Source of the DNA: Candidatus Jordarchaeales archaeon
GTDB lineage: Archaea > Asgardarchaeota > Jordiarchaeia > Jordiarchaeales > Freyrarchaeaceae
Assembly (NCBI GenBank): GCA_038889235.1
Contig: JAWAHN010000003.1
Location: forward strand, 53,703 to 85,702
Direction: 5' to 3'
Length of the DNA: 32,000 nt
Positions 1 through 32,000 of this stretch are shown here, one piece after another. The position numbers were made by a program, and so were the translations under genes. The notes below the pieces were generated by a model. The model saw only the letters and a list, made by a program, of their open reading frames with translations, was not told where the DNA came from and ran no database searches. Numbering within the stretch: position 1 is the first letter of the stretch; each line of letters begins with the position of its first letter.

Positions 1-225
1 CTCTTCATCTCCTCCTCGAACGCGTCCATGCGCTTGCTCATGAGGGCCAGCGCTTTCTCGAACGCGTCCATGCGCCTGGTGGTCTCCTCCCTGAACCTCT
101 TCATCTCCTCCTCGAACGCGTCCATGCGCTTGCTCATGAGGGCCAGCGCTTTCTCGAACGCGTCCATGCGCCTGGTGGTCTCCTCCCTGAACCTCTTCAT
201 CTCCTCCTCGAACGCGTCCATGCGC
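1..225. repeat. Perfect 96-bp tandem repeat (at least 2.3 copies) containing five copies of a 19-nt sub-repeat
   Basis: 1-96 is identical to 97-192, and 193-225 is a partial third copy. CTCGAACGCGTCCATGCGC starts at 15, 57, 111, 153 and 207 (alternating 42/54-nt spacing). Confidence 0.97.
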
Positions 226-452
226 CCGGTTAGGCGTTCTAGTGCTTTCTGTAAAGCTTCGGTGTTTTTTCTCGTCTCTTCTATGAATGCTGATATTTTC
301 TCTACTAGGAGTCTAATCTCTCTTGCTAGGTCGGTCAGTTCCTCCCTTCTCGGCACTACTTCTGTAAGTAGTGAAATCACTTTGCTCCTAAACTCCTCGT
401 CCTCCATCAAGAGTCTGAGAAATTCCTTTTTGAGCTCCTCCCTGGTCGCCAC
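1..452 (-). CDS. Coiled-coil repeat protein, likely archaeal DUF3782/PD-(D/E)XK-associated family; C-terminus runs off the window
   Basis: Absent from the ORF track because there is no stop in the window. GTG at 452 follows GAGGTG. Reads VATREELKKEFLRLLMEDEEFRSKVISLL... then repeats of RMDAFEEEMKRFREETTRRMDAFEKALALMSK. The 'KEFLRLLxEDEEFR' N-terminus is typical of these archaeal coiled-coil proteins (recall). Confidence 0.75.
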   Translation of the reverse strand, partial: MATREELKKEFLRLLMEDEEFRSKVISLLTEVVPRREELTDLAREIRLLVEKISAFIEETRKNTEALQKALERLTGRMDAFEEEMKRFREETTRRMDAFEKALALMSKRMDAFEEEMKRFREETTRRMDAFEKALALMSKRMDAFEEEMK

Positions 453-660
453 GGATTACACCTCTCTAAAGAAGAGCTTTTTATGTGAGATATTTAAACG
501 AAACGAAATTAATTGTAAACATCCTGTACGAGTTATCCTTGCTTTTTCCACGCCGGCGGGCTGCATGCAAAGTTCGTCATTGCCCGGGTACCCGGTGCCG
601 CCAGAATTCCTAGAAATCCTTTAGAGCTCGTTTTCCATCGACTACTAAGGGGCTGGTAGG

Positions 661-1683
661 TTGAATTCCTACGAGCGCGTCATGTCCGTTTTGAGGGGCA
701 GCGGGCGCGTCGACTTCCTACCCTGCGTCAACTTCTCCTCCACTTGTACCAAGGAATTCATGGAGTACACTGGCGCTTGGTGGCCTGAGGCACACAAAGA
801 CCCGGCTAAGATGGCAAAGCTTGGAGCGGCAGCACACAGGATTTGTGGCCTAGACAACATCACGGTTCCATTTGACACCTTAGTCGAAGCCGAGGTTTTC
901 GGTGTCCCCGTTGACTTCCACGAGCGTTACCTGGCTTGGCCGAGCGCTAAGCGCCCCCTTCTAAAACGTGTTGTTCCACCTATACCTCCAGGGGACGTGG
1001 CGCGCTCTGGAAGGGTACCAGTGGTAGCTGAGGCCTTAAGGCTTCTGAAAGCTGAGTTTGAAGGCGTCGCACCTGTGAACGCCGTAGTCGTGCCCCCATT
1101 CACCAGCATGAGCTACTATGTTTTCGACCACACTTCTTTCATGTTAACCCTGGAAAGGGACCCGGGGGCGGTGAAGGAAGTTCTAGACGAGGTCATAGAA
1201 GTCTACGCTGAAATAGTTGATGTTTACGTCGAAGCGGGGGCTGACATCATCACCTTGTGCGAGATGGGCGGGTCGGCCAGCACATTGCACCCTTTGTTGT
1301 TCGATGAACTTGTGGCCCCATACGTTAGAAGGCTGGCTGAGCGAGCTAGCATTGCAGTCCTAAGCATTCCGGGCGAGGCGCTGCCCATCATGGATAGAGT
1401 AGTTAGGTGCGGCGTAGACGGAGTAGCAATAGACCATTATACACCGGTGAGTGACGCGAGGAAGATCCTTGACCGCTTGAAGCCCGGGTACCCCCTCATA
1501 GGGAACATAGACCCAGTCGAAGTTCTCCACGAGGGGCCAGAAGAGAAGATAAGGGAAGCCGTCAAAAGAGTGATAGAAGAAGGGGTAAGCATGGTCGCAC
1601 CTGGGTCAGACTTCTGGATAGAAACCCCGGCAAAGCACATCTCTGCGATGGTTGAAGCCACGAGGACGTTCGGTAGACGCTAA
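661..1683 (+). CDS. MtaA/CmuA-like (UroD superfamily) methyltransferase homolog with degenerate Zn site
   Basis: WPEAHKDPAKMAKL, VPFDTLVEAEVFG, GADIITLCEMGGS, LIGNIDPV and APG..TP motifs of the MtaA family. Canonical LHICG reads LSIPG and APGC reads APGS. Confidence 0.85.
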   Translation: MNSYERVMSVLRGSGRVDFLPCVNFSSTCTKEFMEYTGAWWPEAHKDPAKMAKLGAAAHRICGLDNITVPFDTLVEAEVFGVPVDFHERYLAWPSAKRPLLKRVVPPIPPGDVARSGRVPVVAEALRLLKAEFEGVAPVNAVVVPPFTSMSYYVFDHTSFMLTLERDPGAVKEVLDEVIEVYAEIVDVYVEAGADIITLCEMGGSASTLHPLLFDELVAPYVRRLAERASIAVLSIPGEALPIMDRVVRCGVDGVAIDHYTPVSDARKILDRLKPGYPLIGNIDPVEVLHEGPEEKIREAVKRVIEEGVSMVAPGSDFWIETPAKHISAMVEATRTFGRR

Positions 1684-1775
1684 GAGAGAAAAAGGGGGGT
1701 TCACTCGTTTTAGTGCAAAGGGAGTTTAGTGCACGGAGAGGAAATGAGAAAAGAGGGTGATGCTTGTAGGGTGGC

Positions 1776-2708
1776 TTACAGCCTGTGTATTCTTTTAGCG
1801 TTTCCCCCAATTATTGCCTCTATCTCCTTCTCTGTGAATGTTATGCCTTCAGGAGCCTTCTTGGGGAGGTTTTTCACCATTTCCACGAAGTCTTTATCCG
1901 GCATGGCCGCCCTCAGATAGGGCCCATCTGTTCCAAAGAGGACTCTCGACGCACCGAACTCGTCTATGCACTCTCTCAGCGCTTCGCAGAACGTTCTAAA
2001 GTTGTTGCGCGCGATGATCTGCCACCCCGAAAAGTCGACGACTAGGTTTGTCTTGGTTGCCCCCATGTGGAAGAGTTCATGCCTCCACCCGAACCCCATA
2101 TGGGCAGCCTGTATTGTCAGCTCGGGGAAGTCAAGGAGCACATCGTCAAGGTATATTGGGTTACAGAACTTGCTCCTAAGAGGCTGAACTATCTGTCCGG
2201 TGTGGAAGAGCACGGGCACATTAAACTCCCTTGCCACACACAACAACTTGTACACGCAGGGCTCGTTCGGGTAAAACCCGGAGGCAGGGTGAAGCTTTAA
2301 TCCCTTCAGTCCAAGCTCCTCAAAACACCACCTGACTATCTTATCCGCCTCCGGCCTGCGTGGGTCAACACTCGCAAAGGCAATTATCCTTTTCGGGTAC
2401 TTCTTTTGTACCTCGGCAAAAATCTGGTTCTGCTCCTCTATCGAAACACGCGGCTCACCAAGAGCCAAGCCATAGTCAAGAGGACATATGACGCTCACAT
2501 CTATACCCGCAGCGTCCATCTCCCTTATGAGCTTCGAAGCGTCCGGGTCATAGAAGTTCGGGAAAATCTGTGACTTAACCTGGTCCACCGTCATCGAGAT
2601 ACCCATCTCCTCAAGGGCTCGCACATACACTTTAGCTAGTTCATCCCACCACTTCCTCGGCATCCACCCCTCATCCACAATATGCGTATGCGCATCAACA
2701 ACCAACAC
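1776..2708 (-). CDS. Amidohydrolase_2 family metal-dependent hydrolase/decarboxylase
   Basis: DAHTH (HxH), GLKLHP, VLFHTG, AHMG and FGTDGP motifs. Start moved to GTG 2708 after GGAGG (track start 2723). Confidence 0.9.
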   Translation of the reverse strand: MLVVDAHTHIVDEGWMPRKWWDELAKVYVRALEEMGISMTVDQVKSQIFPNFYDPDASKLIREMDAAGIDVSVICPLDYGLALGEPRVSIEEQNQIFAEVQKKYPKRIIAFASVDPRRPEADKIVRWCFEELGLKGLKLHPASGFYPNEPCVYKLLCVAREFNVPVLFHTGQIVQPLRSKFCNPIYLDDVLLDFPELTIQAAHMGFGWRHELFHMGATKTNLVVDFSGWQIIARNNFRTFCEALRECIDEFGASRVLFGTDGPYLRAAMPDKDFVEMVKNLPKKAPEGITFTEKEIEAIIGGNAKRIHRL

Positions 2709-2818
2709 CCACCATCCCTCCAAGACATTTTACACAAAGCATTAAATTGCAAAAATGTTTAATTATGTTTTTCCATGAATAAGTAGTAATAGGACTGGAA
2801 GATGACGGTGGGGGGGTT

Positions 2819-3481
2819 GTGGTGTTTATGGGAAATCCTACTATAATTAAGGCCCAAATTAGTACTTTAAAGAGTGACCCATTGATTTCTCCTTCTTATG
2901 CTAGTTTAATTATAAACCTCGCTTTGAAGTATGTTAAGGAAAACTTCGGTTTTGAGGGTGTTGCACGCTCATTAGATGAACTAGAAGATTTTTTGCTTAA
3001 GATTGTTGACAATTATCCTGTAGAGGAAGCAGTGGTCTACGGAATTTACAAAGGAGAGAGTATGCTTGCTGGCGCCGTGGGACCCATATGCCGGAGGTTC
3101 GGCAAGGAAGCACCTAAAAGATTGGTTCAAAGCCTTGAGGCTGCAAGTGTGCTTAAGGAATCAAAGGGGCTTTACGATTGCTTATCGAAGTATAAGGAAA
3201 TTCTAGTTAAGATAGGCTTCATCAAAAACGAAGACTTGGTTTTAGAGGATTTAGGCGATGAAGTTCTCGTAAAGCTTGGAGGACGTTGCACTTACATTAA
3301 CGTTTGCACTCAGCTCAACAAAGAGGGGGTACGCGATGTTTATGGCCTTATGCCGTGTGGTAGGTTGATCGCACTCGCCGGAGTAGCTGAAGCCTTTCTA
3401 AATAAAATCTTTGACGCTAAACTCATATGCTACAATCCTCCAAATTGCTCAGGAAAGATCTTTGAGTACAAAGATAAGTAA
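2819..3481 (+). CDS. Hypothetical protein with Cys-rich C-terminal domain (possibly V4R/MetOD1-like ligand-binding fold)
   Basis: 220-aa ORF after a G-rich RBS. C-terminal CTYINVC...PCG...C...C pattern and 'VLVKLGGRC' strand resemble V4R/H-NOX-like domains; assignment tentative. Confidence 0.6.
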   Translation: MVFMGNPTIIKAQISTLKSDPLISPSYASLIINLALKYVKENFGFEGVARSLDELEDFLLKIVDNYPVEEAVVYGIYKGESMLAGAVGPICRRFGKEAPKRLVQSLEAASVLKESKGLYDCLSKYKEILVKIGFIKNEDLVLEDLGDEVLVKLGGRCTYINVCTQLNKEGVRDVYGLMPCGRLIALAGVAEAFLNKIFDAKLICYNPPNCSGKIFEYKDK

Positions 3482-3750
3482 GCGTTTTAGGTTAATGAGC
3501 AAGATCAGCCGTACTCCTCCTGAAAACCTGCGTTTGAAGTCTCCTGCTATGATTTGCATCTAACATTCACCAAAGAACGCAATGTCAATTTATTCTCCAG
3601 ACAAAAGTCATACCCACCTCTGTGCACCTAAAATCGCACGCTAACATCTTGGTGTAGTTAGCACTTTAAGCTCAGCTCTTGTAAGGTTAATTTTTAAATA
3701 CTTAGAGACCGCTATTTTTCAAGCGTTGGAAGTGCTTCATGGTGGTGTGC

Positions 3751-5055
3751 ATGGGGGAATTTAGTGATTTAGTTTTCCCTAGGGGTTTTCTTTGGGGTTG
3801 TGCTGTCTCGGCGCACCAAGTTGAGGGAAACAACACAAACAACAACTGGTGGAAATGGGAACAAGAAGGACACACACTAGACAAATCAGGAAAAGCATGC
3901 GACCACTACAACAGGTATAAAAAAGACCTAGACATCGCTAAGAGCCTTAACCTGAACACTTTTAGGACCTCAATTGAGTGGAGCAGGATAGAGCCGAAGG
4001 AGGGTGTGTGGAGCGAGAAGGAGATCAAGCACTACCGCAAGGTATTAGAGGCCATGAGGGAGCGCGGTCTTACTCCAATGATAACCTTGCACCACTTCAC
4101 TGATCCACTGTGGTTTGCCGAGAAGGGAGGATGGGAGAAGCCGGAGAGCGTTGAAATCTTCGCGCGCTTCGTTAGGAAGGTTGTGGAGGAGCTGGGCGAC
4201 CTAATACCCTTCTACAACACGATAAATGAGCCAATGGTCTACGTGGTCCTAGGCTACGCCTTCGGCATATTCCCTCCAGGGGAAAAAGACATACTGAAGG
4301 CTTTAACTGTCGCCAAGCACCTCCTGCTAGCCCACGCCAGGGCATACAGCGTTATACATGAGGTGTGCAAAGAGATGGGTTACCCGAAACCTAGGGTCGG
4401 AATAGTTCACAACATGATGGTTTTCGAGCCCTTAGACCCGAAAGACGAGAGACATGTTAACGAGGCAAATACGAGTGACGCGATATACAACAGGTGGTTC
4501 CTTGAGTGTATACACACAGGCACAATTCAGCCGCCGGCTGGGCAAGGGGAGGAGGTTGAAGGTCTAAAGGATACGTGGGACTTCATAGGGCTAAACTACT
4601 ACACGCGAAGCATATGCATCCCCTCTCCTGACCCGGCGAGAAGGTTCGCTGTGATACCAATGGACGCCGAGCTCACAGACATGCACTACGAAGTTTACCC
4701 GGAAGGGCTCTACAAGCTCCTCGTAAGCCTCAAGAAGTACGAGAAGCCGGTATACATAACCGAGAACGGGATCGCGACGTCCAACGACAAGCAGAGGTGC
4801 AGGTTCATTCTACGCCACCTAGCGGAGGCTCACAGGGCTATGCGTGAGGGAGTAGACTTAAGAGGTTACATCTACTGGTCGCTCATAGACAACTTCGAGT
4901 GGAACGAAGGGTTCAGCAAGAGGTTTGGAATAGTAGAAGTAGACTACAAGACTCTCAAGAGGACGCCGAGGGAAAGCGCCTACATGTACGCTGAAATAGC
5001 GGGAAAAAACAAGGTTACAGCAGACCTCATGCAAAAATACCTCGAACGAAAATGA
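3751..5055 (+). CDS. Glycoside hydrolase family 1 (beta-glucosidase/beta-glycosidase)
   Basis: FLWGCAVSAHQVEG, RTSIEWSRI, TLHHF, TINEP (acid/base Glu), YITENG (nucleophile Glu), YWSLIDNFEW. ATG 3751 follows GGTGGTG. Confidence 0.97.
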   Translation: MGEFSDLVFPRGFLWGCAVSAHQVEGNNTNNNWWKWEQEGHTLDKSGKACDHYNRYKKDLDIAKSLNLNTFRTSIEWSRIEPKEGVWSEKEIKHYRKVLEAMRERGLTPMITLHHFTDPLWFAEKGGWEKPESVEIFARFVRKVVEELGDLIPFYNTINEPMVYVVLGYAFGIFPPGEKDILKALTVAKHLLLAHARAYSVIHEVCKEMGYPKPRVGIVHNMMVFEPLDPKDERHVNEANTSDAIYNRWFLECIHTGTIQPPAGQGEEVEGLKDTWDFIGLNYYTRSICIPSPDPARRFAVIPMDAELTDMHYEVYPEGLYKLLVSLKKYEKPVYITENGIATSNDKQRCRFILRHLAEAHRAMREGVDLRGYIYWSLIDNFEWNEGFSKRFGIVEVDYKTLKRTPRESAYMYAEIAGKNKVTADLMQKYLERK

Positions 5056-5091
5056 AACACCCTTTAAACTTTCAAATAAAACAGCTCCTCC

Positions 5092-6699
5092 TCATTTTCC
5101 CGAAAAACGTGTTTCAGGATTAACGCCAGGATAGAAAAAATTGGGGAATTGGCAGGCTAACTTAACCCGTATGCTGTCCGTGGCCAGTAGTCCGTTTCCG
5201 GCAGCTGATGCCTTGCAAAACAGGCTAACTGCTGCTGGCTGGCTTTGCTCGCTAGGCTGGTCGACACACTGTGCAGTGTAAACGCGCGCCTTGGAAGAGC
5301 TGGTGGATGGCGTGTAATCGTTGAAGTGCACTGTTATCCTGTGTCCTCCATCGGGCGAATCTGAAGGCCAGTTGGGGACATTTATGGTTCGGATGCTTTC
5401 GCCTCCTCGCGATACAAGTGTGATGTTAATCACGCCCGCCCCGCCTGGGCTTGCGGGGATGTAGAGGTCGACCCCTGTCTGGAACAGCAATCTGTGGAAG
5501 ACCTCTATCGGAGTATTGATATTGCTTTTTCCGTCTGAGTCCTTATCGTAGACCCATATCCCGCAAACTAGTTTCGCGACGGGGCAGTTGTTTTGATTGA
5601 TCACGTTAGTCCCGTTTATCCAAAGCTCATCATTCTTGATCCCTTGATCACCCCAAAACTCCTTGTTTCGCATGAAGAGGAGCATCACATGGTTTTCGCT
5701 CACGTTAACGTAGTCGGATACCCCTCCCGGAGCCGATGTGAGAAGGGTAACCCAGTAGTTGCTCCTCATAAACGGCTCACGATATATGTGGTGTACAGGT
5801 CTCCCCTCGCGGACGATGGCAAACTCGTAGTATGTGCCCGGCTTAGCTTTAAACGGCCCCCATCTCCCGTCGGGTCCGGTTATGTTAAAGGTTGCAACAG
5901 GCTGGCTTCCACTTCTCTGTCCAGTCGAATTGTTAACCTCCCATATTTCTAGGATCGCTTCGACTTCATCGTTATATATGTTGTGCGGGAAGATGACTAC
6001 TCGCCCTTCAACAGTGATATCGTCCTCAGGAACTATGTCTAATGTTTTAGGCTCCCTTCCAGTAAGAAATTTGTACATTTCAGCGAAAGTCTCGGCGGAG
6101 GTGCAAAGTTCGGTGTGCGTCTGACTCGGAATCCATATGTTCCTAGTAGCTCCTAGCATTACGCGCGCCGTGGATAGGTTAGACCAGAGAGCCAGTGTTG
6201 GTATACCCCTGGGCGCCCTCTGCCCACCACTACCATCTATGTTCACGTAGTGTGCTACCTTAAGGCGGTGGGGTGCGTAAGCCAGGTACTGTAAGGAGAC
6301 CACTGTGCCAAGCGAGTGGCCTACAAGATCCACCTTGTCAGCTTTAGTCTCCTCTAAAACCTTGTCGATGAACGCGTCAAGCCGCTCTAGGACTGCATCG
6401 AAGGACTCTACGGTGAAACTTGAATCGTACTCGAACACCCTTATGTACTCGGGCGGATAATCGTTGCTCGTGAAACGCATGGCTTGGGTCTCAAACTGCT
6501 GTGCTGAACCTGCACCGCCGTGAACGAAAACTATGGGTCTAATGGCAGGCTGAGCTGCAGGAAGCCCTTCACTTAGCAGCAGTGAGGGCAACCAGTACTG
6601 CTCGTTTGGAATCTTTGAAGCGTTAACGCCCGCGGCAATGCCGAACGACAGTCCAACGAGAACCAGAATCGTCAGAGCTAGACTAGTCGTCCTACGCAA
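5092..6699 (-). CDS. Secreted alpha/beta-hydrolase lipase, Archaeoglobus fulgidus AFL-like
   Basis: Signal peptide (MRR + hydrophobic stretch + VNA). RPIVFVHGGAGSAQQFETQAMRF, DKVDLVGHSLG (GxSxG), NIDG and THTELCTSAETF match the AFL catalytic domain, followed by a beta-rich C-terminal domain ending ITVHFNDY. Confidence 0.9.
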   Translation of the reverse strand: MRRTTSLALTILVLVGLSFGIAAGVNASKIPNEQYWLPSLLLSEGLPAAQPAIRPIVFVHGGAGSAQQFETQAMRFTSNDYPPEYIRVFEYDSSFTVESFDAVLERLDAFIDKVLEETKADKVDLVGHSLGTVVSLQYLAYAPHRLKVAHYVNIDGSGGQRAPRGIPTLALWSNLSTARVMLGATRNIWIPSQTHTELCTSAETFAEMYKFLTGREPKTLDIVPEDDITVEGRVVIFPHNIYNDEVEAILEIWEVNNSTGQRSGSQPVATFNITGPDGRWGPFKAKPGTYYEFAIVREGRPVHHIYREPFMRSNYWVTLLTSAPGGVSDYVNVSENHVMLLFMRNKEFWGDQGIKNDELWINGTNVINQNNCPVAKLVCGIWVYDKDSDGKSNINTPIEVFHRLLFQTGVDLYIPASPGGAGVINITLVSRGGESIRTINVPNWPSDSPDGGHRITVHFNDYTPSTSSSKARVYTAQCVDQPSEQSQPAAVSLFCKASAAGNGLLATDSIRVKLACQFPNFFYPGVNPETRFSGK

Positions 6700-6896
6700 A
6701 TCGCTCCTCCCCTTTTTACCTCCAAACCTTCCTTATGCATCACTTCGCAACAACTTTCCAAATAAACTTTGCCACCAACAAGAATACTTCAGAGCGAAAA
6801 ATAAGAAACAATTGAGCAGTGGAAATAGAAATGATTTTATATCTAGTAGAGTTTCGATATGATTTAAAAGGTGTGCATGGTGGTGGGGAGAGGAGT

Positions 6897-8294
6897 ATGG
6901 CAGCTGAAGGCAAATTTAAGCAGCCGTGGCGCGGGGTTCTGTCGCTTCTCACAATTTACGCTATCAGTTACACTGCTTATGCAGTTTTCCTGAACCCAGT
7001 GAAAGGGTTGCTGTCGAGGCTCGTTGTCGGGGATGCCTTCCTTCTAAGGAACCTACTAGAGTACGCTGTCAGTAGAGATCTGGCTGCGCTCCTGGCTCCC
7101 GTGTTGGCGACGCGGTCCGCTGAGGTAGTCGCCCTCAACCCGTTAGGCTACCCATTGGACTGGATGAGCGTAGTGGTCTTCAGCATAGTCTGGTTCATAG
7201 CGATCGCCCTACTTTTCGCCCCCCTGGAAAGGAAGGAGCCTCCGAAGCAACCGAAAACCGGGCTAATAGTTGCATTCCTCTCGCTGGTCCTGGCATTCTT
7301 AACGTTCTGGGTTCTCGGCTCGGTGTTCAGAATGAATGGGTACGAGATGCTGCTGCTGGGCACCTGCGGCTTCCTAGTATTCCCAATCTGGGCCACACTG
7401 TTCAATTACTGGCCCTTTGTTCCAAAGAAGCCGGACGTGCACCCTGCCGTTAGGGGTGCCATCTACACAATGCTTTCCTGGGCTATAACGGTCGCCCTCT
7501 ACTGCATCATTAACATGTTAGCTTGGAGGGAGGCAGTATTCTTCGAAATGTACACTCCCAGCCACGACCTCTTCACAACGCTACTCAGCCCGCTCTTCCC
7601 GTTCAAACACTACGACAAGTGGTTGTCCTTCCTGGTCGCGGTGATCCTAGGGTGCAACATAGTGGGGCTGGTCAACCCCTTCGGAAAGAAGAGCCAGCCA
7701 GCTAGGGGAGGCATAAACCTAGTCATAGCAGCTGTGATCGGTGTAGCCCTCTGGCTTATCCTAATGCCTATTCTGGGCAAAGCCCCCCACTTCTTCACCC
7801 TAACCATAGAAACAATAGTTACAGTGAGGATTCCCCTAGTGGTCACTGTGAGCTCGCCCAGCAACGTGACAGTTTACCTACTCTACGTAATTCTAGCTAT
7901 ACTAATAATTAGGTATGTCTTCGAAATGCACTGGTTCACTGGCACTAGGGGGAGTGTTCTAGCAGTAGTGTCCGCGTTTATAGCCGGCACCCTGCTATTC
8001 TTCGCAACCACAGCTATAACCCCCGTAGCGGTGTTCCTTTCGGGAGCAGATGCGGCCATGTATGCGTCTGGATTACAAGCACTCACCAACGACGCAATCA
8101 TAACCTATATAGGCTACGCTCTCGGGCTGAGGTGGTATGCTGGACCCATGCTGCTGACAGCTCTGAGCTACATGCTAGAATCCCAAGCAGCGCTACAACA
8201 CCTAGCCGTAACCCTCACCTTCGGGTGGTTCGTGCTAGCCAGCATAATGTGGCTCCTAATATACACATCATTCGACCACTGGCCATGGAAGTAA
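6897..8294 (+). CDS. Polytopic membrane protein of unknown function (paralog 1; putative transporter)
   Basis: About 465 aa with many hydrophobic segments and recurring QPxxG / WP motifs, ending HWPWK. ATG 6897 follows GAGAGGAG. Clear paralog at 26291-27727. Confidence 0.85.
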   Translation: MAAEGKFKQPWRGVLSLLTIYAISYTAYAVFLNPVKGLLSRLVVGDAFLLRNLLEYAVSRDLAALLAPVLATRSAEVVALNPLGYPLDWMSVVVFSIVWFIAIALLFAPLERKEPPKQPKTGLIVAFLSLVLAFLTFWVLGSVFRMNGYEMLLLGTCGFLVFPIWATLFNYWPFVPKKPDVHPAVRGAIYTMLSWAITVALYCIINMLAWREAVFFEMYTPSHDLFTTLLSPLFPFKHYDKWLSFLVAVILGCNIVGLVNPFGKKSQPARGGINLVIAAVIGVALWLILMPILGKAPHFFTLTIETIVTVRIPLVVTVSSPSNVTVYLLYVILAILIIRYVFEMHWFTGTRGSVLAVVSAFIAGTLLFFATTAITPVAVFLSGADAAMYASGLQALTNDAIITYIGYALGLRWYAGPMLLTALSYMLESQAALQHLAVTLTFGWFVLASIMWLLIYTSFDHWPWK

Positions 8295-8304
8295 GCGCAA
8301 AACA

Positions 8305-8335
8305 CCTCCTTTTTCTTTTTAAAAAAAGAAAAAAG
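8305..8335. terminator. Probable bidirectional archaeal oligo-T terminator
   Basis: A T-rich run followed directly by an A-rich run between the convergent genes ending at 8294 (+) and 8437 (-). Confidence 0.5.
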
Positions 8336-8436
8336 CGGAAATACCATAAATTTAGCGCTGAAATTCTGGCTGCCTGGCTTCTAACCGAGAGTGTTTCTCT
8401 TCATTAAACAGGGAGGCCACGTCTTTCTTTCCCAAT

Positions 8437-9834
8437 CTACTTACTTCCGCCCTTTATCTGTTTATATTTGTAGAGTGCGGCTATTGCTTTAGCTGTCAGT
8501 GTCAGGTTCCTTAATACGGGAATCTGCTTTTTCTTGAATCCACTTTCAGCCATCTTAATTATTCTTTCGTCCCCAAAACCTAGAACTACTGTTGGCTTGC
8601 CCGTTCTCGACGCCGTTTCACCGAGGATTTCGAAGAACGGGGTGAGATCTGCATTGAAGTATCGTGGACTCGAAACTATTCCTGGTATGGCAAAGATCAT
8701 GACGATGGCGCCGACGTTTGGGTCACTTCCCAGTAACTCAACGGCTGGCATAGCTGACTCTACCACTGCTGGTCCAACGTCTACGGGGTTCGCGCACGAC
8801 GCCCACGGAGGTGCGGCTTTCCTAAGCCCGTTTATCGTTTCAGGCAGTAGTGTTGCAAGCTTCAACCCTAATGTTTCGAGCTCGTCACACATCATTGCGC
8901 CAAGGGATCCCGAGTTTGTTAGGATGGCTACGCCCCCGTCTGGTGGGAGGGGCTGAGAAGCCAAGACCATGGCGGTGTAGAATAGCTCGTCTATGCTTTC
9001 CACCCTTATTGCTCCTGACTGCTTTATGGCTGCGTCAAAGACCTTGTCGCTTCCAGCCAAGCTTCCCGTGTGGCTCCTCACAGCCCTAGAGCCAGCCTCC
9101 GTCCTCCCAGACTTCAACACCAGTATGGGCTTCTTCGCCGATGTCCTCTTGAAAACCTCAATCATTTTCTTACCTCTCCCGGGTTTGACGCCCTCAACGT
9201 ACAGCCCTATGACCTTTGTTTCTTCATCGTCCGCCAAGTACTCTACTACGTCTACTTCGTCCACGTCGCACTTGTTGCCTAGGGTGACAACCTTGCTCAG
9301 CCCTAAGCCCTCCGAGCAAGCCCTGTCAACCAGCGCTGTCCCGAAAACCCCTGACTGGGCGACGAAGGCGACACCTCCTTTCACGAGGATTGCCACGTCC
9401 ACGTCAGCCGTGGTGAACATGTTGGACGTGTTAACCACGCCAACACAATTCGGGCCTATAATCCTCATGCCGTTAGCCCTAGCAATCTTTACTACCTCCC
9501 TTTCTAGCCTCGCCCCCTCCTCTCCCGTCTCAGAGAACCCCGCTGACTCTATTATGACGTGGCGAACCCCCTTCTCAGCACACTCCTTTATTACTTCTAT
9601 GACTGCGCCACTTGGAACCATGATGACGGCGAGGTCGACGACCTCTGGAAGCTCCCTCACAGACCTGAAAACATCAACTCCCATAACCTTCCCCCCCTTA
9701 ATGTTTACAAGGTAGGTTTTGACGCCCTGATGCGACAGAATGTTCTTCGTTGGGACATGCCCGAAGCCGAGGGTCTCAGTCGCCCCTATGACAGCCACCG
9801 ATCGTGGGTTAAAGAACGCGTCAAGAGACCGCAA
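8437..9834 (-). CDS. acdA: ADP-forming acyl-CoA synthetase (ACD) alpha subunit, copy 1
   Basis: LDAFFNPRSVAVIGA, IESAGFSETG, RIIGPNCVG, AQSG, LGNKCDV, SHTGSLAG (phospho-His), TNSGSLG, NPVD. TTG 9834 chosen as start; track start 9888 overlaps the upstream gene. Confidence 0.92.
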   Translation of the reverse strand: MRSLDAFFNPRSVAVIGATETLGFGHVPTKNILSHQGVKTYLVNIKGGKVMGVDVFRSVRELPEVVDLAVIMVPSGAVIEVIKECAEKGVRHVIIESAGFSETGEEGARLEREVVKIARANGMRIIGPNCVGVVNTSNMFTTADVDVAILVKGGVAFVAQSGVFGTALVDRACSEGLGLSKVVTLGNKCDVDEVDVVEYLADDEETKVIGLYVEGVKPGRGKKMIEVFKRTSAKKPILVLKSGRTEAGSRAVRSHTGSLAGSDKVFDAAIKQSGAIRVESIDELFYTAMVLASQPLPPDGGVAILTNSGSLGAMMCDELETLGLKLATLLPETINGLRKAAPPWASCANPVDVGPAVVESAMPAVELLGSDPNVGAIVMIFAIPGIVSSPRYFNADLTPFFEILGETASRTGKPTVVLGFGDERIIKMAESGFKKKQIPVLRNLTLTAKAIAALYKYKQIKGGSK

Positions 9835-9868
9835 GGCAACGCCACCCTTCCCCTTCTCCGTGTAGTCG

Positions 9869-10678
9869 TCAGACAAGCTGTTCGACAATCATGATCACCC
9901 CCAATAGCGCGAATATTGCCCCAATAATTTTGGCGAGCTTTTCCTCCGGCGCCCTGTTAGCGTAAACCGCCCCAATCCTCCCCCCAACCACAGTTCCCGC
10001 ACCCACAACGAACGCTGCCAAGAAAGCCACGTTCCCATTTAGAGCGTAGCCGAGGGTGCCGGAGAAAGCTGTCACAGCCATTATGAGCGTTGAAGTCCCA
10101 ACCGCCTTGTGAACAGGGTACTTGAGAAGAAATATTAAGACGAGAAGGAACATGACTCCACCCCCAGCACCGAAAACCCCGCTTATAACACCTATCAAGA
10201 AGCCTATGATGAAAGATGCTGCAGCCTGCTTTAACCCGACCTTACTCACGCCACCTACAGTCTCCACGCCGTGCACCACGGAGGCTCCCGAGAAAAGGCG
10301 CAGCTTGCGGCGCACATCCTCCCTCCAAAGCCCGACCCCGCTTATCATTAGGAAAACCCCGAATCCCCCTCCAAGCTCGAGCTCAGGTATGTGTGCTGCC
10401 AGAACGCTGCCAGCCTGCGCTCCGAGTACTGCGCCCAAGGCCAGCCACACACCAGACTTCAAGTCCACGTTCCCACGTCTGTAGTAGACGTACGTCACTA
10501 TTAACGAGGCGATAACGTCCACCGCGAGACTGGTACCAATTGCAGCGTGAATGGGCAGCCCTAGGACCATGGTGAGAGCTGGCACAACAATGAGCACGCC
10601 GCTTGCACCCATTAGCCCAGTAAGACAGCCAGAGCAGAACCCTATTGCAACCGAGGCGACGGAGGAAAGCCAGTCCAT
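9869..10678 (-). CDS. TauE/SafE (TSUP, DUF81) family transporter
   Basis: Two repeats of GxxxGxxGxxGGVxxVP/L plus AIGTSL/AVGTS motifs; about 8 TM segments. Confidence 0.92.
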   Translation of the reverse strand: MDWLSSVASVAIGFCSGCLTGLMGASGVLIVVPALTMVLGLPIHAAIGTSLAVDVIASLIVTYVYYRRGNVDLKSGVWLALGAVLGAQAGSVLAAHIPELELGGGFGVFLMISGVGLWREDVRRKLRLFSGASVVHGVETVGGVSKVGLKQAAASFIIGFLIGVISGVFGAGGGVMFLLVLIFLLKYPVHKAVGTSTLIMAVTAFSGTLGYALNGNVAFLAAFVVGAGTVVGGRIGAVYANRAPEEKLAKIIGAIFALLGVIMIVEQLV

Positions 10679-11386
10679 ACCGCAGCACCCGGAGAGCTCG
10701 CCTAGCACATGTCACCTAGTCAAAAAAAAGCAACTTTAAAAAAGTTCCCACAAGGAAAGCAAAAACGAAAGTGGATGCCAAGGCCTCCACACTACCTTAA
10801 CCCGCACGTTCCCGGCTTCAAGCAGTTGGCTTCAGCTCCTCACCACATTACTCTTCTATGCACTCCAGAACCCCTAGCCAGCCCTTTGCGCGTCTTCAAA
10901 TGAATTACTCCTTAAATACGTGGTCAAAAAGGTTAAGGGGCTTCCTAGGCAAACGTCGCCCACTTGTCTCCTGAAACACTTTGTCACGCTCTCCCGGGCT
11001 GGTGCGGGACGTGTGGCAGGCGACGGCGGCTATGGTGGTAGCGACTGCGTCGAAGTAAGTGTGCTGCCTCTTCTGGTGGGCTGCGATTTCAGCCATATTC
11101 AGTGTCCATATGGACTCAGAAATCCAGTCCATGAGGTGGTCTAGCCACCGGGCAGAACTGTAACCTACTTCTTGCGTTCTTCACCACTCTATCGAGAAGG
11201 GGAGGGTGAATCGTCCCAGAAGCTTCGACTTTAAGTTCGTGCACGTCCATAACCCCCTCCACAGACTGTTAAATGCATAACTTAAAAACTAATTTTGACG
11301 ACTCTCTTTAACAGCTGGTGGGAGCCCAGATTTGTTCTAGTATTATTTATTTAATTAATTACTACTTTTTATTTTTTGAAAAAAGA

Positions 11387-11400
11387 AATATTTAAATATT
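11387..11400. promoter_or_regulatory. Perfect 14-bp palindrome containing a TATA-like box upstream of acr3
   Basis: AATATTTAAATATT is its own reverse complement, lies about 45 nt upstream of the acr3 start and is preceded by an A-rich BRE-like stretch. Confidence 0.45.
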
Positions 11401-11445
11401 AGAATAAGTCGATGTTTCTCCAAGCTAGGAACCGTGGAGGTTGCG

Positions 11446-12615
11446 GTGTTGAGTGGCAGCGTTAAGCTTGGCCTGCTGGACAGGTATCTAACGCTGTGGA
11501 TATTCCTAGCCATGGTGCTCGGTGTCGGGTTGGGTGCTGTTCTGCCGGAGTTCAGCAGCTTACTTAATAGGCTCAGGATGGATACTGTGTCGCTTCCCAT
11601 AGCTATAGGGCTACTACTCATGATGTACCCGCCTCTAGCCAAGGTGAAGTATGAGGAGTTGTCAAGGCTCATGAACCTTAAGGGTGCGTTCACCGTGTCA
11701 CTGGTGCAGAACTGGGTCATAGGCCCGGCGCTCATGTTCGCGCTTGCATGGATTCTGTTGCCAGACTTGCCGGAGTACAGGGTTGGGTTGACCGTGGTTG
11801 GGCTTGCGCGTTGCATAGCTATGGTTCTAGTCTGGAATCAGCTTGCAAAAGGTGACAATGAGCTCTGCGCAGTACTAGTTGCTCTGAACTCTGTTTTCCA
11901 GATGCTAATGTACTCGGTGCTGGCTTACTTGTACGTTACTCTGCTTCCATCATGGCTTAGCGGTGTGCCCGTGTGGCTTGCAGAAGTTCCAAGGTGGGTT
12001 TGGATGCTATCCCCGGAGCTTTCGCTCGCAGGATTAGCCGTCTCTGCCTCCGGTGCGTCAACGGTCAACGTGTCCATAGTTGACATAGCGAAAAGCGTGC
12101 TCATATACCTCGGGATCCCATTCACTGGCGGTGTTATAACTCGCTACACGCTGATTAGGAGAAGGGGCAAGGAGTGGTATGAGACTGTTTTCGCGAGGAA
12201 GATTAGCCCCCTCACCCTTGCAGCGCTGCTCTTCACGATAGTTGTCATGTTCTCTCTTAAAGGTGAAACCATAGTTGCACTGCCAATCGACGTGTTAAGA
12301 GTAGCTATCCCGCTAATGTTCTACTTCGTTCTAATGTTCTTCTTGTCCTTCATCATGGTTTGGAAGCTTGGCTTCAACTACCCTGAGACGGCAACCATAT
12401 CATTTACCGCGGCGAGCAACAACTTCGAGCTCGCAATAGCGGTCTGCGTCGGAGTCTTCGGCATAGCGTCAGGGCAGGCGTTCGCGGCGGTCATAGGGCC
12501 GCTCATCGAGGTTCCAGTGCTTATAAACCTGGTTAACGTCTCGCTGTGGCTTGAAAAGAAGCTCTTCAAGCCTTCAATTCCTGCACCGGTGATCGAGGTC
12601 GCAACTAAAAAGTAG
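11446..12615 (+). CDS. acr3: Acr3 family arsenite efflux transporter
   Basis: [64 protein letters not shown]. Start after GGAGGT. Confidence 0.96.
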
Positions 12616-12717
12616 CCTTCTCCCTCTAACCTTCCCTTTTTCTGTTTGCTGAAAGTTATATTTTAAAGTCTTTTCTCTCTCCTCTACAGCGGACTAAGAA
12701 AGAGGGGAGTTGGCCGC

Positions 12718-13980
12718 TTGAAGAACATTGACGAGATTAACGCTAAGATACTGAGTGGGGATGCTGTCGTCCTCACGGCTGAAGAGCTTAAGCGAATGAT
12801 TAGGGGTGGCGAGGAGGTTCGGGCTGAAGACATCGACGTTGTTACGACTGCGACTTGCGCTGTTATGTCGGGTACTGCTGCTATCCTGGTCATCCCCGTA
12901 GCTGAGAGGGGGGCTTTTGAGAGGGCTGAGATGGCTTGGCTTAACGGTGTTCCCGCTTTTCCGGGTCCCTGCCCAAACGAGAGACTGGGCGTGGTTGACG
13001 TCATAGTTTATGGAACTGCTAGCGCGAGCCGTGATTACGGTGGAGGGCACCTCTTCCGCGACTTAGTCGAGGGGAAGACTGTTGAGGTTAGAGTTGAGGC
13101 TGAAGGCAGGTTTTTCGAGAGAGAGGTGACGCTCGCCGACATCTCCTTTGCTCGCATGTTTACCACGCGTTCAGCCTTCAGGAACTACGCCGCCATGGTG
13201 AACACGAGGGGGGGTGTGGTTAAAACGATATTTTCCGTCACGGGGCTTAGAGGCCCACTTATGGAGGCAACGGTTTCAGGTTCGGGGGAGGTTAACCCCA
13301 TCGAGAATGACCCTGCTCTGAGGACGATAGGAGTTGGAACAAGGGTTTTGCTTAACGGCGCCGTCGGCTACATAGTGGGTGAGGGTACGAGGAGCAGCGC
13401 GGAGTGCCCGAACGTCTCGGTGGTCGCCGAAATGAGGGACATGGACCCGGAGTTCATGGGTGGATTTGTGACCTCAGCTGGCCCGGAGTGCATAACGTCT
13501 GTTGCTGTACCAATACCTGTGCTTGACGAGCAGGTGTTTAGGGGGCTCAAAGTGTTAGACGAGGAGATAAAGCTCCCCGTTAAAGACGTTAACACCAGGG
13601 TTGAAATCGCTGAAAGCAGTTATGCACGCGTCTGGCAGGATGCCCCGCTTGAAGTTAAGTTCGACGCCGGCAAGTGTAGGAGGTGCACGTTGCGCTGTGA
13701 GGTGGAGGAGGTGTGTCCGACTAGGGCGTTTTCCAGGGGTAGGATAGATAGGAGGAGGTGCTTTAACTGCCTCACCTGCGTGCATCTTTGCCCGATGCAA
13801 GAAAAGGAGTATGCCGCTATAGAGGTGGAAGGTGTAAAGGTTCCCATCGTTTTGAGGCAATCTGATAGAAGCAGGGCAAATAGGCTGGCGATGAAGCTCA
13901 AAAGGATGATAGAGGCAGGCAAGTTCCTTTTAACAAGTCCTCTACAACCCCTCCGCCCGCCGAGACAAGCCAGCAGTTAG
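12718..13980 (+). CDS. Methanogenesis marker 16-like metalloprotein (DUF39 family) with C-terminal ferredoxin domain
   Basis: EINAKI..G.AVVLTAEE, DVVTTATCAVMSGT, GPCPNERLG, GGGHLFRDL, SGSGEVNPIEND; C-terminal CxxC..C...CP and CxxCxxCxxxCP. Confidence 0.85.
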   Translation: MKNIDEINAKILSGDAVVLTAEELKRMIRGGEEVRAEDIDVVTTATCAVMSGTAAILVIPVAERGAFERAEMAWLNGVPAFPGPCPNERLGVVDVIVYGTASASRDYGGGHLFRDLVEGKTVEVRVEAEGRFFEREVTLADISFARMFTTRSAFRNYAAMVNTRGGVVKTIFSVTGLRGPLMEATVSGSGEVNPIENDPALRTIGVGTRVLLNGAVGYIVGEGTRSSAECPNVSVVAEMRDMDPEFMGGFVTSAGPECITSVAVPIPVLDEQVFRGLKVLDEEIKLPVKDVNTRVEIAESSYARVWQDAPLEVKFDAGKCRRCTLRCEVEEVCPTRAFSRGRIDRRRCFNCLTCVHLCPMQEKEYAAIEVEGVKVPIVLRQSDRSRANRLAMKLKRMIEAGKFLLTSPLQPLRPPRQASS

Positions 13981-14113
13981 CACCACACCCACTCCGTCTA
14001 GCCACCAACCTTGAACTTGTGAAAACGGGCATGTCGGTTTTAATTGGTGTTACGTCAACTGGCAGCCCTATCGTGGCTAGAAAAAAGATGGGAAAGGGAG
14101 GGGGCTTAATGCG

Positions 14114-16153
14114 TCATCCTAACATGTATATGACTGCGTGTGTGTTTGTGGCGTCAAAGATTATCCGTTCGCATCCTAGTATGTCCTTGTAGTTGCTCCA
14201 TCTTGGTAGTTTTCCAAGTAAGCCGTCGGGATCTCCTGGATACCCGTTCCTCATGAAGTTGCTGATGTAGGCTATGATGGCGTTGGACAATTCAATTCTT
14301 CCAGGTTCATTCTCCTTAGTCCACGCGAAGTTGCAGTAGGGGAATCCTTCACCCTCACCTACGTTGCCGAGGAAGAATGGCACGTCAATCGAGTGACATG
14401 CTCCTAGGAGGAAGTCAAGCGGCTTAGGCTCCTGGTTCCAGCAGAACCTGAAGACGTAAACGTTGCTCTGGTATTTGCTCATAAGCGTTGCAATGAGGTC
14501 TGTCCCCACGGCTTCCCATAGTTTCGTGCTTATCGTTGAAATGAGCTCGTATCCGACTAAGAGCAGCCAGTCAAGGAATGGTGCCAGCTCCTCTGGCCAT
14601 GGGCGTGTGGCTTCCAAGTACTCTGAGAGACTTGGGATGTAGCGTCCAAATGTCGTGTTAAGGTAGCTTGCCATGTCTGAGAGTCCCATTGAGAGGAAGA
14701 ATTTGAACTCCTCCTCGCAGCTACCTATGATCACGGGTACTTTAATGTAGTCTCCGTCTCTTAGTCTAACGTATGGGTTCTTAGCTACAACATACCCGTC
14801 CGCGTAAGTCATGGAGACCACGTTCATTAGCGCCATGAGGTACTTGCCCGCTGAGTCTTCGGGCAGTAATCTGGAAATCAACTCGGGTGGGACTAGACTC
14901 ATTATAGTCTCAATCAGCTTGTTCATCTGGTCAACTAGCTCGGATACTACCGGTTGTATGCTGGGCGGTAGGAGACCTATGAGCAAGTCTGATGGAAGTA
15001 AGCCTGTCATTAGGGCAATCAAGTCTGCTTGTGCTCCACTGTGGTCTCTTACAGCTTCGTAGAGCTCCTTCATGTCTGCGTTTCTCAGCAAGCTTGCAAT
15101 TTCACTCTGACTCATCGCTGCAATTTTGCTCAATGCCTCGTTTATGCTGCTCGCGTTCCCCCTCTTCACCAGCAAGCTGGCCAGCACGAGGTTCGCCGAC
15201 TGCTCAGCTTCCTCAAGCGTCGCCGTCATTATCCCCCCGCTCTCAAGTATGGCCCTGTGAAACAGCGGGTTCCCTTTATCGAAGAACTCCTGCTTAACGT
15301 AGGGCGAGGTTATTAAGGCAAGTATGTTCATGGCGCCAGCAGACTCGCCTGCGACAGTTATGCAGTTGGGGTTGCCGCCGAAGTTCTTTATGTTTTTCTT
15401 CACCCATTCAAGTGCTTTAACTATGTCGAGCAAGCCGTAGTTGCCGGAGTCATTTACCGGGTCACCTGTCTTAAGGGCCGGGTGGTAGAACCAGCCCTCT
15501 ATTCCAACCCTGTAGTTGAATGTAACGACTACGGCGTTGGCCTTACGGGCCAAGTTAGCTCCGTAATACAGCGGCATCGAGCTACTGCCCGATATGTCAG
15601 CTCCACCGTAAACCCATACGAAAACTGGTAGGTTGCTGGGCAGCTTTCCGTCCTTAGCCTTCGGCACCCATATGTTCAAGTAAAGGCAGTCCTCGCTCCC
15701 TATTACGGCACCGGTAGCTATCTCGTCTTCATAGCTCTCGTCTGCGACACACATTATTGATGCAATCTGCATTGGTATGTCGGAAAAGCTTGTCGCATTA
15801 AGCACACCTTGCCAAGGATCAGGGTCCTGTGGTGCTTTCCAGCGTAGCTCGCCCACAGGTGGCTTCGCGTACGGAATGCCAAGCCAAGCATAAGTGTAGT
15901 TGTCCCATTCAAAGCCGCGAACCAGCCCGTACGCTGTCTTCACGAGCAACGGGTCGCTGCTGCTCTGAGAGCTAGAAGTAGACGAGATTACTCTTTGCAG
16001 AAGGATTTGTTGAAGTCTGGAAGGCGTTGCAGCATTTACGAGGATGCCGCCCTCCATACCCACAATGATGGATACACAGAGGAAAACTGCAATCACAGCT
16101 AAGTACTTCCTCCTCACCGGACTCCTCCTCCCAAACACCCCTTTGACGCCCAC
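14114..16153 (-). CDS. Secreted type-B carboxylesterase/lipase (COesterase family)
   Basis: Signal peptide, WLGIPYAKPPVGELRWKAP, SEDCLYLNIW, YGG, NYGLLD, GESAG (Ser), EEE, GACH (His). Confidence 0.95.
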   Translation of the reverse strand: MGVKGVFGRRSPVRRKYLAVIAVFLCVSIIVGMEGGILVNAATPSRLQQILLQRVISSTSSSQSSSDPLLVKTAYGLVRGFEWDNYTYAWLGIPYAKPPVGELRWKAPQDPDPWQGVLNATSFSDIPMQIASIMCVADESYEDEIATGAVIGSEDCLYLNIWVPKAKDGKLPSNLPVFVWVYGGADISGSSSMPLYYGANLARKANAVVVTFNYRVGIEGWFYHPALKTGDPVNDSGNYGLLDIVKALEWVKKNIKNFGGNPNCITVAGESAGAMNILALITSPYVKQEFFDKGNPLFHRAILESGGIMTATLEEAEQSANLVLASLLVKRGNASSINEALSKIAAMSQSEIASLLRNADMKELYEAVRDHSGAQADLIALMTGLLPSDLLIGLLPPSIQPVVSELVDQMNKLIETIMSLVPPELISRLLPEDSAGKYLMALMNVVSMTYADGYVVAKNPYVRLRDGDYIKVPVIIGSCEEEFKFFLSMGLSDMASYLNTTFGRYIPSLSEYLEATRPWPEELAPFLDWLLLVGYELISTISTKLWEAVGTDLIATLMSKYQSNVYVFRFCWNQEPKPLDFLLGACHSIDVPFFLGNVGEGEGFPYCNFAWTKENEPGRIELSNAIIAYISNFMRNGYPGDPDGLLGKLPRWSNYKDILGCERIIFDATNTHAVIYMLG

Positions 16154-16644
16154 TCATTCTCTTTCAATAAATTATAAATTTTACGGTAAACTATGATACC
16201 TTCGTAGGTATATAGAAAAGGTATAGTTGAGTGGGAAGCTAAAGGGAAACCGAGTACTTATTGAAACCGAGTGTTTCTTAGCGCACTTGCGGGAACTGTG
16301 GGCCACTCTTCCTCCTCTCGCTTCCCCCCAGGGGGACGAAGGCGTCCAGCACCGCTTTGCGCGCCTCCTCGACCACCGTCTTCAACCTCTAACTGTTGAG
16401 AGTGCCGAACTTTTGAATTCTCAATCTTCAAGTTTTCTAAGACCTAATTTCACATGTAAAGCGTTAGCGCCGAGCGCCGTGCCTACTAACAAGAGGGATG
16501 ATGGTGGTTCAAGTCATCCAGTGTGCTGGCAAAATGAGAAAGGATTTGTTAGGAAGGGTGCTTCTTTAATGGAGTACCAACTTTCTAGCAGCCTGTGCCC
16601 TAAAAAAGGGACGTTAAGAGCAGGTTTCCGTGCCTTTCTCCGTG

Positions 16645-17439
16645 TTATTCCAGCGGTATTTTTTCTCCAGGTCTTGGAGGAGTCAGCGTGTATGCTTCCT
16701 CGACGCTTACTACTCCCACCTCTCCCAGCAGTGTTCTCTTTTTCCCCTCGTAGACTCCTTTCACCTGGTACGCCATGGCTTCCATTGTAAGCACTGCTGT
16801 CGCCACGTATTCTCCCGGCTTCAGCCTCTCGGCATCCGTTGAACGGGTGCCGAAGACTAGTTTTGTGCCTCCGACGGCCCTCATTGATATCGCTGGAATT
16901 ATGACCGGCTGTCCATCTTCAATTTTGGCTACGACTTTTACCGCGTTCAGCCTGTTAAACTTCTCGGATATGTTTGGGTGCAGCCGTTTTCCGCCTCCAC
17001 TCACAGGGGTAACCATGGCTGCTAGGGTGTCGAGGAGTATGGCTGCTTTAGACTTCGCTCTTTCCACCTGCCAAACTTCTTCAACCTTGATTACGCCGGC
17101 CGCCCTCGCTCCCGTGTAAGCGTTGTACTTGAAGAGCGGGATCTCCGATACGAACTCGTAGTACTTGCCTCTTCTCTCGAACCCTTTAAAGACACCCGTC
17201 GCAACGTAGTTTTCAAGTTTCTCGGTGACGACGCAGGCGCACACCTTGCACCCCTCGGCTAGGTTTTTCCTCGTCTTGAGCATCATGAACTCGCCGAACA
17301 CGAGGGTCTCCTCATCGAAAGCCCTAAGGGATATCACGGGAACAACGTTTGGCTTCCCGTCCCCGCCGGCGGTTGCGAGGAACTTGCCTGCCATCTCAAG
17401 GTTGAAAGCCTCAACAGCTCCGCGGGGGAGAGCCATCAT
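16645..17439 (-). CDS. Tandem FMN-binding split-barrel (pyridoxamine 5'-phosphate oxidase-like) protein
   Basis: Internal duplication: KFLATAGGDGKPNVVPVISLRAFDEETLVFG versus KVVAKIEDGQPVIIPAISMRAVGGTKLVFG. ATGA overlap with the upstream activase. Confidence 0.85.
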   Translation of the reverse strand: MMALPRGAVEAFNLEMAGKFLATAGGDGKPNVVPVISLRAFDEETLVFGEFMMLKTRKNLAEGCKVCACVVTEKLENYVATGVFKGFERRGKYYEFVSEIPLFKYNAYTGARAAGVIKVEEVWQVERAKSKAAILLDTLAAMVTPVSGGGKRLHPNISEKFNRLNAVKVVAKIEDGQPVIIPAISMRAVGGTKLVFGTRSTDAERLKPGEYVATAVLTMEAMAYQVKGVYEGKKRTLLGEVGVVSVEEAYTLTPPRPGEKIPLE

Positions 17440-18377
17440 TTCACCTCCTTTTCAACCTCTCTTTCAACCATTCCGCTCCAAGCGACCTTTCTCACTCCTT
17501 CCTCCTCAGCGACCCGGGCAAGCCTCTCCATCTCCTCTCTCCTCATAAGCCTCGCCCCCTCAAGCGGGAACTTCAACCCAAGGCGCTTGTACTTGGACAC
17601 GCAGAGATTATTGAAGGCGAGTAGGTCGTAGCGTTCAACGGTCGGCAGTTTCTCGACTATGAAGCGTGAAACCGCCCTCACGTTCTCCTCGCTGTCCGTC
17701 ATCCCTGGTATGATCGGGGTCCTAATCCACATGCGCACCCCTTCCTCAGCAAGTCTAACAGCGTTCTCCCATATCAGCCATGGGTCCACCCCTGTAAGCT
17801 CCCTGTGCTTCGCAGAGTCCATGACCTTCAAGTCGTAGAGGACGAGGTCAACCCACTCCAGCAGCTCCTCGAACTTCCCCCATGGGGCGAAACCGCTAGT
17901 GTCTAGAGCCACGTGGACTTCGTGCTCCTTGAGGGATGGGAGCACCTCCACTAGGAAGTCGGCCTGAAGCATAGGCTCCCCTCCTGAGAAAGTGACCCCG
18001 CCTCCAGACGTGTCGTAGAACACTTTGTCGCGCAGCACTTCGTCTACAAGCCTCTCAGGAGTGTACTCGACACCTATGACTTCAAGCGCCCCCGTGGGGC
18101 ACGCCTTCACACAAAGCCCGCACGCGGTGCACTTTCCCCTGTCTATGTGAAGGCCGTCCCTTTCCAGTTTGAGAGCTCCGGCGCTGCAAGCTCTAACGCA
18201 CGCCCTCACACCTATGCATCTCACGTCATACCACACGAGCTCCGGCCTCGGGTTGAGCCCCTCTGGGTTCTGGCACCATAGGCATCGGAGAGGGCAACCC
18301 TTCATGAAAACCGTCGTCCTTATCCCGGGCCCATCCTCCGTGGAGAACCTTTGAACGTTGAACACCACTCCTTTCAA
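17436..18377 (-). CDS. Glycyl-radical enzyme activating enzyme (radical SAM) with ferredoxin-like insert
   Basis: DGPGIRTTVFMKGCPLRCLWCQNPEG (CxxxCxxC), insert CIGVRACVRAC...CTACGLCVKACP, GGVTFSGGEP, DTSG. Confidence 0.96.
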   Translation of the reverse strand: MKGVVFNVQRFSTEDGPGIRTTVFMKGCPLRCLWCQNPEGLNPRPELVWYDVRCIGVRACVRACSAGALKLERDGLHIDRGKCTACGLCVKACPTGALEVIGVEYTPERLVDEVLRDKVFYDTSGGGVTFSGGEPMLQADFLVEVLPSLKEHEVHVALDTSGFAPWGKFEELLEWVDLVLYDLKVMDSAKHRELTGVDPWLIWENAVRLAEEGVRMWIRTPIIPGMTDSEENVRAVSRFIVEKLPTVERYDLLAFNNLCVSKYKRLGLKFPLEGARLMRREEMERLARVAEEEGVRKVAWSGMVEREVEKEVK

Positions 18378-18390
18378 GGGCTTTCCGCTC

Positions 18391-20757
18391 CTACAAGCCG
18401 TGGCAGGCTCTGGCTATTATTTCCTCCTGTTGCTCCTTTCCTAAGGTCACGAAGTACGCGTTGTACCCTGTTACGCGGACTAACAGGTTCCTGTATTCTT
18501 CCGGCTTCCTCTGAGCCTCCCTCAAGACCTCCGGGTTTATCATGTTGACTTGTAGGCTTGTCCCTCCTATCTCGCAGCATGCTAACAGGAGTGCCGCAAG
18601 CTTTTCGAGGTGCTCGGCGTCCCTCACCGACGACGGGTTCAATGTGATCACTTGCGACGCGCCGTTCGGAACGGTTTCGAGCCCAAGCTTTCCGACCGAG
18701 CGTATGACTGCTGTCGGCCCCTTAGAGTCCATTCCTTGGACTGGTTGGACGCCGTTAGACAGGAATTTGCCTCTAGGCCTCCCGTCTGGTGTGGCTGCAG
18801 TTTTTGGGGCGAAGTCTATGTAGTAGTTCCAGGAGAGGTATCCTCCCCTGTACCTTCTCCCGGTTGCAGGCGAAACATGTTTGAACACCTCCTGCGTCCA
18901 GTACCTTGATACCTTTCTGGCTATCTGGTCCACGTAGTCGTCGTCATTACCAAACTTCGGCGCCTTGAACAGAAGCCTTCTTTGGAGTTCCTCGAACCCT
19001 TCAAAGTTCCTCTTTATCGCCTCCACAAGCTCCTCCATTGTTACCTCTTTATCTTCGAAGACAAGTTTCTTGACTGCAGCCAGGCTGTCCGCCACCGTCG
19101 CCAGCCCCACACCCTCAACGGTTATAAAGTTGTAGACCGCTCCTCCCTGCCTAACGTCAATTCCCTTCTCAGCGCACCCGTCCACTAGGGCGGAGAGGTA
19201 TGGAACCGGCTCCCAGCGCGCCCTGATAGCGTCAGCCTCCGAGGCGAGCTCAAGCGTTCTTTCAATGCACTTTTTAAGCTGGGCGAAGTATGCCTCCTCG
19301 AACTCCTCGTAGCTCTTAAACTTCCTCGGGTCCTTAGTTTTTACGCCTATCATTTCGCCGGTCTTCAGGTCGCGCCCCATGCCGAAGACGAGCTCCAAGG
19401 GCTTAGCCAGGTTTATGTTGACGTCCACGGTTCCCGACCTGTCTTTTCCCTGGGCTGTGTTTTCAAGGCATCCTACGACCCCGTAGTCCCAGGCTTCGTC
19501 CTCGGGGATCCCTTCCCAGACGAGCCCCTTTATCGCCTGCTCGTCGAAGTTTATGAGGAAGGGTGAGCCCTGCGTTCGGGCTAAGACCTCGCACATCTTA
19601 AGCAAGAACTCTCTTGATATGTTCTTGTGTATCCTTATGTTGAGTTTCGGCTCGAGCATGTTCATTTCCTCGGCGACCTCGAGGACTAGCCAGGTGAGCT
19701 CGTTCACAGCGTCGCTTCCATCCTTCTTAATTCCGCCTATCGTTATTAGCTGTCCGAACCCGGAGTTAATCCCTTGGTTCCCTATCTTCCCCATGTAGTC
19801 GTAGGCGTAGTTGTGCTTAACCCAGAAGCAGCGAAGCAGCTCCTTCGCCATTTCCTTCGTCAGTCTGCCCTCTTCAATGTCCCTCTTGTAGTACGGGTAC
19901 ATGTACTGGTCGAACCTTCCATGCGACAGCCCGGGTCCCGGGTAACTCTCAGCAGCCATCACGAGCATGTGGGTGAACCAGAGTGACTGGAGTGCCTCCC
20001 AGAAAGTTTCCGCCGGCTCCCATGGGACCTTCCTGCATATCCTGGCTATTTCGAGCAGCTCGCGTCTCCTCTCTTCGTTCTCCTCTTTCTCCGCTAGTCT
20101 CTCAGCTTCCTCAGCGTACCTCTCAGCCAGCCTCTTAACTGCTTCAATGGCTATCACCATGGCTCTAACATAGTCCTTTTTCTCCTTGTCCTCATGCTTC
20201 TCCATCCACTGGAGGAGCTCGTCCCTTATCCCCTTAAACCCTTTCTCGAGAACCTTCCTGTAGTTTGGTATTATGTGCCCGGGTATGGCGCCGCAGTTCA
20301 TGACACCTAGGTCGGATAGTTTAACCATTTTCCTGAACCATTTCTCCTCAGCCTTCCTCCACTTTTTAGCCTCTTTCTTTGTGAAGCACTTTGACAGGGC
20401 GGTGTTGAAGTTGAAGCCAACTATGAGTTCGCCGTCAAGTATTCTCACCGGGAGGTATTCCTCTACTACCTTCCTGAAGAATATAGCCCTCCTGACCGGT
20501 AGGCTCTCTTTCCAGAACCCTTCGGGGGGCTCGACTTTAACGGCTATCGTCTTAAGTGTGTCTCTTATAGCTGGAAGGAAGGGAAACAACTCGGGAACAA
20601 CTCCCCAGTCGTGGTAGGAGAAAACCTCGTCCCAAGGCGTCCCCGTGGTGTAAGCGATCACCTCGTTCGTTGGACGCCTTTCAAAGGAAAAGTACTCGTC
20701 CCTGAGTTTCCTGACCCTCTCGGAAAGTTTCTCCGAGGGAGACCAAATCTTCATCAT
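18391..20757 (-). CDS. Glycyl radical enzyme (PFL2/PflD-like, substrate unknown)
   Basis: 788 aa. Cys loop VVGCLEN (C430), Gly loop LVRVTGYNAYF (G764), plus GRFDQYMYPY, PKFGNDD and ATPDGR. Confidence 0.96.
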   Translation of the reverse strand: MMKIWSPSEKLSERVRKLRDEYFSFERRPTNEVIAYTTGTPWDEVFSYHDWGVVPELFPFLPAIRDTLKTIAVKVEPPEGFWKESLPVRRAIFFRKVVEEYLPVRILDGELIVGFNFNTALSKCFTKKEAKKWRKAEEKWFRKMVKLSDLGVMNCGAIPGHIIPNYRKVLEKGFKGIRDELLQWMEKHEDKEKKDYVRAMVIAIEAVKRLAERYAEEAERLAEKEENEERRRELLEIARICRKVPWEPAETFWEALQSLWFTHMLVMAAESYPGPGLSHGRFDQYMYPYYKRDIEEGRLTKEMAKELLRCFWVKHNYAYDYMGKIGNQGINSGFGQLITIGGIKKDGSDAVNELTWLVLEVAEEMNMLEPKLNIRIHKNISREFLLKMCEVLARTQGSPFLINFDEQAIKGLVWEGIPEDEAWDYGVVGCLENTAQGKDRSGTVDVNINLAKPLELVFGMGRDLKTGEMIGVKTKDPRKFKSYEEFEEAYFAQLKKCIERTLELASEADAIRARWEPVPYLSALVDGCAEKGIDVRQGGAVYNFITVEGVGLATVADSLAAVKKLVFEDKEVTMEELVEAIKRNFEGFEELQRRLLFKAPKFGNDDDYVDQIARKVSRYWTQEVFKHVSPATGRRYRGGYLSWNYYIDFAPKTAATPDGRPRGKFLSNGVQPVQGMDSKGPTAVIRSVGKLGLETVPNGASQVITLNPSSVRDAEHLEKLAALLLACCEIGGTSLQVNMINPEVLREAQRKPEEYRNLLVRVTGYNAYFVTLGKEQQEEIIARACHGL

Positions 20758-21017
20758 TCAATCACAACCAAAGTCTCTTTCACCTCAATCTTTGCCTCTT
20801 CATATTTTTAAGCGCTTTCACGGGAAGCAGCTTTATAAGTGGTTTAAAGCCTGTGTGCTCTCTAGCGCCCCCTGAAACCAGTCTGACCGTGTATCACTAG
20901 CCTGAGCACCAGCCTTTTGAGCCCTTCCTGGAGTAACCGCCTGCCTTATGTTCCCTTAAACGCCACGCTCACCCGTTTAGCTTTTAAATGCATATTACAA
21001 TAGTGTATTTCACGGTG

Positions 21018-21245
21018 ATGTTATTGTCTGTCATTACGATTAGAATTCCGGACGAGCTGAAGGAAAGAATGCGCCGAGTGAAGGTCAACTGGAGCGAAGA
21101 GATAAGGAGATTTATCATCCAGCGTGTCGAGGAAGAGGAGCGTAGGGAGAACTTGGAGAGGGCACTTGAAATGTTGAAAGGGAGGAAAGGTGTCGAGAGA
21201 GGTTTCTCGGCGTTGTCGGTGAGGGATGACCGTGATAGTGGTTGA
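21018..21245 (+). CDS. vapB: VapB-type (ribbon-helix-helix) antitoxin
   Basis: SVITIRIPDELKERM...VNWSEEIRRFI, ending SVRDDRDSG; overlaps the downstream PIN gene. Start is ATG 21018 or TTG 21024. Confidence 0.85.
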   Translation: MLLSVITIRIPDELKERMRRVKVNWSEEIRRFIIQRVEEEERRENLERALEMLKGRKGVERGFSALSVRDDRDSG

Positions 21246-21624
21246 CGCTTCAGCCCTAGCTAAGGTCCTCCTGCAAGAGGAGGGTTGGGAGGGCGTTGAA
21301 CTAACAGCTAGGACAGCCACACTTGACCACGCGCTGATTGAAGCGCTTAACGCCGTGTGGAAGGCGGCAATTCTAGGAAAACTAGGGAAGGATGACGCCA
21401 TAGAGAGAGTTGAAGCCCTGAAGCTCATTAGCAGGGGGCTACTCGTTTTCAAAGCCCAGGAACACTTTAACCGCTCGATGGAAATAGCTCTCGCAGAAAA
21501 ACTCACCATTTATGACGCGGTCTACATAGCCCTTGCTGAGCAGCTCGGAGCAGAACTTCAAACCTCAGACACTAAACAGTTCTATGCAGCTAAAAAGTAT
21601 GTAAAAGCGAAACTCATAAAGTAG
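21226..21624 (+). CDS. vapC: VapC PIN-domain ribonuclease toxin
   Basis: VVDASAL, EALNAVW, TIYDAVYIALA, TSD: acidic PIN residues present. Confidence 0.92.
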   Translation: MTVIVVDASALAKVLLQEEGWEGVELTARTATLDHALIEALNAVWKAAILGKLGKDDAIERVEALKLISRGLLVFKAQEHFNRSMEIALAEKLTIYDAVYIALAEQLGAELQTSDTKQFYAAKKYVKAKLIK

Positions 21625-21739
21625 GACGTGAGGTGCCAATCAATGTAACGTGAAGAAAAAGTTTGCTCCCTTAACAAACCGCAATAATGTCTGCTCCCAC
21701 CTTGTAGGCTGTATTTTTCCTGGAGTCGGTCCGCGGGTC

Positions 21740-22101
21740 TTAGTTTGAGTTCCCAAAGGAATAATTTCTGTATTTTCAGGAGTCCTCGTCTTTGACCATA
21801 ATTCCAAGTTGTGGGTTGTTGCTGCTGCCGCCGCTGTGCAGTTGTTTTCGCTTACACTAAGCCCCTCCTTCATAGTGAGAAAGATTTCGGCTGGCCTTGA
21901 AGAGCACCTCATCGCCTAAAAACTAATGACGTTGAATGCCCCTTCCAACCTCTTCTTAAAAAAAGAGCCCGTCTTTCCTACACCTAGTGTACTATAGAGC
22001 GAGATAGTGGAATGGTGGAATTCGACTTCTCCACCAATAGCTGAAGCTTTCCACGGTCGAATACCCCCAGATAAAAATACTAAAGTCTAAGATAACTCCA
22101 T
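21740..22101 (-). pseudogene. Degraded vapC (PIN) gene
   Basis: Fragments across frames: GVILDFSIFI; GEVEFHHSTISLY; RLEGAFNVISF*; GDEVLFKA; AEIFLTMKEGLSVSENNCTAAAAATTHNLELWSK; LKIQKLF. Multiple frameshifts and stops. Confidence 0.7.
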
Positions 22102-22106
22102 TGGAC

Positions 22107-22314
22107 CTACGTACTTCTATCCTCGACGAGCTCTTCCCACTTCCCTCCTCTCCGTTTTTTCTCTACAAGCCTTTTCAGAGCAAACCTCACCTAAGCTCCC
22201 TGTAGTCACGAAGCATCCTTCTTATGGCCTCGTCGATACCCAGCTCTCAGCCTCTTTTTCTCACGTACAGCCTCCTCCACTAAATCCTTCAAAACAGCTA
22301 TGGTCGTTCGCCAC
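22107..22314 (-). pseudogene. Degraded vapB-like antitoxin
   Basis: TTIAVLKDLVEEAVREKKRL / LGIDEAIRRMLRDYRELR* / LKRLVEKKRRGGKWEELVEDRST*, split by frameshifts, immediately upstream of the vapC remnant. Confidence 0.6.
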
Positions 22315-22609
22315 GTAAACCCGCATTTACACATCATCAATTTGTCACAGAGTTTCTCTCTGCGATACTGTGAACCTTCCCCTTCAACGGTCCGGATAGT
22401 ACGTAGAAAAGAACGAAAAATTATAGTTAAACTCAACTGTAAGTCAGAAAACTGTTCTAAGTGAAGGGTCACCTTCAGAGAGAAAAAAGGCCGAAGGTCT
22501 CTCCAGAAAAGATTAGAGAAAGAGGCGATGGAATACTAACAGTGGTTGTGCATGTGAGAGTTCTGGATACGTTAGTTTCCGCTCTGCGGTGGAAGCATCC
22601 GCTGGGTCA

Positions 22610-22846
22610 AACCTCTCACCCCTAGACTTCCTAACCGCCTTCACAGTCCTTAGAGGCGAAATTCGCCGCTTCCAGAGCCTTCTCAGTTAGCTTCTTAAGT
22701 CTCCTTCCTCTTCACCCCCACCTCGTTCTCGACAGCTGTCCCAACCACACATGTCTCAGGTCCATCCTCGAGCTTCTCCGCGTCCCTCCTTAAGCTCACG
22801 CCTTTAACCCTTACAAGCACTACAGAAGCAGCCGAAGCGACGCCAT
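22610..22846 (-). pseudogene. Second degraded vapB-like antitoxin
   Basis: ASVVLVRVKGVSLRRDAEKL / DLRHV / VGTAVENEV / RRLKKLTEKALEAANF / TVKAVRKSRGER across frames, resembling the archaeal 'SVRV..ELKEEAERLGID..VKAVRESR' antitoxins (recall). Confidence 0.55.
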
Positions 22847-23175
22847 CCAAGAGCATGTGAATGTGTACATGGCCGCATGCGCGCATAAGTACCTTGCATA
22901 CGCGAAATTATTGTATACGTAAGAGTGTACAAAACTGTAAGGTTAATAGCGTGTTAGGCTTTTGAGTAATCCTGAACAGCCCCGGGTTTCCACAAAACTT
23001 AGGAGAAACAGTATTAGAGCGTGAGCGAAAGAGGCCTAGAATCGTCAGAAAGAAGGCAATTTAGAGTCGAGCCCTCTCCGAAAAGGGGGTTTTAAAATCT
23101 TCGTAACTAGACCTGCATCCATAGGAAGAGATGTGAAAGCGTAAAGGGGGGTGTTGGACTTGTGTTGCAACGCTA

Positions 23176-24576
23176 TCACTTTATCTTTTCTGCTGGTAGC
23201 GCGTCGAGCTCGTTTATTATGTCGATAAACATTCTCGTTAGCTTTTCGAGCTGGTCTTCGGCGACTTTATCAGGTGTGTCTGTTGCGTCGAAGAGGTAGA
23301 CTGGCCCGCTTATCAAGCTGTATATTGGGACCCCGTTTTTCCAGAAGAGGTGCGCATCCGTTGGCACGTCTATCGGTGTATTAGTTGGCAGGACGAGTAT
23401 CCTCTCCACTCCGTTCTTGACTATGGCTTTCTTCGCGATGTCCACCATGACGGGGTTGTCTGTCGTGAAGAGGCCTCTCGGCTCCACATTCCCGGTCACA
23501 ACTCCAACCCCATCTTTTTCCAAGCACTCCTTAGCGACGTGCTCAATAGCTATATCCACGACCGCTCTCGCCACAATGTCACCCCTGTGGGCTTCTATAA
23601 ACGCCTTCTGCCCTACTCCTTCAGCACCTCCGTAAAAGTGGCCGGCCGTGAAGAGGAACACCAAGGTTTTTCTGGTTCTCTTGCCAAGCTTGGCAAAGTA
23701 CTTTGCTAGTGCCAGGACGACGGAGCAACCCGAAGCGTCCTCGACAGCGCTCTGGAAGGGGCCGTCATGATGAGAGTGGACGATTATTACGTCGTCCGTC
23801 TCCCCGGGGAGAACCCCGTAAACGTTGTGGGTCACTGCAGGCTTAACCTTTGCCTTAAGCACAATTTTACCCCTAACTTTCCCCCTACCCAGCATCTCCT
23901 TCAGTCTCGCCCCAGTTTCCCTGCTAACCCAAAGGCCAGGCATAGGCCTCATGACTCCATCGTATGGGGCATAATAAGTTAACTCCTTCCCCAGCTTCGG
24001 GTAGTCTTCAAGTATGCCGATAAATCCAACGGCTCCACGTTCACGCGCCATCTCGTAGGCGTCATATCCTCCTTCTATAAGCCTCATACCCAAACAGTTT
24101 AAACGTATCCAGGTTGCAGGATGCACCCAGTCCGGCGTTATGGTCCCCCCTGGATCGTGCGTGAAGTAAGCTATTGAGCGCAGAAGGGACACCGGCAGAG
24201 GGAGAAACTTAACGCTGACAACTACTATCTTTCCCCTCACGTCGCTCCTCTCGAAGTCCTCGGCGCGTCCCTCGCCAACATAGACCAGCTCTCCCTCCAA
24301 GCCACTAGTGGGAGCCGAGTAGGGAATGTAGAAGCACGGCAGCTTCTCAGGCTTCCCCCCTTCAGGCCGCACCTCCAAGCTCCACTTCTTAGCCATCCAG
24401 AGAGTTATGTTTATGGGCTCCATGCGCACATCCTTGAAGCCGAACTCTCGGAGCTTGTTGCGAAGGTATTTTTCAGCCTTAAGGTCGCCTTTGCTCCCCG
24501 GGATCCTGCGCCCCAGAGAGTAAAGGTCCAACACCCACCCGAAAATCTCGCTCTGAGAAGGCACAGCAAAAGCCAA
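23176..24576 (-). CDS. M28-family peptidase-like protein with PA domain, non-canonical active site
   Basis: LVYVGEG and RGKIVVV (PA domain), NVYGVLPG, IIVHSHHDG, EDASG. TTG 24576 follows GGAGGGAGGTG; no signal peptide from that start. Confidence 0.85.
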   Translation of the reverse strand: MAFAVPSQSEIFGWVLDLYSLGRRIPGSKGDLKAEKYLRNKLREFGFKDVRMEPINITLWMAKKWSLEVRPEGGKPEKLPCFYIPYSAPTSGLEGELVYVGEGRAEDFERSDVRGKIVVVSVKFLPLPVSLLRSIAYFTHDPGGTITPDWVHPATWIRLNCLGMRLIEGGYDAYEMARERGAVGFIGILEDYPKLGKELTYYAPYDGVMRPMPGLWVSRETGARLKEMLGRGKVRGKIVLKAKVKPAVTHNVYGVLPGETDDVIIVHSHHDGPFQSAVEDASGCSVVLALAKYFAKLGKRTRKTLVFLFTAGHFYGGAEGVGQKAFIEAHRGDIVARAVVDIAIEHVAKECLEKDGVGVVTGNVEPRGLFTTDNPVMVDIAKKAIVKNGVERILVLPTNTPIDVPTDAHLFWKNGVPIYSLISGPVYLFDATDTPDKVAEDQLEKLTRMFIDIINELDALPAEKIK

Positions 24577-24639
24577 ACACACCTCCCTCCATAGGACTAA
24601 GGTATGGAGCTGGCACCTTAATAACAATTTCTGAAGATA

Positions 24640-24910
24640 TCAAGGAAGTAGCGCTGGAAGGGAGGTGAACAGGGAAAAATATGGGAGAGGAACGCATCGT
24701 TTACTTTAAGGAGAAACGATGCCTAAGGGTTTTTGGGGAAGAAGGGTTGGTGGGGGGAAAACAGGACACAGTCCGAGACGGGCAGCTAAAGAGACATCGA
24801 AATTGGGGGTACAGCGTATCAATGCAGCCAACAAGGTTCCGAGCAAGCTCTACGCGAGGGAAATTGATGAGTCCTGTTTGGAGGCTGCTAGGGTGGTGGA
24901 ATAGGCGTGG
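24640..24910 (+). pseudogene. Degraded HEPN-domain gene
   Basis: Fragments EDIKEVALEGR*, EKRCLR, GFLGKKG, KTGHS and NAANKVPSKLYAREIDESCLEAARVVE in shifting frames resemble archaeal HEPN proteins; directly upstream of an MNT gene. Confidence 0.6.
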
Positions 24911-24925
24911 CATTTAGGAGGATTC

Positions 24926-25242
24926 ATGAGTGTGAGAGGCGTGGCGCTCTCCGAAGAGCATAGAACGAAGCTGGCTTCCTACTTGTTGAGAAAGTTGAGC
25001 GTAACCAGGGTTTACTTGTTCGGCTCGAGGGTTTACGTTGTCCCCTTCGAAGACAGCGACCTCGACATCATAGCGGCTTCAGAGGAGTTCGGCAAACGCT
25101 GCTTCATCGAGAACAATGTAGCTGCTCAGCGAACTGTGGGATGGATCATCCACGACAGAAGCCCCCTTAACCCCCCGAACAAGTAAAGAAGTACGGGAAG
25201 GAAGGTCACCATTGGCCGGGGGGGGGGGCGCTGGAGAAATAA
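24926..25242 (+). pseudogene. Frameshifted minimal nucleotidyltransferase (MNT)
   Basis: VYLFGSR...DSDLDII motif intact. The expected continuation LLSELWDG lies in another frame, and a G11 run sits at 25218-25228. Confidence 0.7.
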
Positions 25243-25274
25243 ATCAGAATCCGGGGCTGTAAACTATTCGAAAG

Positions 25275-26150
25275 CTACCTTGGCTTAAACGCCAGAACGC
25301 ACTTTTCCTTCCTGACAACACTCGCCACGAAGCCGACGCCTTCAAGCCTGGCGGCAACACCCTTAGCCAAGTCTTTCCCACGTATAAGCTGACCAGGGGA
25401 TCCAACATAGTGGAACAAGGAGCCCCCCGGCCTAAGCACCCTGAAAAGCTCCTTGTAAAACTCCTGCGAGTAAAGCTCGCCAGCTAAGCCGAAGCGCGGA
25501 GGGTCGTGGAGAACCCTGTCGAAAGAGCAGTCCTCGAACTCGCCTACAACCTCGAATGCGTCGCCGTGGATAACCGTAACCTTCTCCAGCTCCCGGGACC
25601 ACGGGTTATACTCCGCGAACCTCAGCACGGTTTCAGACTTCTCGATACTCGTAACCCTAGCCCCCCTACGCAGAGCGTGAATAGCAGTATAACCCAAGCC
25701 CGTGCAGACATCCAAAACCCTCTCCCGCGGCTTAACCCCAAGCACCCTAACCTTCCGCCTCGAGTCGTCCCAAGGAGTCATACCCAGAACCCTGTGCATG
25801 TAAATGCCGTTAATCTGAAGGGTCGGAGCAGAACCCTCAACCACACACCTAAGCTTGTAATACGTCTCCTCCTCGGGGTTCCACTCCTCAAGCAACCTGA
25901 CCCCGCCGTCACCCTCAACCACACAAATCGACCCATCACACCTCTCAGCAAATTCACGAAGCACACCAACATCAACACTCACGCCACCAGGCAGAAGGGC
26001 TACACCCCCCTCAACCCTAACACTACTAACAGACAATCCCAGATCCAAGCTCACCTCCACCAACCCCTCTCCCCCAGCAATAAGACCAGCACTCCAACAA
26101 GACAGTACAGGCAAACCCCTAGAGTGGAAACACCAAACCCTCAACAACAC
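25275..26150 (-). CDS. Class I SAM-dependent methyltransferase, COG2521-type archaeal family
   Basis: SLDLGLS, PTLQINGIYMH, VLDVCTGLGYTAI, IEK, NPWS, HDPPRFGLAGELYS. Start approximate (track start 26240 runs through the upstream terminator). Confidence 0.88.
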   Translation of the reverse strand: MLLRVWCFHSRGLPVLSCWSAGLIAGGEGLVEVSLDLGLSVSSVRVEGGVALLPGGVSVDVGVLREFAERCDGSICVVEGDGGVRLLEEWNPEEETYYKLRCVVEGSAPTLQINGIYMHRVLGMTPWDDSRRKVRVLGVKPRERVLDVCTGLGYTAIHALRRGARVTSIEKSETVLRFAEYNPWSRELEKVTVIHGDAFEVVGEFEDCSFDRVLHDPPRFGLAGELYSQEFYKELFRVLRPGGSLFHYVGSPGQLIRGKDLAKGVAARLEGVGFVASVVRKEKCVLAFKPR

Positions 26151-26290
26151 CAACCCCTCAAACACACACCAAAAAACACACCAAAAACAGAGAATATCTG
26201 CCTTACGCACCAAAAACATCAAACGTGCAGGCAAACCCAAACACAGACAAAAAAAGGGGAAATTGAAAGGAGTTCAAACGTTGTCCCTGC

Positions 26291-27727
26291 TCACTTCCAA
26301 GGCCAATGGGTGAACGACTCGTATATCAGAAGCCACAGAATGCCACCAAGCACAAACCAACCAAGCACACATGAAGTAGCCAAGTGCTGCATCGCCGCCT
26401 GGATCTCCATGAACGGCAACATACCATTTAACAGAAGATACGGCGCAAATCCTGATACCAGTGGTGGAAGAGCTGCTGCAGCTTTCGCATACTCCATCCA
26501 AGCGTAGTAGGCTAGTGTCTGCAGTCCTGAAGCGCCTGCGACTGCTCCCGCTCCTGATAGGGCCATCGCTACAGACGGCGTGCCCAGCACGACCAAGAAC
26601 ACTACGACGCCAATTATGATCGCAACTATCAACGCAAGTATCCTGCCCTTAAGTCCCTTAGCAGCAAACCAGTGCAGCTGGAATGGGTGCTGAAGTATCA
26701 GTACAGCTAGCACAATGCATAACAAGAGGGCTGTCACATTTGCTGGAGCACGTATACTGAGCGTTAATGGAATCTCGAAAACTCTTGTGATTAGACCTAT
26801 AGTGACTTCATACGGGTAGGCGAAGACGTGCGGCGCTGAACCTATGATCGGCATGAGGACGAGCCAGAGTATTACGCCGATTATTATTCCTGTGATAATG
26901 TTCAGTATGCCTTTTACGGGTTGTGCTCTACCCTCGTATGGCCTGACCAGTCCTACGATGCTGAAGCCCGCTATAACGCCGACGAGTAGGGATATCCATT
27001 GGTCGTAGTGGTTGAAGGGCGCGAGTGGTTGGAGTAGTGTTGTGAAGAGGTCGTGGCCGGGTATGTACATCTCGTAGAATGTTGCACCATTCCAGGCCAG
27101 CGTGTTGAAGACCAGGTATAGTATGCCTGCTATTATCCATGAGATCACAGTGTACATCGCGCCCCTCAACACGGGGTGCAATGTGGGCTTCTTTGGTACT
27201 ATTGGCCAGAACTCAAGCTGCGTTGCCCATATTGGGAAAACTACGAAGCCACATGTGCCCAGTAGTAGCATCTCGTAGCCCTTGAAGCCCATTACTCCTA
27301 GGACGTAGAATGTTGCAAACGCTAGGATCAATGAAAGAGCTGCCGTGACTAATCCTGTTTGAGGCTGCTTGGGTGGCGCAGCCCTCTGGAATGGCATGCA
27401 CAGCACAGCAATGACTATGAACCAGACGATGCCGAAGACTATCACTGCCATCCAGTCGAGTGGGTACCCTAGTGGGTTAAGAATGACGGTGTCTGCCCCC
27501 CTCAGTGCTAGGGCTGGTGCTAAGAGCGCTGCAAGCTCGCTGCTGACGCCGAGTGCAGGTAGCACCTCGTGTAAGGCGAATGCGTCCATCACTACTAGTC
27601 TTGTCAGAATGCCTCCTATCGGGTTAAAGAAAACCATGTACATTATGAAGGCTATGGAGTATATTGTGAGCAGGGACAGTACTCCAAGCCAGGGCTGCTT
27701 AAATTTTCCTACAGCTTCCCCCGCCAT
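26291..27727 (-). CDS. Polytopic membrane protein of unknown function (paralog 2)
   Basis: About 478 aa. Aligns by eye along its length with 6897-8294 (GKFKQPW.GVLSLLTIY; NPLGYPLDWM; GYEMLLLGTCGF; HDLFTTLL.PL.PF.HYD.W; HWPWK). Confidence 0.88.
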   Translation of the reverse strand: MAGEAVGKFKQPWLGVLSLLTIYSIAFIMYMVFFNPIGGILTRLVVMDAFALHEVLPALGVSSELAALLAPALALRGADTVILNPLGYPLDWMAVIVFGIVWFIVIAVLCMPFQRAAPPKQPQTGLVTAALSLILAFATFYVLGVMGFKGYEMLLLGTCGFVVFPIWATQLEFWPIVPKKPTLHPVLRGAMYTVISWIIAGILYLVFNTLAWNGATFYEMYIPGHDLFTTLLQPLAPFNHYDQWISLLVGVIAGFSIVGLVRPYEGRAQPVKGILNIITGIIIGVILWLVLMPIIGSAPHVFAYPYEVTIGLITRVFEIPLTLSIRAPANVTALLLCIVLAVLILQHPFQLHWFAAKGLKGRILALIVAIIIGVVVFLVVLGTPSVAMALSGAGAVAGASGLQTLAYYAWMEYAKAAAALPPLVSGFAPYLLLNGMLPFMEIQAAMQHLATSCVLGWFVLGGILWLLIYESFTHWPWK

Positions 27728-27992
27728 TCCCGCTCCCTCTCTCCCGAAGAGAGGTTTGTTAACTTTCATTTTTCGGGGGTTATTTAAATTTAGCGATTTT
27801 TATACATTAAGTATTCGACAAATGTCTACATTTTTTATTAATTTTTTGAAGGATGCTTAGGAAAAGCGTACCTTTTTAGCTAATACGGTGATTTGTTCCC
27901 TCCTAAGGGGATGCCTGCGATGGGCTGGTTGAGTGCTGCCGGCTTTCTCAAACCTGACTTCTCCATGTCTCTCCTAGAAGGGGGTTGTAGTT

Positions 27993-28511
27993 TTGGGGTA
28001 TGCTTCTGATTTGACTGTTTGGACTATTGGGACCAGTACTAGGTCGGCTGACGAGTTCATCTCCCTTCTTAAGGGGCTGGGCGTTGAAGTTGCTGTCGAT
28101 GTTAGGAGGTTTCCCACCTCCCGGTTTGAGTGGTTTAAGAAAGAGGAGTTGAAGCGTATCCTAAACGAGGCTGGGATCGACTACGTTCACTTTGAGGGCC
28201 TCGGCGGCTATCGAAGGGGCGGATACGAGAAGTACATGGGAACGAGGGAGTTTGAGGAAAGCTTTAGGGAGCTTCTGAGACTGGTTGAGAGTGGGAGGCG
28301 GGTCGCCATATTCTGCTCCGAGCGCCTATTTTTCAAGTGCCATAGGAGGTTCATAGCTGACGAGCTGGCGCGTAGGGGTATAACAGTCATCCACGTGGTA
28401 GACGAGAAGAGAATGTTTGTGCACAAGTCTACGGCTGGCGACCAGAGGGTGGGGGGACAGGTGGGCGGAGCGGTAGACACAGGTGGTCTAGGGGGTTCTC
28501 GGCATTCCTAG
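27993..28511 (+). CDS. DUF488 family protein
   Basis: WTIGTSTRS..EF..LL, VDVRRFP.S, LGG.R, CSERLFFKCHRRFIAD. Confidence 0.9.
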   Translation: MGYASDLTVWTIGTSTRSADEFISLLKGLGVEVAVDVRRFPTSRFEWFKKEELKRILNEAGIDYVHFEGLGGYRRGGYEKYMGTREFEESFRELLRLVESGRRVAIFCSERLFFKCHRRFIADELARRGITVIHVVDEKRMFVHKSTAGDQRVGGQVGGAVDTGGLGGSRHS

Positions 28512-29282
28512 GAAGGATTTCACCACGTTCTCTCTCGCCCACTCCTTACCGCTCACAGACTCCATTATCAAAGCGATCTGGGGCGGGTTAGGGAAGAGGC
28601 GGTTCACAATTTCGTCTATACTTAACCCTTCCCTGTGCATTTCTTCAACGCGTCTTTTAAGATCCTTCAAGTACTCCAGGTATGCTTCGACATCCTGCCT
28701 GGCCATTGGACCCGTGCCTCCGAAGGCCATGTTAAAGTCAAGCTTCAAGGATTTTTCCAGAGATTTTATAGTCTCGTTGACCTCTTCCTCCCTCATCCAT
28801 ACCACCTGCTTGCCCGATATGGCTAGGTCCCCGCTGAAGAGGAAGCCGTCCACGAGAAACGAAACGTGGTCGAAGGTGTGGCCGGGGGTCTCAACAACTT
28901 CAACGTCCACCCCGCCGAGGCTTAACCTCTCATCTAGGGGTTCTGCATCAGTAGGCTCAGGCTGCCCCCAGACCACCACCCTGTACTGAGGTATCTTTGG
29001 CGGCGCCCGAAGCAGAGGGATGGTCTTCTCAGGTGCGAGCACCCTAACACCTTTAGCCTTAAGCAGGGGAGCAGCTCCTACATGGTCTTCGTGGTAATGT
29101 GTTATGAGCACGCATTTCGCCCCTTCCAGAGCGGCGGCGACCTCACCCGCCACGTTGGGGCAGCCGCAGTCGAAAACCACTCCCTTGTAGCGGTAAAAAT
29201 GGGTCCAGTAGAGGACTCGCCCTCCCACCTCTGTTCCACACTTGAAAACCTCAACGTCATCGACTAAGCTACTAACCAGCAC
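28488..29282 (-). CDS. Metallo-beta-lactamase fold hydrolase
   Basis: FDCG, ITHYHEDHVG (HxHxDH), TPGHTFDH, LFSGD. Confidence 0.92.
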   Translation of the reverse strand: MLVSSLVDDVEVFKCGTEVGGRVLYWTHFYRYKGVVFDCGCPNVAGEVAAALEGAKCVLITHYHEDHVGAAPLLKAKGVRVLAPEKTIPLLRAPPKIPQYRVVVWGQPEPTDAEPLDERLSLGGVDVEVVETPGHTFDHVSFLVDGFLFSGDLAISGKQVVWMREEEVNETIKSLEKSLKLDFNMAFGGTGPMARQDVEAYLEYLKDLKRRVEEMHREGLSIDEIVNRLFPNPPQIALIMESVSGKEWARENVVKSFLGMPRTP

Positions 29283-29539
29283 GTGGTCAGCCCCCTGGGA
29301 TGAGCCCTTTCGATTTCACCGTAAGAGGGGGAGAGTTTAAACTTAACGATCGCCCTTAAAGCCGTCTATTTGGAGCAACTTGTCCCCCTGGCGTGTTTAC
29401 TCGAACGAGGCGAGACGCTTAAACGCCCCTTACAGTGGATTCTCTCGGTAAAGCCTGCATGCTCCCCGCGGTTTCCGGTTACGTGGGATGCTTTGACTGT
29501 AACACCCTATTAAATGGGGTGGTGCTTCCGGCGGTTAGG

Positions 29540-30952
29540 TTACCCGCCTCTCGCGCTTCTAAAGCACCTGTACCAGTACATTTTAGATATTGTTTTTACA
29601 GCACTATTGAATGACGAGAACACTGGGAACTTAGCGTCCTGGAAGAGCTTTGCAAGCATCCTCTCCGTCTCATAGTAGTAACTGGAGTTTACCACTATGA
29701 AGACTGGTTTACCATGCTCCTCTATGACGCGCCTGCAAGACTCGATAACTATTTCAGCCATTTCACTCCTTCTATCGGTCGACGCCCTGGAGTAAACGTG
29801 AAAGTTTTCGGGTTGCAGCTCCACTACTATGCTGTGGATGTTTCTGTCCGAGGCCGCGGTGCCCAGGGCTTCAGCCATCCTTCCCCTAGAATAAGCCATC
29901 CAGGCGTCCAGCGGGTTCTTAATACTTGACCCGGCTGCTGGGATGATGCTTCTAAGCCTTCTCTGAGTTTCCTCCTCGAACTCGGGCACCTTTAAGCCAT
30001 ACCTGGCACATATATCCGCGTAGACCACGCTCGAGCCGCCTGAATTAGTCATTATTGCAACCCCCCGACCCTTCGGTGGCTCAGCGTACATGAACCCAAC
30101 TGCTATGTCAAGCAAGTCTTCGAAGAAATCGACTTGTATGACTCCCGTCTGCCTGCAGACTCCCTCCCAGACCCTGGCTGATCCAGCCAGAGACCCCGTG
30201 TGGAAGGCCGCAGCCCTAGCCCCCTCCTCACTCATCCCTCCTTTAAGTATGGCGACAGGCTTCTTCATGCACGTTTCCTTTAGCAGTTCGAGGAGGCCGT
30301 CAGTTTTCTTGAAGCCCTCCACGTACCCCAGTATTATGTCCGTTTTAGGGTCGTCCTTGAGGTATCCGAGGAAGTCTATGAAGTCGAGGTCGCAGGCGTT
30401 GCCATAGCTTATAACCTTGCTGAACCTCACGTTTCTGAGACGTGCATTCGCAACCAGGTTCACAGCCCTTCCACCGCTCTGCGAGATGAACGCCACCGGG
30501 CCGGGCTCACTCGGCTGGTCGTTGACAAACCTCAACCCGGATTCAGGGCAGTAGATTCCCATGCAGTTTGGACCTATTATCCTGAAGCCACCCTGCCTAG
30601 CTATCTCAACCAGCTTTTCCTCAAGCGCCCTCCCCTCCGCCGTCCCAGTCTCACTGAACCCCGAAGTGAAGATGTGCACCGCTTTCACCCCTCTTCTGGC
30701 GCACTCAAGTAGAATGCTGGGTGTTTGAGTCGCCGGGACGGCCACTATAACGTAGTCAACTTTTTCCGGTATGTCTAGCAGGCTTGGGTAGCTCTTGACA
30801 CCCGAGACCTCCTTGTAGTTGGGGTTAACGACGAATACTTTGAGCATCCCGGCCTCGGCTAAAGCCTCCACGTAGTACCTCACATTCCTATCAGAGGCGC
30901 CAACCACAGCGACACTTTTAGGATAAAAAACTTCATCCAAGCTTGCACTCAT
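29540..30952 (-). CDS. acdA: ADP-forming acyl-CoA synthetase (ACD) alpha subunit, copy 2
   Basis: LDEVFYPKSVAVVGAS, FTSGFSETG, RIIGPNCMG, SQSGG, YGNACD, FHTGSLAG, TNSGG, NPLD. Confidence 0.92.
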   Translation of the reverse strand: MSASLDEVFYPKSVAVVGASDRNVRYYVEALAEAGMLKVFVVNPNYKEVSGVKSYPSLLDIPEKVDYVIVAVPATQTPSILLECARRGVKAVHIFTSGFSETGTAEGRALEEKLVEIARQGGFRIIGPNCMGIYCPESGLRFVNDQPSEPGPVAFISQSGGRAVNLVANARLRNVRFSKVISYGNACDLDFIDFLGYLKDDPKTDIILGYVEGFKKTDGLLELLKETCMKKPVAILKGGMSEEGARAAAFHTGSLAGSARVWEGVCRQTGVIQVDFFEDLLDIAVGFMYAEPPKGRGVAIMTNSGGSSVVYADICARYGLKVPEFEEETQRRLRSIIPAAGSSIKNPLDAWMAYSRGRMAEALGTAASDRNIHSIVVELQPENFHVYSRASTDRRSEMAEIVIESCRRVIEEHGKPVFIVVNSSYYYETERMLAKLFQDAKFPVFSSFNSAVKTISKMYWYRCFRSARGG

Positions 30953-31085
30953 CGTGGACACCAGCCCGGTGACCGATAGGCTCACGAGAAAAACGGGAAT
31001 TTTAAACCTTACTCAAGACCTGCATAAGTTGGAAGGCGGCTGTGCGTGCAGTCAGCTGGGTGCGTGAAGAGCGAAGTGTTAACTT

Positions 31086-32000
31086 TCAGAAGGGTGAACT
31101 CGACCGCTGAAGGACGAACTCACAGTAGTCATCACCCTTAGCCACACACTTCTCCTCCCTAGAAGTGAATGGAGGCTCCCCCTTGGTCTCAGCAAAGTGG
31201 TTTAGGATTCCCTCCACGATCCACCCGTAAGTGCAAATTGGACGCTTAGCCAGCCTCCTTCTTGCAATGTAGCTTCTGGCGACCTCCGCGTAGATAGACT
31301 GGTACACCCTGAAGACCACCTCGGACTCTTCGAACTTTATCAACTCACTCTTCCCCCAACCCATGGAGGATGTTGAGGAAAGAAAGAAGTTCACCACTTT
31401 TTCAACGCCGTGTTTCTCACCCTGCTTTGCGAGCAAACGACCATAGCCCACGTGTGCCTTCATGTAAGCCGCGTACACAACTCCACCGAACAACTCGACG
31501 GGAACCAGCATTTGAGCAATAGAATACATTCCTCCTTCAACCATCAGTATTCTTTCCCTCCCAATGCCAACAGTACCGTCACTTCTCATCTCCAGCTTGT
31601 TAAGGAATTTCCAGATATCCCCGCACTCCTCAGAAGAAGGGGCTTGGACAGCAGCTGGCTCGTACTTGTTGCGGGCTAAGTATGTAAGCTCTTCCTCTAT
31701 ACCTTTGAAGGGGTCCTCCTTGTCGCATGCGGGCTCAATATAGAACTCACAATAATCGTCTCCGAGAGCGAAGCACTTTTCCGAGTAATATGTGAGCGGT
31801 GGGGCGCTACGGCCGCTTTTCTCCAACGCCGCTCTGACTGCTCCAACCCAGTTGTAACCCCACCACGGGCAACTGAAGAACGGAAACACAGCTTTAACAT
31901 TTCTAATATTTCTCTTAAACCAGCACGACACAGCTGAATTGTATATCCTCACGATGACCCTAGGCTTTTCAATGTCGGCCTCAACAATTTCAGTCTTACC
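31086..32000 (-). CDS. Tandem V4R-domain protein (N-terminus outside the window)
   Basis: Frame is open to the window edge (GKTEIVEADIEKPRVIVRIYNS). GWGK motif and two EKC.A.GDDYCEF motifs. Confidence 0.88.
   Translation of the reverse strand, partial: GKTEIVEADIEKPRVIVRIYNSAVSCWFKRNIRNVKAVFPFFSCPWWGYNWVGAVRAALEKSGRSAPPLTYYSEKCFALGDDYCEFYIEPACDKEDPFKGIEEELTYLARNKYEPAAVQAPSSEECGDIWKFLNKLEMRSDGTVGIGRERILMVEGGMYSIAQMLVPVELFGGVVYAAYMKAHVGYGRLLAKQGEKHGVEKVVNFFLSSTSSMGWGKSELIKFEESEVVFRVYQSIYAEVARSYIARRRLAKRPICTYGWIVEGILNHFAETKGEPPFTSREEKCVAKGDDYCEFVLQRSSSPF

Follow-up and report, generated by a model that had tools for sequence, protein, structure and literature searches.

Among the closest described relatives of the system analysed here are GD (DhaB1/DhaB2 of C. 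butyricum, 1R8W/1R9D) and PD (R. inulinivorans, 5I2A), which combine a PFL2-type glycyl radical enzyme (GRE) with an activase carrying a ferredoxin insert. A C-x-E motif is the mark of all GRE eliminases and isomerases, and in GD the leaving OH receives its proton from His164, with Glu435 as the deprotonating residue (2026 review). This class signature is shared by HypD (6VXC), CutC (9F3W, 5FAU), IseG/IslA (5YMR, 7KQ3) and HpsG (6LON), as well as by HpyG/HpzG (8ID1, 8IOF) and the YbiW/PflD isomerases (8ID7, 8ID0). The original prediction had ascribed a CMSP motif to IslA, but IseG reads GCTE in the alignment and IslA has Cys468/Glu470 (2026 review), which places it with the C-x-E enzymes.

In the window, a 32,000-nucleotide stretch of DNA from a hot-spring Asgard archaeon, we have identified a cassette of three genes at 16645-20757, all on the minus strand, by reading the ORFs from the sequence. 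The first gene encodes a GRE of 788 residues (P0001, 18391-20757; ORF with Pfam and NCBIfam profiles), the second a GRE-activating radical-SAM enzyme (activase, AE) of 313 residues with a TTG start (17436-18377; ORF with TIGR02494) and the third a tandem split-barrel protein (SB) of 264 residues (P0003, 16645-17439; ORF, AF2 model and Foldseek). The co-orientation of the genes, the 13-nt gap and the ATGA overlap described in the original prediction are confirmed by the ORFs and the junctions. Direct reading gives the stop TAG of the GRE gene, 13 nt and then the TTG of the activase gene, whose TGA overlaps the ATG of the SB gene, with GGAGGTGA immediately 5' of this overlap. As had also been claimed, ORF inspection reveals no gene for a small Fe-S subunit inside the operon, which has no room for one, or in its flanks.

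A candidate archaeal promoter, comprised of the TATA-like A/T-rich cttataaag and of ttaaaaatat, is read from the sequence 45-80 nt 5' of the GRE ATG (20802-20839, minus strand), and GAGGTG occurs at 20781-20786, upstream of the GRE. The sigma-70 promoter scan is uninformative for the archaeal host. About 40 nt past the SB stop a T6 run (16602-16607, minus strand; sequence reading) is a candidate archaeal terminator that would close the three-gene unit; the next gene is situated 490 nt beyond this run and has an A/T-rich box of its own. Contigs from a sediment metatranscriptome, 95-99% alike, span just the three ORFs, and one such contig crosses the AE/SB junction. As assembled sequences of a related strain with possible DNA carry-over, they give a hint of transcription of the cassette.

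The GRE shows the features of the PFL-like superfamily, with matches to PF02901 (525.7 bits) and PF01228 (92.7 bits). Its Cys loop YGVVGCLENT contains the catalytic C430 and E432 of the C-x-E motif, and the Gly loop RVTGY contains the radical glycine G764. The sequence bears out the earlier reading of VVGCLEN and RVTGY and of a missing Cys-Cys pair of the PFL type. C430-L-E432 is invariant in 20 members of the clade to which this GRE belongs, and H161 aligns with His164 of GD and His166 of PD. Judged by the C-x-E and His signature, the GRE is probably a member of the 1,2-eliminase/isomerase class, this being a predicted activity, and it probably follows the same radical logic as the other C-x-E GREs, namely HAT, Glu-assisted deprotonation and loss or shift of a vicinal leaving group. 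The activase would put a radical on G764 that is passed on to C430, and the resulting thiyl radical would take H from a carbon that carries a hydroxyl or is adjacent to one. Since E432 and H161 are kept, the Glu is expected to deprotonate the hydroxyl and the His to protonate a vicinal O-leaving group, leading to 1,2-elimination or isomerisation.

The claim that the GRE is uncharacterised is supported by the profile and search scores, which place it outside the characterised clades because it misses the equivalog cut-offs and because no solved GRE exceeds 430 bits (eliminases 350-430), against 1100-1800 bits for members of its own clade. It stays below all NCBIfam equivalog cut-offs by a factor of about 2, as do the 20 clade members. 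Scores and cut-offs are 502.9/1100 for HypD, 502.6/1000 for HpsG, 432.5/1050 for CutC, 426.3/1000 for HpfG, 399.6/1109 for E. coli PflD, 339.8/1100 for indoleacetate decarboxylase, 285.3/1150 for 4-hydroxyphenylacetate decarboxylase and 112/994 for PFL. The clade-specific loop reads GCLENT..DRSGTVDVN. The activase matches TIGR02494 with 343.2 bits (cut-off 174.35) and has the motif CPLRCLWC (CX3CX2C) and, at residues 53-100, a ferredoxin-like insert that contains two Cys clusters; it reaches none of the substrate-specific activase equivalogs.

The third protein is assigned only weakly to PF01243, over its N half (25.5 bits, below the cut-off of 28.1). Its AlphaFold (AF2) model (pLDDT 90.9) consists of two beta-barrel halves, each of which resembles HupZ, 3IN6 and the FMN-binding protein of D. 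vulgaris, 1AXJ (Foldseek TM 0.75-0.80, 24-27% identity). The N half (about 1-130) has the motifs KFLAT, PNVVP, K55-T-x-x-N59-L and a YNAY loop, and the C half (about 150-264) has AYQVKG and a PPxPGxxI tail. In Jordarchaeum a single-barrel SB follows the GRE and AE genes and unites the motifs of both halves; the single-barrel orthologues match PF01243 with 42.2-42.7 bits. This comparison identifies the SB as a fused, sub-functionalised copy of the single-barrel protein found in its place in Jordarchaeum. Of the 781 family clusters, the best 150 show no fusion of SB to GRE or AE. We infer that the SB is a pseudo-dimer whose single complete ligand site would bind a flavin, most likely FMN. The term flavoprotein in the original prediction goes further than this: it was drawn from the fold alone, and HupZ, the nearest solved relative, is deposited under that name alone, with no flavin in the PDB titles returned. 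In favour of a flavin, K55-T-x-x-N59-L presumably resembles HKTEANV in the D. vulgaris protein. Against it stand the low PF01243 score and what we take to be the flavin loop of the D. vulgaris protein, T31-W32-N33, which would read P-V-I in the SB.

The GRE clade has 384 relatives in species genomes, distributed over Asgard archaea (including Hermodarchaeota and Thorarchaeota), Thermoproteota, Chloroflexota, Actinomycetota and other phyla, with identities of 57-92% across two domains of life. It had been predicted to be archaeal, but the tree interleaves archaea with bacteria (Dehalococcoidia, Anaerolineae, Geothermincolia, Leptospirales and Acidobacteriota). The predicted dedicated partner and recurrent trio are borne out: of 80 loci with the GRE in species genomes, 70 have SB, and the contigs of the remaining 10 stop too early to reveal it, at most 508 nt past the activase. 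Pairwise identities of GRE and SB are correlated (r=0.94, Mantel p=0.001). A strong SB match was obtained in 76 of 201 Asgard genomes, and every one of these 76 also has a GRE; 55 GRE-bearing genomes are without SB. SB homologues in Nezhaarchaeota, in Spirochaetes and on one further contig all occur as GRE-AE-SB with unrelated flanks. More distant, second-tier SBs adjoin an activase in 20 of 20 cases, 17 of them together with a GRE of a sister clade that is 43% identical, has the same VGCLENT..DRSGTVDVN loop and keeps its partner SB. At one locus (L075), in an incomplete MAG that yielded no SB, a DUF6790 gene takes the SB position behind the activase. On these genomic comparisons the SB is co-inherited with the GRE essentially without exception. 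We found no published description of the three-gene cassette in the literature. Our main reading, with a probability of roughly 60%, is that the trio constitutes a single self-contained, horizontally mobile cassette of an uncharacterised GRE system with a co-inherited SB. The observation behind the original prediction is confirmed, and its interpretation is partly supported. It withstands both of its own refutation tests, on placement within a characterised clade and on conservation of the partner gene beside homologous GREs.

Within such a cassette the SB would probably be a redox or accessory component of the GRE rather than a freely exchangeable pathway enzyme, and could serve as electron donor or acceptor in the reaction, control the radical state or feed the activase. 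The boldest version, in which the SB is an obligatory redox subunit and a PFL-like GRE carries out a net redox reaction, is doubtful. An example would be reduction of a glycerol-type backbone with loss of a hydroxyl, alkoxy or phosphate group, the electrons coming through a flavin. If true, it would define a new mechanistic class of GREs, the first with a flavin-type subunit; class III ribonucleotide reductase, which needs an external reductant, is comparable.

Equally doubtful is the reading of the SB as an ordinary flavin-dependent reductase or oxidase that acts on the product or precursor of the GRE (an aldehyde, enal or imine) and is linked to it by operon economy alone. Product-processing enzymes are common in known GRE loci, the split-barrel fold includes many small reductases (the F420 reductase 3f7e, FMN-binding proteins), and aldehyde:ferredoxin oxidoreductase and acyl-CoA dehydrogenases are encoded near some cassettes. 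The linkage of the SB is, however, much tighter than that of any other neighbour: it persists through transfer over more than 10 phyla, while all other neighbours vary by lineage. It also evolves fast, with a median identity of 33% against 59% for the GRE, which is unusual for an enzyme acting on the same conserved metabolite, and it has no NAD(P)H-binding module.

Somewhat less likely still is a role of the SB as an electron donor reserved for the activase, a flavodoxin surrogate that reduces the [4Fe-4S] clusters for radical installation, as flavodoxin serves E. coli PFL-AE (review). The SB gene mostly follows the activase gene directly, with overlapping or abutting codons. Extra genes (acyl-CoA dehydrogenase, a creatininase-family gene) separate GRE from AE and not AE from SB, and AE-SB pairs without an adjoining GRE exist (L120, L121). 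The D. vulgaris protein that the halves resemble is presumably an electron carrier. Against this role, one genus of the sister clade has the order GRE-SB-(SCP2)-AE and one locus (L046) has GRE-SB without an adjoining activase. SB divergence also tracks the GRE over the activase (partial r 0.77 vs 0.06), a weak measure in that the longer GRE is a less noisy clock. To our knowledge no other GRE system requires a private reductant.

Returning to the GRE itself, it is improbable that it is a divergent B12-independent glycerol or diol dehydratase. GD (423 bits) and PD (415 bits) are among its best solved matches, H161, C430, E432 and Y640 align with H164, C433, E435 and Y640 of GD, and one lineage has a true glpK gene (TIGR01311 739 bits, cut-off 590) beside the cassette, placed in two different ways. 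Y640 is kept in the clade and is Met in the sister clade. The residues S282, Y339 and D447 of GD, which we take to form its glycerol-binding pocket, are however replaced by G276, G335 and V444, invariant in the clade, and GD and PD need no SB-type partner. Because of these replacements the substrate is expected to be larger than glycerol or otherwise decorated, perhaps a glycerol derivative. The glycerol or lipid backbone proposed in the original prediction stays as a weak lead. The sulfonate proposed with it appears unlikely, as H161 would take the place of the Gln that binds the sulfonate in IslA/IseG: of the sulfonate-anchoring IslA triad R189, Q193 and R678, placed by alignment offsets only, Q193 would correspond to H161 and R189 to A157, and R637 could match R678.

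The alkane activation also proposed finds least favour: Asgard GREs of Hermod- and Thorarchaeota, which hold clade members, have been annotated as Ass/Bss from an identity of 29-33% and the presence of just one Cys (PMC8163825), and acyl-CoA dehydrogenases lie near some cassettes, but an alkyl- or benzylsuccinate synthase activating hydrocarbons by fumarate addition is very improbable, as BSS alpha (4PKC, 240 bits) and MasD (9O8U, 272 bits) are among the weakest PFL2-type matches, the eliminase C-x-E and catalytic His are kept and no HiPIP- or rubredoxin-like subunit is encoded in or beside the operon. A. fulgidus PflD (2F3O), whose function is debated between GD and MASS (review), is another enzyme for which this role has been put forward. 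It is the only structurally studied archaeal PFL-like GRE and is PFL2-type with GCVE, and at only 418 bits it belongs to a different clade.

The nearest parallels for a partner protein are HPAD gamma, BSS beta/gamma and MASS beta/gamma/delta, small proteins that are encoded with their GRE and needed by that GRE only, to which the SB is comparable. A role of these subunits in redox or radical control has been proposed but not demonstrated (review). They are HiPIP- or rubredoxin-like Fe proteins, whereas the SB, known here from sequence and model, is a split barrel without Cys clusters. In fold it corresponds to two minimal homodimeric split barrels, HupZ of S. pyogenes (5ESC/7KPZ) and the FMN-binding protein of D. 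vulgaris (1AXJ/1WLK), on which its halves superpose and whose size the Jordarchaeum single-barrel protein shares. It differs from them as a fused, asymmetric pseudo-dimer with the YNAY loop, AYQVKG, the PPxPGxxI tail and the tie to a GRE operon. We know of no other C-x-E GRE, and of no studied enzyme of the GRE superfamily, with a flavin-type partner. Compared with GD and PD, the cassette shares the C-x-E motif, the aligned His and the Tyr at GD 640, and is set apart by an identity of about one third, by its clade loop and by its obligatory split-barrel partner gene.

The region 16645-20757 of the window is filled by three open reading frames on the minus strand, which form a compact cassette of 4.1 kb. 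The first gene (18391-20757, minus strand) encodes a glycyl radical enzyme (GRE) of 788 residues with a PFL-like barrel (PF02901, 525.7 bits) and a glycine-radical domain (PF01228, 92.7 bits), in which the Cys loop YGVVGCLENT and the Gly loop RVTGY are present. The second gene (minus strand) begins with a TTG codon 13 nt past the TAG of the GRE gene and encodes the activase (AE), which matches TIGR02494 with 343 bits against a cut-off of 174 and contains a CX3CX2C motif and a ferredoxin-like insert. The third gene (minus strand), whose ATG overlaps the TGA of the activase gene as ATGA behind GGAGGTGA, encodes a tandem split-barrel protein (SB) of 264 residues. The original observation of a three-gene operon is confirmed in every particular, namely the reading frames, the 13-nt gap, the ATGA overlap, the VVGCLEN Cys loop and the RVTGY loop. 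With A/T-rich boxes 45-80 nt ahead of the GRE start, a T6 run past the last stop codon and a downstream gene that is 490 nt away and has an A/T box of its own, the sequence reads as a single three-gene unit. A scan for sigma-70 promoters and terminators, which is unsuited to an archaeon, gave results at chance level.

Contigs of a sediment metatranscriptome that are 95-99% alike to the window cover 16812-20746 in seven pieces, one of which spans the AE/SB junction, and none lies on the flanks, where diverged sequence would miss the 95% threshold. These matches fit a related strain that transcribes all three genes, DNA carry-over being possible in such assembled contigs. No cassette reads were found in 3% of the run of the hot-spring metatranscriptome of the source study (X6), nor were any found in a further metatranscriptome (X7).

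A minus-strand frame of 162 residues directly upstream of the GRE gene (21021-21509) was rejected as a member of the operon, being the low-complexity antisense of a PIN-domain gene. The latter (VapC-like; 21226-21624, plus strand; PF01850, 37.4 bits) lies just upstream of the GRE operon and opposite to it, and a small frame overlapping it from upstream (20988-21245, plus strand) could encode its antitoxin.

A scan of one genome per species has identified 384 relatives of the GRE. Among the best 80 of these, the archaeal hosts are Jordarchaeales, Nezhaarchaeota/Thermoproteota, Thor-, Hel-, Heimdall- and Promethearchaeota, Thermoplasmata and Methanolliviera, and the bacterial hosts are Dehalococcoidia, Anaerolineae, Geothermincolia and other Actinomycetota, Acidobacteriota, Thermodesulfobacteriota and Leptospirales. 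Archaeal and bacterial GREs are interleaved in the maximum-likelihood tree, and the earlier description of an archaeal clade does not hold. Few of the unassigned GRE clades are as conserved and as widespread as this one, whose hosts are characteristic of sediments, the subsurface and hot springs.

The nearest relatives of the window GRE are encoded in Jordarchaeales MAGs (92% and 90% identity). The GREs of the window and of two other Jordarchaeales are nested with full support among those of Nezhaarchaeota/Thermoproteota (85-87% identity), and Jordarchaeum proper, of the same order, forms a long branch of its own (59%). Evidently the cassette has moved between phyla, in this instance between thermophilic archaea. 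The window belongs to contig 3 of a 2.14-Mb assembly, 95% complete, that encodes one GRE only, and its DNA is also present in hot-spring metagenomes from two studies. Since the closest GREs are those of Jordarchaeales and the metagenome matches are from hot springs, the source organism most likely belongs to the Jordarchaeia (Asgard archaea) and lives in hot springs. Elsewhere in the tree, the GREs on contigs assigned to a Thermoplasmata MAG (L015) and to Methanolliviera hydrocarbonicum (L019) are near-identical (branches of 0.006 and 0.0015), which reflects either a transfer in the very recent past or mis-binning in one of the MAGs.

The association of the SB with this GRE clade is strict. 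Homologues of the SB in Nezhaarchaeota, a Spirochaetes MAG and a further contig are all found in the order GRE-AE-SB with entirely different flanks. An SB gene lies directly past the activase gene in 70 of the 80 loci of the best GRE relatives, and the contigs of the other ten end 0-508 nt beyond the activase, which bears out the dedicated partner expected beside homologous GREs. In one of these ten (L075) a DUF6790 gene begins after the activase, and no SB was detected in its MAG, which is incomplete. Pairwise identities of GRE and SB are closely correlated over the 70 loci (r=0.94, Mantel p=0.001), and the SB is much the faster evolving: its median identity is 33%, and those of the activase and the GRE are 53% and 59%. 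Of 201 Asgard genomes sampled, 133 encode some GRE and 78 give a match to the SB profile; the 76 strong matches all fall in GRE-bearing genomes, and 55 GRE-bearing genomes that carry other GRE clades are without SB.

A search of 1.84 billion representatives with the SB profile gave 781 clusters, and no fusion of SB to GRE or activase was found in the best 150 of them (88-337 residues). Three divergent SBs chosen from this search are each encoded just past an activase. More distant SB relatives of Asgard genomes are next to an activase in 20 of 20 cases, 17 of which also have a GRE of the sister clade, usually in the order GRE-AE-SB.

Neighbourhood enrichment over 83 loci has revealed only the trio in common across phyla. 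In seven loci of a Dehalococcoidia/Acidobacteriota lineage (L026, L029, L030, L031, L044, L061 and L068) an acyl-CoA dehydrogenase of 435 residues is encoded between GRE and AE, with acryloyl-CoA reductase AcrC as its top NCBIfam match (251 bits, cut-off 640), and in two others (L065 and L076) a creatininase-family gene takes this position. The thorarchaeotal neighbours (ABC transporter, ThiN, GNAT, Memo and HisRS) were set aside as lineage synteny. An SCP2 sterol-carrier-type gene was likewise discarded as a general neighbour, being confined to one genus of the sister clade and one fused second GRE. The latter, a GRE of a different kind with 968 residues and an N-terminal SCP2 lipid-carrier domain, is encoded directly past the cassette in a Dehalococcoidia MAG (L065:13066-15969, plus strand). 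Frames of 989 residues matching PFL-like are present in two Asgard genomes (G014 and G025). Genes of GH38 (L136) and, in another genus, GH2 (L120) were observed near sister-clade cassettes.

Gene order and covariation bear on which of the two proteins the SB is tied to. A link to the activase is favoured by the usual overlap of the AE and SB genes and by AE-SB pairs without an adjacent GRE, as in two loci of more distant SBs beside a GH2 gene; a link to the GRE is favoured by gene orders such as GRE-SB without activase (L046) and GRE-SB-SCP2-AE, with an SCP2 gene of 120 residues, in the sister-clade genus g26 (L132, L135-L137), and by the partial correlation, which is 0.77 for SB and GRE given AE and 0.06 for SB and AE given GRE, a weak statistic as the long GRE alignment is the better clock. 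A complex prediction for GRE 50-788 and SB 5-264, with alignments as input and the GRE N terminus trimmed, scored 0.26 against a mark of 0.32, a value that speaks neither for nor against a complex.

PF01243 matches the N-terminal half of the SB only, below its cut-off (25.5 against 28.1). The AlphaFold model, built with 24 homologues (pLDDT 90.9), has two β-barrel halves, each resembling HupZ, Swol_0183 and the FMN-binding protein of D. vulgaris (TM 0.75-0.80). In Jordarchaeum (L083:7525-7944; L143-L146) the gene past GRE-AE encodes a single barrel of 137-162 residues in place of the tandem SB, and this protein clears the PF01243 cut-off (42 bits). On alignment with the two halves of tandem SBs, the single barrel carries the motif sets of both: KFLAT, PNVV, K-T-K-K-N-L and the KYNAY loop, which the tandem SB keeps in its N-terminal half only, and AYQVKG, the N-terminal EKF helix and the C-terminal P.PGKRIA tail, which it keeps in the C-terminal half. 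By this distribution of motifs, the tandem SB is a fused copy of a homodimer with its motifs divided between the halves. As dimeric split-barrel proteins build their sites from both subunits, one complete ligand site per tandem chain is predicted. Stand-alone single barrels very close to the N-terminal half (168-174 bits), whose surroundings over 6 kb contain neither GRE nor activase, have also been identified in an Asgard family (f13; L140-L142).

The K-T-x-x-N-L motif of the SB resembles HKTEANV of the D. vulgaris FMN-binding protein. HupZ, the nearest sequence relative of the SB, is deposited under that name only, and the PDB titles returned state no cofactor. That the SB is a flavoprotein is a reasonable guess, with slightly better than even odds.

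The GRE misses every substrate-specific NCBIfam model about two-fold, among them those for HypD (503, cut-off 1100), HpsG (503, cut-off 1000) and CutC (432, cut-off 1050), and also the PFL2-3 subfamily model (573, cut-off 678); 20 diverse clade members likewise miss the NCBIfam models. The best-matching solved chains (350-430 bits) are CutC, glycerol dehydratase (GD), A. fulgidus PflD, propanediol dehydratase (PD), HypD, IseG, HpsG, HpyG/HpzG, IslA and YbiW/PflD, with BSS alpha and MasD at 240-272 bits and members of the clade at 1100-1800 bits (57-92% identity), a placement made from the bit scores to PDB chains together with the NCBIfam cut-offs. The loop GCLENT..DRSGTVDVN.NL is a signature of the clade and is unchanged in the sister clade, where overall identity is only 43%.

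The C-x-E motif is kept in all eliminases and isomerases, and in GD Glu435 takes the proton from the C1-OH while His164 supplies one to the departing C2-OH (Imrich et al. 2026). The alignment places C430 and E432 of the window GRE at this motif (GCVE in GD, PD, CutC and HpyG; GCTE in IseG). IslA was earlier said to have CMSP, which is wrong, since the review gives Cys468/Glu470 for IslA and Cys466/Glu468 for IseG. H161 aligns with His164 of GD and His166 of PD, and Y640 of GD is retained as well, whereas S282, Y339 and D447 of GD are replaced by G276, G335 and V444, invariant across the clade. Reckoned from the alignment offsets, H161 would occupy the position of the Gln that binds the sulfonate in IslA/IseG. 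From the conserved C-x-E and His, the three changed pocket positions and the apparent replacement of this Gln, we read the GRE as a putative C-O-cleaving eliminase or isomerase, whose substrate would be neither plain glycerol nor a sulfonate.

Zhang et al. 2021 (PMC8163825) named GREs of Hermod- and Thorarchaeota, phyla in which this clade has members, alkyl/benzylsuccinate synthases, relying on 29-33% identity, the single Cys and the extra clusters of the activase. Each of these three features is common to every non-PFL GRE. The clade stands nearer to the eliminases, with C-x-E and His retained and small Fe subunits absent, and an Ass/Bss function is highly improbable. This evidence bears on claims of hydrocarbon degradation by Asgard archaea.

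The flanking genes vary with the lineage. In the window (14114-16153, minus strand) and in two Jordarchaeales relatives (L007:13061-15091 and L008:4823-6979; 84-87% identity), a co-oriented carboxylesterase-family gene of secreted type, of 679 residues, comes after the cassette. It is missing from this position in Nezhaarchaeota and, with an A/T-rich box of its own, is probably transcribed separately. Genes for a lipase, GH1 and an acyl-CoA synthetase surround it. A true glycerol kinase gene adjoins the cassette in a lineage of 70% identity (TIGR01311, 739 bits, cut-off 590). It is divergent and upstream in Dehalococcoidia and at loci L011-L016, and in Euryarchaeota UBA186 (L017) and Methanolliviera (L019) a more distant glpK lies downstream, which makes two arrangements with two glpK types. 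Aldehyde:ferredoxin oxidoreductase and acyl-CoA dehydrogenase genes occur near other cassettes. Because of these flanking genes and the GD-like catalytic residues in a wider pocket, a glycerol derivative such as glycerol phosphate or a glyceryl ether or ester may be taken as a lead to the substrate. A TauE gene (9869-10708), considered as a hint of sulfonates, was rejected, lying 8 kb away and not being conserved with the cassette.

The cassette is thus real, conserved and uncharacterised, and represents a GRE system whose partner protein is of a new type. GREs catalyse chemically difficult anaerobic reactions, and whole clades, as well as all archaeal PFL-like GREs, have no function assigned (Imrich et al. 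2026). Strict co-inheritance, fast evolution and the lack of any other conserved neighbour suggest that the SB may serve as an accessory or redox component specific to the cassette GRE, a role that fits better than that of a general pathway enzyme. Finding its role could bring to light a new means by which the GRE superfamily supplies, quenches or uses radicals and electrons, and the compact, thermophile-derived cassette is a practical target for reconstitution. Our search of the literature found no account of a GRE partnered by a split-barrel protein, a flavoprotein or an FMN protein, nor of a GRE in Nezhaarchaeota; two papers that matched on Asgard archaea have GREs in their reference lists alone, and the review of Imrich et al. 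(2026) makes no mention of a flavoprotein or FMN partner. The accessory subunits described there, whose role is called enigmatic, are HiPIP-like and rubredoxin-like only and belong to 4-hydroxyphenylacetate decarboxylase (HPAD), BSS and MASS. In contrast to these, the partner in the present cassette is a strictly co-inherited split barrel, a type of component not described for any GRE.
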